Shown: piece by piece, positions 1 through 64,000 of the stretch
How the letters are laid out: each line of letters begins with the position of its first letter
How positions within the stretch are numbered: the stretch's first letter is position 1
Source of the DNA: Escherichia phage HY01
DNA: 64,000 nt
Direction: 5' to 3' (one strand)
Sequence record: NC_027349.1
Program-made: the position numbers and the translations under genes
Notes under the pieces: generated by a model
Database searches by the model: none
What the model was told of the DNA's origin: nothing
Seen by the model: the letters and a program-made list of their open reading frames with translations, nothing else

Positions 1-16
1 CCAGCCGATAATGTTT

Positions 17-505
17 TCATTTTAATTTCCTGCATTCAGTGATAAAGTTATTTAAATTTTGAGTATATTTCTTTTCATCAAAAATCTTTTGTTGTCTGCG
101 TAGCCGCCATGGCATTTCAATGAACGTGTACCATATCCCAGATAATATTGCTGCTGTAAAAATATTAACAAGTATGGTTAAAAGAATCCAATCTCCTATT
201 CTGTCCATTGGATTTTTTATAAAAAAGTAAAATACGAATGATGTCACAGGAAGACTAATAATATACCACAGAATCATAATCTTATCTGTGAACCAATCAG
301 CGTTCGTTAACTTAGCGCGACCATTATAAATACACACGAATTTATCATCTGTTGCAGTAGATGGCTTAACTGGTTGATATCCCATTCTAAACTCCCTAAT
401 CAACAAATTTTTCATATCTTCGGAACAGCCATTCCAGTCAACTCTATCAACTGAAATGCCATCATCCCCATCATCTAAATCATACCAGCGAGTTTTTAAA
501 ATCAT
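17..505 (-). CDS. hypothetical membrane protein, paralog 1 of 3 (162 aa; two predicted TM helices in the C-terminal half; C-terminal motif FITECRKLK)
   Basis: ORF with ATG at 503-505 and AGGAAA RBS; hydrophobic stretches ILWYIISLPVTSFVFYFFI and WILLTILVNIFTAAILSGIWYTF; tail motif shared with the next two genes. Confidence 0.55.
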   Translation of the reverse strand: MILKTRWYDLDDGDDGISVDRVDWNGCSEDMKNLLIREFRMGYQPVKPSTATDDKFVCIYNGRAKLTNADWFTDKIMILWYIISLPVTSFVFYFFIKNPMDRIGDWILLTILVNIFTAAILSGIWYTFIEMPWRLRRQQKIFDEKKYTQNLNNFITECRKLK

Positions 506-864
506 TTAATTTTCCTGCAATCGCTCACAAACTCTTTCATTGATTCATTTTCAATATAAGACATGTAGCTATTGTATTCTTTTAATTGTATTTTGTAATC
601 CTTTTTTCTTTGCCAATTTATTTTAAAATTATCATAATGAAAATATAGTATAGTGCCAAAGAATGAAAATAATGAAATCGCTATAGTAAAACGAAGTTCA
701 CTCCAAACCTCTGTTATAATTGCTGAACCATCGATGTTTAAAATAATACAGTCAATCATTAATCCAATAAGACTACCAGCAAGAGCTGCAAATACTGACA
801 CGGCAAGAATTAATAGTGCCTCGGGAAACGAATATTTGACTTTATTTAGTTTTGGCTTTTGCAT
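502..864 (-). CDS. hypothetical membrane protein, paralog 2 of 3 (120 aa; 2 TM; C-terminal FVSDCRKIK)
   Basis: ATG at 862-864 with AAGGAA RBS; 4-nt overlap with downstream gene; hydrophobic segments; shared C-terminal motif. Confidence 0.55.
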   Translation of the reverse strand: MQKPKLNKVKYSFPEALLILAVSVFAALAGSLIGLMIDCIILNIDGSAIITEVWSELRFTIAISLFSFFGTILYFHYDNFKINWQRKKDYKIQLKEYNSYMSYIENESMKEFVSDCRKIK

Positions 865-1226
865 CGTGATTCCTTAACAAATTTCATAATTTCGTTAAAT
901 TCATACATATCTAGTTTAAGCTGGTGTTCCTTTTTAATCTTTTTACACTGAGCTTTCCATTCACGTACGCGTTTACGATAATGTCTTCCTTGATACCAGT
1001 ATCCTACCCAATTTACAGGTACTAATAAAAATGGAACTATCATTGGAAGAATTAGTGTTGACACAAATATTACATCAAATTTATTAGCAGTCATAACGTC
1101 TATAACCATTCCAGCTATAAATGATACAACTACAACAGGACCCATTAATACATCGGTAGAAATTATCTGGCGCTTTAATTCATACTTCAAAGGTTTACTT
1201 GGAAGGTATAGTGATGGCTTTGACAT
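846..1226 (-). CDS. hypothetical membrane protein, paralog 3 of 3 (about 126 aa from ATG at 1226; track start 1247 is TTG; 2 TM; C-terminal FVKESRCK)
   Basis: ORF; hydrophobic segments GPVVVVSFIAGMVIDVM and FDVIFVSTLILPMIVPFLLVPV; shared tail motif; start ambiguous. Confidence 0.5.
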   Translation of the reverse strand: MSKPSLYLPSKPLKYELKRQIISTDVLMGPVVVVSFIAGMVIDVMTANKFDVIFVSTLILPMIVPFLLVPVNWVGYWYQGRHYRKRVREWKAQCKKIKKEHQLKLDMYEFNEIMKFVKESRCKSQN

Positions 1227-1809
1227 ATTCTCTACATTCCTTAACAAATTTTTCTAGTAATAAATCGCTTTCAAAATTAGGATTTTCTACGAATTTATCA
1301 AAAAGATCATCAACAACAGTCAAGATATTCTTTTTACTAAGAATACGCTTATTTTCATATTTTGTTTCAGAGTCAACTATAAGAGTAAAGAAATATTTCT
1401 TTCCCTGAAATTTTACCGTAGTATCAATATAAAATAAATTTGACTTTTGTAAATTACGTTTAAACCCTGCGTCACTTAAACTGTAAACGCCAAGATAATC
1501 ATAATCGTCGTTTAAATAACAAACTGTCCATTCAGGGGAAACGAAATCAGTAAATTCAACATCAAAATCACACGTCAATGAATGAATTGATTCAATACTT
1601 TTAATAAGTATTCCAGGGCGTATTAAAGACTTTTTACCTCTATAAAATCTTCCAGAAAGACTTTCATCAGTTTCATATGAAGACCCCCAATAGTAATTAC
1701 GTCCTTCTGCCATACGTTTAAGAGCATTTAGTAATTGGTCTGGAACATCAACCTGTCTTTGGAACTCTTCAAACATTGAATTGAAATCACTTTGCATTTT
1801 CATTTTCAT
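1195..1809 (-). CDS. hypothetical protein (204 aa), C-terminus ends KFVKECREYVKAI
   Basis: ORF with ATG at 1807-1809 and GGAG RBS; no recognisable domain. Confidence 0.55.
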   Translation of the reverse strand: MKMKMQSDFNSMFEEFQRQVDVPDQLLNALKRMAEGRNYYWGSSYETDESLSGRFYRGKKSLIRPGILIKSIESIHSLTCDFDVEFTDFVSPEWTVCYLNDDYDYLGVYSLSDAGFKRNLQKSNLFYIDTTVKFQGKKYFFTLIVDSETKYENKRILSKKNILTVVDDLFDKFVENPNFESDLLLEKFVKECREYVKAITIPSK

Positions 1810-1826
1810 TCCTATTTACTCCAAGT

Positions 1827-1848
1827 ATAAGGGGCCGAAGCCCCTTAT
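1827..1848 (-). terminator. GC hairpin GGGGC-CGAA-GCCCC, T4-style intergenic stem-loop
   Basis: perfect inverted repeat with tetraloop between the stop at 1851 and the start at 1809. Confidence 0.5.
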
Positions 1849-1850
1849 CA

Positions 1851-2444
1851 TTATTTCAGAGAATTAATGTATTCCTGAACATCGGCAGAGGTAGTTTCAA
1901 CCCCGGAAATATTACCGTTAAAGGTTTCAACTCGAGCAAGAGTATCTTCAATATCAACCTTAGTTAGCGCTGCGATTTCAACTACATCATCAGCAGTACT
2001 AATTCCAAGGGCATTTGCCGCACGAGTTTCACGGATATATTCCAATTTAACTGCAAGTTCTTGACGAGCATCATCTAACTCAACTACTTTCTTGGCGATT
2101 TCAATTCGCATTTCAGCATAACCATCAGCTTTAGTAGTCAACTGCTCAGCTGTTCGACGATATAGTAAACCGAGCTTAGCATGCATTGTTACATCTTGAC
2201 CTTCGGAAAGAAGTTTGCGAATTTCACGCTCTTTTGATTCGGCTTGTCGATTCTTTTCGATAACAAGTTCACGAATACGTTTTTCTTCATTAATAGATTT
2301 AACAGAAGCAGTTTTTAGGTCTTTAATTTTATCAAGAAGTTTTGCTGCTGCAGCAGTATACTGTTCTTCAACAGATAGATTTTTAGCCATAGCAGAACCA
2401 AGTTTAGTGCGAATAAACTCAACAATTTTCTTCAGTGTGTTCAT
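1851..2444 (-). CDS. hypothetical coiled-coil protein (197 aa)
   Basis: ORF with ATG and AAGGAAA RBS; charged K/E/R/A-rich heptad-like sequence; promoter immediately upstream. Confidence 0.6.
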
Positions 2445-2486
2445 AGTATTTCCTTAGGTTGATTAAAAATTAAAATCTATGGAAGA

Positions 2487-2516
2487 ATTATATCATGCTA
2501 TTTAAGAGATGTAAAC
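2487..2516 (-). promoter_or_regulatory. early-type sigma70 promoter (-35 GTTTAC, 18-nt spacer, -10 TATAAT)
   Basis: minus-strand GTTTAC (plus 2511-2516) and TATAAT (plus 2487-2492) upstream of the start at 2444. Confidence 0.55.
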
Positions 2517-3003
2517 TATTTTTAATTTTACAAATTCGTTCAGCTTCTTCAACAGCGGCGATAATGCTTTTAGCTATAGGAGTACTAATACTAGTAGCTT
2601 TTACACTTAACACGATTTCTTTATCTTTACCAGGCCAACCCCACGATTTTTCACCGTGAGTGCCTTTAATTACAGCAGACACCTCAAGTGAGCATCCATT
2701 ATCATATGTTTTTACATTGACAACCCAAGGTTCACTTTTCTCAATCGGTTTATCCCAGTAAATATTAAGAATACGTGGGACATCAAATTTGGCAGGACAA
2801 ATCTTAACCGTAAGACCTTCGCTTTCTAGCCAATTAATAAGAGGGCGTTCATACAGGCGACGATGTGGGCTTGGGATTCGACAAGCCTTATGTCCGTTGC
2901 TTGCGGCTTCACTAAGCTGTTCTAATACCTGCTTTTGCATTATTGATAAGATACCATCAAAAGATTTTTCGGAAGTTTCATTCAGTTCGGTATAAAGAGA
3001 CAT
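2488..3003 (-). CDS. hypothetical protein (171 aa)
   Basis: ORF with ATG at 3001-3003 and GAGGAAA RBS. Confidence 0.6.
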   Translation of the reverse strand: MSLYTELNETSEKSFDGILSIMQKQVLEQLSEAASNGHKACRIPSPHRRLYERPLINWLESEGLTVKICPAKFDVPRILNIYWDKPIEKSEPWVVNVKTYDNGCSLEVSAVIKGTHGEKSWGWPGKDKEIVLSVKATSISTPIAKSIIAAVEEAERICKIKNSLHLLNSMI

Positions 3004-3028
3004 AACAGTTTCCTCAAATTATAGGCTC

Positions 3029-3058
3029 ATAATATCTCAATCATGAGCCTATGTAAAC
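3029..3058 (-). promoter_or_regulatory. early-type promoter (-35 GTTTAC, -10 TATTAT) overlapping a 10-bp inverted repeat (3021-3050)
   Basis: GTTTAC at plus 3053-3058, TATTAT at plus 3029-3034; inverted repeat ATAGGCTCAT...ATGAGCCTAT. Confidence 0.5.
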
Positions 3059-3322
3059 TTATTTCATATTATTAAAATATTCTTCTGCGATTTCGTCGTT
3101 ATCATGGTAAACTTTAGAAGACAGTTTAACATAACCTTCAGCAGTGAACATGTTAATCACAACCTTTACAGTATACCACTGACCGTCTTCATTACCCATT
3201 ACTGCGTAAGTTTCAAACATCGGATGGTCAGGACCGATAACTTTAATATCATTCACTGTACGACCGAAATCTTCTGAAACGCATTTCATAAAGAAGTTGA
3301 ACAGTTCGCCGTAATTATCCAT
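3059..3322 (-). CDS. hypothetical protein (about 87 aa from ATG at 3322; track start 3334 is TTG)
   Basis: ORF; GGAGAATGAA-ATG ribosome-binding cassette. Confidence 0.55.
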   Translation of the reverse strand: MDNYGELFNFFMKCVSEDFGRTVNDIKVIGPDHPMFETYAVMGNEDGQWYTVKVVINMFTAEGYVKLSSKVYHDNDEIAEEYFNNMK

Positions 3323-3365
3323 TTCATTCTCCAAGTTGTTTTCTGTATCAGTAGTTGATAGTTGT

Positions 3366-3395
3366 ATAGTACCATGGAAAAACGGGGATGTAAAC
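3366..3395 (-). promoter_or_regulatory. early-type promoter cassette (-35 GTTTAC, 18-nt spacer, -10 TACTAT), member of a repeated family
   Basis: minus strand TTTTTCACAAAACTGTTTACA...GGTACTATA; same architecture as 7177-7206, 7544-7572 and 63764-63793. Confidence 0.55.
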
Positions 3396-3532
3396 AGTTT
3401 TGTGAAAAATTTTTTAAAAAGTTTTAGGGAATTCTAGGGTGGGAAGGGGCAATTAAAGGATAGGATAATATATTATAAAGGGTAGAAACTAAATGGTGCC
3501 TAGAGAGGTCCAGAAAGGTCTAGATACCAAAA

Positions 3533-3556
3533 AGCCCCAACCTTTTGGTCGGGGCT
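3533..3556 (-). terminator. hairpin AGCCCCAACC-TTTT-GGTCGGGGCT downstream of the CTS gene
   Basis: 9/10-bp stem; near-identical copy at 4091-4114. Confidence 0.55.
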
Positions 3557-3562
3557 AAAATG

Positions 3563-4036
3563 TTATTTGATTTGTTTAGCAGACCAAATGCGGTCTTTAA
3601 TAATTTTTTGGATGTCTTCAACATACTCAAGAGAGTGAGCATGTGGATTATCTTTGAAACTATAAGCGCGGGCTAACTTTTGGCCTTCGGTTTTGATTAC
3701 TAAAAGCTCTTTAAGGATAGCTTCATATTTAGCGATAATTCCTTTAACGATATTTTTTTCTTGTGCAGCTTTAGGATCTGCTTTAGGAGCAGGTTTACCT
3801 GAAGCCTTTGCAAAAGCAGCGCCAGTAGCAACTAAACTTTTCCAGGCCATACTAACTGCATTTCCCGTAAATCCTTCTGCTTTCATGTCGCGAGCAAACT
3901 GGAATCGTGATTCGTCAGAAGCATCTTTATAGGAATATTTACCCGCTGCAATGGCTGCTTTTGCGACAGCTTGAATTTCGGTGCTAGATGCTTCATTTAA
4001 CACCGCTTCATTTAAAAATTGAGCATATGATTTCAT
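3563..4036 (-). CDS. internal-protein-like capsid-packaged protein with N-terminal CTS MKSYAQFLNE|A (157 aa)
   Basis: N-terminus matches the 10-residue T4 IPII/IPIII capsid targeting sequence pattern (MKTYQEFIAE) with an L-x-E gp21-type cleavage motif; Lys/Ala-rich body; ATG and AGGAAA RBS. Confidence 0.6.
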   Translation of the reverse strand: MKSYAQFLNEAVLNEASSTEIQAVAKAAIAAGKYSYKDASDESRFQFARDMKAEGFTGNAVSMAWKSLVATGAAFAKASGKPAPKADPKAAQEKNIVKGIIAKYEAILKELLVIKTEGQKLARAYSFKDNPHAHSLEYVEDIQKIIKDRIWSAKQIK

Positions 4037-4090
4037 CTTATTTCCTGTTTTAATTCGTGGATTTAATATACTACTATATTTATACTAAAA

Positions 4091-4114
4091 AGCCCCAACC
4101 TTTCGGTCGGGGCT
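4091..4114 (-). terminator. hairpin AGCCCCAACC-TTTC-GGTCGGGGCT ending the stable-RNA operon
   Basis: stem-loop nearly identical to 3533-3556, followed by T-run on the minus strand. Confidence 0.55.
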
Positions 4115-4164
4115 AAGCCTTGCGGCAACCTTGTCGGGGTTCCACCTGCTAAGGCAAGTGTTTG

Positions 4165-4257
4165 TACGAAACGCCGGGATTCGAACCCGGTTATTAAGCA
4201 GTTGACGCTACTCAATATTTTTAAAAGGCCATATCTCGACCATATCCGAACGTTCCG
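4165..4257 (-). ncRNA. tRNA-like small stable RNA (possible T4 rnaC/rnaD-type species)
   Basis: minus strand has acceptor-like pairing CGGAACG/CGTTTCG and canonical T-arm CCGGG-TTCGAAT-CCCGG, but no standard anticodon arm. Confidence 0.4.
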
Positions 4258-4420
4258 TCAAAAACGCTACTCGGCTTACGGCAAAGATATTTCCTCGAAT
4301 CGATAATTCGGTGCGCCGTTTCTGTTGTGATAGTAAAGAATCAGAACACAGTAAAACTGTGGGAGAAACTATACTCCAGGGAACATCAGTCCGACGACTT
4401 ACCGGTAGCGACCCGGTTTC

Positions 4421-4771
4421 TTAGTATTCTTTTAAAGCATCAACCTGTTCACGACGTTTACGCCATAAATCAATTACTTCATACGCAGATTCAGCATTTC
4501 GAATTGGACGGCATTTATATAAAGACTTATGATTTTGATATTGTGTAGATAACGGAATTTTATCTAAAAGGTCTTTACGTTCAAAATATTCGTAACCATC
4601 TAAACCAAATGAACGATTTTTGAGAAATTGCCAATGACCATATTCGTTTTCGACATAAACATAATCTGCATGCTGATAAAGTAAATTAATTACACGTTCA
4701 GAAATAACAGTGTCATTATGATTAAAATAGAATGTTAAATCATGAACTACTAAATAAACATTACCTTTCAT
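4421..4771 (-). CDS. hypothetical protein (116 aa) inside the stable-RNA operon
   Basis: ORF with ATG at 4769-4771 and GTGAGGAAA RBS, starting 17 nt after tRNA-Arg. Confidence 0.5.
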   Translation of the reverse strand: MKGNVYLVVHDLTFYFNHNDTVISERVINLLYQHADYVYVENEYGHWQFLKNRSFGLDGYEYFERKDLLDKIPLSTQYQNHKSLYKCRPIRNAESAYEVIDLWRKRREQVDALKEY

Positions 4772-4787
4772 ATTTTCCTCACTTAAT

Positions 4788-4863
4788 TGGTCGAGGCAGT
4801 AGGGATCGAACCTACGACCTAGGACTTAGAAGGTCCTTGCTCTTCCTTCTGAGCTATGCCTCG
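4788..4863 (-). tRNA. tRNA-Arg (anticodon UCU)
   Basis: cloverleaf by hand folding; anticodon loop CUUCUAA; T-arm GUAGG-UUCGAUC-CCUAC; CCA encoded. Confidence 0.85.
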
Positions 4864-4867
4864 GATT

Positions 4868-4942
4868 TGGCGGACGTGATAGGATTCGAACCTATAACCA
4901 ATCGCTTAACAGGCGATCGCTCTGCCATTGAGCTACACATCC
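4868..4942 (-). tRNA. tRNA-Asn (anticodon GUU)
   Basis: hand folding: acceptor GGAUGUG/CACGUCC, anticodon stem AUCGC/GCGAU, loop CUGUUAA. Confidence 0.75.
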
Positions 4943-4946
4943 AAAT

Positions 4947-5034
4947 TGGTGGGGAGTGATGGAGTCGAACCACCCGAGTCGCAATGACAATGGATTTACA
5001 GTCCACACCGCTACCTCTACGGAATAACTCCCCA
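4947..5034 (-). tRNA. tRNA-Tyr (anticodon GUA), type II with long variable arm
   Basis: anticodon loop GACUGUAAAUC matches the bacterial tRNA-Tyr loop; long variable arm; acceptor GGGGAGU. Confidence 0.8.
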
Positions 5035-5042
5035 AATTAATT

Positions 5043-5117
5043 TGGTGGCCCTGGGTGGAATTGAACCACCATCTGGCGATTATGAGTCGCTTGCTTGAAC
5101 CTTCCAGCTACAGGGCC
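5043..5117 (-). tRNA. tRNA with CAU anticodon (Ile lysidine-type by analogy to T4 tRNA-Ile, or Met)
   Basis: acceptor GGCCCUG/CAGGGCC; anticodon loop CUCAUAA. Confidence 0.75.
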
Positions 5118-5118
5118 T

Positions 5119-5194
5119 TGGTGCTGATTGACGGAATCGAACCGCCGACCTTCTCATTACAAGTGAGTTGCTCTACCTACTGAGCTAAATCAGC
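5119..5194 (-). tRNA. tRNA-Thr (anticodon UGU)
   Basis: acceptor GCUGAUU/AAUCAGC; anticodon loop CUUGUAA. Confidence 0.8.
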
Positions 5195-5199
5195 AAAAC

Positions 5200-5289
5200 T
5201 GGCGGAGGCGATAGGATTCGAACCTATGAGTCGCCGGAGCGACTGCCGGTTTTCAAGACCGGTGCATTAAACCACTCTGCCACGCCTCC
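5200..5289 (-). tRNA. tRNA-Ser (anticodon UGA), type II
   Basis: acceptor GGAGGCG/CGCCUCC; anticodon stem CCGGU/ACCGG, loop CUUGAAA; long variable arm. Confidence 0.8.
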
Positions 5290-5295
5290 AAATAT

Positions 5296-5904
5296 TTATA
5301 TATTGTTAATTTGATTTAGAATTCTTTTTGCTTGAGTATGACTTACGCCAATATGCTTAGCATATTTAGATAATTCACCACGCTTAGAAAAATCATATAA
5401 TTTAGAAATTTCTATTCTTCTTTTTCTTTCATCCGCAGAAACTTTTGCTTCGTTTGCTTTTGCTATTTTACGTTTAGCTTCTTGAGAATGAGTTTTACCA
5501 GCAAAGCCATTCTTCATTAATCCATTTGAAGACCATCCTTTTAATTTTCCGTTAGAATGTGCCTTTTTAACACCCAATGAAATTAATTCGCGTTGCTGAT
5601 CTGTCATAGGATAATTATTTATATGGTCCCATCCACCTTCACCTCCAAGTTTTAAATTATACACATCTGGTCTATTTAAAAACTCTTCTGTGACAATATT
5701 TTTCTCGGCTTCAAGCATAGATTCTTTATCATCAAAATACTCTAATATTTCTTTAGAAAAATTTTCTATACCATATTTATCTTGGGCTCTTTTTAATAAT
5801 TTACCAGAACCCATATATCCATCATCTAAATTTTCGGTAGAATGCACACCAATATAAATTTTATTATTAATTTTATTTGTTATTTTATAAAGATAAAAAT
5901 GCAT
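5296..5904 (-). CDS. segB: GIY-YIG homing endonuclease (Seg-type, segB-like position inside the tRNA cluster); 202 aa from ATG at 5904, track start 5946
   Basis: N-terminal FYLYKITNKINNKIYIGVHS (GIY...YIG), downstream conserved R, E and N positions; basic C-terminal DNA-binding region; GGGA RBS before 5904. Confidence 0.7.
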   Translation of the reverse strand: MHFYLYKITNKINNKIYIGVHSTENLDDGYMGSGKLLKRAQDKYGIENFSKEILEYFDDKESMLEAEKNIVTEEFLNRPDVYNLKLGGEGGWDHINNYPMTDQQRELISLGVKKAHSNGKLKGWSSNGLMKNGFAGKTHSQEAKRKIAKANEAKVSADERKRRIEISKLYDFSKRGELSKYAKHIGVSHTQAKRILNQINNI

Positions 5905-5950
5905 ATCAGTCCCTAATAAAGAACTGAGCGTCTCACGACGAGTCATAAAT

Positions 5951-6024
<74 letters not shown>

Positions 6025-6029
6025 AAATT

Positions 6030-6116
6030 TGGTGCGAGAAGTGGGACTCGAACCCACAAGGAAATCATTCCGCAGCATTTTAAGTGCTGTGCCTTTACCA
6101 ATTTGACCATTCTCGC
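6030..6116 (-). tRNA. tRNA-Leu (anticodon UAA), type II
   Basis: acceptor GCGAGAA/UUCUCGC; anticodon stem CAGCA/UGCUG, loop CUUAAAA; long variable arm. Confidence 0.8.
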
Positions 6117-6117
6117 G

Positions 6118-6190
6118 CTGGGAATAAAGGACTTGAACCTTTGCATCCTGGAATCAAAATCCAGTGCCTTACCAACTTGGCTAATTCCCA
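6118..6190 (-). tRNA. tRNA-Gln (anticodon UUG), CCA not encoded, 1 nt from tRNA-Leu (dimeric precursor arrangement)
   Basis: acceptor UGGGAAU/AUUCCCA; anticodon stem CUGGA/UCCAG, loop UUUUGAU. Confidence 0.8.
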
Positions 6191-6287
6191 ATTATTAACA
6201 AAGGCTCTCAAACAAGAACCCTTGATGATAGAGGGTATTAATCAGTGCGGTATGAGTTAATAATAACAAATAATTCTTAAAGCATAT

Positions 6288-6575
6288 TTACCATTTATGA
6301 TAATACATATTTACGATGCAGTCAAGACCTAAAGGATTCTTGAAAATATCATATTCAAGAGGACCTTTTTCCGTTTCAATAAAGAAATCAAAGTTAACTG
6401 TGTTAAATTTACGGTCTTCCTTCACTAATTTAACTTGAGAAGATGAACGGTCAATGTAAACCTTTTCAACTTCAAAATATGTTAAAATGCCGTAATCATC
6501 AATCAAGGCTTTAGCTGCTTCTTGATCATATTTATATCCATTTTCAATGGATGATACTTTCGCATAAAGAATCAT
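6288..6575 (-). CDS. hypothetical protein (95 aa)
   Basis: ORF with ATG at 6573-6575; no recognisable domain. Confidence 0.5.
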   Translation of the reverse strand: MILYAKVSSIENGYKYDQEAAKALIDDYGILTYFEVEKVYIDRSSSQVKLVKEDRKFNTVNFDFFIETEKGPLEYDIFKNPLGLDCIVNMYYHKW

Positions 6576-6577
6576 TA

Positions 6578-6961
6578 TCAGCCTTCATCAACAATAGTAT
6601 GAGTATGGGCATTTACAATTTGCCACCAGTCAAAACGATTAGAACCATACATCGGTTTATTTTCATTTTCTTTAATAATATCACGAAGTTCATCTTCGGT
6701 AGCGGCTTTCGCGATTAAATCAGCATATCCACCACGAGGATAATAATTATCACCTGCAAAAAGTAAAAAGTTTGGTTTAATATTATTGAACTCTTCAAGA
6801 GTAATAACTGTTCCTGATGGGAGTTGAACAATCTCTACATATTTATATCCCAATTTTTGAGCAGCATCTACTGCTTCAAGCAAAGTATCATGAGCCCGTC
6901 CTATTTGACAATTCGGCTTTTTAGATGGATTAGCCTGATAATCCGCATACACTTTATACAT
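6578..6961 (-). CDS. hypothetical protein (127 aa from ATG at 6961; longer track ORF starts at 7000)
   Basis: ORF tightly packed with neighbours; start ambiguous. Confidence 0.5.
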   Translation of the reverse strand: MYKVYADYQANPSKKPNCQIGRAHDTLLEAVDAAQKLGYKYVEIVQLPSGTVITLEEFNNIKPNFLLFAGDNYYPRGGYADLIAKAATEDELRDIIKENENKPMYGSNRFDWWQIVNAHTHTIVDEG

Positions 6962-6962
6962 T

Positions 6963-7148
6963 CTATTCACCTTTAGAAATTTTATCCATAACGATAGCAA
7001 TTAAACCAATTAAAAATGCTACTACAAGTGAAAACACATTTTCTGCTGTAGTTAATAATCCGCATATAAATCCAGCAAACATTGAAAAACTAAAAGCGGA
7101 AGCAGAAATTGCAATAGCAACATTTCGAATTAATTCACAACGTTTCAT
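6963..7148 (-). CDS. small membrane protein (61 aa; 2 predicted TM helices)
   Basis: internal ATG at 7146-7148 preceded by GGAGAATAAA RBS and an early promoter cassette; hydrophobic AIAISASAFSFSMFAGFICGLL and VFSLVVAFLIGLIAIV. Confidence 0.55.
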   Translation of the reverse strand: MKRCELIRNVAIAISASAFSFSMFAGFICGLLTTAENVFSLVVAFLIGLIAIVMDKISKGE

Positions 7149-7174
7149 TTTATTCTCCTCGGTAGTTGATAGGG

Positions 7175-7223
7175 TAATAGTATCACTACTAAAACCCTGT
7201 GTAAACAACTTTGTGAAATATTT
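7175..7223 (-). repeat. direct repeat copy 1 of promoter cassette (TAATAGTATCACTAC-N10-GTAAACAACTTTGTGAAAT on the plus strand)
   Basis: blocks of 15/16 and 19/19 identity with the copy at 7540-7590, same spacing. Confidence 0.7.
7177..7206 (-). promoter_or_regulatory. early-type promoter cassette (-35 GTTTAC, -10 TACTAT)
   Basis: minus strand ATTTCACAAAGTTGTTTACA...GTAGTGATACTATTA; near-identical to the copy at 7544-7572. Confidence 0.55.
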
Positions 7224-7224
7224 A

Positions 7225-7512
7225 TTACAAAAGATTTTTAGCAATAATCTTGAGATGTGCCGCAGAAATGTGTTTAGCTTTAAACAACGCAGTTTCTTCA
7301 GCAGGAGAGATAATGATTGTAGCACCATCCTTTTTAGCAGACCACCCATCACCTAGGTAAACAGTACCTTTGATTTCTTCGCCATCAACCAAGCTAATCA
7401 TTGGTTTACCTTCTCGTCCTTTATTTGCTTTAATAACTTCAGAAGTAAGAGTAGCTTCGGTAATGGTAGAAACCGGGGTAGTTGTAGAAGTAAACTCTTT
7501 GAAAGTTTTCAT
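7225..7512 (-). CDS. ipI: internal protein I precursor (95 aa; CTS MKTFKEFTSTTTPVSTITE|A, predicted 76-aa mature protein)
   Basis: 95-aa precursor and 19-residue leader ending I-T-E fit T4 IPI/IPI* (76 aa) as recalled; position next to 57B; GGAAAATAAA RBS. Confidence 0.75.
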   Translation of the reverse strand: MKTFKEFTSTTTPVSTITEATLTSEVIKANKGREGKPMISLVDGEEIKGTVYLGDGWSAKKDGATIIISPAEETALFKAKHISAAHLKIIAKNLL

Positions 7513-7539
7513 TTTATTTTCCTAATTAATTTTGATGAG

Positions 7540-8281
<742 letters not shown>

Positions 8282-8282
<1 letters not shown>

Positions 8283-8995
8283 TATAGTACCTTTAGTGTA
8301 TTTTTAATTTTAGAAAAAAGTTCTTCAAGAGAACCATCGTTTGTAATTACTAAATCGCCATCACGAATTGGCAATCCAGCTTCTGTAATGTGTGTATCAT
8401 TGGATTTTTGACCAGGACGAACTACATGAATTACTGTAGCACCCATCGCCCTAGCCGCATCCATTTCATGATCTTGACGAGTATCAGGAACGATATAATA
8501 ATCATAACCTGAGTTAAATTTATCAAGATAATCTAAAGCAAATAATTTTACCCAATACATGCGGTCGAAGTTATTAACAATCAAATCCGTACCTAGGGCT
8601 TGCATCAGACGACGGACTGACCATTGATCTTCAATAGTATTTATAACGTCAGCAATCTTGTTAAATGCTACGAAATTAACTGCGTCATCAAAAACAAACA
8701 CACCTTTAATTGGGCTTTTACTATTAAGATAGCAAAATGCTTGTTCCATAATCGTAATTACTTCTAATTTAGTCAGATTTAAATTAGTTTCACGATCATA
8801 GTCAATTCCTTCAAACTCTTTACGAGTTAAACAAGGATAGTCAGTGTTTGCTGCAAATACGCCCCATGCATAAGCCAATGCATCCTTAATAGGACCAGCA
8901 AGTTGATATTTAACTGCAGAATAATTATTCATGATAAAATCTGCAGTAGTATCTTTTCCACTACGCTTTACACCACTTAAAAAGATTAGTTTCAT
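8282..8995 (-). CDS. 1: deoxynucleoside monophosphate kinase (gene 1; 237 aa)
   Basis: P-loop GVKRSGKDT; recalled near-identity to T4 gp1; synteny. Confidence 0.9.
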
Positions 8996-9020
8996 ATGTT
9001 TCTCCTCAAATTTAGTTAAG

Positions 9021-9044
9021 ATTATAACACATGAAACTGAAGCA
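9021..9044 (-). promoter_or_regulatory. middle-type promoter (MotA box TGCTTCA, about 11-nt spacer, -10 TATAAT) for gene 1
   Basis: minus strand TTAATGCTTCAGTTTCATGTGTTATAAT upstream of the start at 8995. Confidence 0.5.
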
Positions 9045-9575
9045 TTAAACTTCTGCTATAATTTTACCATCTTTTTCTACTTGAAAATACGTATAAGGAA
9101 TCGTTGCTGTACATACTAAAGCTGGGTCTGAATCTTCAGTGTAGCTAAATTCTACTTCAGACAGGTCAGAAACCCAAGGCTTATAAAAGTTTATTGACAT
9201 CACGATTTCAGTTTTACTATTATCTAAAATGTAAAGCGTAATGTATTCAGGACCTGTTTTTTGGGCAGTATTTTCGCCTGTAAGATAGTTACTAGTTCCT
9301 AGCATCCATTCATACATTCCTATCCACGACTTAAGCTCTTCATCAACTATAAATCTCACGATGAGTGGATCGTACTCAAATGTAACTCCTGGACGTTGTG
9401 CTCGGCCTAGTCCAAACGGCCCAGTCACGGTATCAGTAACAGGTATTCTAATTCCCGGAATAGGAACTGATTGAGCATTTAAAGTAAAAGCAGATGTAGT
9501 ATTACTATGTGGTATTGATACTACAAAGTTAGTTGTATTTGCTTGGTTAAAAATTTGTTGTAGTGCTTGCGACAT
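9045..9575 (-). CDS. 3: gp3 tail tube terminator / sheath stabiliser (176 aa from ATG at 9575; track ORF extends to 9656)
   Basis: MSQALQQIFNQ... start gives the T4 gp3 length of 176 aa. Confidence 0.85.
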   Translation of the reverse strand: MSQALQQIFNQANTTNFVVSIPHSNTTSAFTLNAQSVPIPGIRIPVTDTVTGPFGLGRAQRPGVTFEYDPLIVRFIVDEELKSWIGMYEWMLGTSNYLTGENTAQKTGPEYITLYILDNSKTEIVMSINFYKPWVSDLSEVEFSYTEDSDPALVCTATIPYTYFQVEKDGKIIAEV

Positions 9576-9681
9576 ATATTCCTCATAATGCTTTATAAAT
9601 GTTGGTGGTATAATGGGTCTAAGTCCCTTCCATTCAATTCCAATTAGAATAAACAATAGAAAAGAATGGAAGATAATAGAA

Positions 9682-10506
9682 TTAGATATTTGACCAGACT
9701 TTGTTTGCAGAGAAACGTTTTCCTTTTGAAACGAACTGCTGAAGTGGCATTAACACAACGTTCGCCCAGTCTTTCGGGGCGATTTCAACAAGGCTACCCA
9801 TAATATTACCGGGTATATATGCCTTAATCATTTGGTCTGCACCCCTAAATCCTTTCACTTGACTCCAATCAATTTTTAATTTCGTTTTATTAGTAATAGT
9901 AGGTGTATTTGAATATTGCTTTAAAAGCTCTTCTAAAAATTGCTGACGAGCTTTAGGTGGAATATAGTGCAAGTTCAATCCGTACATTAAATTATGTTTA
10001 CCTAAACCAAGGTAAATTATCAAAGGAAATTTATCCCAGTAAGGAAGAGTTTCCTTGTGTTTAGCATCATAAGCAAAAGCATATATTCGTCCCGGCTGCG
10101 GGCGAACAACTTTATGTCCTTTTACTTGCTTAATAGTTTCAGCAAACCACTTTCTGGTTTTATTATTAATTGCTGCGCCTTCATTACGAATTTTATCACG
10201 CAATGTTTGCCTGAATGAATTTATCATAAGCAGTTGTCTTTCTTGCTTATTGAGTTTATTCATTGGTTTTGATTCAAGCTTTTGAATCTTTTCAGCTGTT
10301 TTAATTCCTGAAGCATATTTTGACATTGCTGAAGTAAACGTAGAGTATTTGATTCCTCTTTCTTCGGCAAATTGCTTTCCTGTCATTCCTTTTGCTTTGG
10401 CCTTTCTGTATTCAAGACCTATCTGAATCCATTTCTTTTCGTTTAATGATTGCTTAACCTTTGGAACTTGGGGAGTGCTTTCATTAATTATTTGAAAAAT
10501 AGCCAT
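9682..10506 (-). CDS. 2: gp2 DNA end protector (274 aa)
   Basis: length and synteny match T4 gp2. Confidence 0.85.
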
Positions 10507-10958
10507 TATGCCCCCTTAAAGCCAAGAGCTCGTAATCCATCTTCTGTTAGAATTCTAAATTTTATTCCACGCTTTTCAGCTAAAGCTTGTGCTGCTTTCC
10601 ATTTGTCAGTATTAACGGAATATGTATAAATTTCATTCATAAATCTTTTCTTCGCTGCAGTTGTTAGATGTGCTGGTTTAACTGGTGGTTGTGTTTCTTT
10701 TTTAGGTTTTATTTCAATAAAAAATTCTTGACCAGAAGAATCTTTCATCCAAATATCCATGAAGTATCTACGTTTTTTCCCTTCTGCATTACAAAAATAA
10801 GGAATTACTGCTGTTTCACTACCCCATGCAATAATTTCTGGATTTTTATCTAACCATTCAAAAAAGAATTTTTCCCAATTTGATCTATACGTAATTTTTT
10901 TAGGGTCACCTCTATATTTTGATATATTTTTAGGAACCCATTTTCCAGAATATGCCAT
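10506..10958 (-). CDS. 4: gp4 head completion protein (150 aa)
   Basis: length and synteny match T4 gp4. Confidence 0.85.
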
Positions 10959-10969
10959 TGGATTCTCCT

Positions 10970-10977
10970 TATAAATA
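10970..10977 (+). promoter_or_regulatory. late promoter TATAAATA for gene 53
   Basis: exact TATAAATA 29 nt upstream of the gene 53 ATG. Confidence 0.6.
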
Positions 10978-10984
10978 GATAATA

Positions 10985-10992
10985 TATTTATA
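10985..10992 (-). promoter_or_regulatory. late promoter TATAAATA (minus strand) for genes 4-2, divergent from the gene 53 promoter
   Basis: plus TATTTATA is TATAAATA on the minus strand, upstream of the start at 10958. Confidence 0.55.
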
Positions 10993-11005
10993 AACAGGAG
11001 GGCCC

Positions 11006-11596
11006 ATGCTCTTTACATTTTTTGATCCGATTGAATATGCGGCCAAAACGGTGAATAAAAACGCGCCGACTATTCCTATGACAGATATTTTTAGAAACTA
11101 TAAAGACTATTTCAAACGTGCTCTTGCGGGATACCGCTTACGTACTTATTATATTAAAGGTTCACCACGCCCGGAAGAATTAGCAAATGCTATATATGGA
11201 AATCCGCAGTTGTATTGGGTTTTATTGATGTGTAATGATAATTATGATCCGTATTATGGATGGATTACTTCGCAAGAAGCTGCTTATCAAGCATCTATAC
11301 AAAAATATAAAAACGTAGGTGGAGACCAAATAGTATATCATGTGAATGAGAACGGTGAAAAATTTTATAATTTAATATCATATGATGATAATCCATATGT
11401 TTGGTATGACAAAGGTGATAAAGCTAGAAAATATCCTCAATATGAAGGAGCACTTGCTGCGGTCGATACGTATGAAGCTGCTGTTCTTGAAAATGAAAAA
11501 CTTCGTCAAATAAAAATAATAGCAAAATCAGACATCAATTCATTTATGAACGACCTTATACGTATAATGGAGAAATCTTATGGAAATGATAAGTAA
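11006..11596 (+). CDS. 53: gp53 baseplate wedge protein (196 aa)
   Basis: length and synteny match T4. Confidence 0.9.
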   Translation: MLFTFFDPIEYAAKTVNKNAPTIPMTDIFRNYKDYFKRALAGYRLRTYYIKGSPRPEELANAIYGNPQLYWVLLMCNDNYDPYYGWITSQEAAYQASIQKYKNVGGDQIVYHVNENGEKFYNLISYDDNPYVWYDKGDKARKYPQYEGALAAVDTYEAAVLENEKLRQIKIIAKSDINSFMNDLIRIMEKSYGNDK

Positions 11597-13307
11597 TAAC
11601 CTTAATTGGTTTGTTGGTGTTGTTGAAGATAGAATGGACCCATTAAAATTAGGTCGTGTTCGTGTTCGTGTGGTTGGTCTGCATCCACCTCAAAGAGCAC
11701 AAGGCGACGTAATGGGTATTCCAACTGATAAATTACCATGGATGTCAGTTATTCAACCTATAACTTCTGCAGCAATGTCTGGAATTGGAGGCTCCGTTAC
11801 TGGTCCGGTAGAAGGAACTAGAGTTTATGGTCATTTTTTGGACAAATGGAAAACTAACGGAATTGTCCTTGGCACGTATGGTGGAATAGTTCGCGAAAAG
11901 CCTAATAGACTTGAAGGATTTTCTGACCCGACTGGACAGTATCCTAGACGTCTAGGAAATGATACTAACGTATTAAACCAAGGTGGAGAAGTAGGATATG
12001 ATTCGTCTTCTAATATTATTCAAGATAGTAATCTAGACACTGCGATAAATCCTGATGATAGACCGCTATCAGAGATTCCAACTGATGATAATCCAAATAT
12101 GTCAATGGCTGAAATGCTTCGCCGTGATGAAGGATTAAGACTAAAAGTTTATTGGGATACTGAAGGATATCCGACAATTGGCATTGGTCATCTTATCATG
12201 AAGCAGCCAGTTCGTGATATGACTCAAATTAATAAAGTTTTATCAAAACAAGTTGGTCGTGAAATTACCGGAAATCCAGGTTCTATTACAATGGAAGAAG
12301 CGGTAACTTTATTTGAACGCGATTTGGCTGATATGCAACGTGACATTAAATCACATTCTAAAGTTGGCCCAGTTTGGCAAGCAGTTAATCGTTCTCGTCA
12401 AATGGCATTAGAAAATATGGCATTTCAGATGGGTGTTGGCGGTGTAGCTAAATTTAACACAATGTTAACTGCTATGTTAGCCGGAGATTGGGAAAAGGCA
12501 TATAAAGCTGGTCGTGATTCATTGTGGTATCAACAAACAAAAGGCCGTGCATCCCGTGTTACCATGATTATTCTTACCGGGAATTTGGAATCATATGGTA
12601 TTGAAGTCAAAACACCGGCTAGGTCTTTGTCAGCAATGGCTGCTACTGTAGCAAAGTCTTCTGATCCAGCTGATCCTCCTATTCCGAATGATTCGAGAAT
12701 TTTATTTAAAGAACCTGTTTCTTCATATAAAGGTGAATATCCGTATGTTCACACAATGGAAACTGAAAGCGGTCATATTCAGGAATTTGATGATACCCCT
12801 GGGCAAGAACGATACAGATTAGTTCATCCGACTGGAACATATGAGGAAGTATCGCCTTCAGGAAGAAGAACAAGAAAAACTGTTGATAATTTGTATGATA
12901 TAACAAATGCTGATGGTAATTTTTTGGTAGCTGGCGATAAAAAGACTAACGTCGGTGGATCAGAAATTTATTACAACATGGATAATCGTCTTCACCAAAT
13001 AGATGGAAGCAATACAATATTTGTACGTGGCGATGAAACTAAGACGGTTGAAGGTAATGGAACTATCCTAGTCAAAGGTAATGTTACTATTGTAGTTGAA
13101 GGTAATGCTGACATTACAGTTAAAGGAGATGCTACCACTTTAGTTGAAGGAAATCAGACTAATACAGTAAATGGAAATCTTTCTTGGAAAGTTGCTGGGA
13201 CAGTTGATTGGGACGTTGGTGGTGATTGGACAGAAAAAATGGCATCTATGAGTTCTATTTCATCTGGTCAATACACAATTGATGGATCGAGGATTGACAT
13301 TGGCTAA
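11580..13307 (+). CDS. 5: gp5 baseplate hub / cell-puncturing protein with lysozyme domain (575 aa)
   Basis: internal lysozyme motif DEGLRLKVYWDTEGYPTIGIGHL; C-terminal VxGxxxxx beta-helix repeats; length 575 as in T4. Confidence 0.95.
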   Translation: MEMISNNLNWFVGVVEDRMDPLKLGRVRVRVVGLHPPQRAQGDVMGIPTDKLPWMSVIQPITSAAMSGIGGSVTGPVEGTRVYGHFLDKWKTNGIVLGTYGGIVREKPNRLEGFSDPTGQYPRRLGNDTNVLNQGGEVGYDSSSNIIQDSNLDTAINPDDRPLSEIPTDDNPNMSMAEMLRRDEGLRLKVYWDTEGYPTIGIGHLIMKQPVRDMTQINKVLSKQVGREITGNPGSITMEEAVTLFERDLADMQRDIKSHSKVGPVWQAVNRSRQMALENMAFQMGVGGVAKFNTMLTAMLAGDWEKAYKAGRDSLWYQQTKGRASRVTMIILTGNLESYGIEVKTPARSLSAMAATVAKSSDPADPPIPNDSRILFKEPVSSYKGEYPYVHTMETESGHIQEFDDTPGQERYRLVHPTGTYEEVSPSGRRTRKTVDNLYDITNADGNFLVAGDKKTNVGGSEIYYNMDNRLHQIDGSNTIFVRGDETKTVEGNGTILVKGNVTIVVEGNADITVKGDATTLVEGNQTNTVNGNLSWKVAGTVDWDVGGDWTEKMASMSSISSGQYTIDGSRIDIG

Positions 13308-13317
13308 TATACTTCCA

Positions 13318-13836
13318 ATGAGCGCTGATTTAGGAGAATCCATGGAAGGTTCTTCTATCGACGTCACCTTTACCGCTCAATTAGAAACAGGTGAAACGTT
13401 AGTATCTATAAATATAACTAGTTACGAAGAAACTCCTGGGGTTTTAGTAGAAGAAAATCGTTTATATGGAACGTATGAATCTGTATTTGGATTTGGAAAT
13501 GATGCGTTGAAATATCGTTTAGATAATGAATTTAAAACTGCTGCTTCATGGGAAGAACTTCCAACTGATTCTAACACTCAGTTATATTTATGGAAAGCTC
13601 CTCAAAACCTCCAGAAGACATTCACTTACGAAGTAACATTAATATATGACTATCAAGAACAAGGTGAATCTGGAGGTTCTGGCAGTAATTCTAGGTCATC
13701 TTCTGATACTACTGAACCGACGAATCCTCCAGCTCCAATAAGAAAAACTCTTGTTAAAAATTATACAAAAACTATAGTTGGAAATTGGAGTCGTTGGGCT
13801 AATAAATTGAGAAGCTACGTGTATGAGAGGCCATAA
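13318..13836 (+). CDS. gp5.1-like protein (start uncertain: ATG candidates at 13282, 13318, 13342)
   Basis: ORF between 5 and 5.4. Confidence 0.55.
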
Positions 13837-14130
13837 ATGTCAGGATTAAGTTATGATAAGTGTGTTACTGCCGGCCATGAAGCATGGCCTCCAACAGTTG
13901 TGAATGCTACGCAAAGTAAAGTATTCACTGGAGGAATTGCTGTTCTCGTAGCAGGTGATCCAATTACAGAACATACAGAAATTAAAAAGCCATATGAAAC
14001 ACATGGCGGAGTGACACAACCTAGAACTTCTAAGGTATATGTCACTGGAAAGAAAGCTGTTCAAATGGCTGATCCAATATCATGCGGTGATACAGTGGCT
14101 CAGGCATCATCTAAAGTATTCATTAAATAG
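13837..14130 (+). CDS. 5.4: gp5.4 PAAR-repeat spike tip protein (97 aa)
   Basis: 97 aa as T4 gp5.4; position after gene 5. Confidence 0.85.
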
Positions 14131-14138
14131 GATTTAAA

Positions 14139-16121
14139 ATGGCAAATACCCCTGTAAATTATCAATTAACAAGAACAGCAAATGCTATTCCCGAGATATT
14201 CGTCGGGGGTACATTTGCTGAAATAAAACAAAACCTCATTGAATGGCTTAATGGCCAAAATGAATTTTTGGATTATGATTTTGAAGGCTCAAGATTAAAC
14301 GTTCTGTGCGACCTTTTGGCTTATAATACATTATACATTCAGCAGTTTGGTAATGCTGCCTTGTATGAAAGCTTTATGCGTACTGCTAATTTGCGTAGTT
14401 CAGTAGTTCAAGCTGCACAAGATAATGGATATTTACCTACTTCAAAATCAGCTGCTCAAACTGAAATTATGCTAACTTGTACAGATGCATTGAATAGAAA
14501 TTACATTACTATTCCTCGCGGTACTCGCTTTTTAGCATATGCAAAAGATACTTCCGTTAATCCTTACAACTTTGTATCTACCGAAGATGTTATTGCTATT
14601 CGCGATAAAAATAACCAATATTTTCCACGTTTAAAATTAGCCCAGGGGCGTATAGTAAGAACTGAAATCATTTATGATAAATTAACACCTATTATCATTT
14701 ATGACAAAAATATAGATAGAAACCAAGTTAAACTATACGTTGATGGAGCAGAATGGATTAACTGGACAAGAAAGTCAATGGTTCATGCTGGTTCTACATC
14801 AACAATTTACTACATGCGTGAAACTATTGATGGAAATACTGAGTTTTATTTTGGTGAAGGCGAGATTTCTGTTAATGCGGCAGAAGGAGCATTGACTGCT
14901 AATTATATTGGAGGTCTTAAACCTACCCAGAACTCTACGATTGTTATTGAGTACATCAGTACTAACGGTGCAGATGCGAATGGCGCAGTCGGATTTTCAT
15001 ATGCAGATACATTAACAAATATAACTGTCATCAACATTAATGAAAATCCAAACGATGACCCAGATTTTGTTGGGGCAGATGGCGGCGGCGATCCAGAAGA
15101 TATTGAACGTATTCGCGAATTGGGTACTATTAAACGTGAAACCCAGCAACGCTGCGTAACTGCGACTGACTATGATACATTCGTTTCAGAGAGATTTGGT
15201 TCTATTATTCAAGCAGTTCAGACGTTCACTGATTCTACTAAACCTGGTTATGCATTTATTGCTGCTAAACCTAAATCAGGTCTGTATTTAACTACCGTAC
15301 AGCGTGAAGATATTAAAAATTATCTCAAAGACTATAATTTAGCTCCTATTACACCGTCAATTATTTCTCCTAATTATCTTTTTATTAAGACTAATTTAAA
15401 AGTCACATATGCTTTAAATAAGCTGCAAGAATCCGAACAGTGGCTTGAAGGTCAAATAATTGATAAAATTGATCGCTATTATACCGAAGATGTAGAAATT
15501 TTTAACTCATCTTTCGCTAAATCTAAGATGTTGACATATGTAGATGATGCAGATCATTCTATCATTGGCTCATCAGCGACAATTCAAATTGTTCGTGAAG
15601 TACAAAACTTCTATAAAACGCCTGAAGCAGGTATTAAATACAATAATCAAATAAAAGATCGTTCTATGGAATCTAATACGTTTTCATTTAATTCTGGACG
15701 AAAGGTTGTAAATCCTGATACTGGTTTAGAAGAAGATGTATTATATGACGTTCGCATAGTATCAACAGACCGAGATTCTAAAGGAATTGGTAAAGTTATT
15801 ATTGGTCCATTTGCTTCTGGCGATGTTACAGAAAATGAAAACATTCAGCCATATACAGGCAACGATTTTAACAAATTAGCAAATTCTGATGGACGCGACA
15901 AATACTATGTTATCGGTGAAATAAATTATCCAGCTGATGTGATTTATTGGAATATCGCTAAAATTAATTTAACATCTGAAAAATTTGAAGTTCAGACCAT
16001 CGAATTATATTCTGACCCAACCGATGATGTTATCTTTACTCGCGACGGTTCACTGATTGTATTTGAAAATGACTTACGTCCACAATACTTAACTATCGAT
16101 TTGGAGCCTATATCACAATGA
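14139..16121 (+). CDS. 6: gp6 baseplate wedge (660 aa)
   Basis: length and synteny. Confidence 0.9.
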   Translation: MANTPVNYQLTRTANAIPEIFVGGTFAEIKQNLIEWLNGQNEFLDYDFEGSRLNVLCDLLAYNTLYIQQFGNAALYESFMRTANLRSSVVQAAQDNGYLPTSKSAAQTEIMLTCTDALNRNYITIPRGTRFLAYAKDTSVNPYNFVSTEDVIAIRDKNNQYFPRLKLAQGRIVRTEIIYDKLTPIIIYDKNIDRNQVKLYVDGAEWINWTRKSMVHAGSTSTIYYMRETIDGNTEFYFGEGEISVNAAEGALTANYIGGLKPTQNSTIVIEYISTNGADANGAVGFSYADTLTNITVININENPNDDPDFVGADGGGDPEDIERIRELGTIKRETQQRCVTATDYDTFVSERFGSIIQAVQTFTDSTKPGYAFIAAKPKSGLYLTTVQREDIKNYLKDYNLAPITPSIISPNYLFIKTNLKVTYALNKLQESEQWLEGQIIDKIDRYYTEDVEIFNSSFAKSKMLTYVDDADHSIIGSSATIQIVREVQNFYKTPEAGIKYNNQIKDRSMESNTFSFNSGRKVVNPDTGLEEDVLYDVRIVSTDRDSKGIGKVIIGPFASGDVTENENIQPYTGNDFNKLANSDGRDKYYVIGEINYPADVIYWNIAKINLTSEKFEVQTIELYSDPTDDVIFTRDGSLIVFENDLRPQYLTIDLEPISQ

Positions 16122-19100
16122 CAGTAAAAGCACCTTCAGTCACTAGTCTCAGAATTTCCAAGTTATCCGCAAATCAGGTGCAAGTACGCTGGGATGACGT
16201 TGGTGCTAATTTCTACTATTTTGTAGAAATCGCTGAGACAAAAACGAACTCGGGGGAAAATCTCCCGAGTAATCAATACAGATGGATTAACTTAGGATAT
16301 ACTGCAAATAACAGCTTCTTTTTTGATGATGCTGACCCATTGACATCATACATTATCAGAGTAGCTACAGCTGCGCAAGATTTTGAGCAGTCTGATTGGA
16401 TTTATACTGAAGAGTTTGAAACTTTTGCTACAAATGCTTATACATTTCAAAACATGATTGAAATGCAATTAGCCAATAAATTCATTCAGGAAAAATTTAC
16501 TCTTAATAATTCTGATTATGTCAATTTTAATAATGACACTATAATGGCTGCATTGATGAATGAATCTTTTCAATTCAGTCCATCATATGTTGATGTTTCA
16601 TCAATAAGCAATTTTATTATTGGTGAAAATGAGTATCATGAAATACAAGGTTCTATTCAGCAAGTATGTAAGGATATTAACCGAGTTTATTTGATGGAAT
16701 CAGAAGGGATTTTATACCTTTTTGAGCGTTATCAACCTGTAGTTAAAGTATCCAATGATAAAGGACAAACATGGAAAGCTGTAAAGCTCTTCAATGACCG
16801 CGTAGGATATCCTTTATCTAAGACAGTATATTACCAATCTGCGAACACAACATACGTTCTAGGATACGACAAGATTTTCTATGGCCGCAAATCGACTGAT
16901 GTTAGATGGTCAGCTGATGATGTCAGATTTAGTTCTCAGGATATAACATTCGCTAAACTTGGCGACCAATTACATTTAGGATTTGATGTAGAAATTTTTG
17001 CCACTTACGCGACTTTACCAGCGAATGTATATCGCATTGCAGAAGCTATTACTTGCACCGATGATTACATTTACGTTGTCGCCAGAGACAAAGTTAGATA
17101 CATAAAAACGAGCAATGCACCTATAGATTCTGATCCATTATCTCCAACATATTCGGAAAGGCTTTTTGAACCTGATATAATGACTATAACCGGAAATCCT
17201 AAAGCAGTATGCTATAAAATGGATTCTATCGGTGATAAAGTTTTTGCTCTTATTATTGGTGAAGTTGAAACATTAAATGCTAATCCTAGAACATCAAAAA
17301 TAATTGATTCTGCTGATAAAGGAATATATGTTTTAAATCACGACACAAAAACGTGGAAAAGAGTTTTTGGCAACACTGAAGAAGAAAGAAGACGTATTCA
17401 ACCAGGGTACGCGAATATGTCAACTGACGGTAAATTAGTTTCTCTATCATCGAGTAATTTTAAATTTTTAAGTGATAATGTTGTTAATGACCCTGAAACT
17501 GCAGCAAAATATCAGTTAATCGGTGCTGTTAAATATGAATTTCCTCGTGAATGGTTAGCTGATAAGCATTATCATATGATGGCATTTATAGCAGATGAAA
17601 AGTCTGACTGGGAAACTTTTGCTCCTCAGCCGATGAAATACTACGCAGAACCGTTCTTTAACTGGTCTAAAAAATCTAACACACGTTGTTGGATAAACAA
17701 CTCCGATAGGGTTGTAGTAGTTTATGCTGATTTAAAATACACTAAAGTTATAGAAAATATTCCGGAAACATCACCAGATAGATTAGTTCATGAATACTGG
17801 GATGATGGCGATTGTACTATAGTAATGCCAAATGTTAAATTCACTGGATTTAAAAAATATGCATCTGGGATGCTTTTCTATAAAGCCTCTGGCGAAATAA
17901 TTTCTTACTATGATTTTAACTATCGTGTTAGAGACACTGTCGAAATTATTTGGAAGCCAACTGAAGTATTTTTAAAAGCATTTTTACAAAACCAAGAGCA
18001 TGAAACTCCTTGGTCGCCTGAAGAAGAGCGTGGATTAGCTGACCCTGATTTAAGACCATTGATTGGCACAATGATGCCTGATTCTTATTTGTTGCAGGAT
18101 TCGAATTTTGAGGCATTTTGCGAAGCATATATTCAATATCTTTCTGATGGATATGGAACTCAGTATAACAATTTACGAAATTTAATTCGTAACAAATATC
18201 CACGAGAAGAGCATGCGTGGGAGTATTTGTGGTCAGAGATATATAAAAGAAACATTTATTTAAATGCTGACAAACGTGATGCTGTTGCAAGATTTTTCGA
18301 ATCACGTAGCTATGATTTTTATTCTACTAAAGGAATTGAAGCATCATACAAATTTCTTTTTAAAGTTCTTTATAATGAAGAGGTTGAAATTGAAATTGAA
18401 TCTGGGGCTGGTACTGAATATGATATAATCGTTCAATCTGATTCTTTGACTGAAGACTTAGTAGGACAAACGATTTATACAGCTACAGGAAGATGTAATG
18501 TTACTTATATAGAAAGAAGCTATTCTAATGGTAAATTGCAATGGACCGTAACTATTCATAATCTTTTGGGAAGATTGATTGCTGGTCAAGAAGTTAAAGC
18601 AGAAAGACTTCCTAGTTTTGAAGGCGAAATTATTCGTGGGGTTAAAGGAAAGGATTTGCTTCAAAATAATATAGACTATATTAATAGAAGTCGATCATAT
18701 TATGTAATGAAAATTAAATCCAATTTACCTTCTTCCCGCTGGAAATCTGACGTTATTCGTTTTGTTCATCCAGTAGGATTTGGATTTATAGCAATTACCC
18801 TTTTAACGATGTTTATTAATGTTGGTTTAACTCTTAAACATACAGAGACCATAATTAATAAATACAAAAACTATAAATGGGATTCTGGATTGCCTACTGA
18901 ATATGCTGATAGAGTAGCTAAATTGACTCCGACTGGTGAAATTGAGCATGATTCGGTAACAGGCGAAGCAATTTATGAGCCTGGCCCAATGGCTGGTGTA
19001 GAATATCCTCTTCCTGATGACTATAATACTGAAAATAACAATTCAATATTTCAAGGTCAATTGCCTTCTGAACGACGCAAATTAATGAGTCCTCTATTTG

Positions 19101-19216
19101 ACGCATCTGGAACAACGTTTGCGCAATTTAGAGATTTAGTTAATAAACGTCTAAAAGATAATATAGAAAATCCAAGAGACCCTGAAAATCCAACACAGGT
19201 TAAAATAGATGAATGA
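16118..19216 (+). CDS. 7: gp7 baseplate wedge (1032 aa)
   Basis: length and synteny; ATGA overlap with gene 6. Confidence 0.9.
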   Translation: MTVKAPSVTSLRISKLSANQVQVRWDDVGANFYYFVEIAETKTNSGENLPSNQYRWINLGYTANNSFFFDDADPLTSYIIRVATAAQDFEQSDWIYTEEFETFATNAYTFQNMIEMQLANKFIQEKFTLNNSDYVNFNNDTIMAALMNESFQFSPSYVDVSSISNFIIGENEYHEIQGSIQQVCKDINRVYLMESEGILYLFERYQPVVKVSNDKGQTWKAVKLFNDRVGYPLSKTVYYQSANTTYVLGYDKIFYGRKSTDVRWSADDVRFSSQDITFAKLGDQLHLGFDVEIFATYATLPANVYRIAEAITCTDDYIYVVARDKVRYIKTSNAPIDSDPLSPTYSERLFEPDIMTITGNPKAVCYKMDSIGDKVFALIIGEVETLNANPRTSKIIDSADKGIYVLNHDTKTWKRVFGNTEEERRRIQPGYANMSTDGKLVSLSSSNFKFLSDNVVNDPETAAKYQLIGAVKYEFPREWLADKHYHMMAFIADEKSDWETFAPQPMKYYAEPFFNWSKKSNTRCWINNSDRVVVVYADLKYTKVIENIPETSPDRLVHEYWDDGDCTIVMPNVKFTGFKKYASGMLFYKASGEIISYYDFNYRVRDTVEIIWKPTEVFLKAFLQNQEHETPWSPEEERGLADPDLRPLIGTMMPDSYLLQDSNFEAFCEAYIQYLSDGYGTQYNNLRNLIRNKYPREEHAWEYLWSEIYKRNIYLNADKRDAVARFFESRSYDFYSTKGIEASYKFLFKVLYNEEVEIEIESGAGTEYDIIVQSDSLTEDLVGQTIYTATGRCNVTYIERSYSNGKLQWTVTIHNLLGRLIAGQEVKAERLPSFEGEIIRGVKGKDLLQNNIDYINRSRSYYVMKIKSNLPSSRWKSDVIRFVHPVGFGFIAITLLTMFINVGLTLKHTETIINKYKNYKWDSGLPTEYADRVAKLTPTGEIEHDSVTGEAIYEPGPMAGVEYPLPDDYNTENNNSIFQGQLPSERRKLMSPLFDASGTTFAQFRDLVNKRLKDNIENPRDPENPTQVKIDE

Positions 19217-20213
19217 TTCAAGTGTTATCTATCGTGCGATAGTTACTTCAAAATTTAGAACAGAAAAAATGTTGAATTTTTATAATTCAATTGGAAGTGG
19301 TCCGGATAAAAACACTATCTTTATCACATTTGGAAGATCAGAACCGTGGTCATCAAATGAAAATGAGGTGGGCTTTGCTCCACCTTATCCAACTGATTCT
19401 GTATTGGGTGTAACTGACATGTGGACTCATATGATGGGAACCGTAAAGGTTCTTCCATCTATGCTTGATGCGGTTATTCCTCGTAGAGATTGGGGAGATA
19501 CTAGATATCCGGATCCATACACATTTAGAATTAACGATATTGTGGTGTGTAACTCAGCTCCTTACAATGCTACTGAATCAGGCGCAGGCTGGTTAGTATA
19601 TCGTTGTTTAGATGTTCCTGATACCGGAACGTGTTCAATAGCATCTTTAACTAATAAGGATGAATGTCTTAAGTTAGGTGGAAAATGGACTCCTTCTGTT
19701 AGGTCAATGACTCCTCCTGAAGGTCGAGGAGACGCTGAAGGAACAATCGAACCCGGCGACGGTTATGTTTGGGAATATCTTTTTGAGATTCCGCCTGATG
19801 TATCTATAAATAGATGCACGAATGAATATATCGTAGTTCCTTGGCCTGAGGAATTAAAAGAAGACCCTGCTAGATGGGGGTATGAAGATAATCTCACTTG
19901 GCAACAAGATGATTTTGGATTAATTTACCGTGTTAAGGCAAATACTATCCGTTTTAAAGCATATTTAGATTCAGTTTACTTTCCTGATGCTGCATTACCG
20001 GGAAATAAAGGATTTAGACAAATATCAATAATCACCAATCCTCTTGAAGCTAAAGTTCATCCAAATGACCCAAACGTTAAAGCTGAAAAGGATTATTATG
20101 ATCCGGAAGATTTAATGAGGCATTCGGGCGAAATGATTTATATGGAAAATAGGCCACCTATTATCATGGCAATGGATCAAACAGAAGAAATCAATATTCT
20201 GTTTACATTTTAA
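19209..20213 (+). CDS. 8: gp8 baseplate wedge (334 aa)
   Basis: length and synteny. Confidence 0.9.
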   Translation: MNDSSVIYRAIVTSKFRTEKMLNFYNSIGSGPDKNTIFITFGRSEPWSSNENEVGFAPPYPTDSVLGVTDMWTHMMGTVKVLPSMLDAVIPRRDWGDTRYPDPYTFRINDIVVCNSAPYNATESGAGWLVYRCLDVPDTGTCSIASLTNKDECLKLGGKWTPSVRSMTPPEGRGDAEGTIEPGDGYVWEYLFEIPPDVSINRCTNEYIVVPWPEELKEDPARWGYEDNLTWQQDDFGLIYRVKANTIRFKAYLDSVYFPDAALPGNKGFRQISIITNPLEAKVHPNDPNVKAEKDYYDPEDLMRHSGEMIYMENRPPIIMAMDQTEEINILFTF

Positions 20214-20218
20214 ATTAA

Positions 20219-20236
20219 GGGAGCCCATGGGCTCCC
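20219..20236 (+). terminator. hairpin GGGAGCCC-AT-GGGCTCCC followed by T-run, after gene 8
   Basis: perfect 8-bp GC stem plus TTTTT. Confidence 0.6.
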
Positions 20237-20244
20237 TTTTTCTT

Positions 20245-20252
20245 TATAAATA
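20245..20252 (+). promoter_or_regulatory. late promoter TATAAATA for gene 9
   Basis: exact match upstream of the ATG at 20277. Confidence 0.6.
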
Positions 20253-20276
20253 CTATAAACTCATAAGGAAACCGCT

Positions 20277-21143
20277 ATGTTCATTCAAGAACCAAAGAAA
20301 TTGATTGATACCGGCGAAATTGGTAACGCTTCTACTGGTGATATCTTATTCGACGGTGGTAATAAAATTAATAGTGATTTTAACGCAATTTATAATGCGT
20401 TTGGCGATCAGCGTAAAATGGCAGTAGCAAATGGCACTGGAGCAGATGGCCAAATTATTCATGCTACTGGATATTATCAAAAACACTCTATTGCAGAGTA
20501 CGCAACTCCAGTAAAAGTTGGCACTAGGCATGATATTGATACCTCTACTGTAGGTGTTAAAGTTATCATTGAAAGAGGCGAACTTGGTGACTGCGTTGAA
20601 TTTATTAACTCAAATGGATCTATATCAGTTACTAATCCTTTAACGATTCAAGCGATTGATTCAATAAAAGGTGTTTCAGGTAATTTAGTAGTAACTAGTC
20701 CATATAGTAAAGTAACTTTACGCTGTATTTCATCTGATAATTCTACGTCTGTTTGGAATTATTCTATTGAAAGTATGTTTGGACAAAAGGAATCACCAGC
20801 TGAAGGTACATGGAATATTTCTACATCCGGGTCAGTTGATATTCCACTATTTCATCGTACTGAATACAATATGGCTAAATTGCTAGTTACATGCCAATCG
20901 GTAGATGGAAGAAAAATTAAAACAGCAGAAATAAATATTCTTGTAGATACTGTTAATTCAGAGGTAATTTCTTCTGAATATGCTGTCATGCGGGTTGGAA
21001 ATGAAACCGAAGAAGACGAAATCGCTAATATTGCATTTAGTATTAAAACAAATTATGTAACAGCGACTGTAAGTTCTTCTATTGTTGGCATGAGAGCGGC
21101 AGTTAAAGTTATCGCTACGCAGAAAATCGGGGTGGCTCAATAA
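20277..21143 (+). CDS. 9: gp9 baseplate protein, long-tail-fibre socket (288 aa)
   Basis: length and synteny. Confidence 0.9.
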   Translation: MFIQEPKKLIDTGEIGNASTGDILFDGGNKINSDFNAIYNAFGDQRKMAVANGTGADGQIIHATGYYQKHSIAEYATPVKVGTRHDIDTSTVGVKVIIERGELGDCVEFINSNGSISVTNPLTIQAIDSIKGVSGNLVVTSPYSKVTLRCISSDNSTSVWNYSIESMFGQKESPAEGTWNISTSGSVDIPLFHRTEYNMAKLLVTCQSVDGRKIKTAEINILVDTVNSEVISSEYAVMRVGNETEEDEIANIAFSIKTNYVTATVSSSIVGMRAAVKVIATQKIGVAQ

Positions 21144-22948
21144 TGAAACAAAATATTAATATCGGTAATGTTGTAGATGATGGTACCGGTGACTACCTGC
21201 GTAAAGGTGGTATAAAAATAAATGAAAACTTTGATGAGCTTTATTATGAACTCGGTGATGGTGATGTTCCATATTCAGCCGGTGCCTGGAAAACTTATAA
21301 CGCTTCATCTGGGCAAACATTAACAGCAGAATGGGGAAAATCATACGCTATTAATACTTCGTCTGGGAGAGTAACACTACAACTTCCTAAAGGAACTGTT
21401 AATGATTATAATAAAGTAATTAGAGCCAGGGATGTATTTGCAACATGGAACATTAATCCAGTTACACTAGTAGCTGCTTCTGGCGATACAATTAAAGGGT
21501 CGTCATCATCGGTTGAAATTAATATTCAATTTAGTGATTTGGAGCTAGTTTATTGTGCTCCAGGACGTTGGGAATATGTCAAAAATAAGCAAATTGACAA
21601 AATTACCAGTTCAGACATTAGTAATGTAGCTCGTAAAGAATTTTTAGTTGAAGTTCAAGGACAAACTGACTTTTTAGATATTTTCCATGGAACTAGTTAT
21701 AATGTCAATAACATCAGAGTAAAACATCGTGGTAACGAATTGTATTACGGCGATGTATTTAGCGAAAACAGTGACTTTGGTTCTCCAGGGGAAAATGAAG
21801 GAGAATTAATTCCTCTCGATGGATTTAATATTAGGCTAAGACAGCCTTGTAATATTGGTGATACTGTTCAAATTGAAACATTTATGGATGGTGTATCACA
21901 ATGGAGAAGTTCATATACAAGACGCCAAATAAAAGTACTAGATTCAAAACTAACATCAAAGACTTCTTTAGAAGGAAGCATTTATGTTACTGATTTATCG
22001 GCGATGAAATCAATTCCATTTTCTGCATTTGGATTAATTCCTGGTGAACCCATTAATCCTAACTCTCTTGAGGTTCGTTTTAATGGAATTTTACAGCAGC
22101 AGGCTGGAACAGCTGGATATCCTCTGTTTTTGTGTGAAGGCGCTAGTTCAGATACACAAGAAGGATGTATATCTCTTGGTGGCGAATGGAAAGAATCAAA
22201 CACAGATTATTCTATAGAATATGAAGATGGAAAACCTACCAGTCTTTTATTTGATAGAAAATTTGAATCAGGTGACATTATCGTTATAACATGGTTCAAT
22301 AACGATTTAGGAACTCTTTTAGAAAAAGATGACATTATTGAATTGACTGATGACCGCTATGTTAGCAAAGGATCATCTACTGAAGTTACTGGTGATGTGG
22401 CCTTAACAGATTTCGATAAAATCGGTTGGCCAAATGTTGAAAAAGTTGATTCTTATACTAGAACGTATAATTCAATATCATCTATTTTCGATAGCATTTA
22501 TCCTGTAGGTTCAATTTATGAAAATGCTATAAATCCAAATAATCCGGTGACTTATATGGGATTTGGTTCATGGAAATTATTTGGTAAAGGACAAGTTTTA
22601 GTAGGATGGAATGATGATGTTACGGATCCAAACTTTGCTTTAAACAATAATGATTTAGATTCTAGTGGAAATCCTTCACATACTGCCGGTGGAACGGTTG
22701 GAACAACATCAGTAACGCTTGAAAACGCAAATCTTCCTGCAACTAAAACCGACGAAAGAGTTTTAATTGAAGACGAAAATGGATCGGTTATTATTGGAGG
22801 TTGCCAATATGACCCAGATGAAACTGGTCCTATATATACAAAATACCGTGAAGATTACGCAACAACAAACTCTTCACATACTCCTCCTGCTAATATTAGT
22901 AATATTCAACCGTCTATTACTGTATACCGTTGGATAAGGATTGCATAA
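21143..22948 (+). CDS. 10: gp10 baseplate wedge / short-tail-fibre attachment (601 aa)
   Basis: length and synteny. Confidence 0.9.
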
Positions 22949-23607
22949 TGAGTTTACTTAATAATAAAGCGGGAGTTATTTCCCGCTTAGCAGATTTTCT
23001 TGGTTTTAGAACTAAGAAAAATGATATTTCGGTTATGAATAATCAGCCAGTAGGCGCTGTAACAATTTCACAAATAGCAAAGGGTTTTTATGACCCAAAT
23101 GTAGAATCTGCTATCAATGATGTTAGAAATATGGCAGAGCAACAAGTTGGAGCTGTATTAGTTAATATAAGCGGCGTATCTCCTACTGGCGTGCAGCAAA
23201 CAGACTATTGGTCATTTGACGGAACTGTTACTGATACTTCAGCTAAACCGGGTGACCCAGTTATTGTTAACATGTTTGGCATTCCTGTTAAAGCTACTAA
23301 CGGAATGACTTCAATCGAATTTACCAGTGCCGTTAGAACAGCTCTACAGGAAATGGTTGCAAAATTTATTGCAATTGATTCATTTGAAGACCATCCTACC
23401 ATAGGAAATAAAATACAAGTTAAGTATTTAGATAACCAAGAACATATCTTAGAACAATACTCTGATAAAGGAATTACTTTCAAACAGGAAATAATTTCTC
23501 CTTCTAAACCTGGATACGGAACTTGGCAATTATTAGGTGCGCAAACTGTCACGCTAGATAGTCACACACAACCTACAGTATTTTATTATTTTGAGAGAAT
23601 AGCATGA
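22948..23607 (+). CDS. 11: gp11 baseplate wedge / short-tail-fibre connector (219 aa from ATG at 22948)
   Basis: [21 protein letters not shown]-terminus recalled from T4 gp11; track ORF starts upstream at 22930. Confidence 0.9.
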
Positions 23608-25154
23608 GTAACAATACATATCAGCACGTATCAAATGAATCAAAATATGTTAAATTCGATCCTACTGGATCGAATTTTCCTGACACTGTCACGACAGTGC
23701 AGTCTGCATTATCAAAAATAAGTAATATCGGCGTAAATGGTATTCCTGATGCAACTATGGAAGTTAAAGGAATAGCAATGATTGCGTCAGAGCAAGAGGT
23801 TTTAGATGGAACTAATAATTCTAAAATCGTTACACCAGCTACATTAGCAACAAGATTATTGTATCCAAATGCTACTGAAACTAAGTATGGTTTAACGCGC
23901 TATTCAACAAATGAAGAAACATTAGAAGGCTCAGATAATAATTCATCAATAACGCCGCAAAAACTGAAATACCATACTGACGATGTGTTCCAAAATAGAT
24001 ATTCGTCTGAGTCATCAAACGGGGTTATTAAAATATCATCTACACCTGCAGCTTTAGCTGGAGTTGATGATACTACGGCAATGACTCCATTAAAAACGCA
24101 AAAACTTGCAATAAAATTAATTTCACAAATAGCTCCTTCCGAAGATACTGCATCAGAATCTGTGAGAGGTGTAGTTCAATTATCTACTGTTGCGCAAACT
24201 CGTCAAGGAACTCTCCGCGAAGGATATGCAATTTCTCCGTATACCTTTATGAATTCTGTTGCAACACAAGAATATAAGGGTGTTATACGTTTAGGAACAC
24301 AATCGGAAATTAACAGTAATTTGGGAGATGTTGCAGTAACGGGTGAAACACTAAATGGTCGAGGAGCTACTGGTTCTATGCGTGGAGTAGTTAAATTAAC
24401 GACGCAAGCCGGTATTGCCCCTGAAGGTGATAGCTCTGGTGCATTAGCATGGAACGCAGATGTAATTAATACTCGTGGTGGACAAACTATTAATGGTTCT
24501 TTAAATTTAGACCATCTTACAGCAAACGGAATTTGGTCGCGCGGCGGAATGTGGAAAAATGGCGATCAACCTGTTGCCACTGAAAGATATGCGTCCGAAA
24601 GGGTTCCAGTCGGAACTATTATGATGTTTGCGGGAGATTCGGCACCTCCGGGTTGGATTATGTGCCACGGTGGAACAGTGTCAGGAGATCAATATCCTGA
24701 TTATAGAAACACAGTTGGAACAAGATTTGGTGGTGATTGGAATAACCCTGGCATTCCTGATATGCGAGGTCTTTTCGTCAGAGGAGCTGGCACGGGAGGT
24801 CATATTTTAAATCAACGAGGACAAGATGGCTATGGGAAGGATAGACTTGGTGTAGGATGTGACGGAATGCATGTTGGTGGTGTTCAGGCACAACAAATGT
24901 CATACCATAAACATGCTGGTGGTTGGGGAGAATACCAAAGACATGAAGCTCCATTTGGCGCGTCCGTTTATCAAGGATATCTTGGAACTAGAAAATATGC
25001 CGACTGGGATAATGCTTCATACTTCACTAATGATGGATTTGAATTGGGTGGACCGAGAGATGCCCTTGGTACACTTAATCGTGAAGGATTAATTGGTTAT
25101 GAAACTAGACCATGGAATATATCATTAAACTATATTATTAAAATTCATTACTAA
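23604..25154 (+). CDS. 12: gp12 short tail fibre (516 aa)
   Basis: synteny; C-terminus ...[17 protein letters not shown] as recalled for T4 gp12. Confidence 0.9.
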
Positions 25155-25163
25155 GGATTACAA

Positions 25164-26621
25164 ATGATTGAATTAAAAGAGTTACCTTTTGTTGATAGCG
25201 TTCCTGGCGAAGGTCAGGAACGTATTTCATGGATTAAAAATGGTGAAGAAATATTAGGAGCTAGTACTAAGTATGGAAACGATGGGTCAATGAATAGACC
25301 AACTGTTTCCGTGTTTAAAAATGTCGAGGTTCTCGACGAAAATGTAGGAATTCTTAAAACTGCCATTGAAACGTCTCAGGAAGATATTAAAACCATTCAA
25401 GGCATTTTAGATGTATCAGGAGATATAGAAGCGCTATCACAGATCAGCATTAATAAAAATGATATATCAAATTTAAAGACACTCACGAATGAACACACTG
25501 ATATATTAAATGGTACAAATACCACGGTTGACAATATTCTTTCTGATATTGGTCCATTTAATTCGCAAGCAAATTCAGTTTATAGAACGATTAGAAATGA
25601 TTTGTTATGGATTAAAAGGGAATTAGGACAATATGCTGGACAAGACATTAATGGTCTTCCTGTTGTAGGAAATAGCAGCACGGGGATGAAGCACCGTATC
25701 ATTAATAATACAGATGCTATAACTTCCCAAGGAATACGTCTAAGCGATTTGGAAGAAAAATTTATTGAATCTGATGTAGGTTCACTGACAATTGAAGTCG
25801 GAAATCTTAGACAAGAACTTGGACAAAGACCATCTTCATTCAGTGAAAGCATATATTCACGTGTTCATAATTTAGATCAATCGCAGATTAATCTTAGTTC
25901 CGAAATTAAATCTATCAAAACTTCTATTGGATATCCAGGAAATACTTCAATAATCACAGATGTTAACACTAATACACGAGAAATTTCAGCTTTAAATGAT
26001 GAACTAAATAAAAGCGGAGGTATTAAACAACGATTGACTGTCATTGAAACATCAATTGGCTCAGATGATATTCCTTCTAGTATTAAAGGTCAAATTAAAG
26101 ATAATACCACATCAATTGAGTTTTTAAATGGAATTGTTGGTGAAAACACTTCATCTGGACTACGAGCAAACGTTTCATGGCTAAACCAAATCGTTGGAAC
26201 TGATTCTAGTGGAGGTCAGCCTTCTCCTCCTGGGTCTCTTTTAAATAGAGTTTCAACAGTTGAAACTTCAGTTAATAGACTGAACAATGATGTTCAAAAC
26301 TTACAAGTTGAAATTGGTAATAACACTACTGGAATTAAAGGCCAAGTTGTTGCATTAAATAAACTAGTAAGCGGCACAAATCCAAATGGTTCAACAGTAG
26401 AAGAACGCGGATTAACTAATTCAATAAAAGCTAATGAAACTAACATTTCTTCTATTAATCAAGAAATGCGTAGTATTAAAAGTAATGTATCTTCATTACA
26501 GGGGGATGTTCAGACTTTACAGGAAGCAGGTTATATTCCTGAAGCTCCAAAAGATGGTCAAGCTTACGTTCGTAAAGACGGCGAATGGGTATTACTTTCT
26601 ACCTTTTTATCACCAGCATAA
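25164..26621 (+). CDS. wac: fibritin (wac; 485 aa) with C-terminal foldon
   Basis: C-terminal [27 protein letters not shown] foldon; coiled-coil repeats. Confidence 0.95.
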
Positions 26622-26624
26622 CAT

Positions 26625-26640
26625 GGGGCCGCAAGGCCCC
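26625..26640 (+). terminator. hairpin GGGGCC-GCAA-GGCCCC after wac
   Basis: perfect 6-bp GC stem with tetraloop; weak U-tract, may act as an RNA-stability element. Confidence 0.4.
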
Positions 26641-26653
26641 AAAGGATTTTTAA

Positions 26654-28355
<1,702 letters not shown>

Positions 28356-28396
28356 TAAATATTATAAACTAATTAAAGCCCAGATTAGGAGAAATC

Positions 28397-31537
<3,141 letters not shown>

Positions 31538-31565
31538 TATTAAAGCATATTAAAGAGGATTAAAA

Positions 31566-33545
31566 ATGACTTTATTATCTCCGGGCATTGAGCTCAAAGA
31601 AACTACGGTTCAAAGCACCGTGGTTAATAACTCTACTGGTACAGCAGCTTTGGCCGGTAAATTCCAGTGGGGTCCTGCTTTTCAGATTAAACAGGTTACA
31701 AATGAAGTAGATTTAGTTAATACTTTTGGTCAACCTACAGCTGAAACTGCTGATTATTTTATGTCTGCAATGAATTTCTTACAATATGGAAATGATTTGC
31801 GAGTTGTGCGCGCTGTCGATAGAGATACCGCTAAAAACTCATCTCCGATTGCTGGTAATATTGAATACACTATTTCTACCCCAGGTAGTAACTACGCGGT
31901 TGGAGATAAAATCACGGTTAAGTATGTTTCAGAAGATGTTGAAACAGAATGTAAAGTTACCGAAGTAGATGCTGATGGAAAAATTAAGAAAATTAATATT
32001 CCTACCGCAAAAATTATCGCTAAAGCGAAAGAAGTAGGCGAATATCCAGCATTAGGTTCTAACTGGACCGCGGAAATTTCTTCGTCTTCCTCTGGTTTAG
32101 CTGCAGTAATAACTCTTGGAAAAATTATTACTGATTCTGGTATTTTATTAGCTGAAATTGAAAATGCTGAAGCTGCTATGACAGCTGTTGACTTTCAAGC
32201 AAATCTCGAAAAATATGGAATTCCAGGAGTAGTAGCTCTTTATCCAGGCGAGTTGGGCGATAAAATCGAAATTGAAATCGTATCTAAAGCTGACTACGCA
32301 AAAGGTGCTTCTGCATTACTTCCAATTTATCCAGGTGGCGGAACACGCGCATCTACTGCCAAAGCAGTGTTTGGATATGGACCACAAACTGATTCACAAT
32401 ACGCTATTATAGTTCGTCGCAACGATGCTATTGTTCAAAGCGTTGTTCTTTCAACGAAGCGAGGTGAAAAAGATATTTACGATAGTAACATCTATATTGA
32501 CGACTTTTTCGCAAAAGGTGGTTCAGAATATATTTTCGCAACTGCACAAAACTGGCCAGAAGGCTTCTCTGGAATTTTAACTCTGTCTGGTGGATTATCA
32601 TCAAATGCTGAAGTAACAGCAGGAGATTTGATGGAAGCTTGGGACTTCTTTGCTGACCGTGAATCTGTTGATGTTCAGTTGTTTATTGCGGGTTCTTGTG
32701 CCGGTGAATCTTTAGAAACAGCATCTACTGTCCAAAAACACGTCGTTTCAATTGGGGATGCTCGCCAAGATTGCTTAGTACTGTGCTCACCGCCGCGCGA
32801 AACTGTAGTTGGAATTCCTGTAACTCGTGCTGTTGATAACTTAGTCAATTGGAGAACCGCAGCAGGTTCATACACTGATAATAACTTTAATATCAGTTCA
32901 ACCTACGCAGCAATTGATGGTAACTACAAGTATCAGTATGACAAATATAATGATGTAAATCGTTGGGTTCCATTAGCAGCTGATATTGCTGGTTTATGCG
33001 CGAGAACCGATAACGTTTCTCAGACTTGGATGTCTCCAGCTGGTTATAATCGCGGCCAGATTTTGAACGTTATTAAACTTGCTATTGAAACTCGCCAGGC
33101 GCAGCGCGACCGTTTATATCAAGAAGCTATCAACCCAGTAACTGGTACAGGTGGTGATGGTTACGTACTGTATGGTGATAAAACAGCTACTTCTGTTCCT
33201 TCTCCATTTGATCGTATTAACGTTCGTCGTCTGTTTAATATGTTGAAAACGAATATCGGACGTAGTTCAAAATATCGTTTATTTGAATTAAACAACGCGT
33301 TTACTCGTTCATCGTTCCGCACAGAAACATCCCAGTACTTACAGGGAATTAAAGCTCTCGGTGGAATTTATGAATATCGTGTAGTTTGCGATACAACAAA
33401 TAACACTCCGTCAGTAATTGATAGAAATGAGTTTGTTGCAACATTCTACATCCAACCGGCGCGCAGTATAAATTATATTACTTTGAATTTCGTCGCAACT
33501 GCTACTGGTGCAGATTTCGATGAGTTAACTGGTCTTGCAGGTTAA
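31566..33545 (+). CDS. 18: gp18 tail sheath protein (659 aa)
   Basis: length and synteny. Confidence 0.95.
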   Translation: MTLLSPGIELKETTVQSTVVNNSTGTAALAGKFQWGPAFQIKQVTNEVDLVNTFGQPTAETADYFMSAMNFLQYGNDLRVVRAVDRDTAKNSSPIAGNIEYTISTPGSNYAVGDKITVKYVSEDVETECKVTEVDADGKIKKINIPTAKIIAKAKEVGEYPALGSNWTAEISSSSSGLAAVITLGKIITDSGILLAEIENAEAAMTAVDFQANLEKYGIPGVVALYPGELGDKIEIEIVSKADYAKGASALLPIYPGGGTRASTAKAVFGYGPQTDSQYAIIVRRNDAIVQSVVLSTKRGEKDIYDSNIYIDDFFAKGGSEYIFATAQNWPEGFSGILTLSGGLSSNAEVTAGDLMEAWDFFADRESVDVQLFIAGSCAGESLETASTVQKHVVSIGDARQDCLVLCSPPRETVVGIPVTRAVDNLVNWRTAAGSYTDNNFNISSTYAAIDGNYKYQYDKYNDVNRWVPLAADIAGLCARTDNVSQTWMSPAGYNRGQILNVIKLAIETRQAQRDRLYQEAINPVTGTGGDGYVLYGDKTATSVPSPFDRINVRRLFNMLKTNIGRSSKYRLFELNNAFTRSSFRTETSQYLQGIKALGGIYEYRVVCDTTNNTPSVIDRNEFVATFYIQPARSINYITLNFVATATGADFDELTGLAG

Positions 33546-33561
33546 TACGGTGCATTCTAAA

Positions 33562-33579
33562 GGCCTGTTTCGGCAGGCC
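33562..33579 (+). terminator. hairpin GGCCTG-TTTCGG-CAGGCC after gene 18
   Basis: inverted repeat immediately before the late promoter. Confidence 0.45.
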
Positions 33580-33639
33580 ATATAAATACACTATATCCTT
33601 AATTCTTTAATTCTATATGCCCTAGGTTAAACATAGGGA

Positions 33640-33647
33640 TATAAATA
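33640..33647 (+). promoter_or_regulatory. late promoter TATAAATA for gene 19 (second copy at 33581-33588)
   Basis: two exact TATAAATA octamers upstream of the ATG at 33662. Confidence 0.6.
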
Positions 33648-33661
33648 CTACAGAGGCTAAT

Positions 33662-34153
33662 ATGTTTGTAGATGATGTAACACGAGCGTTTGAATCCGGT
33701 GATTTTGCTCGACCTAACTTATTCCAAGTAGAAATTTCTTATCTTGGACAAAATTTTACGTTTCAATGTAAAGCCACTGCTTTACCAGCTGGTATTGTAG
33801 AAAAAATTCCAGTCGGATTCATGAACCGTAAAATTAACGTAGCAGGCGATCGTACATTCGATGACTGGACTGTTACAGTAATGAACGATGAGGCACATGA
33901 TGCTCGCCAGAAGTTTGTTGATTGGCAAAGCATTGCTGCTGGGCAAGGAAACGAAATTACTGGTGGAAAACCAGCAGAGTATAAAAAGAGCGCTATTGTA
34001 CGCCAATATGCTCGTGACGCTAAAACTGTAACAAAAGAAGTCGAAATTAAAGGCCTGTGGCCTACTAACGTGGGTGAACTTCAATTAGATTGGGATTCAA
34101 ACAATGAAATCCAAACCTTTGAAGTAACTCTTGCTCTCGATTATTGGGAATAA
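33662..34153 (+). CDS. 19: gp19 tail tube protein (163 aa)
   Basis: length and synteny. Confidence 0.95.
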   Translation: MFVDDVTRAFESGDFARPNLFQVEISYLGQNFTFQCKATALPAGIVEKIPVGFMNRKINVAGDRTFDDWTVTVMNDEAHDARQKFVDWQSIAAGQGNEITGGKPAEYKKSAIVRQYARDAKTVTKEVEIKGLWPTNVGELQLDWDSNNEIQTFEVTLALDYWE

Positions 34154-34159
34154 AATGAA

Positions 34160-34175
34160 TGGGGAGAAATCCCCA
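34160..34175 (+). terminator. hairpin TGGGGA-GAAA-TCCCCA after gene 19
   Basis: 6-bp stem with GAAA loop. Confidence 0.45.
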
Positions 34176-34185
34176 TCCTGCTTAA

Positions 34186-35810
<1,625 letters not shown>

Positions 35811-35811
<1 letters not shown>

Positions 35812-36059
35812 TGGAAGGTTTAATTGAAGCTATTAAATCAAACGACCTCGTAGCCGCTCGTAAATTATTTGCTGAAGCCATGGCTGCAAGAACGATTGAT
35901 TTAATTAAAGAAGAAAAAATCGCTATCGCTCGTAATTTCTTAATTGAAGGTGAAGAACCTGAAGACGAGGATGAAGATGATGACGAAGATGGTGATGATA
36001 AAGACGACAAAAAAGACAAAGACTCTGACGAAGATGACGAAGACGAGGATGATGAATAA
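35811..36059 (+). CDS. 67: gp67 prohead core protein (82 aa, acidic D/E-rich C-terminus)
   Basis: size, composition and position. Confidence 0.85.
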
Positions 36060-36484
36060 TGCTTCTGATCCCTGAAACTCATGAATTAGTTCTCGAGAAT
36101 GTCGAAGCACTTATTCCTGAAGCACAGGGTCGCTTTGACGAATTGTCTTCTGCTTTAAATAAAGACGATATAAATACAATTGTCGAGAATATGCTTGATG
36201 ATGAAACTGATTTAGCAGTTGCATTAGCTTCTATTAATGAAAATATGCCGTTAAATGAATTCATCGTTAAACATGTTTCTGCCCGTGGTGAAATTACTCG
36301 CACTAAAGATCGCAAAACCCGCGAACGAAATGCATTTCAAACCACCGGGCTGTCTAAAGCAAAACGTAGACAAATTGCTCGCAAAGCTACCAAAACGAAG
36401 ATTGCCAATCCAGCAGGTCAATCTCGTGCTCAGCGTAAGCGTAAAAAAGCTCTTAAACGCCGTAAAGCATTAGGATTAAGCTAA
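36059..36484 (+). CDS. 68: gp68 prohead core protein (141 aa)
   Basis: size and position. Confidence 0.85.
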
Positions 36485-37122
36485 TGAATGAACCCCAATT
36501 ACTAATTGAAACTTGGGGTCAACCTGGCGAAATTATTGATGGTGTGCCAATGCTTGAATCCCACGATGGAAAAGACTTAGGTTTAAAACCGGGTTTATAC
36601 ATCGAAGGAATATTCATGCAAGCAGAAGTCGTCAATAGAAATAAACGTCTTTATCCAAAACGCATATTAGAAAAAGCGGTAAAAGACTATATTAATGAGC
36701 AAGTTTTAACTAAACAAGCTCTCGGAGAATTAAATCATCCTCCACGCGCTAATGTTGACCCGATGCAAGCCGCTATCATTATAGAAGATATGTGGTGGAA
36801 AGGAAATGACGTATACGGACGAGCTCGTGTTATTGAAGGTGACCATGGTCCTGGAGATAAATTAGCAGCTAATATTCGTGCCGGATGGATTCCAGGAGTT
36901 TCTTCTCGTGGATTAGGTTCATTGACTGACACAAATAAAGGTTATCGTATCGTAAACGAAGGATTCAAATTAACTGTAGGTGTTGATGCAGTATGGGGTC
37001 CAAGTGCTCCAGATGCATGGGTAACTCCTAAGGAAATTACCGAATCACAGACGGCGGAAGCCGATACAAGTGCCGATGACGCCTATATGGCTCTCGCAGA
37101 GGCCATGAAAAAAGCGTTATAA
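36484..37122 (+). CDS. 21: gp21 prohead core protease (212 aa)
   Basis: length and synteny. Confidence 0.9.
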   Translation: MNEPQLLIETWGQPGEIIDGVPMLESHDGKDLGLKPGLYIEGIFMQAEVVNRNKRLYPKRILEKAVKDYINEQVLTKQALGELNHPPRANVDPMQAAIIIEDMWWKGNDVYGRARVIEGDHGPGDKLAANIRAGWIPGVSSRGLGSLTDTNKGYRIVNEGFKLTVGVDAVWGPSAPDAWVTPKEITESQTAEADTSADDAYMALAEAMKKAL

Positions 37123-37125
37123 ATA
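37118..37125 (+). promoter_or_regulatory. late promoter TATAAATA for gene 22
   Basis: exact match upstream of the ATG at 37153. Confidence 0.6.
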
Positions 37126-37152
37126 TTATTATCTAAACAACAGGACTACAAA

Positions 37153-37962
37153 ATGCTTAAAGAACAACTGATTGCCGAAGCGCAGAAAATTGATGCTTCC
37201 GTTGCTCTTGATAGTATTTTCGAATCAGTTAATATTTCTCCGGAAGCAAAAGAAACTTTCGGCACTGTATTCGAAGCTACCGTCAAGCAGCACGCCGTTA
37301 AATTAGCTGAATCTCATATCGCTAAAATTGCTGAAAAAGCAGAAGAAGAAGTAGAAAAAAATAAAGAAGAAGCCGAAGAAAAAGCTGAGAAGAAAATCGC
37401 TGAGCAAGCTTCTAAATTCATCGACCATCTTGCGAAAGAATGGCTCGCTGAAAATAAATTAGCAGTTGATAAAGGCATCAAAGCCGAACTGTTTGAATCC
37501 ATGCTTGGTGGATTAAAAGAGCTCTTTGTTGAACACAACGTTGTTGTTCCAGAAGAATCAGTTGATGTTGTAGCTGAAATGGAAGAAGAGCTGCAAGAAC
37601 ATAAAGAAGAATCAGCTCGTCTGTTCGAAGAACTCAATAAGCGTGACGCATATATCAATTATGTGCAGCGTGAAGTGGCATTGAGCGAAAGTACTAAAGA
37701 TCTGACTGAGTCTCAAAAAGAAAAAGTCTCTGCTCTGGTCGAAGGTATGGATTATTCAGATGAATTCTCAAGTAAATTGAGTGCCATCGTAGAAATGGTG
37801 AAGAAGTCTAATAAAGATGAAAGCACTATTACTGAGGGTATAAATACTCCTGATACTGAAGCAGCCGGACTGAATTTCGTCACTGAAGCTGTAGAAGATA
37901 AAGCTGCACCTGGTGCAGAAGATATTGTAAGTGTATATGCGAAAGTCGCATCTCGTTTCTAA
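37153..37962 (+). CDS. 22: gp22 prohead scaffold core protein (269 aa)
   Basis: length, acidic coiled-coil composition, synteny. Confidence 0.9.
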   Translation: MLKEQLIAEAQKIDASVALDSIFESVNISPEAKETFGTVFEATVKQHAVKLAESHIAKIAEKAEEEVEKNKEEAEEKAEKKIAEQASKFIDHLAKEWLAENKLAVDKGIKAELFESMLGGLKELFVEHNVVVPEESVDVVAEMEEELQEHKEESARLFEELNKRDAYINYVQREVALSESTKDLTESQKEKVSALVEGMDYSDEFSSKLSAIVEMVKKSNKDESTITEGINTPDTEAAGLNFVTEAVEDKAAPGAEDIVSVYAKVASRF

Positions 37963-37980
37963 TTTTAAAGGTTAACACAA

Positions 37981-39546
37981 ATGACTATCAAAACTAAAGC
38001 TGAACTTTTGAACAAATGGAAGCCATTACTGGAAGGTGAAGGTTTACCGGAAATTGCTAATAGCAAACAAGCGATTATCGCTAAAATCTTTGAAAACCAG
38101 GAAAAAGATTTCCAGACAGCTCCGGAATATAAAGACGAAAAAATTGCTCAGGCATTTGGTTCTTTCTTAACAGAAGCTGAAATCGGTGGTGACCACGGTT
38201 ACAATGCTACTAACATCGCTGCAGGTCAGACTTCTGGCGCAGTAACTCAGATTGGCCCGGCTGTTATGGGTATGGTACGTCGTGCTATTCCTAACCTGAT
38301 TGCTTTCGATATTTGCGGTGTTCAACCGATGAGCAGCCCAACCGGTCAGGTATTCGCACTCCGCGCGGTATATGGTAAAGATCCGATCGCTTCCGATGCT
38401 AAAGAAGCATTCCACCCAATGTATGGTCCAGACGCAATGTTCTCTGGTCAGGGTGCTGCTAAGAAATTCCCAGCTCTGGCTGCTAGCACACAAACCGTTG
38501 TAGGTGATATCTATACTCACTTCTTCCAGGAAACTGGTACTGTGTATCTGCAAGCTTCCGCTGTAGTAACAATCGATGCTAGTGCTACCGATGCAGCTAA
38601 ATTAGATGCTGAAATTAAGAAACAAATGGAAGCTGGTGTACTGGTAGAAATCGCTGAAGGTATGGCTACTTCTATCGCTGAACTTCAGGAAGGCTTCAAT
38701 GGTTCTACCGACAACCCGTGGAACGAAATGGGCTTCCGTATCGATAAACAAGTTATTGAAGCTAAATCTCGTCAGCTGAAAGCTGCTTACTCTATTGAAT
38801 TAGCACAAGACCTCCGCGCTGTTCACGGTATGGATGCTGATGCTGAACTGTCTGGTATTCTGGCTACCGAAATCATGCTGGAAATCAACCGCGAAGTTGT
38901 TGATTGGATTAACTACTCAGCTCAGGTTGGTAAATCTGGTATGACCCTGACTCCGGGTTCTAAAGCTGGTGTATTTGACTTCCAGGATCCGATTGATATT
39001 CGTGGTGCTCGCTGGGCAGGTGAATCCTTTAAAGCTCTGTTGTTCCAGATTGACAAAGAAGCAGTTGAAATTGCTCGTCAGACCGGTCGCGGCGAAGGTA
39101 ACTTCATTATCGCTTCCCGTAACGTAGTTAACGTTCTGGCTTCAGTTGATACTGGCATTTCTTATGCTGCACAGGGTCTGGCTACCGGCTTTAACACTGA
39201 TACTACCAAGTCAGTATTTGCTGGTGTTCTGGGTGGTAAATACCGTGTATATATCGACCAGTATGCTAAACAGGATTATTTCACTGTAGGTTATAAAGGT
39301 CCGAACGAAATGGATGCTGGTATTTACTACGCTCCATATGTAGCTCTGACTCCGCTGCGTGGTTCCGATCCGAAGAACTTCCAACCAGTAATGGGATTCA
39401 AAACTCGTTACGGTATCGGTATCAACCCATTTGCAGAATCCGCTGCTCAGGCTCCGGCTTCTCGCATCCAGAGCGGTATGCCTTCTATTCTGAATAGCCT
39501 TGGTAAAAACGCTTACTTCCGCCGTGTATATGTTAAAGGTATCTAA
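37981..39546 (+). CDS. 23: gp23 major capsid protein (521 aa)
   Basis: sequence recalled as near-identical to T4 gp23 (MTIKTKAELLNKWKPLLEGEGLPEIANSKQAIIAKIFENQ...). Confidence 0.97.
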   Translation: MTIKTKAELLNKWKPLLEGEGLPEIANSKQAIIAKIFENQEKDFQTAPEYKDEKIAQAFGSFLTEAEIGGDHGYNATNIAAGQTSGAVTQIGPAVMGMVRRAIPNLIAFDICGVQPMSSPTGQVFALRAVYGKDPIASDAKEAFHPMYGPDAMFSGQGAAKKFPALAASTQTVVGDIYTHFFQETGTVYLQASAVVTIDASATDAAKLDAEIKKQMEAGVLVEIAEGMATSIAELQEGFNGSTDNPWNEMGFRIDKQVIEAKSRQLKAAYSIELAQDLRAVHGMDADAELSGILATEIMLEINREVVDWINYSAQVGKSGMTLTPGSKAGVFDFQDPIDIRGARWAGESFKALLFQIDKEAVEIARQTGRGEGNFIIASRNVVNVLASVDTGISYAAQGLATGFNTDTTKSVFAGVLGGKYRVYIDQYAKQDYFTVGYKGPNEMDAGIYYAPYVALTPLRGSDPKNFQPVMGFKTRYGIGINPFAESAAQAPASRIQSGMPSILNSLGKNAYFRRVYVKGI

Positions 39547-39560
39547 TCTTTGACGATTTA

Positions 39561-39578
39561 AGGGACCTTCGGGTCCCT
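39561..39578 (+). terminator. hairpin AGGGACC-TTCG-GGTCCCT after gene 23
   Basis: perfect 7-bp stem, UUCG tetraloop, T-rich tail. Confidence 0.6.
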
Positions 39579-39594
39579 TTAGTTGTTTTTATGG

Positions 39595-39602
39595 TATAAA
39601 TA
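39595..39602 (+). promoter_or_regulatory. late promoter TATAAATA for gene 24
   Basis: exact match upstream of the ATG at 39630. Confidence 0.6.
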
Positions 39603-39629
39603 AATCATATAAACCAAAAGGAAAGCGCA

Positions 39630-40913
39630 ATGGCTAAAATCAACGAACTTCTGCGCGAATCAACCACAACGAATAGCAACTCAATCGGTCGCCCAAATCT
39701 CGTTGCTTTGACTCGCGCTACCACTAAATTAATATATTCTGACATTGTAGCAACACAAAGAACTAATCAACCTGTTGCTGCTTTTTATGGTATCAAATAC
39801 CTTAACCCAGATAACGAATTTACGTTTAAAACTGGTGCTACTTACGCTGGCGAAGCTGGATATGTAGACCGAGAACAAATCACAGAATTAACAGAAGAGT
39901 CTAAATTAACTCTCAATAAAGGCGATTTATTCAAATATAATAATATCGTTTATAAAGTATTAGAAGATACACCATTTGCTACCATTGAAGAAAGCGATTT
40001 AGAATTAGCTCTTCAGATTGCAATTGTTCTTTTAAAGGTTCGTCTATTTTCTGACGCAGCGTCAACGAGCAAATTTGAAAGCTCTGATAGCGAAATTGCT
40101 GATGCTAGATTCCAGATTAATAAATGGCAAACCGCAGTTAAATCTCGTAAACTTAAAACTGGCATTACGGTTGAATTAGCACAAGATTTAGAAGCAAATG
40201 GATTCGATGCTCCTAATTTCTTGGAAGATTTGCTTGCAACTGAAATGGCAGATGAAATCAATAAAGATATTCTGCAGTCTTTGATTACAGTATCAAAACG
40301 TTATAAAGTTACAGGAATTACTGATACTGGATTCATTGATTTGAGTTATGCATCTGCACCTGAAGCTGGTCGTTCATTATACCGAATGGTGTGTGAAATG
40401 GTTTCGCATATCCAAAAAGAATCAACTTATACAGCAACGTTCTGTGTTGCTTCAGCTCGTGCTGCTGCGATTCTTGCTGCATCAGGTTGGTTAAAACATA
40501 AACCAGAAGATGACAAATATCTTTCACAAAATGCCTACGGGTTCTTAGCTAATGGTTTACCGCTTTATTGCGATACTAACAGCCCATTAGATTATGTAAT
40601 CGTTGGTGTAGTAGAAAATATCGGTGAAAAAGAAATTGTTGGATCAATTTTCTATGCTCCGTATACAGAAGGTCTTGACTTAGATGACCCTGAACATGTA
40701 GGTGCATTTAAAGTTGTAGTTGATCCAGAAAGTTTGCAGCCATCTATCGGTTTATTGGTTAGATATGCTTTATCTGCAAATCCTTACACTGTAGCAAAAG
40801 ATGAAAAAGAAGCAAGAATAATTGATGGTGGAGACATGGATAAAATGGCGGGTCGTTCAGATTTGTCTGTTTTATTAGGTGTTAAACTGCCAAAAATTAT
40901 CGTTGATGAATAA
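39630..40913 (+). CDS. 24: gp24 head vertex protein (427 aa)
   Basis: length and synteny. Confidence 0.95.
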   Translation: MAKINELLRESTTTNSNSIGRPNLVALTRATTKLIYSDIVATQRTNQPVAAFYGIKYLNPDNEFTFKTGATYAGEAGYVDREQITELTEESKLTLNKGDLFKYNNIVYKVLEDTPFATIEESDLELALQIAIVLLKVRLFSDAASTSKFESSDSEIADARFQINKWQTAVKSRKLKTGITVELAQDLEANGFDAPNFLEDLLATEMADEINKDILQSLITVSKRYKVTGITDTGFIDLSYASAPEAGRSLYRMVCEMVSHIQKESTYTATFCVASARAAAILAASGWLKHKPEDDKYLSQNAYGFLANGLPLYCDTNSPLDYVIVGVVENIGEKEIVGSIFYAPYTEGLDLDDPEHVGAFKVVVDPESLQPSIGLLVRYALSANPYTVAKDEKEARIIDGGDMDKMAGRSDLSVLLGVKLPKIIVDE

Positions 40914-40918
40914 AACAA

Positions 40919-40936
40919 AGGGACCGAAAGGTCCCT
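40919..40936. terminator. bidirectional hairpin AGGGACC-GAAA-GGTCCCT between convergent genes 24 and rnlB
   Basis: perfect stem with T-runs on both strands. Confidence 0.6.
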
Positions 40937-40942
40937 TTTTAT

Positions 40943-41947
40943 TTAACTTACCAATTCAATCCAAGCCGGACGAAGTACATCTTGTACCATTTTAACTAAT
41001 TCCTTCTTAATCAAAGAAGGATTATCCGCTTGAGTTAGAGTAATACCTTCACGAGAAGTTTCTTCCAAAATATCTTGAACAGTTAGTCCCATCACCTTTC
41101 CAAAATCTTTTGGACCAATTTCGCCAATTTTAGAAATAACGTTATTTACTCGGTTCAGTGTAACGTAGCAAGCTAAAATTCCCAGCAATTTATTATCAGC
41201 TTCTGACAACTCAACTTTAGCTTTAATAGGTTTATCAGACTTTTTCTTTTCACTAAATTTAGAGTTCTTGCATTTGATGGCTACGCGATTGCCATTAGGC
41301 ATCCAAGAAGGATAACAAGGTTTTAATACATATCCTTCAGCGGTAAATACTTCGCCTTTTGCTTCGGCATTCCAAACGCATTTATTTGCATCAACTAATC
41401 CAGCATGGTCTACTGTAAAATTATAATCTTGGACAACAGAATCTAAATCGTTTGGCAATTTAATAAGCTCTTCAAATTTACCGCGACCTAAAAGTGGAGC
41501 CATTTTAAATTTAAATGTATTACAGAATGATTCCATCATATAATCATCGACATAAGTCACATCACCGCTTTCGGTAGTAACAATAATGTCAAATACATAA
41601 AAATCTTTATCGCCATAATCGACATTCTTCTGAATGCCAGGTCCAGCAAATTCACCGAAGACTTGATAAGATACAACTGCTGAAGTTTCCATAATATCTT
41701 GTACTGCTTTAATGGAATCAGCGTAATTCTTTAGAATAATTTCATACCCAAAGAAATCTTCAGCAGGAAGAATAGGACCAGTACGTTTAGCACAAGTTGC
41801 TTTATCGCGTTCAATAATCAGTGAGAAATTTGTGCCATGAATCTTTTCACGAGCTACCCATTCGCCACCAGTCAATCCTAAACTGTAGAGTTTTTCAATG
41901 AATTTAGAATTGTAATGATTTTCAAGACTGCTATACTTTTTAAACAT
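40943..41947 (-). CDS. rnlB: RNA ligase 2 (334 aa)
   Basis: nucleotidyltransferase motif I KIHGTN; sequence recalled as T4 Rnl2. Confidence 0.95.
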
Positions 41948-41956
41948 AATTAATCC

Positions 41957-42235
41957 TCAAAATGTAATTTCTAACCAATCACCATCACGCTGATCACTAT
42001 TGACTTTAAAGCTAAATCCTTCTTTTCTCAGCCAATCACCAATTTCTTCAGTAATCAATTTATCGCGAGCAGTACAATAATAACTAAAATATGTTTTACC
42101 TTGTTCAGCTGCTTTATTAGCAAGTTCCGAAAAATCTTTAATAAAACACTCTAGTTTAAACTGTTTACTTTTAAGTGCTTTTTCGCGTAATTGATTAGCG
42201 AAAGATTCATTTTCATAAAGATCATACTGTTCCAT
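41957..42235 (-). CDS. hypothetical protein 24.2-like (92 aa)
   Basis: ORF in the T4 24.2 position. Confidence 0.65.
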   Translation of the reverse strand: MEQYDLYENESFANQLREKALKSKQFKLECFIKDFSELANKAAEQGKTYFSYYCTARDKLITEEIGDWLRKEGFSFKVNSDQRDGDWLEITF

Positions 42236-42437
42236 TTTTCACCTTTTTATTAATATGTCTTTTTCTATAGACAACTTTTTCTCGAGTCTCAAATTTATTC
42301 TTAGCAGTCATAGCTCGAGCCCATAATACAGCCACTTCTTTCGCCTGCAAGTTCAATTCACGAGCAATTTCAATGAATGACTTTCCAGACTCATGAAGAG
42401 TAAACACCACAACCTCAGTTCTCATAATCAATCTCAT
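42222..42437 (-). CDS. hypothetical protein 24.3-like (71 aa), possible HTH
   Basis: ORF in the T4 24.3 position; SFIEIARELNLQAKEV helix-turn-helix-like segment. Confidence 0.6.
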   Translation of the reverse strand: MRLIMRTEVVVFTLHESGKSFIEIARELNLQAKEVAVLWARAMTAKNKFETREKVVYRKRHINKKVKNGTV

Positions 42438-42505
42438 GTTATCGAGTTGATGCCATTATATACAACGTTTTCTGATTGTGTTTTGCGTGCTTTCAAAATG
42501 AAGAA

Positions 42506-42521
42506 AGGGGCCGAAGCCCCT
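42506..42521 (-). terminator. hairpin AGGGGC-CGAA-GCCCCT after hoc
   Basis: perfect stem, T-rich run downstream on the minus strand. Confidence 0.55.
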
Positions 42522-42525
42522 GATA

Positions 42526-43656
42526 TTATGGATAGGTATAGATGATACCAGTTTCTAAAGCAGTTTTATGAATGATGTATCCATTACGCGATTCTTGAAC
42601 ATCAACTTCTGGATAGTCTTTCATCATCTTCTGAAGAGTGTAACGATGCAAGTAGTACTTACTATCTGGGTCGTCAGTTTTCCAGTCTTTACCTTCTTCA
42701 GTCATTTTTTGGATTTCATCCATAACCCACCAACCGCACCAGATATAAGCTGAAGTACGATGTGGAAGAGGATGAACATAAGGTAATTCACCTTCTGGTT
42801 CCGGAGCAACTTTATCAGTTACCTGAACTTGACCTTCTGCTGTGATAGTTTTGCTATCATAATCAGTAGCGGTAACAGTTGCAGTAACTTCAATAGTTTG
42901 ACTTCCAACAGATGAGGTATCGACAGTATATACGTTAGTTGACCCTTCTACAGGAGAAGAATCTTTCTTCCACGAGTAAGTAATTTGTGCTGCCTCAGGT
43001 GCGCCAGTAACATTAGCAGTAAATGTAGCCGAAGCATCTTGCTGAACATTAATAGAAGGAGGAGTCAATGTAACCTGTGGATTCATTGTCTTCTTATTAA
43101 CAGTCAGTGATACTTCATTAGAAGTAACGCTCAGTGCATCATAATCTGCCGCGGTTACTTGAGCTACACACTTAATTTTTTTAACTCCGCTTGTAGTAGG
43201 AGTGTAATTGAATGTAGCACTAGTTGCTTCGCTCACAGGAGAACCATCTACATGCCACTGATACGTAGCAGATGCGCCTGATGGTTGAGAAGCTAAGGCA
43301 GCAGTAAATTGAACTGGGGTTCCAATTACTCCAGCAGCAGGACTAGCAGGAGTTACAGCTAAGGTAGTTGTCTGTGTCTTGTTTTGAACTGTGATAGTTG
43401 TAGTAGCTTCTGCTGTTTCAGCATCAGTATCTGGAACTGTGTTTGTTGCAACTACTTTAATAGTCTTTTGACCAGCAGGTCCTTTTAGTACATAACTAAA
43501 AGTTGCTTCAGTTCCATCTTGCGGAACATCGTCTACAGTCCAAGCATAGGTAATAGTTCCACCTCCAGTTTCACCACTGGGTGTAGCAGTAAACTGCTGA
43601 GTCTGATCTATAACTCCAGTAGGGGTTTTAGGAGTTATATCAACTGTAAAAGCCAT
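42526..43656 (-). CDS. hoc: Hoc outer capsid decoration protein (376 aa; three tandem Ig-like modules)
   Basis: three internal repeats (TYAWTVDDVP..., TYQWHVDGSP..., TYSWKKDSSP...); length as T4 Hoc. Confidence 0.95.
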   Translation of the reverse strand: MAFTVDITPKTPTGVIDQTQQFTATPSGETGGGTITYAWTVDDVPQDGTEATFSYVLKGPAGQKTIKVVATNTVPDTDAETAEATTTITVQNKTQTTTLAVTPASPAAGVIGTPVQFTAALASQPSGASATYQWHVDGSPVSEATSATFNYTPTTSGVKKIKCVAQVTAADYDALSVTSNEVSLTVNKKTMNPQVTLTPPSINVQQDASATFTANVTGAPEAAQITYSWKKDSSPVEGSTNVYTVDTSSVGSQTIEVTATVTATDYDSKTITAEGQVQVTDKVAPEPEGELPYVHPLPHRTSAYIWCGWWVMDEIQKMTEEGKDWKTDDPDSKYYLHRYTLQKMMKDYPEVDVQESRNGYIIHKTALETGIIYTYP

Positions 43657-43665
43657 AAGTTATCC

Positions 43666-44346
43666 TTATTTTAATGTTACGAAAGAAGAGTTGCGTGTTT
43701 CACGAATTAGAACTGATCCGTCACGGTTAATGTAGTAAATTAAGCTAAATAAAGTTTGGTGTGCCGACGCGTGTTCAAAACTAGTTGGGTGAGATTTCCA
43801 ATCCGGAGTTTCAGCAATCCACTGGTAAATCCACCAAGGAACAGTGCAGAATCCTGGATTTTTTCCAATCAGCTGAAGATTCGGACTAAAGTTTTCCGGA
43901 AGAGTAAATACAGACGGCTTTTCAGATTCAATAATCTCAGCTACGGCCTGCTCGAATTTTTCTTCAACAAAAGGAGTATCTTCAATCAAAACATCGGTAT
44001 TTTCAGGAATTTTATCCTTTTCTACTACTTCAATTTTAATGTCAGATTTAACCGGAGAATCAATCAGAAGTGCTGCTTCTGGATTGACTTCTTCATCGTC
44101 ATATTTTAATCCTTCTGCAGCATCAGCAGCATTAATTAAGTCTTTAATAGATAACCCATCAGTCTCTGGCATAGGTTCACTAGCGAGCTTCTGGAGGGCT
44201 TCTTCAATATCAACAACGATATTATCAAAAGATTTATTCTTTTTGACCTTTATACCAAACTGTTCAGCATATTCAGCTAATTTAGCTTTAGCTTCTTTAT
44301 TATCATCAAGAGCCTTCAGCTCTGCAATATAATCTTTATCTATCAT
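43666..44346 (-). CDS. inh: Inh inhibitor of prohead protease (226 aa)
   Basis: length and position after hoc. Confidence 0.8.
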   Translation of the reverse strand: MIDKDYIAELKALDDNKEAKAKLAEYAEQFGIKVKKNKSFDNIVVDIEEALQKLASEPMPETDGLSIKDLINAADAAEGLKYDDEEVNPEAALLIDSPVKSDIKIEVVEKDKIPENTDVLIEDTPFVEEKFEQAVAEIIESEKPSVFTLPENFSPNLQLIGKNPGFCTVPWWIYQWIAETPDWKSHPTSFEHASAHQTLFSLIYYINRDGSVLIRETRNSSFVTLK

Positions 44347-44359
44347 AATATTTCCTCAG

Positions 44360-44367
44360 TATAAATA
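44360..44367 (+). promoter_or_regulatory. late promoter TATAAATA for uvsW
   Basis: exact match upstream of the ATG at 44397. Confidence 0.55.
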
Positions 44368-44396
44368 TAGATATATTTATTACATGGTATTTAGAC

Positions 44397-45908
44397 ATGA
44401 CTGACATTAAAGTACATTTTTATGATTTTAGTCACGTGAGAATTGATTGTGAAGAAAGTACATTTCATGAACTCCGTGATTTCTTTAGCTTTGAAGCTGA
44501 TGGGTATCGTTTTAATCCGAAGTACAAATATGGTCATTGGGATGGGCGAATCCGTCTTTTAGATTATAATCGACTTCTTCCATTCGGCTTAGTCGGGCAA
44601 ATTAAAAAGTTCTGTGATAACTTTGGCTATAAAGCCTGGATTGACCCGCAGATTAACGAAAAAGAAGAATTATCAAGAAAAGATTTTGATGAATGGCTTT
44701 CTAAATTAGAAATCTATTCAGGAAATAAAAGAATTGAACCGCACTGGTATCAAAAAGATGCAGTGTTCGAAGGATTAGTTAATCGTCGTAGAATTCTTAA
44801 TCTTCCAACATCCGCAGGTAAATCTTTAATTCAAGCTTTGCTTGCACGTTATTATTTGGAAAATTATGAAGGTAAAATTCTTATCATTGTTCCAACAACT
44901 GCTCTGACAACTCAGATGGCTGATGACTTTGTTGACTATCGTTTATTCAGTCATGCAATGATAAAGAAAATCGGTGGTGGAGCATCAAAAGATGATAAAT
45001 ATAAAAATGATGCACCAGTAATTGTTGGTACATGGCAAACTGTAGTAAAACAACCAAAAGAATGGTTCTCGCAGTTTGGAATGATGATGAACGATGAATG
45101 CCATCTTGCCACAGGAAAAAGTATTTCATCTATCATATCAGGTTTAAATAACTGCATGTTCAAATTTGGTCTATCGGGTTCATTACGTGATGGCAAAGCT
45201 AATATCATGCAGTATGTTGGAATGTTTGGTGAAATATTTAAGCCAGTAACGACTTCTAAATTAATGGAAGATGGACAAGTAACTGAGTTAAAAATTAATA
45301 GTATTTTTCTTCGCTATCCTGATGAGTTCACTACTAAATTAAAGGGAAAAACTTACCAAGAAGAAATAAAAATTATTACTGGGCTCAGTAAAAGAAATAA
45401 ATGGATCGCTAAATTAGCTATTAAGCTTGCGCAAAAAGATGAAAACGCTTTTGTCATGTTTAAACATGTATCACATGGTAAAGCTATTTTCGATTTAATT
45501 AAAAATGAATACGATAAAGTTTATTACGTATCAGGGGAAGTTGATACCGAAACCCGCAATGTAATGAAAACCTTAGCTGAAAATGGTAAAGGAATAATTA
45601 TAGTAGCTAGTTATGGTGTATTTTCTACTGGTATTTCAGTTAAAAATCTGCATCATGTTGTTTTAGCGCACGGTGTTAAATCTAAAATTATTGTATTGCA
45701 AACAATAGGTCGCGTATTACGTAAGCATGGTTCTAAAACAATCGCAACAGTCTGGGACCTCATAGATGATTGCGGTGTTAAGCCAAAATCTGCTAATACG
45801 AAAAAGAAATACGTTCATTTGAACTATCTTTTAAAACACGGCATTGATCGTATTCAGCGCTACGCAGATGAAAAATTTAATTACGTAATGAAAACAGTTA
45901 ATTTATAA
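44397..45908 (+). CDS. uvsW: UvsW DNA/RNA helicase (503 aa)
   Basis: Walker A PTSAGKS and DExH box NDECH; sequence recalled as T4 UvsW. Confidence 0.95.
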   Translation: MTDIKVHFYDFSHVRIDCEESTFHELRDFFSFEADGYRFNPKYKYGHWDGRIRLLDYNRLLPFGLVGQIKKFCDNFGYKAWIDPQINEKEELSRKDFDEWLSKLEIYSGNKRIEPHWYQKDAVFEGLVNRRRILNLPTSAGKSLIQALLARYYLENYEGKILIIVPTTALTTQMADDFVDYRLFSHAMIKKIGGGASKDDKYKNDAPVIVGTWQTVVKQPKEWFSQFGMMMNDECHLATGKSISSIISGLNNCMFKFGLSGSLRDGKANIMQYVGMFGEIFKPVTTSKLMEDGQVTELKINSIFLRYPDEFTTKLKGKTYQEEIKIITGLSKRNKWIAKLAIKLAQKDENAFVMFKHVSHGKAIFDLIKNEYDKVYYVSGEVDTETRNVMKTLAENGKGIIIVASYGVFSTGISVKNLHHVVLAHGVKSKIIVLQTIGRVLRKHGSKTIATVWDLIDDCGVKPKSANTKKKYVHLNYLLKHGIDRIQRYADEKFNYVMKTVNL

Positions 45909-45921
45909 GGGCTTCGGCCCT
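45908..45921 (+). terminator. hairpin AGGGC-TTCG-GCCCT after uvsW
   Basis: stem with UUCG loop followed by TTT. Confidence 0.45.
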
Positions 45922-45933
45922 TTGGAGAAAAAG

Positions 45934-46164
45934 ATGTTACTAGAATTTAAACAATTTCTTTATGAAGCTTCTATTGATGAATTTATGGGTAAAATTGCAT
46001 CATGCCAAACATTAGAAGGTCTAGAAGAACTTGAAGCTTATTATAAGAAAAGAGTTAAAGAAACTGAATTAAAAGATACTGATGACATCTCTGTGAGAGA
46101 TGCTTTGGCAGGAAAAAGAGCTGAATTAGAAGATTCAGACGATGAAGTAGAAGAAAGCTTTTAA
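45934..46164 (+). CDS. UvsW.1-like small acidic protein (76 aa from ATG at 45934)
   Basis: GGAG RBS; track start 45922 is TTG. Confidence 0.65.
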   Translation: MLLEFKQFLYEASIDEFMGKIASCQTLEGLEELEAYYKKRVKETELKDTDDISVRDALAGKRAELEDSDDEVEESF

Positions 46165-46219
46165 ATTAAAAAAGGCCCAACCAAAAAGGAAGGGCCAAAA
46201 CTATAGACTAAAGGTCACA

Positions 46220-46387
46220 CTATAGCAAAAGTTGTGTTTCATTTAATTGTTCTTCCGAACTTTCTGAAACTGGTAGTTCTTTAATGTAATTATAACAAGG
46301 CCCAGGATGTACAGGACCTTTGTCTGTTTCAACAACCAATGCAGAATCGATTGGAGTTTTACAGACAACACAAATCTTATCTGACAT
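46220..46387 (-). CDS. small Cys-containing protein (55 aa; uvsY.-2 position), not in the supplied ORF track
   Basis: ATG preceded by strong GAGGAG RBS; translation MSDKICVVCKTPIDSALVVETDKGPVHPGPCYNYIKELPVSESSEEQLNETQLLL; CxxC plus a third Cys. Confidence 0.6.
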   Translation of the reverse strand: MSDKICVVCKTPIDSALVVETDKGPVHPGPCYNYIKELPVSESSEEQLNETQLLL

Positions 46388-46415
46388 GATTGTCTCCTCT
46401 AAATTATATATCTAT

Positions 46416-46640
46416 TTATATAACTCTCATATGCATATCAATGCCCATATCTTTAGAATAAAAATATTCATCAAGATATCCGGCAAATTTTCCTTTAATA
46501 TAAAGGACATCTTCACCGCATGGATGGTCGGCCAGGATACGAATATCCTGACGCTTGAGATTATACTTTTTCATTAAGAATTGAATTTCCGTTTCGAATT
46601 CTTCTTCATAATTAAAAGCATCATCAATGCTATATTTCAT
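46416..46640 (-). CDS. hypothetical protein (74 aa; uvsY.-1 position)
   Basis: ORF overlapping the uvsY stop. Confidence 0.6.
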   Translation of the reverse strand: MKYSIDDAFNYEEEFETEIQFLMKKYNLKRQDIRILADHPCGEDVLYIKGKFAGYLDEYFYSKDMGIDMHMRVI

Positions 46641-47053
46641 TATTTTCCAGCCTCAAATGCTCGCATGTCTTGAATATGCTTAATAGCAAATCCACGTGAT
46701 TTTATAGCATCAAGAGCTCCGCTACAGAAATCCAATAAAATTCCCCAATATTGTAATGAAGTATCAACTTTTAAAACATCCTTATCAGCTGATAGAACTG
46801 TCTTCATTTCTGATTTCTCATAACGATCCATACTAAATTCATCACCATCTCCTCGTCCCGAGTAGTAGTCTAATTTAGCTTTAAGAGCAACTTTTTTCTG
46901 TGCGTCAATTCTAAGCATTTCCTTTTTAATACTTGAATGCTTATTAAGCCATTTACTATATAACATCACATTATTAGCTGCTTCATACTGTAATTTAGTC
47001 GAATCTATAAACACATCTTTCTTCAATTCTTCTTGAAGATCTTCTAATTTCAT
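46640..47053 (-). CDS. uvsY: UvsY recombination mediator (137 aa)
   Basis: length and synteny; classic middle promoter upstream. Confidence 0.9.
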   Translation of the reverse strand: MKLEDLQEELKKDVFIDSTKLQYEAANNVMLYSKWLNKHSSIKKEMLRIDAQKKVALKAKLDYYSGRGDGDEFSMDRYEKSEMKTVLSADKDVLKVDTSLQYWGILLDFCSGALDAIKSRGFAIKHIQDMRAFEAGK

Positions 47054-47093
47054 ATTGTTCTCTATTCAATTGTTATTGGATGGACTTAGATTC

Positions 47094-47119
47094 ATTATAC
47101 CACGTTTATACGTGAAGCA
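47094..47119 (-). promoter_or_regulatory. middle promoter for uvsY (MotA box TGCTTCA, 13-nt spacer, -10 TATAAT)
   Basis: minus strand AATGCTTCACGTATAAACGTGGTATAATG directly upstream of uvsY. Confidence 0.65.
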
Positions 47120-47518
47120 TTATACTCTATTACTGGAAGCCAGCTGTAGTTTTATCTGCTCAATATCATCAGGGTTATCGATGACCGAAAAGCGTATTTC
47201 TACTATCAGAGTATAATCATCATAAACTGGTATTACATTAACTGCTAATTTATCAATACGTGGCTCGTAGTTTCTTACTGCGCTTTCAATGTTACGCTCA
47301 ACAGTATCAGCAGTAAGAGGAGTCATATTCTCAAAAAGCTGATCAGATAAATCGCATCCAAATTCTGGGTCAAATGGCCTTGACCCTTTTCTGGTTGTAA
47401 TAATTCCTAAAAGACTATTTTTAATTGACCTTAATCCAAGAGACCTGGAAACGTCTTTGTCCCAATCCATTTTCATTTCTGGGTCAATGTCAGAATAAAG
47501 CTTATTAATATTTGCCAT
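47120..47518 (-). CDS. 25: gp25 baseplate wedge protein (132 aa)
   Basis: length and synteny. Confidence 0.9.
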   Translation of the reverse strand: MANINKLYSDIDPEMKMDWDKDVSRSLGLRSIKNSLLGIITTRKGSRPFDPEFGCDLSDQLFENMTPLTADTVERNIESAVRNYEPRIDKLAVNVIPVYDDYTLIVEIRFSVIDNPDDIEQIKLQLASSNRV

Positions 47519-48144
47519 TACAATAGCTCAAAGAATTCTTTGAGTCCTCTTATTACATGAGCGTGAGTTTTTCCACACTCTGGACACTTAATTGGAACAG
47601 CCAAATAAACAGTAGGCTTTAAAAGCATATCTTTTATAGCTACAATATCTGACTCTGTGATGATAGAATATAAATCTTCCAGTTCTTTTTCATTTAAGTC
47701 TTCAACTGGAATGCTTTCACCGTTAGCATGAATCGTTTCTATACATGATACTATCATGTGGGCTATATTTTTATCATCAAAAATTTTAGGGTAATGGAAC
47801 TTAATTTTAATGTCACCCAGTGTATACCAGAGGTCTTCTGGTGCATCTATTTGTGTATGTAATAGATTTATATGAGTTGGTATTTCAGTTCCACAGGTGC
47901 ACTTCCAGGAGTTTTCGTGATTAACTTCTCCAAGAGAATGTGCCCATAAATGAATCAGCAGTAGTTCTGATTCTTGGCGGTTTAAATCTTTTGCATTTGT
48001 GCAGTCTTTAATTAGCTTTTTAACGATCTCTTCTACTGAACCGTTCTTTTTAGCAGTAATAAGTTCTAGATATTCTTTAAGAGTAAATGCGCGACAGTTG
48101 ATTATTTTAGAACCAACTCTCACATCAAATTTGTATTCATACAT
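47518..48144 (-). CDS. 26: gp26 baseplate hub protein (208 aa)
   Basis: length and synteny. Confidence 0.9.
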
Positions 48145-48165
48145 ATTTAGCTCCTTTATTTATCA

Positions 48166-48177
48166 TATTTATAAATA
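48166..48177. promoter_or_regulatory. overlapping divergent late promoters (TATTTATAAATA) for gene 26 (minus) and gene 51 (plus)
   Basis: TATAAATA readable on both strands between divergent genes. Confidence 0.6.
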
Positions 48178-48194
48178 GAATAAAAGGAGCATCT

Positions 48195-48944
48195 ATGGCA
48201 AACATTATTCGTTGTAAATTACCAGATGGTGTTCATCGTTTTAAACCATTTACGGTAGAAGATTATCGAGATTTTTTGTTAGTTCGAAACGATATAGAAC
48301 ATCGGTCACCACAAGAACAAAAAGAAATAATTGCTGATTTAATTGCCGATTATTTTGGAGACTATCCGAAGACTTGGCAACCATTTATATTTTTACAGGT
48401 ATTTGTAGGGTCAATAGGCAAAACTAAAGTACCGGTCACATTTGTATGCCCAAAATGTAAAAAAGAAAAGACAGTTCCATTTGAAATATATCAAAAAGAA
48501 TTAAAGGAACCTATTTTTGACGTAGCTAATGTTAGAATTAAATTAAATTTTCCTTCTGAGTTTTATGAAAATAAAGCAAAGATGATTACTGAAAATATTC
48601 ATTCTGTTCAAGTAGATGAAATATGGTATGATTGGAAGGAAATTAGTGAATCAAGTCAAATAGAACTTGTTGACGCCATTGAGATAGAAACATTAGAAAA
48701 AATTCTCGATGCAATGAATCCTATTAATTTAACACTGCATATGTCGTGTTGTAATAAGTATGTAAAAAAATACACTGATATAGTAGATGTGTTTAAGCTA
48801 TTAGTTAATCCAGATGAGATATTTACTTTTTATCAAATTAATCACACACTTGTAAAAAGTAATTATAGCTTAAATTCAATAATGAAAATGATTCCTGCTG
48901 AGCGCGGATTCGTATTAAAACTGATTGAGAAGGATAAACAATAA
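48195..48944 (+). CDS. 51: gp51 baseplate hub assembly catalyst (249 aa)
   Basis: length and synteny. Confidence 0.9.
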
Positions 48945-50119
48945 TGAGTATGTTGCAACGCCCCGGATATCCAAATCTCAGCGTTAAATTATTTGAGAGT
49001 TATGACGCTTGGAGTAATAATAGATTTGTTGAATTAGCTGCTACTATTACCACATTAACTATGCGGGATTCTCTTTATGGTCGAAATGAAGGAATGCTAC
49101 AGTTTTATGATTCTAAAAATATCCATACAAAAATGGATGGGAACGAAATAATTCAGATTTCTGTAGCTAATGCAAACTATATTAATAATGTTAAAACAAG
49201 AATTTATGGATGTAAGCATTTTTCTGTATCTGTAGATTCAAAGGGCGATAACATCATTGCTATTGAATTGGGAACTATTCATTCCATAGAAAATCTTAAA
49301 TTTGGCAGACCGTTTTTCTCTGATGTAGGTGAATCTATAAAGGAAATGCTTGGCGTCATTTACCAGGATCGCACATTATTAACTCCAGCGATAAATGCTA
49401 TAAATGCTTATGTTCCTGATATTCCGTGGACTAGTACATTTGAAAACTATTTGTCATATGTCAGAGAAGTTGCTCTAGCTGTAGGAAGTGACAAATTTGT
49501 GTTTGTGTGGCAAGACATCATGGGAGTTAACATGATGGACTATGATATGATGATAAATCAAGAACCATATCCAATGATTGTTGGTGAGCCATCTTTAATA
49601 GGTCAATTCATCCAAGAATTAAAATATCCATTAGCATATGATTTCGTTTGGTTGACTAAATCGAATCCTCACAAACGTGACCCAATGAAAAATGCTACTA
49701 TCTATGCTCATTCATTTTTAGATTCTTCATTGCCAATGATTACTACAGGAAAGGGCGAAAACTCTATTGTAGTGTCAAGGTCAGGTGCTTATTCTGAAAT
49801 GACTTATAGGAATGGCTATGAAGAAGCTATTCGTCTTCAAACTATGGCGCAATATGACGGCTATGCTAAATGTTCTACTGTCGGTAATTTTAACTTAACC
49901 CCTGGCGTTAAAATTATTTTTAATGATAGTAAAAACCAATTTAAAACAGAATTTTACGTTGATGAAGTCATCCATGAATTATCAAATAATAATTCAGTAA
50001 CTCATCTATATATGTTCACTAATGCAACGAAACTGGAAACAATAGACCCAGTTAAGGTTAAAAATGAATTTAAATCTGATACTACCACTGAAGAAAGTAG
50101 TTCTTCCAATAAGCAATAA
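48944..50119 (+). CDS. 27: gp27 baseplate hub protein (391 aa)
   Basis: length and synteny. Confidence 0.9.
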
Positions 50120-50597
50120 AGAAGTTTCTATTCCTAAAATGGGTCTTAAACATTATAACATTTTAAAAGATGTTAAAGGACCCGATGAAAATTTAAAACT
50201 TTTGATCGATTCTATTTGTCCAAATTTATCACCGGCAGAAGTTGATTTCGTTTCTATTCATTTATTGGAATTTAATGGAAAGATTAAATCTCGTAAAGAA
50301 ATAGATGGTTATACTTATGACATTAATGATGTTTATGTATGCCAAAGATTGGAATTTCAATACCAAGGAAATACATTTTATTTTAGACCTCCTGGAAAAT
50401 TTGAACAATTTTTAACTGTGAGCGATATGTTATCCAAATGCTTGCTTAAGGTCAATGATGAAGTTAAAGAAATTAATTTTCTTGAGATGCCAGCATTCGT
50501 TTTAAAATGGGCAAATGATATTTCTACAACTTTAGCAATTCCTGGCCCTAATGGTCCAATAACTGGAATTGGTAATATTATTGGATTATTTGAATGA
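50064..50597 (+). CDS. 28: gp28 baseplate hub distal subunit (177 aa)
   Basis: length and synteny; overlaps the gene 27 3-prime end. Confidence 0.85.
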
Positions 50598-52366
50598 AAA
50601 AGCCACAAGAAATGCAAACGATGCGTAGAAAAGTTATTTCAGATAATAAACCAACACAGGAAGCGGCTAAATCCGCTTCTAATACTTTATCTGGACTTAA
50701 CGATATATCTACGAAATTGGATGATGCTCAAGCTGCTTCTGAATTAATTGCTCAAACTGTCGAAGAAAAATCGAATGAAATAATTGGAGCAATTGACAAT
50801 GTAGAAAGCGCAGTGAGTGATACTACTGCTGGTTCTGAGTTAATTGCTGAAACTGTTGAAATTGGCAATAATATTAATAAAGAAATCGGCGAATCGCTCG
50901 GGAGCAAATTAGATAAATTAACGAGTTTACTAGAGCAAAAAATTCAGACAGCTGGAATTCAACAGACTGGAACTAGTTTAGCCACGGTTGAAAGCGCTAT
51001 TCCTGTTAAAGTTGTTGAGGACGATACAGCTGAATCTGTGGGTCCTTTATTACCGGCTCCTGAAGCAGTTAATAATGATCCTGATGCTGATTTTTTCCCT
51101 ACCCCTCAGCCAGTTGAACCCAAACAAGAATCGCCAGAAGAAAAACAGAAAAAAGAAGCATTTAATTTAAAATTATCTCAAGCTTTAGATAAATTAACAA
51201 AGACTGTTGATTTTGGATTTAAAAAATCCATTTCAATTACTGATAAAATATCAAGTATGTTATTTAAGTATACTGTCAGTGCTGCTATTGAAGCCGCTAA
51301 AATGACTGCAATGATATTGGCTGTTGTTGTTGGAATAGATCTGCTGATGGTTCACTTTAAATATTGGTCAGATAAATTTTCGCAGGCTTGGGATTTGTTT
51401 AGTACAGACTTTACTAAATTCTCTAGCGAAACCGGAACATGGGGTCCTTTATTACAGAGCATCTTTAGTTCTATTGATGAAATTAAAAAATTCTGGGAAG
51501 AGGGAGATTGGGGCGGTTTGACGGTAGCTATTGTAGAAGGGCTTGGAAAGGTTCTTTATAATTTAGGAGAACTTATTCAGCTTGGAATGGCTAAATTATC
51601 TGCTGCAATTCTTCGAGTCATTCCTGGTATGAAGGATACTGCTGATGAAGTAGAAGGAAGAGCGCTGGAAAATTTCCAAAATTCTACTGGAGCATCTCTC
51701 AATAAAGAAGACCAGGAAAAAGTTGCAAATTATCAAGATAAAAGAATGAACGGAGACCTTGGTCCGATAGCAAAAGGATTAGATAAAATTGCTAATTGGA
51801 AAACCCGTGCATCTAACTGGATTCGTGGCGTTGATAATAAAGAAGCACTAACTACCGACGAAGAACGTGCAGCAGAAGAAGAAAAATTAAAGCAACTTTC
51901 GCCAGAAGAAAGAAAAAATGCTTTAATGAAGGCTAATGAAGCCCGCGCCGCGATGATTCGTTTTGAAAAATATGCTGATTCAGCTGATATGAGTAAAGAC
52001 TCAACGGTTAAATCAGTTGAAGCTGCCTATGAAGACCTTAAAAAACGGATGGATGACCCGGATTTAAATAATTCACCGGCAGTTAAAAAAGAACTTGCTG
52101 CTAGATTTTCTAAAATTGATGCTACTTATCAAGAGCTCAAGAAAAATCAGCCTAATGCCAAACCTGAAACTTCTGCTAAATCGCCAGAAGCAAAACAAGT
52201 CCAGGTAATAGAAAAGAACAAAGCACAGCAAGCTCCTGTTCAACAAGCATCTCCTTCGATCAATAATACTAATAATGTTATTAAGAAAAATACTGTCGTT
52301 CATAATATGACACCCGTAACGAGCACGACTGCTCCTGGTGTATTTGATGCGACTGGAGTTAATTAA
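50594..52366 (+). CDS. 29: gp29 baseplate hub / tail length determinator (590 aa)
   Basis: length and synteny. Confidence 0.9.
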   Translation: MKKPQEMQTMRRKVISDNKPTQEAAKSASNTLSGLNDISTKLDDAQAASELIAQTVEEKSNEIIGAIDNVESAVSDTTAGSELIAETVEIGNNINKEIGESLGSKLDKLTSLLEQKIQTAGIQQTGTSLATVESAIPVKVVEDDTAESVGPLLPAPEAVNNDPDADFFPTPQPVEPKQESPEEKQKKEAFNLKLSQALDKLTKTVDFGFKKSISITDKISSMLFKYTVSAAIEAAKMTAMILAVVVGIDLLMVHFKYWSDKFSQAWDLFSTDFTKFSSETGTWGPLLQSIFSSIDEIKKFWEEGDWGGLTVAIVEGLGKVLYNLGELIQLGMAKLSAAILRVIPGMKDTADEVEGRALENFQNSTGASLNKEDQEKVANYQDKRMNGDLGPIAKGLDKIANWKTRASNWIRGVDNKEALTTDEERAAEEEKLKQLSPEERKNALMKANEARAAMIRFEKYADSADMSKDSTVKSVEAAYEDLKKRMDDPDLNNSPAVKKELAARFSKIDATYQELKKNQPNAKPETSAKSPEAKQVQVIEKNKAQQAPVQQASPSINNTNNVIKKNTVVHNMTPVTSTTAPGVFDATGVN

Positions 52367-52374
52367 GGAATAAT

Positions 52375-53469
52375 ATGGCAATTGTTAAAGAAATAACTGC
52401 TGATTTAATTAAAAAGTCCGGTGAGAAAATTTCAGCCGGACAGAGTACTAAATCAGAAGTAGCAACTAAAACATACACTGCCCAGTTTCCAACTGGGCGT
52501 GCTAGTGGTAATGACACTACAGGGGACTTCCAGGTAACAGATCTATATAAGAATGGATTATTATTTACTGCATACAATATGTCATCTAGGGATTCTGGAA
52601 GTCTTAGATCGATGAGATCTAACTACTCTTCTTCATCTTCGAGTATTTTAAGTACAGCTAGAAACACTATTAGTAGTACAGTATCAAAACTATCAAATGG
52701 ATTAATATCAAACAATAATTCAGGAACAATAAGTAAAGCTCCTGTCGCAAACATTCTTTTACCGAGATCTAAATCTGACGTTGATACATCATCACATAGA
52801 TTTAATGATGTTCAAGAAAGTCTTATCAGCAGAGGCGGAGGTACTGCTACTGGTGTGTTAAGTAATATTGCTTCAACTGCAGTATTTGGGGCACTGGAAA
52901 GTATAACACAAGGTATAATGGCTGATAATAATGAACAGATTTATACGACAGCCAGAAGTATGTATGGTGGTGCTGAGAATAGAACTAAAGTGTTTACATG
53001 GGATTTGACTCCACGTTCAACAGAAGATTTGATGGCTATTATCAATATCTATCAATATTTTAACTATTTTTCTTATGGTGAAACTGGTAAATCTCAATAT
53101 GCTGCTGAAATAAAGGGGTATTTAGATGATTGGTATCGTTCTACGTTAATTGAACCTTTATCTCCGGAAGACGCAGCTAAAAATAAAACACTATTTGAGA
53201 AAATGACATCGAGTTTAACTAACGTTCTAGTAGTTTCAAACCCGACAATTTGGATGGTGAAAAACTTTGGTGCAACATCTAAGTTTGATGGAAAAACGGA
53301 AATATTTGGCCCATGTCAAATACAGAGCATCAGATTTGATAAAACGCCTAATGGTAACTTTAACGGATTAGCTATTGCTCCAAACCTCCCTAGTACATTT
53401 ACTCTTGAGATTACTATGAGAGAAATTATCACGTTAAACCGTGCTTCTTTATATGCGGGGACTTTTTAA
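52375..53469 (+). CDS. 48: gp48 baseplate-tail tube junction protein (364 aa)
   Basis: length and synteny. Confidence 0.9.
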   Translation: MAIVKEITADLIKKSGEKISAGQSTKSEVATKTYTAQFPTGRASGNDTTGDFQVTDLYKNGLLFTAYNMSSRDSGSLRSMRSNYSSSSSSILSTARNTISSTVSKLSNGLISNNNSGTISKAPVANILLPRSKSDVDTSSHRFNDVQESLISRGGGTATGVLSNIASTAVFGALESITQGIMADNNEQIYTTARSMYGGAENRTKVFTWDLTPRSTEDLMAIINIYQYFNYFSYGETGKSQYAAEIKGYLDDWYRSTLIEPLSPEDAAKNKTLFEKMTSSLTNVLVVSNPTIWMVKNFGATSKFDGKTEIFGPCQIQSIRFDKTPNGNFNGLAIAPNLPSTFTLEITMREIITLNRASLYAGTF

Positions 53470-54434
53470 TGTATTCTTTAGAGGAATTTAATAATCAAGC
53501 AATAAACGCAGATTTCCAGCGTAATAATATGTTTAGCTGCGTTTTTGCGACAACTCCATCAACTAAAAGCTCTTCGTTGATAAGTTCAATTAGCAACTTT
53601 TCTTATAATAACTTGGGCCTAAATTCAGATTGGTTAGGATTGACTCAAGGCGATATTAATCAGGGAATTACCACGCTAATTACCGCTGGCACACAAAAAC
53701 TGATAAGAAAATCAGGGGTTAGTAAATATCTTATTGGTGCCATGAGTCAACGTACAGTTCAAAGTTTATTGGGCTCATTTACAGTTGGTACATATTTAAT
53801 TGACTTCTTTAATATGGCATATAATTCATCTGGATTGATGATATACTCTGTAAAAATGCCAGAGAATAGATTATCCTATGAAACTGACTGGAACTATAAT
53901 TCTCCTAATATTCGTATAACTGGGAGAGAATTAGACCCTTTGGTTATTTCATTTAGAATGGATTCAGAAGCTTGTAACTATCGTGCGATGCAAGACTGGG
54001 TTAACGCTGTTCAAGACCCAGTAACTGGACTGCGTGCTTTGCCACAAGATGTCGAGGCAGATATTCAGGTTAATCTTCATGCTCGTAATGGATTACCTCA
54101 TACTGCAGTGATGTTCACCGGATGCATTCCAGTGTCAGTGAGCGCTCCTGAGTTATCATATGATGGAGATAACCAAATAACTACATTTGATGTTACTTTT
54201 GCGTATAGAGTCATGCAGGCTGGGTCGGTTGATAGACAAGCTGCGCTTGAGTGGCTTGAATCTGCTGCTATAAATGGCATTCAAAGCGTTCTCGGAAATA
54301 GTGGAGGTGTTACTGGATTATCTAATTCGCTTTCACGACTTAGTAGATTAGGGGGAACTGCTGGAAGCATTTCAAACATTAATACTATGACAGGAATTGT
54401 CAATTCGCAAAGTAAAATATTAGGAGCAATATAA
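53469..54434 (+). CDS. 54: gp54 baseplate-tail tube initiator (321 aa)
   Basis: length and synteny. Confidence 0.9.
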   Translation: MYSLEEFNNQAINADFQRNNMFSCVFATTPSTKSSSLISSISNFSYNNLGLNSDWLGLTQGDINQGITTLITAGTQKLIRKSGVSKYLIGAMSQRTVQSLLGSFTVGTYLIDFFNMAYNSSGLMIYSVKMPENRLSYETDWNYNSPNIRITGRELDPLVISFRMDSEACNYRAMQDWVNAVQDPVTGLRALPQDVEADIQVNLHARNGLPHTAVMFTGCIPVSVSAPELSYDGDNQITTFDVTFAYRVMQAGSVDRQAALEWLESAAINGIQSVLGNSGGVTGLSNSLSRLSRLGGTAGSISNINTMTGIVNSQSKILGAI

Positions 54435-54437
54435 CAA

Positions 54438-54457
54438 TGGGGACCGAAAGGTCCCCA
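54438..54457. terminator. bidirectional hairpin TGGGGACC-GAAA-GGTCCCCA between gene 54 and the convergent alt-region transcript
   Basis: perfect 8-bp stem with T-runs. Confidence 0.6.
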
Positions 54458-54462
54458 TATTT

Positions 54463-54753
54463 TTATTTACGGAATGAAATAAAAGCAGCAACTGAAGCAA
54501 CTAAACTGTCTTCAATATAAACTTCAATTTTTACCGGAGCTTCTGACTCAAATTTACCTGTTACTACACCTTGGAAAATGCTTTCAGTCTGTTCTGGCTT
54601 TGAAAAATTTTCAGAAGGAAAAATTCCGAACTTTTTATCTGTTCCAAAAATTTTGATAAATTCATCATAAACTGCTTCATTAAAAGCGTTATCAGCAGGA
54701 ATAACGCCTTCAACTACAAGTTCTTGACCTAAAAAGCGTAAAGAAGATTTCAT
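54463..54753 (-). CDS. hypothetical protein (96 aa) downstream of alt
   Basis: ORF with GAGGAA RBS and its own early-type promoter. Confidence 0.6.
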   Translation of the reverse strand: MKSSLRFLGQELVVEGVIPADNAFNEAVYDEFIKIFGTDKKFGIFPSENFSKPEQTESIFQGVVTGKFESEAPVKIEVYIEDSLVASVAAFISFRK

Positions 54754-54784
54754 TTTGTGTTCCTCATGTTATGTCAGTAAGATT

Positions 54785-54814
54785 ATTATAACACAACACG
54801 AGGGACTTGTAAAC
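54785..54814 (-). promoter_or_regulatory. early-type promoter (-35 GTTTAC overlapping the alt stop, 18-nt spacer, -10 TATAAT)
   Basis: minus strand GTTTACAAGTCCCTCGTGTTGTGTTATAAT. Confidence 0.5.
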
Positions 54815-56871
54815 TACATCTTGAACTTTTTAGACATTCCGTTGATGTTAACCAAAGAAGCCAAGATTTGAGAAACTTCGTTTTCCTCTTCTTTTGATTC
54901 TTCTACAAGGAATTGATTAAACCCAGCCATTGGACGAACTTCACCAGTTTCCATTAGATGATCGCCATCATATACCGATTCTTCTAATTGTTCAGAAGGA
55001 GGAACGATTGTGCCTTCAATTAGATACTTGTTATAAGCAGTTTCTTTCATCATGTACGTGCTTACTTTATTAATCTTCAACAAAATTCCACGCGGTAGAA
55101 TAACTTCAGCTTCTGATGGAAATCCCGATAAATGACCTGGAACGATAACTTTGATTCGCTCAGCCCCTTTAATTACCATACCTACGCTAGTTTCAGCATC
55201 TTCATTCGCATAAGCAGAATGACTGCCCATATGCATTAAATCTTCAGCATCAACAGAACCTTCTCCTTCACCAGAAAATACTGCGCCGGAATCATCTAGA
55301 GCCATATAGTTTTTACCATGCTCACCGAAGATATTTGGTTTAAGCGATGTTGATACGAAGTTCTTGAAATAGAACATTTTATTTTCAATATTATGGCGTA
55401 AAGTTTTAAAAGTAACTTCTTGTCCACGATAAAGCGTAGTTCCTGGAGGAAGAACTGAACCTTTGGCAAAGGCAGAATCCAGCGTCTCGATGTGTTTAAT
55501 AGCTCGTTCCATATATTCTTCACGGGTAGAATCTGGTTTACCCAAGAGGAACGAGTTCATTTCAACATATGAATCTGCACAATAATCTTCAATTACATCA
55601 GACTCAGCCTGAGTCAGTCCTTTTGGAGTTACTTCGGTGCTTGCGTATTCATATGCCTGAGCAGCAGATTCATTAATCAATTTATAAATGCCATTCATGA
55701 CAAATTGAATAATAGCTACCTTTTCGTCTGGCGTGGCTTTAGAACCTTTAACTAAATCATTGATAATTTTCTTAATAACATCAAAGCTATTAGAAATATT
55801 AATGTCAGCGAGATCGCTCAAAATTTTATCGGTTTTATAATCAAAGAATTCTTTATTCTTTAAATATTCTTGAGAACCTTGATGTGTTATATCGCTCTGC
55901 AGTCTGATAGACGGATCACGTAAACGTGCATGGGCCAATGCAATATGATTTCGGAAGCTTTCTAGTTCATAATCGTTAGATTTAAAACGAGAAGCACTTC
56001 TCATACCACCGATAGCTCCTTTACCGAAGTTTGAACCAATCTGAATAACGCCAGAGTTCATTGGTCCTTCTGCTTTATATACCGGAACTTTAGATTCAAA
56101 CTCTTGATATTTCTTAGCGGCAAAGCTATCACCCTGAAGCGAAGCATCGACAGTAGAATATTGAGCTTGCGCTGCTAATCGACGACTAATTTTAGTTTTC
56201 TGAATAACAGCTTGATCCGTGCGCTTATCATTTTCTAAAGCAATAGAAGCGGCAACAGCAACAGCTTTAGGAACAGCATTACCTGTTTTAACATCTACAT
56301 AAACATCACCAACCTTTGATTCAACTTTTGTGAATAACTCAGTTGAAATAGGAGGTACACCTGGAATGTCTTCTAAATTAGCATTTTTACGGTAAACCAT
56401 AATATATGCGTACTTTTTATCGTAATCCCAGATTTCCTTTAAAAGAACATATCGACCTGCTCCTTTAGTACGTACTAAACGGTCGGCAATAACTTGCATT
56501 TGACGAGCTGCACCATTTGTTTTACTCTTTAGTACGCGGAATAAGCATGCGTCAATTTTGTATTGTTTCATTGTCTGAAGAGCAGTATCAAAAACCGCAT
56601 TAATGACACCAATTGGATTTCCACCCAAGTTTTTAAGTTTAACTAATGATAGTTTCTCATTAACACCTATCATTACGATATGCATCATTTTATCGCCTGG
56701 CTTAACGTTTTTATTTGTATCACCGCCAGAGGTGTATGTACAAAATCTAAATCCAGGAAGCACGCTTTCTTCACCGGCTTGAATAGCAAAAATTTGAGGT
56801 ATTTTATGCTTAGGATTTAAGTTAACAACCGGCGCCGAAGCGCCGTCAAATAATTCTGTAATAAGTTCCAT
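54814..56871 (-). CDS. alt: Alt-like ADP-ribosyltransferase, paralog A (685 aa; N-terminus MELITELFD)
   Basis: R-S-E ART motifs (TLYRGQ, FVSTSL, SEAEVILPRG); N-terminal about 230 aa homologous to paralog B; position between 54 and 30 as T4 alt. Confidence 0.85.
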   Translation of the reverse strand: MELITELFDGASAPVVNLNPKHKIPQIFAIQAGEESVLPGFRFCTYTSGGDTNKNVKPGDKMMHIVMIGVNEKLSLVKLKNLGGNPIGVINAVFDTALQTMKQYKIDACLFRVLKSKTNGAARQMQVIADRLVRTKGAGRYVLLKEIWDYDKKYAYIMVYRKNANLEDIPGVPPISTELFTKVESKVGDVYVDVKTGNAVPKAVAVAASIALENDKRTDQAVIQKTKISRRLAAQAQYSTVDASLQGDSFAAKKYQEFESKVPVYKAEGPMNSGVIQIGSNFGKGAIGGMRSASRFKSNDYELESFRNHIALAHARLRDPSIRLQSDITHQGSQEYLKNKEFFDYKTDKILSDLADINISNSFDVIKKIINDLVKGSKATPDEKVAIIQFVMNGIYKLINESAAQAYEYASTEVTPKGLTQAESDVIEDYCADSYVEMNSFLLGKPDSTREEYMERAIKHIETLDSAFAKGSVLPPGTTLYRGQEVTFKTLRHNIENKMFYFKNFVSTSLKPNIFGEHGKNYMALDDSGAVFSGEGEGSVDAEDLMHMGSHSAYANEDAETSVGMVIKGAERIKVIVPGHLSGFPSEAEVILPRGILLKINKVSTYMMKETAYNKYLIEGTIVPPSEQLEESVYDGDHLMETGEVRPMAGFNQFLVEESKEEENEVSQILASLVNINGMSKKFKM

Positions 56872-56874
56872 GAT

Positions 56875-58968
56875 TTATCCTTGAACGAACTTGTAAGGCA
56901 TGTTTGTAATATCTATGCAAGACGCAATAATTCCGAGAGATGATTCTGCTTTCTGTTTAACATTTGATGAAACAAATGATGCAAAGTCAACTCTGTCTTC
57001 TATTTCAATATCACCTGTCATTGCAACTACTTCGCCGGTTTCCATTAAACGGTCACCGTCATAAATTACTGATTCGGTGAGTTCTTCCGTAGTCATAACT
57101 TCAGCTTGAATGAGTTTTGTATTATTAGATGTTGTTCCGTCATTATTAGAAGCATCAGTTATTTTATTAACTTTGACCATCAATCCGCGTGGTAGAATAA
57201 CTTCAGCTTCTGTTGCTATTCCGAGACTTCCTGGATATACAACATTAACTTTATGAGCTCCATCAATTGCCCATCCTATTTGAACTTTAACGTATTCAGG
57301 ATTTTCTTTATACGCTCTTATTTCGTTTGGATTAATAGTTATTCCTTCTTCATTTTTATCAACTGTCAATTCATTACGAGCTTCTGGTTCTAAAAGACCA
57401 ATACCAGCATGTGTAATTCCAAAACGTCCAAAAATGATAGGAGTTAAAGAAGTAGATACAAAATTTCTGAAATAGAATACTTTATTTTTAACTAGTGCTT
57501 CGTATATAGGAGCAGTCATACTTTGAGCACGATAAACTGTAATGCCTTCTGGTATACGGTCGCCATTTTCAAAAGCTGAATCTAAGTTATTTATAGCAGA
57601 TTCAATTTCTTTTTCACTCATTACATCATATCGTTCTGGATTGTAGCGTCCTAAAAGAAGATTATTGATGTCAGTATATCCTGAACCGCAATACTCTCTA
57701 ATGCCACGCTTTTGTGATGGAGTATATTTAGAACCATCACGGGCAATAGTAATATCAATCATTGGACCTGCACCAATTCCAGAAAAACTATAAATCATTC
57801 TTTTGAGGAATTTAGTTTTTGCTGCGTTCCAGGAATTTTTAGTTATTTCTTCCCAGACTTCATCTGGCTGTCCTTTACGGGTTTTATTATGTTTATCAAG
57901 CCAATTATCTTTATATTCTTCAAAGAGTTGATTAACAGCTGCTGCGTATTTCTCTAAACATTTTATTGAAGTAGTTGGTTCATTTTTAATCGCATTAAGA
58001 ATTACATCTTTAATTTTTTCAGAAACTTCATTAACCTCACTTTTTGAAAAGAATTTATAATCATAGTGAAGTTCATCTGCAGTTCCTTCGGCAATAATTT
58101 TTGCTGTCTTAGTTTTAGAAGCTAATGAATTAATTCCAAGTTTCATTTCTTCTGCTTCAGGAATTAAAGGAGCTGTAGCATGTTTATTAAAATTGGCTGC
58201 GGTAGATTCATACTTCTGGAATAATTCGCTTTCAAATCTAGAAGATTCTAATGACTGGCTTTGTGCAATTGCTCTACGGGAAATTTTAACTTTAACGATT
58301 ACAGCTTGGTCAGAACGTTTATCATTTTCTTGTGCAATAGATGCTGCAATTGCCTCATTTTTAGTTACTTGAGCTCCGGTATCTTTATTGATATAAACAT
58401 CACCGACCTTCGATTCAACTTTAGTAAAGAGCTCGGTACTAATTTCCGGAACTCCTGGAATGTCTTCTAGTGATACATTTTTGCGATGTATAAGAATATA
58501 TGCATACTTTTTATCATAATCCCAGAGTTCCTTAAGAAGGACGTATCTGCCACCTGAACGACTACGGATAAGTCTATCAGCAATAACTTGAATTTGTCGA
58601 GCTTGACCAGCAGTTTTAGACTTAAGAATACGAAGCATGCAGGCATCAATTTTATACTGACGCATCGTCTGCATTGCAACAGTAAAAACTGAATTGATGT
58701 AATTAATTGGACTTGGACCGAGACCTTTTAATTTAGCAATTGAACCTTTAGCAGTTAGTGTAAAAGGAACAATGTGCATCATTTTATCGCCCATCTTTAA
58801 ATCGCGATTAGTATCACCTCCAGATGTATAGGTACATAAACGAAAGCCTGGTTGTTCAATTGCGTCATCAACATGAACTGAAAAAATTTGTGGTATTTTC
58901 TTCTTTGGATTTAAGTTTGTAATCGGAAGAGTAGTATCTTCGTCAAATAATTCTGTAATAAGTTCCAT
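56875..58968 (-). CDS. alt: Alt-like ADP-ribosyltransferase, paralog B (697 aa from second ATG; N-terminus MELITELFD)
   Basis: R-S-E ART motifs (TVYRAQ, FVSTSL, TEAEVILPRG); 3-nt gap to paralog A; late promoter upstream. Confidence 0.85.
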   Translation of the reverse strand: MELITELFDEDTTLPITNLNPKKKIPQIFSVHVDDAIEQPGFRLCTYTSGGDTNRDLKMGDKMMHIVPFTLTAKGSIAKLKGLGPSPINYINSVFTVAMQTMRQYKIDACMLRILKSKTAGQARQIQVIADRLIRSRSGGRYVLLKELWDYDKKYAYILIHRKNVSLEDIPGVPEISTELFTKVESKVGDVYINKDTGAQVTKNEAIAASIAQENDKRSDQAVIVKVKISRRAIAQSQSLESSRFESELFQKYESTAANFNKHATAPLIPEAEEMKLGINSLASKTKTAKIIAEGTADELHYDYKFFSKSEVNEVSEKIKDVILNAIKNEPTTSIKCLEKYAAAVNQLFEEYKDNWLDKHNKTRKGQPDEVWEEITKNSWNAAKTKFLKRMIYSFSGIGAGPMIDITIARDGSKYTPSQKRGIREYCGSGYTDINNLLLGRYNPERYDVMSEKEIESAINNLDSAFENGDRIPEGITVYRAQSMTAPIYEALVKNKVFYFRNFVSTSLTPIIFGRFGITHAGIGLLEPEARNELTVDKNEEGITINPNEIRAYKENPEYVKVQIGWAIDGAHKVNVVYPGSLGIATEAEVILPRGLMVKVNKITDASNNDGTTSNNTKLIQAEVMTTEELTESVIYDGDRLMETGEVVAMTGDIEIEDRVDFASFVSSNVKQKAESSLGIIASCIDITNMPYKFVQG

Positions 58969-58992
58969 CATATCCTCTCTAGTGTTTATTCT

Positions 58993-59000
58993 ATTTATAA
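58993..59000 (-). promoter_or_regulatory. late promoter TATAAATA (minus strand) for the alt paralog pair
   Basis: plus TATTTATA, 25 nt upstream of the alt-B ATG. Confidence 0.55.
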
Positions 59001-59004
59001 AATT

Positions 59005-59022
59005 AAAGGCCCGAAGGCCTTT
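59005..59022 (-). terminator. hairpin AAAGGCC-CGAA-GGCCTTT
   Basis: perfect inverted repeat at the end of the 62-aa gene. Confidence 0.45.
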
Positions 59023-59209
59023 AATAATCTAGTGGTAAGAGAGTACGGTATATTTCAAACTTTGGCCCTTTTTCATAGGCATCAAATGTTTCTGTAAATT
59101 TATTATAAGCATACGCATCTACAAATTCGAGAATGACTTGCGATACCGAAGTAGAAACATCTCCACCTTCTTTTTGAGCTATAACAATTGTTTCTAAGTA
59201 AGCTTTCAT
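59021..59209 (-). CDS. hypothetical protein (62 aa), translationally coupled to ligase
   Basis: ATGA overlap with the gene 30 stop. Confidence 0.55.
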   Translation of the reverse strand: MKAYLETIVIAQKEGGDVSTSVSQVILEFVDAYAYNKFTETFDAYEKGPKFEIYRTLLPLDY

Positions 59210-60666
59210 AGACCAGTTACCTCATGAAAATCACCAAATACATCCTCGAATGTATTAGCTTTAGTTTTATCTTCACGTAAACGAATCACAATCGGAAGAA
59301 ATAATTTAACGTAATCAGTGCGGCCATCAGATTTTAACCAACCATTGCATTCGCACTCTAGAATTTTTCCAATATAATAATTTTGGTTTTCCATAATGCG
59401 AGTACGGTCAAGTTCATGCGATTTTACACCGGCTTTATCTTTTAAACCTGAACCAGCATTTACTTTAATTTTTCCACACTCTGATTCAAGAATAAATCCA
59501 CCTGCTTTAGTAGGGTCTTTACGGTGAGGATAAATTCCTACAATTTTTAAATCAACATCAATTACTTCTTTAAATTTATAAAGATTTTTTGAACGAGCAT
59601 TTTCCCACAATCCATCGGTATTTTTGAGAATAATACCTTCAAGACCTTGGTCAATATACTTTTTATAAATTACCTTAGCTTCATCTAGGTTATTTACTAC
59701 TTGGTTTTCAATTAAAATTACTTTATCATATCCTGATGTCATTTGTTCTAGTTTAGAAAACCGTACATCATATTTTAAACGAAACGCCGGAAGACCGTAT
59801 ATTTCTACTAACGGGACATAATCCCAGACCTGAAACTTCATACATTGAGCTTCTTTTTCTGAAATAGTTCCCTTTAAAGATTTATTGGCAATTCCATTAG
59901 AAGTAGTACGAGATTCCGCTACTTCGGCAAACTCTTTAGCTTTACTGATTTCAGGAGCATCAAAAAGAAAATCTAGGCCTTCTGGTTCCTTTTTAACTTG
60001 CTCATGGTATACCAATTCGCCATCAATTAACACACCTTCTGGATGAATCTGGCGGGCTTCTGCGGTCATTTTGATTAATTCTTCTTTAAGAAGATCTAAT
60101 CCTAGATATTCATTACCAGCTCGTGATAAAAGACGAACATCATCTAATTCATCACCTCTAACTTCAGCAAAACACCGGGCTCCATCTGCTTTTAACTGTG
60201 CAAAGGCTGGAAATTTGATATTCTTACTAATGCCTTTTTCATCATAAGAACTTGCCAGCATTTGAGGTTGTTCAGGAATTAAACCTGGCCAAACTTTATT
60301 TGCAATAGATACCGAAGCACCGCATTCGAGGTCTCGCATCATAACTCGACGCAAAACTTCAACATCATCCTTTTTACCATCAGTGATATATCCAGTTAAT
60401 TCCTCAATTGCAGCATTTCCAGTCAATTTCCGAGTAGCTAACGTGAATTCAATGAAGTCAAGCATATCGGTAATAGTCAGCATTCCAAAACTCTGAGTAG
60501 CAATACCAGGTTTAGGCCATTTCTTGATATAATACTGTAACCCACGAGAATAAGTCAGACGATATACTCGTTTAAGCAATTCGTTATCTTTATTCCTTTC
60601 AAGAATTGCTTGCTTCTGCTTAGTTGATCCAATAGATGCTATTTCATTCAGAATTTTAAGAATCAT
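59206..60666 (-). CDS. 30: ATP-dependent DNA ligase (gp30; 486 aa)
   Basis: adenylation motif KADGAR; sequence recalled as T4 DNA ligase. Confidence 0.95.
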   Translation of the reverse strand: MILKILNEIASIGSTKQKQAILERNKDNELLKRVYRLTYSRGLQYYIKKWPKPGIATQSFGMLTITDMLDFIEFTLATRKLTGNAAIEELTGYITDGKKDDVEVLRRVMMRDLECGASVSIANKVWPGLIPEQPQMLASSYDEKGISKNIKFPAFAQLKADGARCFAEVRGDELDDVRLLSRAGNEYLGLDLLKEELIKMTAEARQIHPEGVLIDGELVYHEQVKKEPEGLDFLFDAPEISKAKEFAEVAESRTTSNGIANKSLKGTISEKEAQCMKFQVWDYVPLVEIYGLPAFRLKYDVRFSKLEQMTSGYDKVILIENQVVNNLDEAKVIYKKYIDQGLEGIILKNTDGLWENARSKNLYKFKEVIDVDLKIVGIYPHRKDPTKAGGFILESECGKIKVNAGSGLKDKAGVKSHELDRTRIMENQNYYIGKILECECNGWLKSDGRTDYVKLFLPIVIRLREDKTKANTFEDVFGDFHEVTGL

Positions 60667-60932
60667 TGTTCATCCTTCAGAGTTTGATTTACATTTCTAT
60701 TATAAATCAATTCATCATTAAGCTCAGGCAAAGACCTGTGATATGTAGTTCTAACTTTATTTCCTTGCATCCAATGCTTGATATAAATGAAACCTTGCTC
60801 TACACATTTTTTAAAAATTCGTTCGTCTTTTTGAGCTCGGAATTCTGGATTGCATCTAAAAAATTGATTTACGTGACCGTAATCACGTGTAGTATTACCT
60901 TCATTTTCATAAATAGTGTGAACGACAAACAT
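60663..60932 (-). CDS. hypothetical protein (89 aa; 30.1 position)
   Basis: ORF, coupled overlaps. Confidence 0.6.
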   Translation of the reverse strand: MFVVHTIYENEGNTTRDYGHVNQFFRCNPEFRAQKDERIFKKCVEQGFIYIKHWMQGNKVRTTYHRSLPELNDELIYNRNVNQTLKDEQ

Positions 60933-61795
60933 TAGAATGCTCCTTGGAAAATATTATCACCACTAGTAAATCTATTAAAATACCCTGCATCACCAGGCTT
61001 AGTATAACTCCACGTATGGAATGGATTCATATGATACGGGTGTGTATAATATGGATTATATGGATGTGTATAATATGGATTATACGGATTAAATCCAGGA
61101 GTTCTCCAGGTAGTGTTCCAAGGAAAAGAATCGGTTTTAACCATCTTCTCAATTACATCTTTTATAGCTTTTTCACTATCAAAACTTTCTTTATTTTCCT
61201 TCGGTGAAAAAAGCTTATTTTCTACATCATTCCATGTATAAACTCGCTGAGCGGTTTTTGGAATATTATCACGCTCTCCTCGAGCCATCCAATAAACAGG
61301 AACATTTAATATTTCACTCGCGTGGTCGCAGTGGTGAGCGAGATCGTCAATATAACAAATTACGTTATATTTCTCTTTTGCCTTTTTGAACAACTCTTCT
61401 TTTGAAGAATCATGACCACACATCATTACTTCTGAGAAGGCACCAGGAAAAAGAGCATTCAAATTAAATTGACGATTTAATAGAGCATCAATAGAATCAC
61501 CCAATGCTGTAACAGCTACAAAATTATAATCTTCTTTTAATTTGTTAATTACACACAGGGCATCTTTATATGGAGACAAGTAACGAATAAAATCTGATCG
61601 ATTGTATTTTTCAATTAACTTGACACCAAGTTCTTCATCACAATTAAAGAGTTTACCTGGAGAAATAAATTTCTCATCTTGGATCATTTTTAAAATATGT
61701 TCTAACGGAAGATTATATTTCTGAGCAAAATAAGGAAGACCTGATTGCCAGCTTAAACATACTCCATCAATATCAGTTAAAATAGTAGGCTTCAT
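60932..61795 (-). CDS. HAD-superfamily-like hydrolase with Tyr/Pro-rich repetitive C-terminal tail (287 aa; 30.2 position)
   Basis: N-terminal DIDGV (HAD motif I DxDG) and later DD motif; C-terminus NPYNPYYTHPYNPYYTHPYHMNPFHTW. Confidence 0.6.
   Translation of the reverse strand: MKPTILTDIDGVCLSWQSGLPYFAQKYNLPLEHILKMIQDEKFISPGKLFNCDEELGVKLIEKYNRSDFIRYLSPYKDALCVINKLKEDYNFVAVTALGDSIDALLNRQFNLNALFPGAFSEVMMCGHDSSKEELFKKAKEKYNVICYIDDLAHHCDHASEILNVPVYWMARGERDNIPKTAQRVYTWNDVENKLFSPKENKESFDSEKAIKDVIEKMVKTDSFPWNTTWRTPGFNPYNPYYTHPYNPYYTHPYHMNPFHTWSYTKPGDAGYFNRFTSGDNIFQGAF
61037..61084 (-). repeat. tandem 24-bp duplication inside the HAD-like gene (plus strand GTGTGTATAATATGGATTATA x2)
   Basis: two adjacent near-identical 24-nt units encoding repeated NPYYTHPY. 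Confidence 0.8.
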
Positions 61796-62256
61796 AGAGA
61801 GTCTCTTAATAGGTTTAACACATCAATAAATTCAGCTTCAGTTAGTATTGTATCATCTTTTGTTAGACCACTAGCCATGCTGTGCTTCAAAACTTTTCCT
61901 TTCGAGGCTTGTAATGCATCGCGAAAGCCCCTGTTTTGGAACGCTGCTTCAAAATATGCATTTGTGTATAGCTCTTTCCACGCCGGGGAGTATCTTGAAA
62001 ACGGAACTCCAAGCCAGAACAATGTGCCACGGTCCTGAGCTCTTGCATAAGCTCGTCCAGCTTTTTGTGCGTCCAACCCGGACATCCCAAATATACGTCT
62101 TTGCTGTTCAACATTTTTCACCTTACATCCTTGGAGGAATCCTTCGAGACCTCCAAATTGGATACCATCCATAACGAAAGGCCATTGGGCAAAATTGCTT
62201 AATGCACATGATGGCCATCTAAAATTGCTTCTAATCTCTAACTCAGACATTTTCAA
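61792..62256 (-). CDS. NADAR (YbiA/DUF1768)-like protein (154 aa; 30.3 position)
   Basis: LSNFAQWP...DG...EGFLQGCK resembles the YbiA signature FSNFAAWP...DG...EHYFQAQK; C-terminal LNLLRDSL resembles YbiA LMELREQL (from memory, no search). Confidence 0.5.
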   Translation of the reverse strand: MKMSELEIRSNFRWPSCALSNFAQWPFVMDGIQFGGLEGFLQGCKVKNVEQQRRIFGMSGLDAQKAGRAYARAQDRGTLFWLGVPFSRYSPAWKELYTNAYFEAAFQNRGFRDALQASKGKVLKHSMASGLTKDDTILTEAEFIDVLNLLRDSL

Positions 62257-62449
62257 TACTTATAATTTCAACATCAGCCCAATGACCATAGCAAGGAAGA
62301 CGAAATTCAACTGGCCAGTTAGGGTCCTTTTCTAATATAATAGACTTAACTTGTGGTTCTTCATGTTCATCGGTATACGGACCTTTATACGTTACTTTAT
62401 ATGTGACCTTAATGTACTGAATTCCAAAAATCTTATTAATTATATTCAT
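62243..62449 (-). CDS. hypothetical protein (68 aa)
   Basis: ORF, overlapping neighbours. Confidence 0.5.
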   Translation of the reverse strand: MNIINKIFGIQYIKVTYKVTYKGPYTDEHEEPQVKSIILEKDPNWPVEFRLPCYGHWADVEIISIENV

Positions 62450-62643
62450 ACTAATTCCTTTAATCCATAGATAGGAGATAATTCATCACCCATACGAAGG
62501 TCTTCATTTCCATCTACCCAGGAAACAATATAAGCTTCTTTTATTTGAACGTCTCTCCATTTAAATGCAGGCAAAACCTTAGAAATTAATCCAGGTATAC
62601 CGACTCCCTTTAATTCAACAGTTTGACCTAAAAAGAATTTCAT
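62446..62643 (-). CDS. hypothetical protein (65 aa)
   Basis: ORF, overlapping neighbours. Confidence 0.5.
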   Translation of the reverse strand: MKFFLGQTVELKGVGIPGLISKVLPAFKWRDVQIKEAYIVSWVDGNEDLRMGDELSPIYGLKELV

Positions 62644-62930
62644 TAGAACCTCATCTGAAAACCATGCGATTTAACATTACCACCACCAATGTCAGAAATA
62701 TTAATTTCACGCGCAATTGAAGGGTCAATGTCAATTTCACGGTTGAGTTTAGTGATAGCTAGAGTATCACGCCCATTTACAGTACGGAACTCTAAAGGGC
62801 AGACTACATTGACGTAGTTTTTAATCGATTCACTGGTAGGCTGCAAATGAACAGGAAGGTCTTTAGGCGCCTTTGAGAAAACCACTTCACAGAAATTTTT
62901 GCGGGTATCAAAATAAGTAGTCATAAACAT
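62643..62930 (-). CDS. hypothetical protein (about 95 aa from ATG at 62930; track start 62981 is TTG)
   Basis: GAGGAAA RBS before the internal ATG; hairpin at 62947-62962 just upstream. Confidence 0.5.
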   Translation of the reverse strand: MFMTTYFDTRKNFCEVVFSKAPKDLPVHLQPTSESIKNYVNVVCPLEFRTVNGRDTLAITKLNREIDIDPSIAREINISDIGGGNVKSHGFQMRF

Positions 62931-62946
62931 AGTATTTTCCTCAGTA

Positions 62947-62962
62947 AGGGGCCGAAGCCCCT
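62947..62962 (-). terminator. hairpin AGGGGC-CGAA-GCCCCT
   Basis: same sequence family as 1827-1848 and 42506-42521. Confidence 0.45.
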
Positions 62963-62970
62963 GTTTTATT

Positions 62971-63336
62971 TTAAATATCAAATTCGTTAAGAACTACATC
63001 AAAGATTGCTTCAAGATGCTCAGGTTTAGCTCTGTTACTCAAAATATGACGAATCCAAGTTTTAACCAGAAGCTTACGATTGACGCCATTCCAGCAAGGA
63101 TGAGTACCTAAATCACGTTGACGGAAATCATCATCCAGAGCGATTTTGAAGTTGGAGCCTTCCATTGTGATTGAAACCGTGATGCCATTTTCAAATCGCA
63201 TATAAACGTAGTTAGGAGTCATATACTGTTCAATTTCGCATACTGATCCATTTTGATGTTTCCAAAGGCAAATAGTATCAATAGAACCTGCAATACCATT
63301 AGAAACATATTTACGTTCAAAGTTGATGTAGTTCAT
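62971..63336 (-). CDS. hypothetical protein (121 aa from ATG at 63336)
   Basis: GGAGAATAAA RBS cassette. Confidence 0.55.
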   Translation of the reverse strand: MNYINFERKYVSNGIAGSIDTICLWKHQNGSVCEIEQYMTPNYVYMRFENGITVSITMEGSNFKIALDDDFRQRDLGTHPCWNGVNRKLLVKTWIRHILSNRAKPEHLEAIFDVVLNEFDI

Positions 63337-63403
63337 TTTATTCTCCAAGATGTTTAATTGCGGTACAGGTATATAATATCATATCCTGTACCAAAGTAAA
63401 CAA

Positions 63404-63736
63404 TTATTTTACTACTTTCCAATGCTTCATGTCAAGTTTGCCAACTTTTTTCATCTTCTCAATTAAGCGTTCAGCACGTTGGCGAGCTGTAACATAATAC
63501 CATTCACCTAATTCATTTTGTTCAATTTTTCCAACGATTACTGTATTCAATTCATAAATCCAACCAGTAAAGAAATTATGAACTTGAATTGTAAAGGTGA
63601 AATCTGTTCCCATACCTTCTGTTGTTTCTACTTCAATAATATCACCTTCAACTGCCATTAAGAACCACATAGTTTCATCATATTTACCATTGAAGCATTT
63701 AGTTTTAACTGTAGCGTTCAGATTAATCGTTTTCAT
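63404..63736 (-). CDS. hypothetical protein (110 aa)
   Basis: ATG with AAGGAGAATAAA RBS and early promoter cassette upstream. Confidence 0.6.
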   Translation of the reverse strand: MKTINLNATVKTKCFNGKYDETMWFLMAVEGDIIEVETTEGMGTDFTFTIQVHNFFTGWIYELNTVIVGKIEQNELGEWYYVTARQRAERLIEKMKKVGKLDMKHWKVVK

Positions 63737-63763
63737 TTTATTCTCCTTTGTTTGTGTAAGATA

Positions 63764-63793
63764 ATACTATCACAAAGGAACTATACTGTAAAC
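63764..63793 (-). promoter_or_regulatory. early-type promoter cassette (-35 GTTTAC, 18-nt spacer, -10 TAGTAT)
   Basis: minus strand GCACAAAGTTGTTTACA...GTGATAGTATTA, directly downstream of the hairpin at 63824-63841. Confidence 0.55.
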
Positions 63794-63823
63794 AACTTTG
63801 TGCAATCTTTGGAAAATAAAAAA

Positions 63824-63841
63824 GGACTCCCGAAGGAGTCC
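63824..63841 (-). terminator. hairpin GGACTCC-TTCG-GGAGTCC followed by T6 on the minus strand
   Basis: perfect 7-bp stem plus U-tract. Confidence 0.65.
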
Positions 63842-63847
63842 TCAACT

Positions 63848-64000
63848 TATGCTTTCTGCTTACCAAAACGAGAAGCATCATCTCGAAGAACCGCACGTGC
63901 TCGGCGCATGATCTTCTCAACAGTTTGATTGATACGAGAGTTCGACCCACGCTTGTAACCAGCGCGTTTAGAATCACCAACTTTCTTTTCAACTGCTTTC
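63848..64000 (-). CDS. 3-prime end of a gene continuing beyond the window (C-terminus ...RINQTVEKIMRRARAVLRDDASRFGKQKA)
   Basis: open frame to the window edge with stop at 63848-63850; basic C-terminal peptide; identity not established. Confidence 0.45.

Follow-up and report, generated by a model that had tools for sequence, protein, structure and literature searches.

The locus considered here raises the question of why several consecutive phage genes, with products that differ over most of their length, should end in nearly the same short peptide, and what such an ending may be for. It lies in a stretch of 64,000 nt (hereafter, the window), in which the genes concerned were found to correspond to the T4 ORFs e.2, e.3, e.4 and e.5. 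About half of the T4 genes have no assigned function, and e.2-e.8 form a typical accessory block of such genes.

Gene layout and identity of the locus

The window is 100% identical in sequence to phage PEC04 and belongs to Tequatrovirus. Its genes are syntenic with T4 e.2-e.6: gene order and overlaps are the same, and the genes likewise lie between the tRNA cluster and nudE/e; all features given below lie on the minus strand. The ORFs agree with those put forward in a sequence-only reading of this DNA, three consecutive genes of 162, 120 and about 126 aa with overlapping stops and starts (e.2, 17..505; e.3, 502..864; e.4, 846..1226), with a 204-aa gene (e.5, 1195..1809) just upstream. The start of e.4 is an ATG, giving 126 aa and 381 nt as in the PEC04 annotation, and the end at 1247 given in that reading corresponds to an upstream TTG. 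ATGA overlaps connect the stop of e.2 with the start of nudE (17-20) and the stop of e.3 with the start of e.2 (502-505), and longer overlaps are found for e.4/e.3 (19 nt) and e.5/e.4 (32 nt). Between e.6 and e.5, a UUCG-tetraloop hairpin (1827..1848; -15.6 kcal/mol, z = -2.2) delimits the translationally coupled e.5-e.4-e.3-e.2-nudE block on its upstream side. The plus-strand ORFs of the region, 653-877 and 1199-1408, run antisense to conserved genes and were discarded as unsupported.

The T4 proteins compared were 82-98% identical to those of the window (e.3 82%, e.5 93%, e.6 98%). The length of e.4 is 126 aa in the window versus 130 aa in T4, and e.2 is full-length here (162 aa), whereas the T4 reference carries a 1-nt deletion and encodes 102 aa, an annotated product without the second transmembrane helix (TM2) and the tail. 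The e.2 tail is thus dispensable, at least in the T4 lineage. In T4, e.2-e.4 are annotated as 'conserved hypothetical, predicted membrane protein' (e.2-e.5 are UniProt P32273, P32274, P39222 and P39223). The RNAs of T4 e.2-e.5 fall in the early class and every one of the proteins has been detected (PMC9697503, supplementary files 4 and 6), this expression class being that of the T4 orthologues and not of the window phage. In the literature searched, e.2-e.5 occurred in the main text of no paper and were found only in the supplementary tables of this T4 omics paper (PMC9697503). The genes are therefore already known as T4 e.2-e.5, and the tail motif that they share is apparently undescribed.

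Membrane topology and relatedness of e.2, e.3 and e.4

Hydropathy and charge distribution indicated two hydrophobic helices in each of e.2, e.3 and e.4, and the hairpins in the AF2 models of e.2 and e.4 agree with this, which bears out their earlier description as small membrane proteins. In e.2, a cytoplasmic N-terminal domain (287-505) is followed by TM1 (221-286), TM2 (125-199), a cytoplasmic helix and the tail (model pLDDT 78.6, helices at residues 74-95 and 103-160). Hydropathy places TM1 and TM2 of e.3 at 739-822 and 640-696, with a cytoplasmic tail after them. TM1 and TM2 of e.4 are at 1095-1157 and 1002-1079, followed by a cytoplasmic helix of ~50 residues (pLDDT 72.9, helices at residues 24-44 and 50-125). 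All three are predicted to be N-in/C-in helical-hairpin inner-membrane proteins with periplasmic loops of ~5-16 residues and both termini cytoplasmic; such short loops and cytoplasmic termini leave no predicted domain for sensing or inhibition in the periplasm. As modelled for e.2 and e.4, TM2 extends into the cytoplasm as one long, basic helix with the motif at its tip; these models are of moderate confidence (pLDDT 73-79), and AF2 tends to draw a long lone helix for any such tail. The upstream protein e.5 appears to be soluble, as its hydropathy profile shows no hydrophobic segment.

The three membrane proteins had been read as tandem paralogues, and this holds for two of them. Comparison of profiles with hhalign gave a probability of 91% for e.3-e.4 over 41 columns (P=1e-6), 64% for e.2-e.3 over 17 columns confined to the tail, and 10% for e.2-e.4, with reversed controls at 0.6-5%. 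A bridging BLASTP match connects e.4 of ATK47 with e.3 of VR5 (E=1e-5), and BLASTP pairs an internal motif copy in e.4 with the terminal motif of e.3; with e.2, the tail alone aligns. PHROGs and Pfam place e.2, e.3 and e.4 in separate families. Judged by these alignments, e.3 and e.4 are true paralogues, and e.2 forms a family apart, which has a conserved cytoplasmic domain at its N-terminus and only the tail in common with them. The word tandem likewise applies within Tequatrovirus. In Mosigvirus and Dhakavirus, e.2 is found beside nudE at a distance of ~3 kb from e.3, which makes the tandem order e.4-e.3-e.2 a Tequatrovirus-specific feature. In the window e.2 adjoins nudE directly upstream, an adjacency that, with at most one small ORF in between, is also seen in IME08, ABTNLsp5 and PEi26.

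Profile matches over the full length were obtained for e.2 (PHROG 2203, E=3.2e-79, residues 1-160), e.3 (PHROG 2330, E=1.8e-57, with the synteny after e.4 preserved) and e.4 (PHROG 2604, E=9.3e-64), and e.5 matched PHROG 2607. As precomputed Pfam tags on homologues, PF26896 is carried by 88/88 of the e.2 homologues found, among them proteins with 85-97% identity to that of the window, and PF26873 by homologues of e.4. Scans of e.2-e.7 against Pfam, NCBIfam and PADLOC gave no significant family, and the PHROGs matched by e.2-e.7 were families of unknown function alone. Foldseek recovered only their own families, for the e.2 model in BFVD and the PDB and for the e.4 model in BFVD, and sequence searches of the PDB with the e.2 profile, with e.6 alone and with an e.6 profile gave nothing at E < 0.1. 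When 1.84 billion representatives were searched exhaustively with e.5 in HMMER, there were five matches, all of them close relatives or fragments. Two ideas concerning the neighbouring e.6 were also given up: it occurs in 1105 phage records, versus 533-691 for e.2, e.3 and e.4, a distribution that does not support an obligate partnership, and no support was found for a PspA/ESCRT-III-like nature.

A conserved tail selected as a peptide and overlapping translation signals

The tail motifs are LNNFITECRKLK in e.2 (20..55, its stop overlapping the nudE start), MKEFVSDCRKIK in e.3 (505..540, its stop overlapping the e.2 start) and LEKFVKECREY in e.5 (1225..1257, overlapping the e.4 start codon at 1226); the last of these confirms the similar motif noticed before in the 204-aa gene. 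The strict pattern F[IV]x[ED]C[RK] was observed 3 times versus 0.098 expected in 796 six-frame ORFs (83,359 aa) from ~164 kb of this phage, each time within the final 17 residues, in e.2, e.3 and e.5. Together with its retention in orthologues from five Tevenvirinae genera, this substantiates the proposed conserved C-terminal motif. Its general form is amphipathic, hydrophobic(-3)-x-x-[FW](0)-[IV](+1)-x-x-C(+4)-[RK](+5), and Cys-Arg is invariant in e.2, e.3 and e.5. Within families, F154, C158 and R159 are invariant in e.2 (25-sequence alignment, down to 29% identity), with the invariant columns of the family confined to the N-terminal domain and the tail, and F112 and C116 are invariant in e.3 (three genera).

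The tail had been ascribed to all three membrane proteins, which is exact for e.2 and e.3 and only partly so for e.4. The terminal copy of e.4, IMKFVKESRCKSQN (849..890), is Cys-shifted, reading FVKESR-C without a Cys at the motif position, and overlaps the e.3 start (864) and its Shine-Dalgarno AAGGA. A further, internal copy, VREWKAQCKK (939..968), belongs to a segment W-K-x-Q-C-K-K that is invariant in the e.4 family; its W90 and C94 are invariant alongside P9, P12, Y15, K118 and R121 (alignment A7). The complete family signature (N-terminal LYLPSKP, internal W-x3-C, terminal F-V-K-E-x-R) is present in the window protein. In Klebsiella phages the terminal e.4 motif is FVKEVRRK. Because of these terminal copies without the Cys, a strictly Cys-based mechanism cannot cover all members.

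In related phages, other neighbouring proteins with unrelated bodies carry the tail as well, namely Klebsiella phage gp128, gp132 and gp134 and, in ATK47, a protein of 101 aa. More than one carrier per genome was found in 4/5 genera sampled, and the membership of the set differs between genera. The tail also ends soluble proteins (e.5 and Klebsiella phage gp128) and is thus not a feature of one membrane-protein family. The strength of its conservation relative to the bodies is illustrated by T4 e.5 and VR5 gp134, the positional e.5 of Dhakavirus, which have only 13 tail residues in common (69% identity). On these alignments, the tail is the most constrained segment of its carriers. Tail muH values were 0.45-0.7, with the exception of Klebsiella gp128 (0.22), and the hydrophobic stripe and amphipathicity fit a helix-helix interface.

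The position of the motif at overlapping gene junctions suggests another explanation, namely that it is a translational-coupling cassette (Shine-Dalgarno plus ATGA overlap) or a short recombination linker conserved as nucleotides and translated in the frame of the upstream gene, the peptide having no role. At 12/17 junctions the best Shine-Dalgarno of the next gene lies inside the motif, as for the AGGAAA inside the e.3 tail motif that serves e.2, and in 10/12 of these it lies within the +2/+3 codons; where +2/+3 vary (R-S, K-G, E-E), a purine-rich AGGAG, AAGG or AGGA core is kept through the residue changes. Window junction pairs also have nucleotide strings in common (TTTGTTAAGGAAT and GA.TGCAGGAAA.TTAAATG), and the frequent final Lys results from AAA-TGA stop/start overlaps. 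The two middle codons are therefore under an additional constraint, since the next, overlapping gene often has its Shine-Dalgarno there, and translational coupling explains this part of the motif, the +2/+3 residues and the terminal K. The remaining positions behave differently. Among 27 unique tails from five genera, the Arg is encoded by CGT (7), AGG (8), AGA (6), CGC (3) and CGA (2), i.e., by five codons from both the AGR and CGN families, which points to selection on the peptide; the Cys is encoded by TGC (12) and TGT (10), and the Phe by TTT or TTC. Moreover, F, I/V and C lie outside any Shine-Dalgarno, the hydrophobic residue at -3 is conserved too, and F-I-x-x-C-R is still kept at the five junctions that have the Shine-Dalgarno outside the motif or no nearby start. 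These include VR5 gp134, VMC05 gp134 and VMC05 gp128, in which the distance to the next start is 32-56 nt, and IME281 gp144, which has the motif and no start nearby. We conclude from these codon comparisons that selection acts at the amino-acid level on F, I/V, C and R. As sole explanation, a nucleotide-level artefact is already largely refuted by the codon data, and we consider it improbable.

In T4-type genomes, promoter-early stem-loops at gene boundaries have reportedly been proposed to mediate modular shuffling. The present element resembles such junction cassettes in being a short conserved boundary sequence in a hyperplastic region where gene content varies by genus. In contrast to them, it is part of a coding sequence and has been kept while its codons changed synonymously, which makes it a peptide-level element. 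The locus is thus a case of dual coding, in which the middle codons of a protein motif double as the ribosome-binding site of the overlapping gene, and it warns against calling junction motifs purely protein or purely RNA signals.

Possible roles of the tail

Based on its conservation and predicted helical character, we tentatively propose, as the reading that we favour at somewhat less than even chances, that the tail serves as a helix for docking or assembly early in infection. The tails of e.2, e.3, e.4 and e.5 could pack together and tether the soluble e.5 to a membrane-anchored complex, the conserved Cys possibly bridging a metal; as another option, each tail might bind a partner common to all of them on the cytoplasmic side of the inner membrane. 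Either way, their action would come early in infection and serve host takeover, exclusion or counter-defence rather than the timing of lysis. A bolder version, which we regard as rather unlikely, is that the tail is the assembly code of an unrecognised early T-even complex made up of e.2-e.5 and genus-specific substitutes, held together by C-terminal helices and possibly a Cys-ligated metal; if true, this complex would carry out one host-takeover or counter-defence function. The proposal has a conceptual counterpart in C-terminal docking helices and short linear motifs, as an amphipathic helix of ~9 residues ends unrelated co-expressed proteins. In that concept the clients share one hub, and for the e.x tails the likeness is functional speculation.

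A docking tail does not require mutual assembly, and its carriers may instead be diversifying proteins, membrane-anchored and soluble, that use it independently on one host protein of the cytoplasm or inner membrane, for instance to inhibit it or to act as a decoy in an arms race. The very fast divergence of the bodies around an invariant tail would suit such binders, as would the change of set membership between genera, the early and accessory nature of the genes and the tolerance of T4 for the loss of the e.2 tail. We consider this possible, if on balance doubtful; PADLOC, Pfam and NCBIfam gave no match that would point to it, and the present data fit it and the assembly model alike. The sequence-only reading had considered lysis timing or superinfection exclusion to be typical for such proteins, i.e., holin/antiholin-like or exclusion membrane proteins. 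Small phage proteins with two transmembrane helices close to the endolysin gene e are in line with this, and early expression is compatible with exclusion; T4 Imm and Sp are also early membrane proteins. The e.x proteins resemble Imm, Sp, RI and holin T in being small phage-encoded inner-membrane proteins of T-even phages. However, Sp, RI and the C-terminal domain of holin T act in the periplasm, whereas for the e.x proteins the prediction puts the conserved parts in the cytoplasm and leaves only very short periplasmic loops. No holin or antiholin homology was found in Pfam, PHROG or NCBIfam, and family and structure searches gave no sequence or fold match to Imm, Sp, RI or holin T. Furthermore, the T4 RNAs are early and not late, holin t and the lysis-inhibition and immunity genes are annotated at other loci of this phage genome, and the soluble e.5 bears the same tail. 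A lysis-timing role for e.2-e.4 is thus unlikely; exclusion by itself is neither favoured nor disfavoured, and the two taken together have little probability.

The least probable reading, to which we give hardly any weight, is an enzymatic Cys-Arg site, such as a rhodanese-like catalytic C-R-K, which is our own guess at what lies behind the name 'sulfurtransferase' on several e.3 and e.4 clusters. The invariant Cys-Arg of e.2, e.3 and e.5 would agree with it, but no rhodanese matched at E up to 1, nor did any other enzyme family, the two modelled proteins (e.2 and e.4) form helical hairpins without a catalytic domain, and the terminal e.4 motif has no Cys at its position. The same proteins are elsewhere named 'DNA primase' or 'host specificity protein', and such conflicting record names indicate annotation noise. 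The 'sulfurtransferase' naming was therefore rejected.

A motif that is invariant over five genera while its carriers diverge beyond recognition offers a practical way into the problem. It singles out F, C and R for mutation and predicts that four ORFans (e.2-e.5) are best studied as one unit. A tail peptide (e.g., ESMKEFVSDCRKIK) is suggested as a simple bait for its partner.

Organization of the e.2-e.6 block

Over its first 2.5 kb, the window (~35% GC overall) matches Escherichia phage PEC04 (Tequatrovirus) at 100% identity and hundreds of T4-like phages at 90-98%. Based on annotated relatives and on T4 itself, the minus-strand genes were named e.2 (17-505), e.3 (502-864), e.4 (846-1226), e.5 (1195-1809) and e.6 (1851-2444; 197 aa). 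A tRNA cluster (4788-6190) lies upstream of them, and nudE and the lysozyme gene e follow downstream. ATGA stop/start overlaps were found at two junctions (e.2/nudE and e.3/e.2), the e.4/e.3 and e.5/e.4 overlaps are 19 and 32 nt, and a UUCG-tetraloop hairpin (1827-1848) separates e.6 from the translationally coupled e.5-to-nudE block. The T4 annotation lists e.2, e.3 and e.4 as 'conserved hypothetical, predicted membrane protein', and therefore the genes were already known, e.2-e.5 being T4 ORFans.

Hydropathy identified two hydrophobic segments each in e.2, e.3 and e.4, and none in e.5. The two helices per membrane protein, and the ORFs, lengths and overlaps, stand as a sequence-only reading had listed them. 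In all three proteins, charge distribution places both termini in the cytoplasm, with predicted periplasmic loops of only ~5-16 residues. AlphaFold2 models built with family alignments, both monomers of moderate confidence, gave for e.2 (pLDDT 78.6) a small N-terminal domain, TM1 at 74-95 and a single continuous helix at 103-160, and for e.4 (pLDDT 72.9) TM1 at 24-44 and a single continuous helix at 50-125. The continuous helices indicate that TM2 runs on as a long basic cytoplasmic helix with the motif at its tip. We hold this overall structural description of the proteins with high confidence.

A composite C-terminal motif on unrelated proteins

The C-terminal motif proposed by the same reading, including its copy in the upstream gene e.5, occurs far above chance. 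Among 796 six-frame ORFs (83,359 residues; the window plus 100 kb of the PEC04 record, ~164 kb and nearly the whole phage), strict F[IV]x[ED]C[RK] was observed 3 times against 0.098 expected, in every case within the C-terminal 17 residues, and in the neighbouring genes e.2, e.3 and e.5. The e.4 terminus is a variant, FVKESR-C, without Cys at the motif position.

Since these tails overlie the ribosome-binding site of the next gene, and pairs of junctions in the window have nucleotide strings in common, selection on protein had to be distinguished from selection on nucleotides. Tails were compared across five genera (Tequatrovirus, Mosigvirus, Dhakavirus, Jiaodavirus and Kanagawavirus), using orthologues and proteins at equivalent positions. 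In 27 unique tails, Arg is encoded by both codon families (CGT 7, AGG 8, AGA 6, CGC 3, CGA 2), Cys by TGC (12) and TGT (10), and Phe by both TTT and TTC, which is the pattern that amino-acid-level selection gives rise to. On the nucleotide side, the best Shine-Dalgarno of the next gene falls inside the motif in 12 of 17 junctions, and in 10 of those 12 within the +2/+3 codons (counting from F as 0), where a purine-rich core (AGGAG, AAGG or AGGA) is still there when the residues are altered (R-S, K-G, E-E). The frequent terminal Lys derives from AAA-TGA overlaps. The five cases with the Shine-Dalgarno elsewhere or without a nearby start retain F-I-x-x-C-R, and their +2/+3 residues vary freely (ME, KE, KY, AK, AE). 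The codon data and the Shine-Dalgarno placement together indicate that the motif is composite. F, I/V, C, R and a hydrophobic residue at -3 constitute its peptide part, and the middle is dual-coded. These peptide positions lie on one stripe (i, i+3/i+4, i+7) of an amphipathic helix, and 11 of the 12 analysed tails have a muH of 0.45-0.7.

The tail is also found on otherwise unrelated proteins. Between T4 e.5 and its positional counterpart in Dhakavirus, only 13 tail residues are shared (FIKECREYAKE, 69% identity), with no similarity detectable outside the tail. In one Klebsiella Jiaodavirus, the tail reads FIKYCRERAQK on an e.5-like protein, FVKEVRRK on an e.4-like protein, WIRSCRK on a further two-TM protein and FIAKCRAK on a soluble protein of 102 aa encoded past nudE. 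Phage ATK47 encodes an additional 101-aa two-TM protein with the C-terminus NLENFIKECRGK. Besides, the invariant columns of the e.2 family are confined to the N-terminal domain and the tail, with zero in the membrane helices. Considering this distribution and the unrelated bodies, the membrane segments look like anchors and the cytoplasmic ends like the functional parts.

The T4 reference e.2 has lost 1 nt from the A-run TTTTTTATAAAAAATCC (A6 in the window at ~203-219, A5 in T4; 3860-4347 in L003, the locus with the T4 reference), which truncates the product to 102 aa. Past the deletion, the sequence with its NNFITECRKLK tail is otherwise intact in another frame. At least in the T4 lineage, the e.2 tail can therefore be dispensed with. 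At least 30 database sequences have this 102-aa form, and the T6-A-T-A6 context might support slippage at this run.

Downstream of e.3 in Dhakavirus and Mosigvirus phages, tandem arrays of 3-5 small soluble proteins of 65-101 aa (related loci L005 3866-5122, L006 3851-5093, L004 3857-4651 and L016 3351-3641) make up another paralogue family, distinct from the one above, with its own conserved Cys motif at the C-terminus. All end in W-[VF]-[ST]-S-S-x-x-C-stop (e.g., GAWVSSSQMC, GGWVSSSSEC, TSWVSSSYEC, GFWFTSSMSC), with a shorter variant KIWYPSSC; no ORF with this ending was present in the ~164 kb of PEC04 scanned.

Relationships among e.2, e.3 and e.4

The three membrane proteins had been read as paralogues, which holds for e.3 and e.4 but not for e.2. 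Pairwise BLASTP aligns the tail only, PHROGs places them in three separate families, and precomputed Pfam tags are PF26896 for e.2, PF26873 for e.4 and none for e.3. Using hhalign with family alignments (reversed-sequence controls 0.6-5%), e.3 and e.4 matched at 91% (P=1e-6) over 41 columns, the entire cytoplasmic segment, e.2 and e.3 at 64% over 17 columns of tail only, and e.2 and e.4 at a non-significant 10%. The e.3-e.4 homology is further supported by a bridging match between ATK47 e.4 and 'e.3' of phage VR5 (27% over 95 residues, E=1e-5) and by their alike M-x-K-P N-termini. The invariant internal W90-K-x-Q-C94-K-K of e.4 aligns with the terminal motif of e.3, which suggests that e.4 has an internal Cys-containing copy and a degenerate terminal copy.

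e.2 is a different protein from e.3/e.4, and its N-terminal cytoplasmic domain has its own conservation (invariant W7, D11, D12, G16, W24, C27). In Mosigvirus and Dhakavirus, e.2 lies ~3 kb from e.3, adjoining nudE, and thus the tandem arrangement is a Tequatrovirus-specific juxtaposition. In the genera where e.2 and e.3 are apart, the gene before e.2 encodes a highly conserved protein of 228-229 aa (MNGPKTF...HMLMPGWYPAIPGYHHDDVPRP...EFPMEGW; L007 and L008 2219-2908, L009 2243-2929, L004 6585-7271), which has no counterpart between e.3 and e.2 in the window.

Expression, possible function and neighbouring genes

No functional lead was obtained from Pfam, NCBIfam, PADLOC, PDB sequences, PDB folds or viral predicted folds; e.5 has five cluster representatives only among 1.84 billion proteins, and our literature search returned no paper treating e.2-e.5 in its main text. 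A multi-omics study of T4 (PMC9697503) lists the e.2-e.6 RNAs as early and all five proteins as detected in its supplementary tables. The early expression, the cytoplasm-facing topology and the soluble motif carrier argue against holin/antiholin timing and against Sp- or RI-type periplasmic mechanisms. The lysis-timing role suggested in the sequence-only reading also has against it that the annotated holin, lysis-inhibition and immunity genes are at other loci of this genome. Overall, the observation made in that reading is confirmed and its interpretation partly supported. With low-to-moderate confidence, we propose instead that the tail is a helix used for docking or assembly on the cytoplasmic side of the inner membrane early in infection. 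Either e.2, e.3, e.4 and e.5 would join through their tails, tethering e.5 to the membrane, or each tail would bind one common partner. The amino-acid-selected tail, its dual coding with a ribosome-binding site and its soluble carriers appear undescribed in the literature searched, and together they provide a specific and testable way into four early genes that are still uncharacterised.

Public names for e.3/e.4 homologues vary ('sulfurtransferase', 'DNA primase', 'putative 15.1 kDa protein'), and our family searches gave no support for 'sulfurtransferase', 'DNA primase' or 'host specificity protein'. Many of the homologues are recorded in assemblies of bacteria (E. coli, Salmonella, Shigella and even Xanthomonas pisi); phage contigs or contamination, together with propagated misannotation, are the probable explanation.

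The largely helical (by reading of its sequence) e.6 is the best-conserved gene of the block, with identities of 60-98% between genera and occurrences in 1105 phage records, among them those of Klebsiella, Aeromonas and RB43-like phages. It had no match in family, PDB or defence databases; a PspA-like identity was dropped as searches gave no support, and the label 'host specificity protein' on some of its records has no evidence behind it. At the e.7 position, the window encodes a 171-aa protein (2488-3003, minus strand; PHROG 6869) that looks unrelated to the 111-aa e.7 of T4, which would make it a gene replacement within a hyperplastic region. Further along, an ORF of 157 aa (3563-4036) lies between two near-identical GC-rich terminator-like hairpins on the minus strand (3533-3556 and 4091-4114; AGCCCCGACC[A/G]AAAGGTTGGGGCT, then a T-run). 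The matching T4 interval, from rnaC to e.8, contains no annotated gene, and the ORF resembles an inserted cassette with a repeated stem-loop at each boundary.

Follow-up and report, generated by a model that had tools for sequence, protein, structure and literature searches.

A candidate internal head protein gene between twin terminator hairpins in T4-like phages

We analyzed a stretch of 64,000 nucleotides of Escherichia phage HY01 (NC_027349.1), hereafter the window, with a focus on a small gene near its left end that we call gene A. Over bases 3000–4700, the window agrees with Escherichia phage PEC04 (KR233165.1), a member of the genus Tequatrovirus, at 100% identity, and 770 phage records have matches to these bases. 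The genes in the locus all lie on the minus strand in the T4 gene order; read from left to right on the plus strand, the homologs of e.2 to e.8 are followed by the gene A cassette, the homologs of rnaC and rnaD, a tRNA cluster, ipI, 57B, 57A, and gene 1. The 157-aa ORF that the initial annotation had placed at this site was recovered on the minus strand, and its translation begins with MKSYAQFLNEAVLNEASS. A SegB-like GIY-YIG gene is located inside the tRNA cluster, 1.2 kb from the cassette. SegB is known to promote rearrangement of the tRNA-cluster region (PMC13096335); the amplification described in that paper concerns the neighbouring tRNA genes and not gene A. The features of the locus are listed in Table 1.

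Table 1. Features in and around the gene A cassette (window coordinates; arrows mark candidate cleavage points)
Feature	Position	Strand	Remarks
Early-type sigma-70-like promoter, TTTACA-17-TACTAT, TG-extended	3366–3394	minus	For the e.8 homolog (3059–3334); consensus match only
Distal 35-nt repeat copy	3524–3558	minus	Predicted intrinsic terminator of gene A; stem 3533–3556, AAAA loop, U5 tail
Gene A	3563–4036	minus	157-aa ORF; putative internal head protein precursor; phrog_2280
Imperfect 15-nt tandem duplication	3986–4015	minus	Codons 8–17 of gene A
Putative capsid-targeting propeptide, MKSYAQFLNE↓AVLNE↓A	3992–4036	minus	Codons 1–15 of gene A; two candidate gp21 sites, L-x-E↓A
Shine-Dalgarno sequence of gene A, AGGA	4043–4046	minus	6 nt 5' of the ATG; read from the sequence
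T4-type late promoter motif, TATAAATA	4077–4084	minus	40 nt 5' of the ATG and 2 nt past the upstream terminator's U-tract; motif only
Proximal 35-nt repeat copy	4082–4116	minus	Stem 4091–4114, GAAA tetraloop, U5; predicted terminator closing the tRNA/rnaD/rnaC unit; the one copy that T4, T2, and PST also have
rnaC (species 1 RNA) homolog	4165–4303	minus	Right flank of the cassette; collinear with T4 and nearly identical over the span
rnaD homolog	about 4310–4425	minus	Beside rnaC

Gene A stands between two nearly identical hairpins. Twin repeats of 27 bp had initially been noted at 3530–3560 and 4087–4115; these positions were right to within a few bases, while the repeat extends to 35 nt, with 33 of the 35 positions identical between the copies and a spacing of 558 bp. 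The pattern AAAAGCCCCAACCTTTYGGTCGGGGCTAA had exactly two matches in the 64-kb window (3530–3558 and 4088–4116) and none in 100 shuffles. On the minus strand only, both copies form a 10-bp stem capped by a 4-nt loop, with U5 after it, at dG values of -20.4 and -20.7 kcal/mol (z-scores of -4.7 and -3.7), better than all 200 shuffles. Because the plus strand has no T-run after the hairpins, they appear to be one-directional terminators, and the terminators annotated independently in phage G4507 agree with the minus-strand folding. The proposal that the repeats act as terminators is thus supported for this strand. An Rfam search gave nothing relevant at the hairpins; the tRNAs alone scored in it. 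Across 418 phage records, the hairpin was found at 516 places, with two or fewer per record among the matches listed, and T4, T2, and PST each have a single copy. The idea that the hairpin is a dispersed repeat or mobile element was rejected on this ground, since it is confined to the gene A locus both in the 64 kb of the window (two copies) and in the 418 records.

The stem carries bases that are common to both copies of a genome and specific to its lineage, namely GCCCCGACC in Tequatrovirus versus GCCCCTTCC in Mosigvirus (minus strand). Twin hairpins flank gene A in Mosigvirus too, where the two copies are 81% identical in APCEc01 and identical at 27 of 27 positions in ST2. The shared lineage-specific stem bases and the perfect match in ST2 suggest continuing sequence exchange between the hairpin copies. 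In Jiaodavirus, the two terminators around the homolog of gene A are unrelated to each other, which argues that the twin-hairpin state is derived; duplication, gene conversion, or integration of a circle may have given rise to it.

The TATAAATA motif directly past the upstream hairpin matches a T4-type late promoter, and the AGGA sequence lies between this motif and the ATG. The junction TTTTTAGTATAAATA is identical upstream of the homolog in Klebsiella Jiaodavirus KpV477, and the Mosigvirus homolog has AATAAATA as the corresponding motif. On the other side of the cassette, the early-type promoter of the e.8 homolog is located about 135 nt past the downstream hairpin, and an equivalent GTTTAC...TACTATA motif follows the cassette in both Mosigvirus and Jiaodavirus. 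Judging from these motifs, gene A would be a late gene insulated by terminators within an early/middle region, and the early-type promoter would mark the return to early transcription past the cassette.

The family of gene A, phrog_2280, is labelled as of unknown function in PHROG, and an internal-protein annotation for it was found in none of the records examined. A Pfam search with the gene A protein gave no match at E values up to 0.1 and therefore no membership in PF11634 (IPI_T4, nuclease inhibitor), the family that the ipI homolog of the window (7225–7512) matches with 178.7 bits. A profile search against 1.8 billion representative proteins retrieved only 13 relatives, and those that tblastn could place belonged to T4-like phages. 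Distant members of the family occur in T4-like phages of Serratia, Cronobacter, Enterobacter, Erwinia, and Yersinia, and those in the Serratia and Cronobacter records lie at a similar record position of about 65 kb. By BLASTP, gene A showed no similarity past the leader to T4 IPIII, T4 IPII, or PST IpIV. The last of these also has 157 aa, the equal length being a coincidence. A literature search under the name 'RB32ORF133c' returned no paper. The dN/dS ratio of gene A is 0.05–0.13, which corresponds to strong purifying selection and indicates that gene A is a real, constrained gene.

After the predicted cleavage, the gene A product has a calculated mass of 15.4–16.0 kDa and a pI of 9.5–9.6, compared with pI values of 9.0–9.65 for T4 IPI, IPII, and IPIII; it is a small basic protein like the T4-type internal proteins. 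The AlphaFold2 model (mean pLDDT of 75) predicts a three-helix domain at residues 18–75, which a Lys/Pro/Ala linker joins to a long helical hairpin at residues 88–155. Residues 5–15 are disordered in the model with pLDDT values below 50, as would be expected of a propeptide. Comparison of the model with PDB structures gave no match with E below 1, the search of BFVD matched only fragments of gene A itself, and PDB sequences searched with a profile yielded no match. Because neither a fold match in PDB or BFVD, nor a Pfam match, nor a PDB sequence match was obtained, no activity can be proposed for gene A from homology, and the anti-defence role suggested in the initial annotation found no homology support in Pfam, PDB, BFVD, or PHROG.

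The N-terminus of the protein is more informative. T4 IPII and IPIII share the leader MKTYQEFIAE↓A, and T4 IPI starts with MKTFKEFTSTTTPVSTITE↓A. Mutagenesis of the IPIII leader in the Black laboratory, as reviewed in PMC9026906, mapped targeting mainly to residues 4 and 7 and processing to residues 8 and 10. The leader of gene A, MKSYAQFLNE, keeps Y4 and F7 as well as L8 and E10 and is followed by Ala, so that all four mapped positions are retained, in line with the 10-residue capsid targeting sequence of the IPII/IPIII type that had been proposed. The sequence contains two putative sites for the prohead protease, L8-N-E10↓A11 and L13-N-E15↓A16. The second site, five residues past the first, was absent from the initial annotation, which had predicted a processed product of 147 aa; the E10↓A site for such a product is present, while the second LNE↓A site means that the mature product may have 142 aa instead. 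An imperfect 15-nt duplication, not present in the Mosigvirus homolog, gave rise to these tandem L-N-E↓A sites. The leader of the Mosigvirus homolog reads LTE↓Q, with an untypical residue after the cut.

We searched all six frames of the window and of seven related loci with the loose expression M[KL].[YFK].[EQK]F. The matches were gene A and its orthologs, a second gene described below (gene B), the annotated internal proteins (T4 IPI, IPII, and IPIII, the IPI homologs, and PST IpIII, IpIV, IpV, and IpVI), and one unrelated 419-aa ORF (MLDFIEF...), which the stricter form MK[ST][YF].[EQ]F would exclude. The leader is also retained in family members that are 30% identical or less, reading M..F.[ED]FL.E↓[GA] in P0015, P0017, and P0018, while P0019 and P0021 carry looser versions. 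MLKFNEFLAE↓G, MINFSDFLNE↓G, and MKSFSSFLNE↓G are forms of the leader found among the distant members. Because these relatives are so divergent, sharing of a 5' module at the DNA level cannot explain the conservation of the leader.

Particle association of a close homolog has been reported in Yersinia phage fD1 (phiD1). Its g140 product (157 aa, 17.3 kDa), which we found to be 98% identical to gene A, is listed there as PPAP, which stands for LC-MS/MS detection in ultracentrifuge-purified virions at a strict threshold (Table S3 in PMC8309999). PPAP is also assigned to the IPI homolog (g146) and the IpIV homolog (g129), and it is not assigned to the product of the adjacent e.8 homolog, g139 (PMC8309999). 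The proteome is permissive, with 113–137 of the 277 gene products flagged (about 40–49%), including DenV, lysozyme, and NudE (PMC8309999); because so many gene products and non-structural enzymes are included, the specificity of the detection is limited. With this limit, the fD1 data tend to favour the packaging in the head that the initial annotation had proposed.

Comparison of the locus across T4-like genomes revealed that the cassette is variably present. Only one hairpin lies between e.8 and rnaC in T4 and PST, and its flanks run straight into the left and right junctions of the window; these phages therefore lack exactly one unit of 558 bp, comprising the promoter, the gene, and one hairpin. 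T2 and T6 are also empty, as judged from alignment span and an annotation gap. In Sfk20 and SH-2, gene B lies between gene A and e.8. It encodes 187 aa starting with MKTYAEFLTE↓AAKLPSE↓A, has its own terminator, and falls in the PHROG family of gene A (2e-53), with BLAST detecting similarity between the two genes in the leader only. The boundaries of gene B lie within the GGGCTTTTT tail of terminators, and it appears as an add-on. HY03 has gene B without gene A, and the upstream hairpin of gene B there adjoins rnaC. Four alleles were thus verified by sequence, namely A (the window and G4507), empty (T4 and PST), B (HY03), and A+B (Sfk20 and SH-2), and their junctions indicate that they differ by units ending in terminators. 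The initial annotation had proposed that the repeats could mediate insertion or loss of the gene as a cassette, to be checked by comparing relatives with the repeats as breakpoints. The breakpoints do fall in the hairpins in T4, PST, and HY03, the last lacking the A unit beside gene B; on the other hand, neither dispersal nor a move to another locus was seen. What the sequences point to is loss or retention of a cassette at one fixed locus, with movement to another locus unsupported.

Gene A was found in 510 records, at one place per record and at no other locus, and gene B in 165 records. A total of 386 records cover gene A with both flanks, which is close to the number of high-identity protein matches, and across most Tequatroviruses gene A is 95–99% identical. 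Among 60 evenly spaced records of the 770, 40 were of the Tequatrovirus type, and alignment-span arithmetic assigned about 24 of these to A, 7 to A+B, 3 to B, and 6 to the empty allele, a rough estimate from a redundant database. Gene A and ipIII seldom occur together (at most 43 of 604 records). In Tequatrovirus, Mosigvirus (APCEc01 and ST2), and Jiaodavirus (KpV477) alike, the homologs of gene A follow the terminator on the rnaC side and precede the early promoter of the e.x genes. As the homologs in the two latter genera occupy the same locus, the absence of gene A in T4-type genomes is probably due to loss. ST2 combines a gene A of the Mosigvirus type (74% identical to that of the window) with a gene B of the Tequatrovirus type (97%), showing that the neighbouring cassettes are exchanged independently.

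Taking these results together, we consider it likely that gene A encodes a late, capsid-targeted internal head protein whose gene was lost by recombination between the hairpin repeats in T4, T2, T6, and PST. Our analysis itself establishes the sequence features, the four alleles with their junctions, leader conservation, and purifying selection. For virion association, in fD1, and for the key leader residues we rely on the literature. We infer that the gene is transcribed late, that its product is processed and injected, what this product does, and that the cassette was lost rather than gained, as follows. The late promoter TATAAATA, immediately next to the terminator of the tRNA/rnaC unit, would initiate transcription, and the near-identical terminator directly past gene A would end it. 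The precursor would bind to the scaffolding core through its N-terminal leader of 10–15 residues, the putative capsid targeting sequence, and the prohead protease gp21 would then cut at L-N-E↓A after E10 and/or E15, so that the processed product should yield the N-terminal peptide AVLNEASSTEIQAVAK or ASSTEIQAVAK. The basic product of 142–147 aa, predicted to be all-helical, would stay in the head with the DNA and be injected with it. Because the two terminators are direct repeats identical at 33 of 35 nt and spaced by 558 bp, they could recombine with each other, or replication could slip from one to the other, with precise removal of the promoter, the gene, and one terminator. T4, T2, T6, and PST would carry the product of this removal, and where cassette B lies alongside, it would leave the B-only allele.

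The presence and absence of gene A might also have come about by segment exchange via the flanks, possibly driven by SegB, with the hairpins being just two good terminators that do not recombine with each other. T4-like phages recombine freely, a SegB-like gene of a kind that rearranges this region lies nearby, the pairing in ST2 of a Mosigvirus-type A with a Tequatrovirus-type B demonstrates exchange of neighbouring modules, and no dispersal of the hairpin through the genome is seen. However, exchange via the flanks spreads alleles and does not create them, and the founding event has both breakpoints inside the 35-nt repeat. The A unit is moreover missing in two contexts (the empty allele compared with A, and B compared with A+B), and the lineage-specific stem bases found in both copies imply that exchange between the hairpins goes on. 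We therefore regard an origin through the flanks as unlikely. Alternatively, the filled state may be the derived one. A circular module of promoter, gene, and terminator could have integrated in a Campbell-type event at the single rnaC terminator of a T4-like ancestor, duplicating the hairpin, in a late-promoter analogue of the promoter early stem-loop elements (PeSLs) discussed below. Integration of a one-hairpin circle into a one-hairpin genome yields exactly the twin direct repeats observed, RB49 and phi1 are known to form PeSL mini-circles (PMC2839356), and gene B, with its boundaries in the GGGCTTTTT tail, looks like an add-on. Nevertheless, gene A occupies one locus in three genera, including Jiaodavirus, which has no twin hairpins, and this favours antiquity with later loss; nor was a copy of gene A or of the hairpin found at another locus. 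Gain by circle integration thus appears improbable, and we retain loss between the repeats as the preferred account of the empty alleles. A third possibility, that gene A instead encodes a late protein of the cytoplasm with no specific packaging, its leader likeness stemming from a recombination-prone 5' module and its detection in fD1 from carry-over, is very unlikely. In its favour, DenV, lysozyme e, and NudE are flagged in fD1 as well, the mature parts of gene A, IPII, and IPIII are unrelated, and a 42-nt stretch of ribosome-binding site and leader is common to genes A and B at 76%. Against it, even homologs of 30% identity or less keep the leader in their protein sequence, all four functionally mapped positions are intact in gene A, the leader motif matched only internal proteins, genes A and B, and the one ORF excluded by the strict form, and the basic pI and low-confidence N-terminal tail fit a processed internal protein.

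As a candidate packaged head protein, gene A resembles IPII and IPIII and their kin (IpIV, IpV, IpVI, Ip5, and Ip6) in several respects. Like them, it has a 10-residue leader with Y4, F7, L/I8, and E10 followed by Ala, is small and basic (pI of about 9.5) with a late-promoter motif, is non-essential and variably present among close relatives, and lies in a hyperplastic stretch of the same 10-kb segment. It differs from them in that it has no similarity past the leader and belongs to phrog_2280, in that it occupies a third locus, between e.8 and rnaC, rather than ipI or ipII/ipIII, and in that it has a second tandem cleavage site and seldom accompanies ipIII. At the ipI and ipII/ipIII loci of T4 relatives, Repoila et al. 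in 1994 reportedly described leader-bearing ORFs that vary in number and identity at a fixed locus. Variable internal proteins with leaders at hyperplastic T-even loci are documented as IpIV–IpVI in PST and Ip5/Ip6 in T6 (PMC4122927); Petrov 2010 contains no discussion of internal proteins. Gene A agrees with this class of proteins in each of the sequence features that we examined. Hyperplastic internal-protein loci and terminator-mediated shuffling were already described, and what appears to be new is the gene A family and its locus between e.8 and rnaC.

The architecture of the cassette is reminiscent of PeSLs, terminator-promoter motifs that flank single accessory ORFs and give rise to indels via mini-circles (PMC2839356), known from RB49/phi1, PST, and nt-1 (Arbiol 2010; Comeau 2014). 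In both cases, a terminator stem-loop is joined to a promoter next to a single accessory ORF, and indels between close relatives have their breakpoints in the motif. If the analogy holds, the by-product predicted for gene A would be a mini-circle with one chimeric motif. Unlike in PeSLs, however, the stem-loop at gene A is joined to the late promoter motif TATAAATA and not to an early promoter, and it is confined to one locus (one or two places per genome) instead of being dispersed.

Internal proteins enter the cell together with the DNA, ahead of all phage gene expression, and are therefore the only means a phage has of countering host defences that act at once. To our knowledge, IPI is the only internal protein with a known target. 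IPI* (PF11634), an injected inhibitor of the type IV restriction enzyme GmrSD, serves as the model for the action of such proteins; it is a small alpha/beta protein, whereas gene A is predicted to adopt an all-helical two-domain fold and has no Pfam match. IPIII is needed on E. coli ECOR17 against a host system (PMC9391042). Our leading guess for the function of gene A, reasonable but drawn purely from the analogy with IPI and IPIII, is that it counters an early host defence; our second guess is that it replaces IPIII as a basic protein making up the bulk of the core. The combination of strong purifying selection and 95–99% identity is not the signature of a fast arms-race effector.

Gene A is a further, unannotated candidate internal protein in about 500 sequenced T4-like phages, many of which are candidates for therapy, and it is absent from the three laboratory models T2, T4, and T6. 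The locus also offers a compact natural example of how duplication of a 35-nt terminator can make an accessory gene dispensable in a single step. A broader reading, which we put forward tentatively and consider rather doubtful, is that phrog_2280 as a whole (genes A and B and their relatives, including those in Klebsiella T4-like phages) comprises widespread, unrecognised injected head proteins that take the place of IPIII in most Tequatroviruses and disarm host defence, with the twin terminators and late promoter forming the late counterpart of PeSLs. If this were true, the family would have been overlooked because T2, T4, and T6 all carry deletion alleles, and the twin-terminator architecture would let phages drop or regain effectors in one recombination step.

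Gene A, which encodes the candidate internal head protein of the window, is only rarely found together with ipIII. A chimeric A + ipIII query gave 604 records and 647 places, which puts the two genes together in at most 43 records, kinship among the records being ignored. Both ipII and ipIII are missing from PEC04 and fD1, in which an IpIV homolog adjoining denV is found instead; T4 possesses ipII and ipIII and is without gene A and IpIV. The rarity of the two genes together might reflect functional substitution, or might be just linkage of loci lying 5 kb apart.

Features of the window and of the loci compared
Feature	Record	Coordinates	Strand	Position or remark
Gene A	Window	3563-4036	(-)	Compared for co-occurrence
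ipIII	T4 (L002)	1335-1916		Compared for co-occurrence
Compared segment	PEC04 record (L011)	5752-7205		Compared for co-occurrence
15-nt tandem duplication, imperfect	Window	3986-4015	(-)	Codons 8-17 of gene A
Split A-homolog	KpV477 (L008)	2995-3530
Cassette B	Shigella phage Sfk20 (L003)	1030-1750		Between gene A and e.8; also in L005 (HY03), L006 and L009 (ST2)
116-aa ORF, phrog_3355 (unknown function)	Window	4421-4771	(-)	Between rnaD homolog and tRNA-Arg
Alt-like gene	HY03 (L005)	2119-2417	Opposite to 116-aa ORF	Directly past 116-aa ORF
tRNA genes	Window	4788-6190
SegB-like GIY-YIG endonuclease	Window	5296-5946	(-)	Between tRNA-Ser and tRNA-Gly
GC-rich hairpin and T-run, then TATAAATA within a few nt	Window	20237-20252	(+)
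GC-rich hairpin and T-run, then TATAAATA within a few nt	Window	39586-39602	(+)

In the leader of gene A, the tandem duplication (TTAAATGAAGCGGTG / TTAAATGAAGCATCT) creates two successive L-N-E|A candidate protease sites; the Mosigvirus and Klebsiella-phage homologs have a single site. Related Klebsiella phages encode an intact A-homolog of 177 aa; in the Klebsiella phage KpV477, the homolog is split by an in-frame TAA and annotated as two CDSs, and is a pseudogene unless a sequencing error accounts for the interruption.

The window lacks cassette B, which is present in approximately 165 phage records, with a terminator of its own (AAAAAGCCCTATCATTTAGATAGGG). Its 187-aa product, with the N-terminus MKTYAEFLTE|AAKLPSE|A, shares PHROG family 2280 with that of gene A, and BLAST similarity between the two is restricted to the leader. 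The record of Escherichia phage ST2 (OM982647.1) carries the taxonomy line Guernseyvirinae; Kagunavirus, which is probably wrong in view of the T4-like gene content of the 171-kb genome at this locus.

The region of the 116-aa ORF is a further indel in the hyperplastic stretch that also holds gene A; nothing occupies this position in T4, PST, or T6, and the central part of the neighboring rnaD homolog has diverged from that of T4. HY03 has, in place of the tRNA cluster, a gene whose annotation reads packaged ADP-ribosyltransferase (Alt-like); a rearrangement, or a join made during assembly, may account for this.

The tRNA set of the window differs from that of T4 by the presence of Asn, Tyr, and Met and the absence of Ile and Pro. 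Its SegB-like gene also occupies another place in the cluster than T4 segB; the catalytic domain is 83% identical to that of T4 SegB over 117 aa, and the C-terminal half is unrelated. In T6, amplification of tRNA-Tyr driven by SegB is reported to lead to escape from Septu defence (2026 paper, PMC13096335).

Because a hairpin and T-run precede TATAAATA at two more places in the window, the arrangement of a terminator joined to a late promoter is recurrent in this genome, with hairpins of unrelated sequence.

Follow-up and report, generated by a model that had tools for sequence, protein, structure and literature searches.

Predicted orthologues of the T4 rnaD and rnaC RNAs at the distal end of the phage HY01 tRNA operon, with a covariation-supported cloverleaf model for rnaC

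The stretch of DNA analysed here (hereafter the window; 64,000 nt of Escherichia phage HY01, sequence record NC_027349.1) belongs to a Tequatrovirus and shows 100% identity to phage PEC04, and its positions 4165-4771 lie at the distal end of a tRNA operon of the T2 type. The minus-strand order is tRNA-Arg, a 116-aa open reading frame (ORF), rnaD, rnaC and an intrinsic terminator (Table 1). This terminator (4114-4091) begins 50 nt past rnaC and aligns with the terminator located behind rnaC in T4. Nine tRNAs and no tmRNA were identified in the window by ARAGORN. According to the literature, one precursor of ~1.75 kb carries the tRNAs and the species I and II RNAs, the region being non-essential (PMC2330249), and in T4 both RNAs are excised from a single long transcript of the tRNA operon (Broida and Abelson, as cited in PMC2330249).

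Table 1. Features at the distal end of the tRNA operon (window positions; nucleotide numbers within the RNAs in brackets)
Feature	Position	Strand	Remarks
tRNA-Arg(UCU)	4788..4863	-	Final tRNA of the operon, CCA encoded; ARAGORN; Rfam tRNA, 68.1 bits; sets the upstream limit
Shine-Dalgarno motif GAGG of the ORF	4777..4780	-	Read from the sequence; 8 nt past the tRNA-Arg 3′ end, 5 nt ahead of the ATG
116-aa ORF	4421..4771	-	T2L 'trna.2 ORF'; RB69ORF150c; PHROG 3355
rnaD orthologue, T2-type variant	4310..4424	-	Ends taken solely from homology to the T4 annotation
rnaD hairpin P1, ACCGG-GUCGCUA-CCGGU (nt 8-24)	4401..4417	-	Covariation at two pairs (ABPW7, PM2)
rnaD closing stem, 5′ strand G(U)CGUCG (nt 27-33)	4392..4398	-	Pairs with 4313-4318
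rnaD apical hairpin CACAGU-UUU-ACUGUG, T2-type middle	4347..4361	-	Predicted fold, homologue alignment
rnaD closing stem, 3′ strand CGGCGC (nt 107-112), then ACC	4313..4318	-	Alignment of 19 sequences
rnaC orthologue (T4 species 1 RNA), 139 nt	4165..4303	-	Ends from homology to the T4 annotation alone
rnaC acceptor, 5′ strand CGAUUCG (nt 2-8)	4296..4302	-	Pairs with 4167-4173
rnaC arm I (nt 9-78), AGG/CCU helix and long hairpin	4226..4295	-	Includes CGGAACG, 4257-4251
rnaC arm I apical loop UUGACG (nt 43-48)	4256..4261	-	Loop-loop partner
rnaC arm II (nt 87-112), 10-bp stem, loop CGUCAA	4192..4217	-	8-9 of 10 pairs compensatory
rnaC arm II loop CGUCAA (nt 97-102)	4202..4207	-	Other loop-loop partner
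rnaC T arm CCGGG-UUCGAAU-CCCGG (nt 114-130)	4174..4190	-	Middle pair U-A in 8, G-C in 6 and A-U in 1 sequences
rnaC acceptor, 3′ strand CGUUUCG (nt 131-137)	4167..4173	-	Then U-ACA at 4166-4163
Intrinsic terminator of the tRNA operon	4091..4114	-	10-bp stem with 7 G-C pairs, followed by a T run; terminator scan

The ORF that follows tRNA-Arg is a real gene. Its start codon (4771-4769) lies 16 nt beyond the encoded CCA of the tRNA and is preceded by GAGG at 4780-4777, in agreement with a preliminary description of this DNA, made from the letters alone, which had placed a 116-aa ORF with a good ribosome-binding site directly after tRNA-Arg. It is the same gene as the 'trna.2 ORF' of T2L, with no substantive difference (EMBL AJ880101; Brok-Volchanskaya et al. 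2008, PMC2330249), and the primers #24 and #25 used for the T2L ORF (PMC2330249) match 4741-4769 and 4429-4453 with one mismatch apiece. In RB69, the ORF likewise lies right after tRNA-Arg, the DNA being ~72% identical and the protein, RB69ORF150c, 67% identical, with differences distributed 25/18/51 over the three codon positions; a distant homologue also follows tRNA-Arg in Melville. Altogether, the ORF is present in 424 phage records. T2L and RB69 possess it whereas T4 does not, and T4 SegB homing, which replaces the region, removes it (PMC2330249). As to the product, PHROG 3355 matches over the full length (E = 8.5e-55) and is a group without assigned function, the only Pfam match (DUF2654, E = 0.043) is below threshold, a word-indexed protein search returned seven close relatives, and HMMER, run in full against 1.84 billion representatives, yielded eight proteins and no remote homologue. 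The AlphaFold model (pLDDT 68) had no match in the PDB at E-values up to 0.001 with Foldseek, and matched only uncharacterised proteins of T4-like phages in BFVD. The earlier statement that the ORF has no recognisable domain is thus borne out by Pfam, PHROG, HMMER and the PDB search. An argument for nucleic-acid binding based on charge fails, the pI being 6.5.

The two minus-strand intervals downstream of the ORF, 4424-4310 and 4303-4165, are, judging from sequence homology, almost certainly the orthologues of T4 rnaD and rnaC, respectively. In the T4 record both are annotated directly behind tRNA-Arg, and the window aligns with them base for base. For rnaC, 137 of 139 nt are identical to T4 (98.6% over 139/139 nt; species 1 RNA, NC_000866 70908-71046), that is, there are two substitutions only, and the two phages share its place as last gene, the terminator and the 3′ trailer. 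For rnaD (nhmmer E = 4e-37), the 5′ 50 nt are 96% and the 3′ 27 nt 93% identical to T4 rnaD (species 2 RNA, NC_000866 71053-71171), whereas the central ~40 nt are diverged and of the T2 type, which is also found in elements of Phapecoctavirus and Certrevirus. Both phages have rnaD directly upstream of rnaC, but T4 rnaD begins 1 nt past tRNA-Arg whereas here a 351-bp ORF intervenes, the last codon and stop codon of which overlap the first 4 nt of rnaD; the order on the one strand still places rnaD between tRNA-Arg and rnaC. The encoded 3′ end of rnaD differs as well, T4 having ACCA and the window ACCG. The resemblance to the small stable RNAs beside the T4 tRNA genes that had been pointed out beforehand therefore turns out to be closer than proposed, amounting to orthology with 98.6% identity for rnaC and 93-96% for the ends of rnaD. 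Similarly, 4258-4420 had been described as non-coding with possible room for a second small RNA: the non-coding character and the second RNA both stand, but 4258-4303 are the 5′ 46 nt of rnaC.

The degree of conservation of rnaC stands in contrast to that of its neighbour, since rnaC is 99.3% identical between the window and RB69 whereas the ORF is at ~72% at the DNA level. Recent horizontal exchange, e.g. SegB-driven homing, could be partly responsible (PMC2330249). A cellular origin of rnaC was considered and rejected, as the exact pattern of its 3′ half had no match in 185,579 bacterial and archaeal genomes. All rnaC-like and rnaD-like copies found are located in tRNA gene clusters, either internally or terminally, and on the strand of the tRNAs; in Karamvirus KaAlpha and in Melville, the rnaC homologue occupies the space separating tRNA-Trp from tRNA-Gly. 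During T4 infection RNAC was seen by Northern blot, as a stable RNA of about 140 nt, and RNAC and RNAD were both late RNAs in a time-resolved transcriptome (PMC9697503). In a T4-like phage adapting to a semi-permissive host, a convergent SNP arose in rnaD (PMC12685909). The function of the two T4 RNAs is given as unknown in the literature (PMC3014915, PMC9697503, PMC12685909).

The fold of rnaD consists of a 5′ hairpin and a long rod, which has G(U)CGUCG/CGGCGC as its closing stem, an ACC end and a middle part that varies by lineage. In the T2-type fold, 13 of the 29 pairs show compensatory changes, and the innermost pair of the closing stem is G-C in 12 and C-G in 7 of the 19 aligned sequences. 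The apical stem recurs unchanged in Phapecoctavirus ABPW7 and in the Certrevirus phages PBES02 and POP17, with UUA or UCA as the 3-nt loop. This same hairpin had been flagged as terminator-like by the scan, a reading that was discarded given its location inside rnaD. The 5′ hairpin, the AAGUCGUC..UCCCUG core, the closing stem and the ACC tail are common to the window and T4 rnaD.

No structure for rnaC is given in the T4 record or in Rfam, and the cloverleaf, terminal acceptor and loop-loop pairing described here were derived in this work, from 15-16 homologues of Tequatro-, Mosig-, Gapriver-, Karam-, Kanagawa-, Gelderland-, Mosuguk- and Marfavirus. Very probably, rnaC is an oversized cloverleaf of 139 nt, with a terminal acceptor, a T arm and two kissing arms in place of the D/anticodon region. 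With 16 homologues (RNAalifold and pair counts), 97% of the cells of the consensus were paired and 26 of 42 pairs were compensatory, the corresponding figures for 15 homologues being 92.6% and 31 of 49; none of 500 shuffles was as good, and sliding the partners by 1-3 columns lowered pairing to ~40%. The T4-group sequences are ~99% identical, so that covariation cannot discard an alternative fold inside that group. The full 139-nt sequence folds at -50.2 kcal/mol (z = -4.55, 0/200 shuffles as good). As in tRNA, the acceptor and a canonical T arm form one continuous stack. The acceptor has seven positions, two of which are tandem U.U pairs, invariant save for U-A/U-A in PM2, the acceptor of the latter being fully Watson-Crick (AGGUUCG/CGAAUCU, then U-CCA); at the third pair, the T4 group has A-U and 11 other sequences have G-C. 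The tail that follows is U-ACA in the window, U-CCA being confined to the homologues from Marfavirus and PM2. Helices 2-5 of arm I are 90-100% paired, with compensatory changes in 16 of 22 pairs. The loop-loop pairing UUGACG/CGUCAA is 98.9% paired and is supported by one covariation event, A-U to G-C in Marfavirus, together with invariance.

This fold bears on the shape and size that had been proposed for the RNA, namely a 93-nt unit (4165-4257) with an acceptor-like helix CGGAACG/CGTTTCG, a T arm CCGGG-TTCGAAT-CCCGG and no standard anticodon arm. The T arm, at 4190-4174, is retained in the covarying consensus, which indeed contains no anticodon arm, and the tRNA-like character is upheld by this T arm and the 7-position acceptor stem stacked on it. 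Both heptamers exist too (4257-4251 and 4173-4167), but their helix is not the supported acceptor: in the 16 homologues it is 84.8% paired, with 17 unpaired cells and no compensatory change, being possible in 11 of the 16 and failing in the Kosakonia, KaAlpha, L012 and Marfavirus homologues, whereas the columns of its 5′ strand belong to a hairpin helix with 100% pairing and compensatory changes in 5 of its 6 pairs. That is, the 5′ strand of the acceptor is the mature 5′ end of the RNA and not the internal CGGAACG, so that by homology to T4, where the RNA is annotated as 139 nt, the unit is 4165-4303 and not 93 nt long. A functional RNA of 93-94 nt with the internal acceptor, either tRNA-like or a class-II-like tRNA-Lys(UUU), is thus hardly tenable, even though the 94-nt piece does fold as had been drawn (-30.8 kcal/mol, z = -2.78, 2/200 shuffles as good), phage G29 has a 94-nt tRNA-Lys(ttt) annotated in GenBank on exactly that piece, and ARAGORN predicts a 95-nt tRNA-Met in the homologues from Karamvirus. 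In the window, none of the nine tRNAs found by ARAGORN lies inside 4165-4424, and the Rfam tRNA model (RF00005) has no hit there. The candidate anticodon in the linker, which in T4-group phages reads CUUUUAA like the anticodon loop of tRNA-Lys, was rejected because the triplet varies by lineage and has no stem. The Rfam search suggested in the preliminary description yielded no family for either RNA, whether run on the whole window at gathering scores or on 4050-4800 at E-values up to 10; the sole hit beyond sub-threshold noise, tRNA-Sec (16.6 bits, E = 2.4, and thus itself below the gathering score of 47), was built on the wrong acceptor helix, and seven related loci gave tRNAs only. No match to tmRNA or to YrlA (RF02553) was obtained in 4050-4800 at E-values up to 10, and ARAGORN likewise reported no tmRNA.

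In its predicted fold, rnaC resembles canonical tRNA, the tRNA-like domain of tmRNA and YrlA by a 7-position acceptor that runs straight into a T stem of 5 bp with the T loop UUCGAAU. A putative discriminator comes next, followed by CCA in some rnaC lineages, and with the tmRNA domain rnaC shares the feature that the ends of the molecule form the acceptor. Unlike tRNA, it has neither a D arm nor an anticodon arm but two long arms engaged in a kissing interaction, it has U.U pairs in the acceptor, and in T-even phages the tail is ACA, not CCA. Unlike tmRNA, it has no tag reading frame.

The best-supported reading is that of a non-decoding tRNA mimic processed from the tRNA operon. By analogy with T4, from the literature on which this step is carried over, rnaD and rnaC are probably excised from a single transcript of the tRNA operon, which would end at the 4114-4091 terminator. 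We infer that the acceptor/T minihelix would be taken for a tRNA by the processing machinery, giving rise to stable RNAs through a putative RNase P-type 5′ cleavage and 3′ trimming, and that the 5′ end of the ORF mRNA may likewise be created by the 3′ processing of tRNA-Arg. As annotated, T4 rnaC starts with a U located one position ahead of the first acceptor pair and ends in GUA, which corresponds neither to CCA nor to a discriminator end, so that an involvement of RNase P or of the CCA enzyme is tentative. The precursor of the species 1 RNA, 'p2Sp1', RNase F and self-cleavage are part of the background on these RNAs, and are given no evidential weight here. Once released, rnaC would be unable to decode, and in trans it could act as a mimic that occupies a tRNA-recognising protein, putatively either a nuclease of host defence or an enzyme that processes or modifies tRNAs. 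Specificity would come from the locked arms, and the advantage would depend on the host and could be dispensed with in laboratory strains. The trans-acting role of rnaC as a mimic is, taken by itself, tentative. Weighing identity, rnaC fold, excision and mimic function jointly, we put the probability of the overall explanation at about 0.55.

Among the alternatives, the one that survives best, although we consider it rather unlikely, is that rnaD and rnaC are processing or stability spacers acting in cis, which guide or insulate cleavage and shield the 3′ end, the stable RNAs being by-products without a role in trans. The elements invariably lie between or after tRNA genes on the same strand. 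Their ends abut the adjacent tRNAs in ABPW7, KaAlpha and Melville, which would mean that the elements are defined by the processing of the neighbours themselves, and the free variability of the rnaD middle as well as the dispensability of the region (PMC2330249) would also suit a spacer. However, a spacer leaves unexplained the invariance, across phage families, of the loops CGUCAA, UUGACG and GUCGCUA and of AAGUCGUC..UCCCUG, the covarying loop-loop pairing, and a 99% conservation beside an ORF that is 72% identical; moreover, such elements are absent from many phage tRNA clusters that are processed all the same.

Regulation of host or phage mRNAs by rnaC and/or rnaD as small RNAs base-pairing in trans appears improbable. 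It would be consistent with the abundance of the two late RNAs (PMC9697503), and the convergent adaptive SNP in rnaD has been interpreted as regulatory (PMC12685909); the variable rnaD middle could in that case act as the seed. On the other hand, nearly all conserved nucleotides of rnaC are located in helices or in the intramolecular loop-loop pairing, leaving little conserved single-stranded sequence for a seed, T4 has no characterised small RNA that acts in trans (PMC3014915), and there is no known target. Finally, functionless remnants of decaying tRNA genes, which might be suspected from the tRNA-like T arm and acceptor without anticodon arm, the non-essential nature of the region and the location of arm II where a class II variable arm would be, are strongly disfavoured by covariation, as dozens of compensatory substitutions keep all helices in several genera and at least two unrelated phage lineages, and a pseudogene would not retain compensated helices.

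The tRNA-mimic reading can be extended beyond T4-like phages, although the extension is doubtful. That is, rnaC and rnaD could be two families of mobile structured RNAs that move with tRNA clusters among unrelated myoviruses (Tevenvirinae, Marfavirus, Phapecoctavirus, Certrevirus), rnaC being a tRNA-mimic bait against a tRNA-directed host factor. A scan of IMG/VR added merely nine loci. The 'top half' of rnaC (acceptor/T) would carry or receive a CCA end and the kissing-locked 'bottom half' would be the bait, with a possible target in the nucleases by which anti-phage systems attack the anticodon or the variable loop. If this were true, neutralisation of such a host factor by the bait would account for rnaC being dispensable in the laboratory and yet nearly invariant.

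The two RNAs and the ORF were already known in kind, and their presence here is no discovery. The species 1 and species 2 RNAs are nevertheless among the oldest unexplained products of T4, a question now 50 years old, and genome pipelines label rnaC and rnaD 'hypothetical protein', 'tRNA-Lys' or 'tRNA-Met', if they annotate them at all. For the window, the practical gain is a correct annotation of 4165-4771. For the RNAs themselves, the analysis provides several experimental handles, namely a covariation-backed fold of rnaC with its terminal acceptor, T arm and loop-loop lock, CCA-ended rnaC homologues in distant phages, and copies of the RNAs in the tRNA clusters of phages outside the T4 family.

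Sequence comparison identifies the two RNAs encoded downstream of tRNA-Arg as the known T4 species 1 and species 2 RNAs (rnaC and rnaD), and the 116-aa ORF as the known T2 trna.2 ORF. In the T4 reference annotation, tRNA-Arg is directly followed by rnaD ('species 2 RNA', 119 nt), rnaC ('species 1 RNA', 139 nt) and then the terminator, and the window aligns base for base with this rnaD-rnaC-terminator stretch (see table), which bears out the likeness to T4 stable RNAs near tRNA genes noted in the preliminary description. The 94-nt piece singled out there does fold as drawn (-30.8 kcal/mol, z = -2.78), but it is the 3′ two-thirds of rnaC rather than a unit of its own; likewise, the second RNA suspected at 4258-4420 is indeed present as rnaD, but by the T4 alignment the same stretch also holds the 5′ third of rnaC. 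An Rfam covariance search, proposed as a check, assigned neither RNA to a family, the only match being tRNA-Sec (16.6 bits, E = 2.4). [quoted passage not shown] Furthermore, a 2025 study of a T4-like phage undergoing adaptation to a semi-permissive host reported a convergent SNP in rnaD (PMC12685909).

Features at the end of the tRNA operon and parts of rnaC (nt numbers are rnaC positions)
Feature	Position	Strand	Basis or remark
tRNA-Arg(UCU), last of nine tRNAs	4788-4863	-	ARAGORN, Rfam
116-aa ORF	4421-4771	-	GAGG 5 nt ahead of ATG
rnaD	4424-4310	-	vs T4: 5′ 50 nt 96%, 3′ 27 nt 93% identical; middle differs
Hairpin CACAGU-UUU-ACUGUG of rnaD middle, window version	4361-4347	-	
rnaC	4303-4165	-	98.6% identical to T4, 99.3% to RB69
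rnaC acceptor stem	nt 2-8 with nt 131-137		two invariant U.U pairs included
rnaC arm I	nt 9-78		apical loop UUGACG
rnaC arm II	nt 87-112		loop CGUCAA
rnaC T arm	nt 114-130		
tRNA-operon terminator	4114-4091	-	trailer and terminator common to T4 and window

Homologues of rnaC were gathered by BLAST, an IMG/VR pattern scan and nhmmer from Tequatrovirus, Mosigvirus (RB69), Gaprivervirus (VR7), Kanagawavirus (CIP9, IME523, Kosakonia 305), Karamvirus (UFV01, KaAlpha), Gelderlandvirus (Melville), Mosugukvirus (PM2) and Marfavirus (VAC36, PWKp18; outside Straboviridae). The RNAalifold consensus of 16 sequences is a four-way junction of 42 pairs, of which 26 show compensatory change. By pair counting, 97% of cells are paired, none of 500 shuffles was as good, and sliding the partners left ~40% paired. 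At the third acceptor pair the T4 group has A-U where all other homologues have G-C, and the PM2 acceptor is fully Watson-Crick (AGGUUCG/CGAAUCU). It is followed by U-CCA, as in Marfavirus, the tail being U-ACA in T-even phages. The T-arm sequence described earlier (CCGGG-TTCGAAT-CCCGG) lies at 4190-4174. The heptamers CGGAACG and CGTTTCG are complementary as proposed, but the acceptor helix drawn from them is only 84.8% paired, with zero compensatory changes, and its 5′ strand sits in another helix that is 100% paired (five of six pairs compensatory). Known features had been correctly recognised and given a wrong secondary structure. Automated tools repeat this misfold, taking the last 94-95 nt of rnaC for a long tRNA: GenBank MK327940 (phage G29) carries a 94-nt 'tRNA-Lys(ttt)' on exactly the same piece (774-867 of the related locus L026, window 4257-4164), and for the Karamvirus homologues ARAGORN reports a 'tRNA-Met' of 95 nt (loci L004, 1554-1648, and L013, 8491-8585). 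In many other public records a 'hypothetical protein' is annotated across rnaC and rnaD.

Arm I ends in an apical loop that is the exact complement of the arm II loop; this pairing is 98.9% kept, and in Marfavirus an A-U pair becomes G-C on both sides together. We read UUGACG/CGUCAA as a putative loop-loop lock, on the strength of this one covariation event and of invariance. The linker after the CCU strand (4228-4218, rnaC nt 76-86) reads C-U-NNN-A-A, the triplet being UUU in the window and PM2, and CUU, CAU, UAC, UUG or UAU elsewhere; it resembles an anticodon loop, but the conserved fold gives it no stem. Two copies of GAGUAGCGU are present in rnaC (4272-4264, nt 32-40; 4213-4205, nt 91-99), and the conserved loop GUCGCUA of the rnaD 5′ hairpin (4412-4406) is nearly complementary to this sequence, which could reflect an internal duplication or an rnaC-rnaD contact.

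AAGUCGUC, UCCCUG and GGCGC are common to 19 rnaD-like sequences, in which the innermost pair of the closing stem is G-C (12) or C-G (7). T-even rnaD has a 5′ hairpin (ACCGG-GUCGCUA-CCGGU) ahead of this stem and ACC(A) after it. The middle exists in at least four lineage-specific versions; that of the window is common to Phapecoctavirus ABPW7 and Certrevirus PBES02 and POP17, and 13 of the 29 pairs predicted for this group are compensatory. The fold of the T4-type group is a rod of the same shape.

Every copy of rnaC or rnaD found is located within a tRNA gene cluster or at its end, in the same orientation, and a specific rnaC 3′-half pattern had 0 occurrences in 185,579 bacterial and archaeal genomes. 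The Marfavirus cluster has both rnaC-like and rnaD-like elements (locus L018, 956-1060 and 1496-1647), and rnaD-like elements occur in Phapecoctavirus and Certrevirus clusters (loci L005, 1497-1615; L022 and L023, both 1175-1292). These carriers all fall outside Straboviridae, and the distribution suggests that the RNA modules have been exchanged between phage families.

The ATG of the 116-aa ORF lies 16 nt past the encoded CCA of tRNA-Arg, and the good RBS described earlier is present. The ORF is the T2L trna.2 ORF because the primers specific for it have their sites at 4741-4769 and 4429-4453, each with a single mismatch (Brok-Volchanskaya et al., PMC2330249); that ORF disappears upon replacement of the T2L region by T4 SegB homing (PMC2330249), and ours was not found at T4 positions 67,000-75,000. 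It is present once per record in 424 phage records and corresponds to RB69ORF150c in RB69, from which it differs by 25/18/51 changes at the three codon positions, therefore indicating protein-level selection. Distant homologues follow the last cluster tRNA in Melville, UFV01 and KaAlpha; the one in PM2 is close to the cluster. As previously described, no domain is recognisable: domain, remote-homologue and fold-match searches were all without result. Our inference goes no further than an accessory gene with a link to the tRNA operon, whose mRNA would acquire its 5′ end through 3′ processing of the tRNA. The 5′ end of rnaD, as set by homology, overlaps the stop codon of the ORF. A late-promoter-like TATAAATG lies within the ORF (4519-4512, minus strand), ~95 nt upstream of rnaD.

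Over 4080-4800 the window shares 100% identity with Escherichia phage PEC04 and 98-99% with many other Tequatrovirus genomes (761 phage records match). ARAGORN and Rfam place nine tRNAs at 4788-6190, a set of T2L and not T4 type (Met, Tyr and Asn present; Pro and Ile absent). tRNA-Tyr (4947-5033) scores 29.7 bits on the Rfam tRNA model (gathering score 29), the other eight 59-74 bits. A 216-aa GIY-YIG/NUMOD3 homing-endonuclease-like ORF (5296-5946, minus strand) lies between tRNA-Gly and tRNA-Ser; a 2026 paper linked SegB-type nucleases at this locus to tRNA-Tyr amplification against Septu defence (PMC13096335). Exact copies of the TATAAATA motif begin at 5300, immediately ahead of tRNA-Ser, and at 5623, and upstream of the cluster there is a MotA-box-like ATGCTTTA that begins at 6286. 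Beyond the operon, 3524-4116 (minus strand) contains a 157-aa ORF (3563-4036, PHROG 2280) that T4 lacks at the same spot, bracketed by a 35-nt direct repeat of the operon terminator (3524-3558 and 4082-4116, 94% identical) and preceded by a late-promoter-like TATAAATA that begins at 4084. The N-terminus encoded by this ORF, MKSYAQFLNE-A, is similar to the leader that targets T4 internal proteins to the capsid.

The analysis establishes the identity of the RNAs, their conserved folds and their operon context. tRNA-Arg, the ORF, rnaD and rnaC are all on the minus strand, and in published work the operon transcript is a single ~1.75 kb precursor with its 3′ end after species I RNA (PMC2330249, citing Broida and Abelson), from a region that is non-essential (PMC2330249). 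Going by the T4 literature, both RNAs would be cut out of this tRNA precursor, and we propose that they may be stabilised by an acceptor/T minihelix handled like a tRNA. Hypothetically, rnaC could mimic a tRNA without decoding and engage, in a host-specific manner, a protein that recognises tRNAs. As the main alternative, rnaC and rnaD could be purely cis-acting processing spacers, although the loops are invariant, the tertiary pair covaries and conservation is 99% beside an ORF only 72% identical, all of which speaks against this alternative. The features themselves were already known; what gives them value is the long-standing question of their function, together with the structural model derived here.

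What the first reader, a model, noticed from the sequence alone, without database searches (positions are those of the whole stretch)
54814..58968. Two tandem Alt-type ADP-ribosyltransferase genes with conserved ends and an unrelated middle
Adjacent minus-strand genes of 685 and 697 aa, separated by 3 nt, both begin MELITELFD and are clearly homologous over roughly the first 230 residues. Both keep the R-S-E catalytic signature (LYRGQ / VYRAQ; FVSTSL in both; SEAEVILPRG / TEAEVILPRG). The central segment of about 200 residues has no evident similarity between the two. This looks like duplication with replacement of a central module, which could give two packaged, injected enzymes with different substrates. 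I cannot say from memory whether reference T4 carries both copies.
Basis: partly seen in the sequence, partly recalled or inferred. Interest (0 to 1): 0.6.

Follow-up and report, generated by a model that had tools for sequence, protein, structure and literature searches.

The report
Known tandem Alt and Alt2 genes
These are the two adjacent genes for injected ADP-ribosylating enzymes (Alt and Alt2) that most T4-like coliphages carry and databases already annotate; lab phage T4 is the exception because it deleted most of Alt2, so the pair is ordinary, although nobody knows what Alt2 modifies.

Summary
Two in-frame minus-strand ORFs (697 and 685 aa) lie 3 nt apart. Both start MELITELFD and keep the R / S-T-S / E-x-E catalytic residues. 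They are about 68% identical over residues 1-235 and unrelated in sequence over about 240-412.

The arrangement is not new. The window is 100% identical to phage PEC04. About 400 phage records carry the second gene intact, including T2 and T6. BASEL phage records call the pair "Alt" and "Alt2".

T4's small ORFs alt.-1 and alt.-2 are the wreck of Alt2: a 1-nt frameshift plus a 1,699-bp deletion. Ninety-one records share that deletion.

"Recent duplication with a swapped middle" is only partly right. Synonymous sites are saturated along the whole pair, the ART core is only about 38% identical, and Alt2 has its own ortholog in Dhakavirus, where the array has three genes. The N-terminal domain tracks the genome. 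The middle and ART parts track lineages that cross genera, and one transfer looks recent.

Both genes are under strong purifying selection and keep both gp21 protease sites.

Published transposon data for a 97.5%-identical phage show different phenotypes for the two genes.

Verdict: already known, low-to-moderate interest. Alt2's target is the open question.

The parts
58992..58999 (-). T4-type late promoter box TATAAATA, about 20 nt upstream of the Alt start. It probably drives both alt genes.
   Evidence: Exact match: 26 in the window against 9.5 expected. No such box lies directly upstream of Alt2.
59007..59020 (-). GC-rich hairpin (AGGCCTTCGGGCCT followed by a T-rich run) after alt.1. It looks like a terminator separating the gene 30/alt.1 unit from alt.
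   Evidence: Read from the sequence. It was not reported by the consensus scan.
56875..58968 (-). alt (here called A1): a 697-aa Alt ADP-ribosyltransferase and the positional ortholog of T4 alt. Coordinates include the stop codon.
   Evidence: ORF. 72% identical to T4 Alt, with residues 1-235 100% identical. PHROG 802, E 1e-271. PF03496, 129 bits.
58264..58968 (-). A1 N-terminal alpha/beta domain (codons 1-235), including the MELITE propeptide and the ITE-6 gp21 cleavage motif. Inferred to target the protein to the head core.
   Evidence: AF2 model. ITE-6 cleavage is reported for T4 Alt in PMC5694885. Trees show this domain follows the genome, not the effector lineage.
57733..58251 (-). A1 all-helical middle domain (codons 240-412), class I. 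It is homologous to the T4 Alt middle but only about 30% identical to it.
   Evidence: hhalign of the T4-type against the A1-type middle gives probability 99.4%. AF2 pLDDT is about 80-93.
57073..57732 (-). A1 ART catalytic domain (codons 413-632), with R480 (57529-57531), S-T-S 505-507 (57448-57456), E-A-E 587-589 (57202-57210) and the LTE-632 cleavage motif.
   Evidence: About 93% identical to the ART core of Dhakavirus Bp7 slot 1.
56878..57072 (-). A1 C-terminal propeptide (codons 633-697), predicted to be removed by gp21.
   Evidence: Homologous to the 63-residue propeptide removed from T4 Alt at LTE-619 (PMC5694885). The AF2 model has low confidence from residue 652 on; 633-651 is modelled with pLDDT about 70-84.
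54814..56871 (-). alt2 (here called A2): a 685-aa second Alt-family ADP-ribosyltransferase, in frame with alt and 3 nt after its stop codon. Coordinates include the stop codon.
   Evidence: ORF. PF03496, 72.7 bits. PHROG 802, E 8e-256. 99-100% identical per segment to bas37_0032, annotated 'ADP-ribosyltransferase Alt2'.
56167..56871 (-). A2 N-terminal domain (codons 1-235), with the same MELITE/ITE-6 propeptide. The first 28 nt are identical to those of alt.
   Evidence: (repeat D5).
55636..56154 (-). A2 all-helical middle domain (codons 240-412), class II. No detectable sequence relation to the A1 or T4 middle. It is homologous to the middle of the third alt gene of Dhakavirus.
   Evidence: hhalign class II against class I below 1%; against the KM16/JS10 group 97.9%. 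44-45% identical to KIT01_203. AF2 pLDDT is about 75-92.
54979..55629 (-). A2 ART catalytic domain (codons 415-631), with R482 (55426-55428), S-T-S 507-509 (55345-55353), E-A-E 587-589 (55105-55113) and the LEE-631 cleavage motif.
55162..55320 (-). Second hypervariable segment (A2 codons 518-570), an insertion between S-T-S and E-x-E. About 13% identical between the paralogs.
54817..54978 (-). A2 C-terminal propeptide (codons 632-685), predicted to be removed by gp21.
   Evidence: The L-x-E-S motif is conserved (the E is invariant in 23 sequences). AF2 pLDDT is below 50 for residues 629-685.
54834..56532 (-). The stretch of alt2 that is deleted in phage T4 (1,699 bp). T4 also has a 1-nt deletion at about 56712. 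What remains is annotated in T4 as alt.-1 and alt.-2.
   Evidence: DNA alignment. The end points share the short sequence CTAAA. PHROGs 23015 and 15247, which match exactly the alt.-1- and alt.-2-equivalent segments, score about twice as high on A2 as on A1.
54785..54813 (-). Strong sigma-70/T4-early-type promoter (TTTACA, 17 nt, TATAAT, with TG) immediately after the alt2 stop codon. It serves alt.-3 and marks the 3' limit of the alt unit.
   Evidence: 11 of 12 consensus matches. Sequence.

Best explanation
The locus is the alt-alt2 pair that is normal for Tequatrovirus. It holds two old paralogs of the T4 Alt family, arranged head to tail in one frame.

Shown:
- The late promoter box lies upstream of alt (58992-58999). 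alt2 has no late-promoter box immediately upstream, but it has its own AAGGA ribosome-binding site inside the last codons of alt.
- Each protein has four parts: (1) an N-terminal alpha/beta domain of about 235 residues starting with the MELITE propeptide; (2) an all-helical middle domain of about 175 residues; (3) a C3/VIP2-type arginine-specific ART domain (R, S-T-S, E-x-E) with a hypervariable insertion of about 55 residues; (4) a C-terminal tail of 54-65 residues that follows a conserved L-x-E motif.
- The middle and ART parts are exchanged between phages and even between genera by recombination in the conserved flanks. The N-domain stays with the genome.
- T4 lost alt2 through a frameshift and a 1.7-kb deletion.

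Inferred:
- The late promoter drives both genes as one transcript.
- Both proteins are built into the prohead core through the N-terminal part. The gp21 prohead protease trims them at I-T-E(6) and at L-x-E (about 631-632), as shown experimentally for T4 Alt. They are then injected with the DNA.
- In the cell each transfers ADP-ribose from NAD+ to arginines of a different set of host proteins. The specificity is set by the divergent middle domain and by the insertion next to the active site.
For: Identity and spread:
- The window is 100% identical to PEC04, and 339 records cover at least 80% of the locus.
- The Alt2-type middle is at least 90% identical in 400 records, including T6 and RB27. 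T2 also has it.
- BASEL phage records annotate 'Alt' and 'Alt2'.

Catalytic competence:
- PF03496 is passed by both proteins.
- R, S-T-S and E-x-E are invariant, and the E-A-E aligns with the Q-x-E of C3.

Both genes are functional:
- dN/dS is 0.02-0.04 at dS 0.1-0.2 for both genes against two BASEL phages, middle domains included.

Packaging and processing:
- The ITE-6 and L-x-E-S motifs are conserved in both proteins and in Dhakavirus homologs.
- T4 Alt is cleaved at ITE-6 and LTE-619 (PMC5694885).
- The C-tail is disordered in both AF2 models.

Old paralogy:
- pS is 0.5-0.8 along the whole A1/A2 alignment.
- The A2 middle, ART core and C-tail are 44%, 60% and 67% identical to KIT01 slot 3, against 12%, 38% and 43% to A1.
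- The array has three genes in Dhakavirus KIT01 and in PspYZU05.

Cassette exchange:
- A1 against T4 Alt: 94-98% nucleotide identity in the N-domain, 43-58% in the middle, 93% at the 3' end.
- A1 against Bp7 slot 1: codons 400-620 are 82-93% identical in nucleotides (pS 0.24-0.63; 0.24-0.35 from codon about 460), while the N-domain is 42-62% identical (pS 0.5-0.75).

Different functions:
- Bas37 HIDEN-SEQ data show different phenotypes for the two genes.
- Alt of T4 and Alt of Bas37 are not interchangeable against Mokosh type I.

T4 remnant.
Against: - No direct evidence here that Alt2 is in virions, is cleaved, or is enzymatically active. Packaging is inferred from conserved motifs and from homology of the N-domain.
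- alt2 has no late promoter of its own, so its expression rests on read-through from alt.
- I could not decide whether the two middle domains share a fold. The helix layouts look alike, but Foldseek TM-scores are uninformative. Even a 98%-identical fragment gives TM 0.34-0.49.
- The 'Intermediate' call for Alt2 in Bas37 could reflect toxic truncation products rather than loss of a useful function.
Confidence: 0.8

Rival explanations
1. One reading: a recent tandem duplication of alt within this phage lineage, after which only the central module of one copy was replaced by unrelated sequence.
For: The ends are more conserved than the middle. The first 28 nt of the two genes are identical. Segment replacement does happen at this locus.
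Against: Synonymous sites are saturated or nearly so over the whole alignment, N-domain included (pS 0.55-0.79). The ART core is only 38% identical, and there is a second unrelated segment inside it. A2's middle, ART core and C-tail group with slot 3 of Dhakavirus, not with A1. Two- and three-gene arrays occur in other genera.
Confidence: 0.07
2. The N-domains of paralogs in one genome resemble each other because gene conversion keeps homogenising them (concerted evolution), not because effector cassettes move between genomes.
For: The N-domain tree groups by genome: A1-A2 69%, the three KIT01 genes 66-87%, the three PspYZU05 genes 79-81%, against 40-46% between Tequatrovirus and the Dhakavirus or Jiangsuvirus genes. 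The 28-nt start is identical.
Against: There is no recent conversion tract between A1 and A2. N-domain pS is 0.55-0.67, as in the rest of the gene. In contrast, cassette import is seen directly: the ART region of A1 and Bp7 slot 1 has pS 0.24-0.35 next to a saturated N-domain. The two processes do not exclude each other, and older conversion cannot be ruled out.
Confidence: 0.3
3. Alt2 is a decaying or non-catalytic copy, for example a structural or decoy protein, as its loss from T4 might suggest.
For: T4 and about 90 other records have deleted it and are viable. Its Pfam score is lower than that of Alt (72.7 against 129.2 bits).
Against: All catalytic residues are intact. dN/dS is 0.02-0.03. 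The ORF is intact in about 400 records. Insertions in the Bas37 ortholog are under-represented (116 of 164 sites, mean 44.5 reads against 203.6 for Alt).
Confidence: 0.05

Closest known systems
Phage T4 Alt (gpAlt, NP_049811), the head-packaged, injected arginine mono-ADP-ribosyltransferase
   Same: The upstream gene is its positional ortholog. Both lie between alt.1/gene 30 and alt.-3/gene 54 and have a late promoter. The N-domain is 100% identical, the C-tail 92% identical, and the ITE-6 and LTE cleavage motifs are the same.
   Different: The middle domain is only about 30% identical and the ART core about 74%. This is a different allele (cassette), and the closest ART is in Dhakavirus Bp7. 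The equivalent Bas37 allele could not replace T4 Alt against Mokosh type I.
'ADP-ribosyltransferase Alt2' of BASEL phages Bas37 and Bas39 (bas37_0032, bas39_0033), also labelled alt_2, alt' or 'Alt-like (x2)' in many Tequatrovirus records
   Same: The downstream gene is this protein. It has the same length (685 aa), the same position, and 99-100% identity per segment to bas37_0032.
   Different: Nothing of substance. No paper in the searched library discusses Alt2, so its target and its presence in virions are untested.
T4 alt.-1 and alt.-2 (NP_049810, NP_049809)
   Same: They align to codons 1-117 of the downstream gene with about 95% or more nucleotide identity. Their PHROG families score about twice as high on A2 as on A1.
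   Different: In T4 they are fragments left by a 1-nt frameshift and a 1,699-bp deletion. The T4 record calls them 'a duplication of the first part of gene alt'. Comparison with intact Alt2 shows they are the remnant of a full-length paralog.
Tandem alt arrays of other Straboviridae: Dhakavirus KIT01 (3 genes), Bp7 (alt, alt'), Jiangsuvirus PspYZU05 (3 genes), 44RR ORF187c (PMC1524935)
   Same: Head-to-tail Alt paralogs sit at the same site. In Dhakavirus they also have 3-nt in-frame spacing. Slot 3 of KIT01 is the ortholog of Alt2.
   Different: Copy number and the combination of cassettes differ. In Bp7 the two cassettes that are alternative alleles of slot 1 in Tequatrovirus (A1-type and T4-type) sit side by side.
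C3-like, VIP2, iota and Vis R-S-E bacterial ADP-ribosylating toxins (Pfam PF03496)
   Same: Same catalytic fold and same motifs.
   Different: Alt proteins carry a phage-specific N-domain, a helical middle domain, an insertion of about 55 residues between S-T-S and E-x-E, and protease-removed propeptides. Delivery is by the phage head, not by secretion or a binary toxin partner.
Polymorphic effector systems with a conserved delivery part and variable cargo (T4 internal proteins with a capsid-targeting sequence, MuF-fused polyvalent proteins, Rhs/CDI toxins)
   Same: The logic is the same: a conserved targeting part fixed to the vehicle, and exchangeable effector parts recombined through conserved flanks (PMC9503650 and PMC9026906 for the concept).
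   Different: This is a resemblance in how it works, not membership. There is no sequence relation to CTS peptides, MuF or Rhs, and the Alt N-domain has no detected homolog outside Alt proteins.

Membership tests
R-S-E clade ADP-ribosyltransferases (Pfam PF03496 ADPrib_exo_Tox; C3/VIP2/Vis type) | Sequence match to the family model above the curated threshold | tested here: met
   72.7 bits (A2) and 129.2 bits (A1) against a cut-off of 23.4.
R-S-E clade ADP-ribosyltransferases (Pfam PF03496 ADPrib_exo_Tox; C3/VIP2/Vis type) | Catalytic Arg, S-T-S motif, and the E-x-E motif typical of arginine-specific enzymes | tested here: met
   A2 has R482, S507-T-S509 and E587-A-E589. A1 has R480, S505-T-S507 and E587-A-E589. 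They are invariant in 23 homologs. The E-A-E aligns to the Q-Y-E of C3.
R-S-E clade ADP-ribosyltransferases (Pfam PF03496 ADPrib_exo_Tox; C3/VIP2/Vis type) | ART fold | tested here: met
R-S-E clade ADP-ribosyltransferases (Pfam PF03496 ADPrib_exo_Tox; C3/VIP2/Vis type) | NAD+-dependent ADP-ribosylation of protein arginine | not testable with these tools
   This needs an enzyme assay.
T4 Alt family (head-packaged injected ART; PHROG 802) | Colinear full-length homology to T4 Alt, including the N-terminal domain | tested here: met
   A1 is 72% and A2 about 42% identical to T4 Alt over the full length. PHROG 802 gives E 1e-271 and 8e-256 over the whole profile.
T4 Alt family (head-packaged injected ART; PHROG 802) | Genomic position between alt.1/gene 30 and alt.-3/gene 54 | tested here: met
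   ORF order. DUF5498 (alt.-3) and Phage_blade (alt.1) flank the pair. The order matches the T4 record.
T4 Alt family (head-packaged injected ART; PHROG 802) | Late expression, needed for incorporation into proheads | tested here: inconclusive
   A TATAAATA box lies about 20 nt upstream of A1. A2 has no late-promoter box immediately upstream, so co-transcription is inferred from the 3-nt gap. No transcript data were available.
T4 Alt family (head-packaged injected ART; PHROG 802) | gp21 prohead-protease processing sites at both ends (ITE-6 and LTE-619 in T4 Alt) | tested here: met
   Both proteins have MELITE followed by L. A1 has LTE-632 followed by S, and A2 has LEE-631 followed by S. The Glu is invariant in 23 sequences. 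The reference sites come from PMC5694885. Only the motifs were tested, not cleavage.
T4 Alt family (head-packaged injected ART; PHROG 802) | Presence in the virion and injection with the DNA | not testable with these tools
   No virion proteomics for a Tequatrovirus with two alt genes was found.
T4 Alt family (head-packaged injected ART; PHROG 802) | [quoted passage not shown] | not testable with these tools
   This is known only for T4 Alt. The allele here and Alt2 have different middle and insert regions.

The most novel reading that the evidence does not exclude
The alt locus may be a polymorphic array of injected effectors. A genome-specific head-targeting N-domain would be recombined with middle/ART cassettes that circulate between T4-like genera. 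Each cassette would have its own host target or anti-defence role. Alt2 would then be a distinct effector with a fitness effect even on E. coli K-12, and classical T4 work would have missed it because T4 deleted the gene.
Probability: 0.4. Interest if true: 0.55.

Novelty: already known. Interest (0 to 1): 0.3.

Why it matters
Almost all biochemistry of injected phage ADP-ribosyltransferases comes from T4, which carries one Alt allele and only a wreck of Alt2. Most natural relatives, T2 and T6 included, inject or at least encode two such enzymes, and some encode three.

Alt alleles are now known to matter for evading bacterial defence (Mokosh type I), and they are not interchangeable. The domain map and the evidence for cassette exchange given here show which parts to swap or mutate to find what sets target choice.

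The finding itself, two adjacent Alt genes, adds nothing to what genome records already state.

Tried and rejected
1. Searching 1.84 billion representative proteins with the Alt2 middle domain gave zero hits. Even its own lineage was missing, so this says little. It is at most weak evidence that the module does not occur in other protein families.

2. The word-index homolog search with the same 179 residues returned only one fragment. That search was wasted.

3. I tried to decide from structure whether the two middles share a fold. Foldseek TM-scores against BFVD are dominated by domain orientation: A1 against a 98%-identical fragment gives TM 0.34-0.49. A2 gives TM 0.73 to SP18 Alt, while A1 gives 0.38 to the same target. 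The question stays open. Only the similar helix layout can be stated.

4. A test for recent gene conversion between the two N-domains by synonymous divergence was negative (pS 0.55-0.67).

5. Pfam scans of the isolated N and middle segments at E up to 5 gave only sub-threshold noise. NCBIfam gave nothing.

7. Literature searches for 'Alt2' found 0 papers. Searches for virion proteomics of phages with two alt genes found nothing relevant.

8. The internal TATAAATA at 57588-57595 inside alt was considered as a promoter for alt2. It lies 717 nt upstream in AT-rich coding sequence, so chance is the simpler reading.

9. Read-through of the single in-frame TAA to make an Alt-Alt2 fusion was considered. 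Nothing supports it.

Full report
**Observation**

The ORF list shows two adjacent minus-strand ORFs, 54814..56871 (685 aa) and 56875..58971 (698 aa). The second is 697 aa from the second ATG at 58968, which is the start annotated for T4 alt. The junction reads GGA TAA ATC ATG GAA, so the genes are 3 nt apart and in the same frame. Both begin MELITELFD.

Full-length BLASTP gives 41% identity, E 2e-162. Identity by segment:

| Residues | Identity between the two proteins |
|---|---|
| 1-235 | about 67-69% |
| 240-412 | 9-16% |
| 415-515 | about 40% |
| 518-570 | about 13% |
| 572 to the end | about 40-45% |

The two middle segments give no BLASTP alignment better than E = 9.8. Profile-profile comparison of their families gives probability below 1%.

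Both proteins pass Pfam PF03496. The catalytic Arg, S-T-S and E-x-E residues are present at verified coordinates and are invariant in 23 homologs. One addition: a second hypervariable stretch sits inside the catalytic domain.

**Identity of the locus**

The 4.9-kb region is 100% identical to Escherichia phage PEC04 (Tequatrovirus hy01). At least 80% of it is covered in 339 phage records, many annotated 'Alt-like RNA polymerase ADP-ribosyltransferase (x2)', 'alt_1/alt_2' or similar.

The middle domain of the downstream gene is at least 90% identical in 400 records, including T6, RB27, AR1 and phiD1. T2 also has the gene. In the BASEL phages Bas37 (KarlGJung, 97.5% identical across the locus) and Bas39, the GenBank notes read 'ADP-ribosyltransferase Alt' and 'ADP-ribosyltransferase Alt2'. 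The window proteins are 97-100% and 99-100% identical per segment to these.

A 2006 comparative paper already noted alt duplications in T4-like phages (PMC1524935).

**Phage T4**

T4 has alt (682 aa), then the small ORFs alt.-1 and alt.-2, then alt.-3. DNA alignment shows that alt.-1 and alt.-2 are colinear with the first 117 codons of the downstream window gene, at about 95% or higher nucleotide identity. Two lesions interrupt them: a 1-nt deletion in an A-run (window position about 56712) and a 1,699-bp deletion (window 54834..56532). The deletion end points share CTAAA.

The two PHROG families that match exactly the alt.-1- and alt.-2-equivalent segments score about twice as high on the downstream protein as on the upstream one. 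A query spanning the T4 deletion junction is covered in one piece in 91 records, many of them T4 itself or its laboratory derivatives.

So T4 does not carry both copies. It carries Alt plus a deletion remnant of Alt2.

**Anatomy**

AlphaFold2 models (mean pLDDT 72.5 and 75.9) give the same plan for both proteins:
- an alpha/beta N-domain (about residues 13-225);
- an all-helical middle domain with a similar number and spacing of helices;
- the ART domain;
- a low-confidence C-terminal tail.

Published mass spectrometry shows that T4 Alt is cut by the gp21 prohead protease after ITE-6 and after LTE-619, which removes 63 C-terminal residues (PMC5694885). About 40 copies are built into the prohead core (PMC9958956). 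Both window proteins keep MELITE followed by L, and an L-x-E followed by S motif (LTE-632 and LEE-631). The Glu is invariant across 23 sequences and in Dhakavirus homologs.

A late promoter box TATAAATA lies about 20 nt upstream of the first gene, just after a hairpin that ends the alt.1 unit. The second gene has no late-promoter box immediately upstream, but it has an AAGGA ribosome-binding site inside the last codons of the first. Directly after its stop codon comes a strong early-type promoter for alt.-3.

**Evolution**

The pair is not a recent duplication. Synonymous differences are saturated or nearly so along the entire A1/A2 alignment, N-domain included (pS 0.5-0.8).

Among 120 homologs there are at least eight middle types, 10-31% identical to one another, apart from one 47% pair (A2 and P0011). 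Their N-domains are 41-100% identical, mostly 60% or more. The middle types fall into superclasses:
- class I: T4-type, A1-type and P0016/18 (hhalign 99.4%);
- class II: A2, JS10 and KM16 types (97.9%);
- a third type, P0017.

Dhakavirus KIT01 has three tandem alt genes, again 3 nt apart. Bp7 has two, Jiangsuvirus PspYZU05 has three, and Mosigvirus and Karamvirus have one.

Domain-wise trees disagree with each other. The N-domain groups by genome or genus. The middle, ART core and C-tail group by lineage across genera:

| Pair | N-domain | Middle | ART core | C-tail |
|---|---|---|---|---|
| A1 - A2 | 69% | 12% | 38% | 43% |
| A2 - KIT01 slot 3 | 44% | 44% | 60% | 67% |
| A1 - Bp7 slot 1 | 46% | 65% | 93% | 51% |
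| T4 Alt - Bp7 slot 2 | 42% | 60% | 79% | 56% |

Within-genome N-domain identity is 66-87% for the three KIT01 genes and 79-81% for the three PspYZU05 genes, against 40-46% between Tequatrovirus and the Dhakavirus or Jiangsuvirus genes.

At the DNA level, A1 and Bp7 slot 1 share 82-93% identity over codons about 400-620 (pS 0.24-0.63; 0.24-0.35 from codon about 460). Their N-domains are 42-62% identical, with pS 0.5-0.75. A1 and T4 Alt are 94-98% identical in the N-domain, 43-58% in the middle and 93% at the 3' end.

These sharp transitions show that the effector part is exchanged by recombination between alleles and between genera, while the N-domain stays with the genome. Older gene conversion among N-domains may also contribute. 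No recent conversion tract is seen, apart from a striking 28-nt identical stretch at the very start of both genes.

**Function**

Within Tequatrovirus both genes are under strong purifying selection. dN/dS is 0.02-0.04 at dS 0.1-0.2, and 0.05-0.08 in the middle domains. Diversity therefore comes from exchange among old lineages, not from ongoing rapid point change.

A 2025 preprint on transposon mapping of phage genes (doi 10.1101/2025.11.20.689424) reports that T4 Alt helps evade a Mokosh type I system. It also reports that Bas37 Alt, the allele present in this window, cannot substitute for T4 Alt.

Its supplementary tables list both genes of Bas37:

| Gene | TA sites hit on K-12 | Call | Mean reads | log2FC on host CFE331 |
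|---|---|---|---|---|
| Alt2 (bas37_0032) | 116 of 164 | 'Intermediate' | 44.5 | +0.12, not significant |
| Alt (bas37_0033) | 164 of 179 | 'Non-essential' | 203.6 | -1.56, adjusted p 0 |

The two paralogs are therefore not redundant. The substrates themselves, virion presence and enzymatic activity of Alt2 remain untested. No paper in the searched library mentions Alt2.

**Verdict**

The feature is real and correctly described, but it is the ordinary, already annotated Alt/Alt2 pair of Tequatrovirus.

Both are catalytically competent Alt-type enzymes, and they probably do different things. The claim of a duplication with a replaced centre is not supported: these are old paralogs, and their whole effector portion, not just the centre, belongs to different lineages.

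This analysis adds four things beyond the annotation:
1. a demonstration that T4's alt.-1 and alt.-2 are a deletion remnant of Alt2;
2. a four-part domain map with conserved protease sites in both proteins;
3. evidence that N-domains follow the genome while effector cassettes move between genera;
4. a pointer to published data showing distinct phenotypes.

Interest is low to moderate, and novelty is 'already known'.

Noticed in passing
window 56844-56874 and 58941-58971: The first 28 nt of alt and alt2 (ATGGAACTTATTACAGAATTATTTGACG) are identical, and the 3 nt before each start are nearly so (ATG against ATC). The rest of the N-domain is only 62-71% identical in nucleotides. This suggests a constraint at the nucleotide level, such as the translation initiation region or a recombination anchor, or a very short conversion tract.
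   Followed up: partly
window 56869-56877; L005 2234-2238 and 4283-4287; L006 5997-6001: Tandem alt genes sit in one reading frame, separated by a stop codon plus exactly 3 nt. This holds in Tequatrovirus and in both Dhakavirus arrays, but not in PspYZU05, where the gaps are 61-63 nt. It is compatible with translational coupling. Nothing points to stop-codon read-through.
   Followed up: partly
window 54463-54753 (alt.-3, DUF5498) with promoter at 54785-54813: alt.-3 has a near-consensus early-type promoter (11 of 12 matches plus TG). In the HIDEN-SEQ tables its Bas37 ortholog bas37_0031 is significantly depleted on clinical strain CFT073 (log2FC -2.70, adjusted p 0.02), so this small protein of unknown function may be a host-specific or anti-defence factor.
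   Followed up: partly
window 54437-54458: A perfect 9-bp GC-rich hairpin with T-runs on both strands lies between the convergent genes 54 and alt.-3. It looks like a bidirectional terminator. T4 has the same element with a 2-nt difference.
   Followed up: no
L006 (phage Bp7) 3913-8052: In Dhakavirus Bp7 the two tandem alt genes carry the A1-type and the T4-type cassettes side by side. In Tequatrovirus these two are alternative alleles of the same slot, so cassettes move between slots as well as between genomes.
   Followed up: yes
window 60932-61795 (gene 30.2 homolog): The C-terminus contains a short tandem peptide repeat (NPYNPYYTHPYNPYYTHPY...) in a protein annotated in PEC04 as containing a haloacid dehalogenase-like hydrolase domain. 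The ORF is 287 aa, against 278 aa for T4 30.2 by the annotated coordinates.
   Followed up: no
table (precomputed Pfam column): Nearly all full-length Alt homologs carry a precomputed Pfam hit PF26846 besides PF03496. That model is not in the Pfam copy available here, so its name and extent could not be checked. It may be a curated Alt N-terminal domain.
   Followed up: no
window 57588-57595: A second TATAAATA lies on the minus strand inside alt, 717 nt upstream of alt2. It is probably chance in AT-rich coding DNA, but it could be an internal late promoter for alt2.
   Followed up: no
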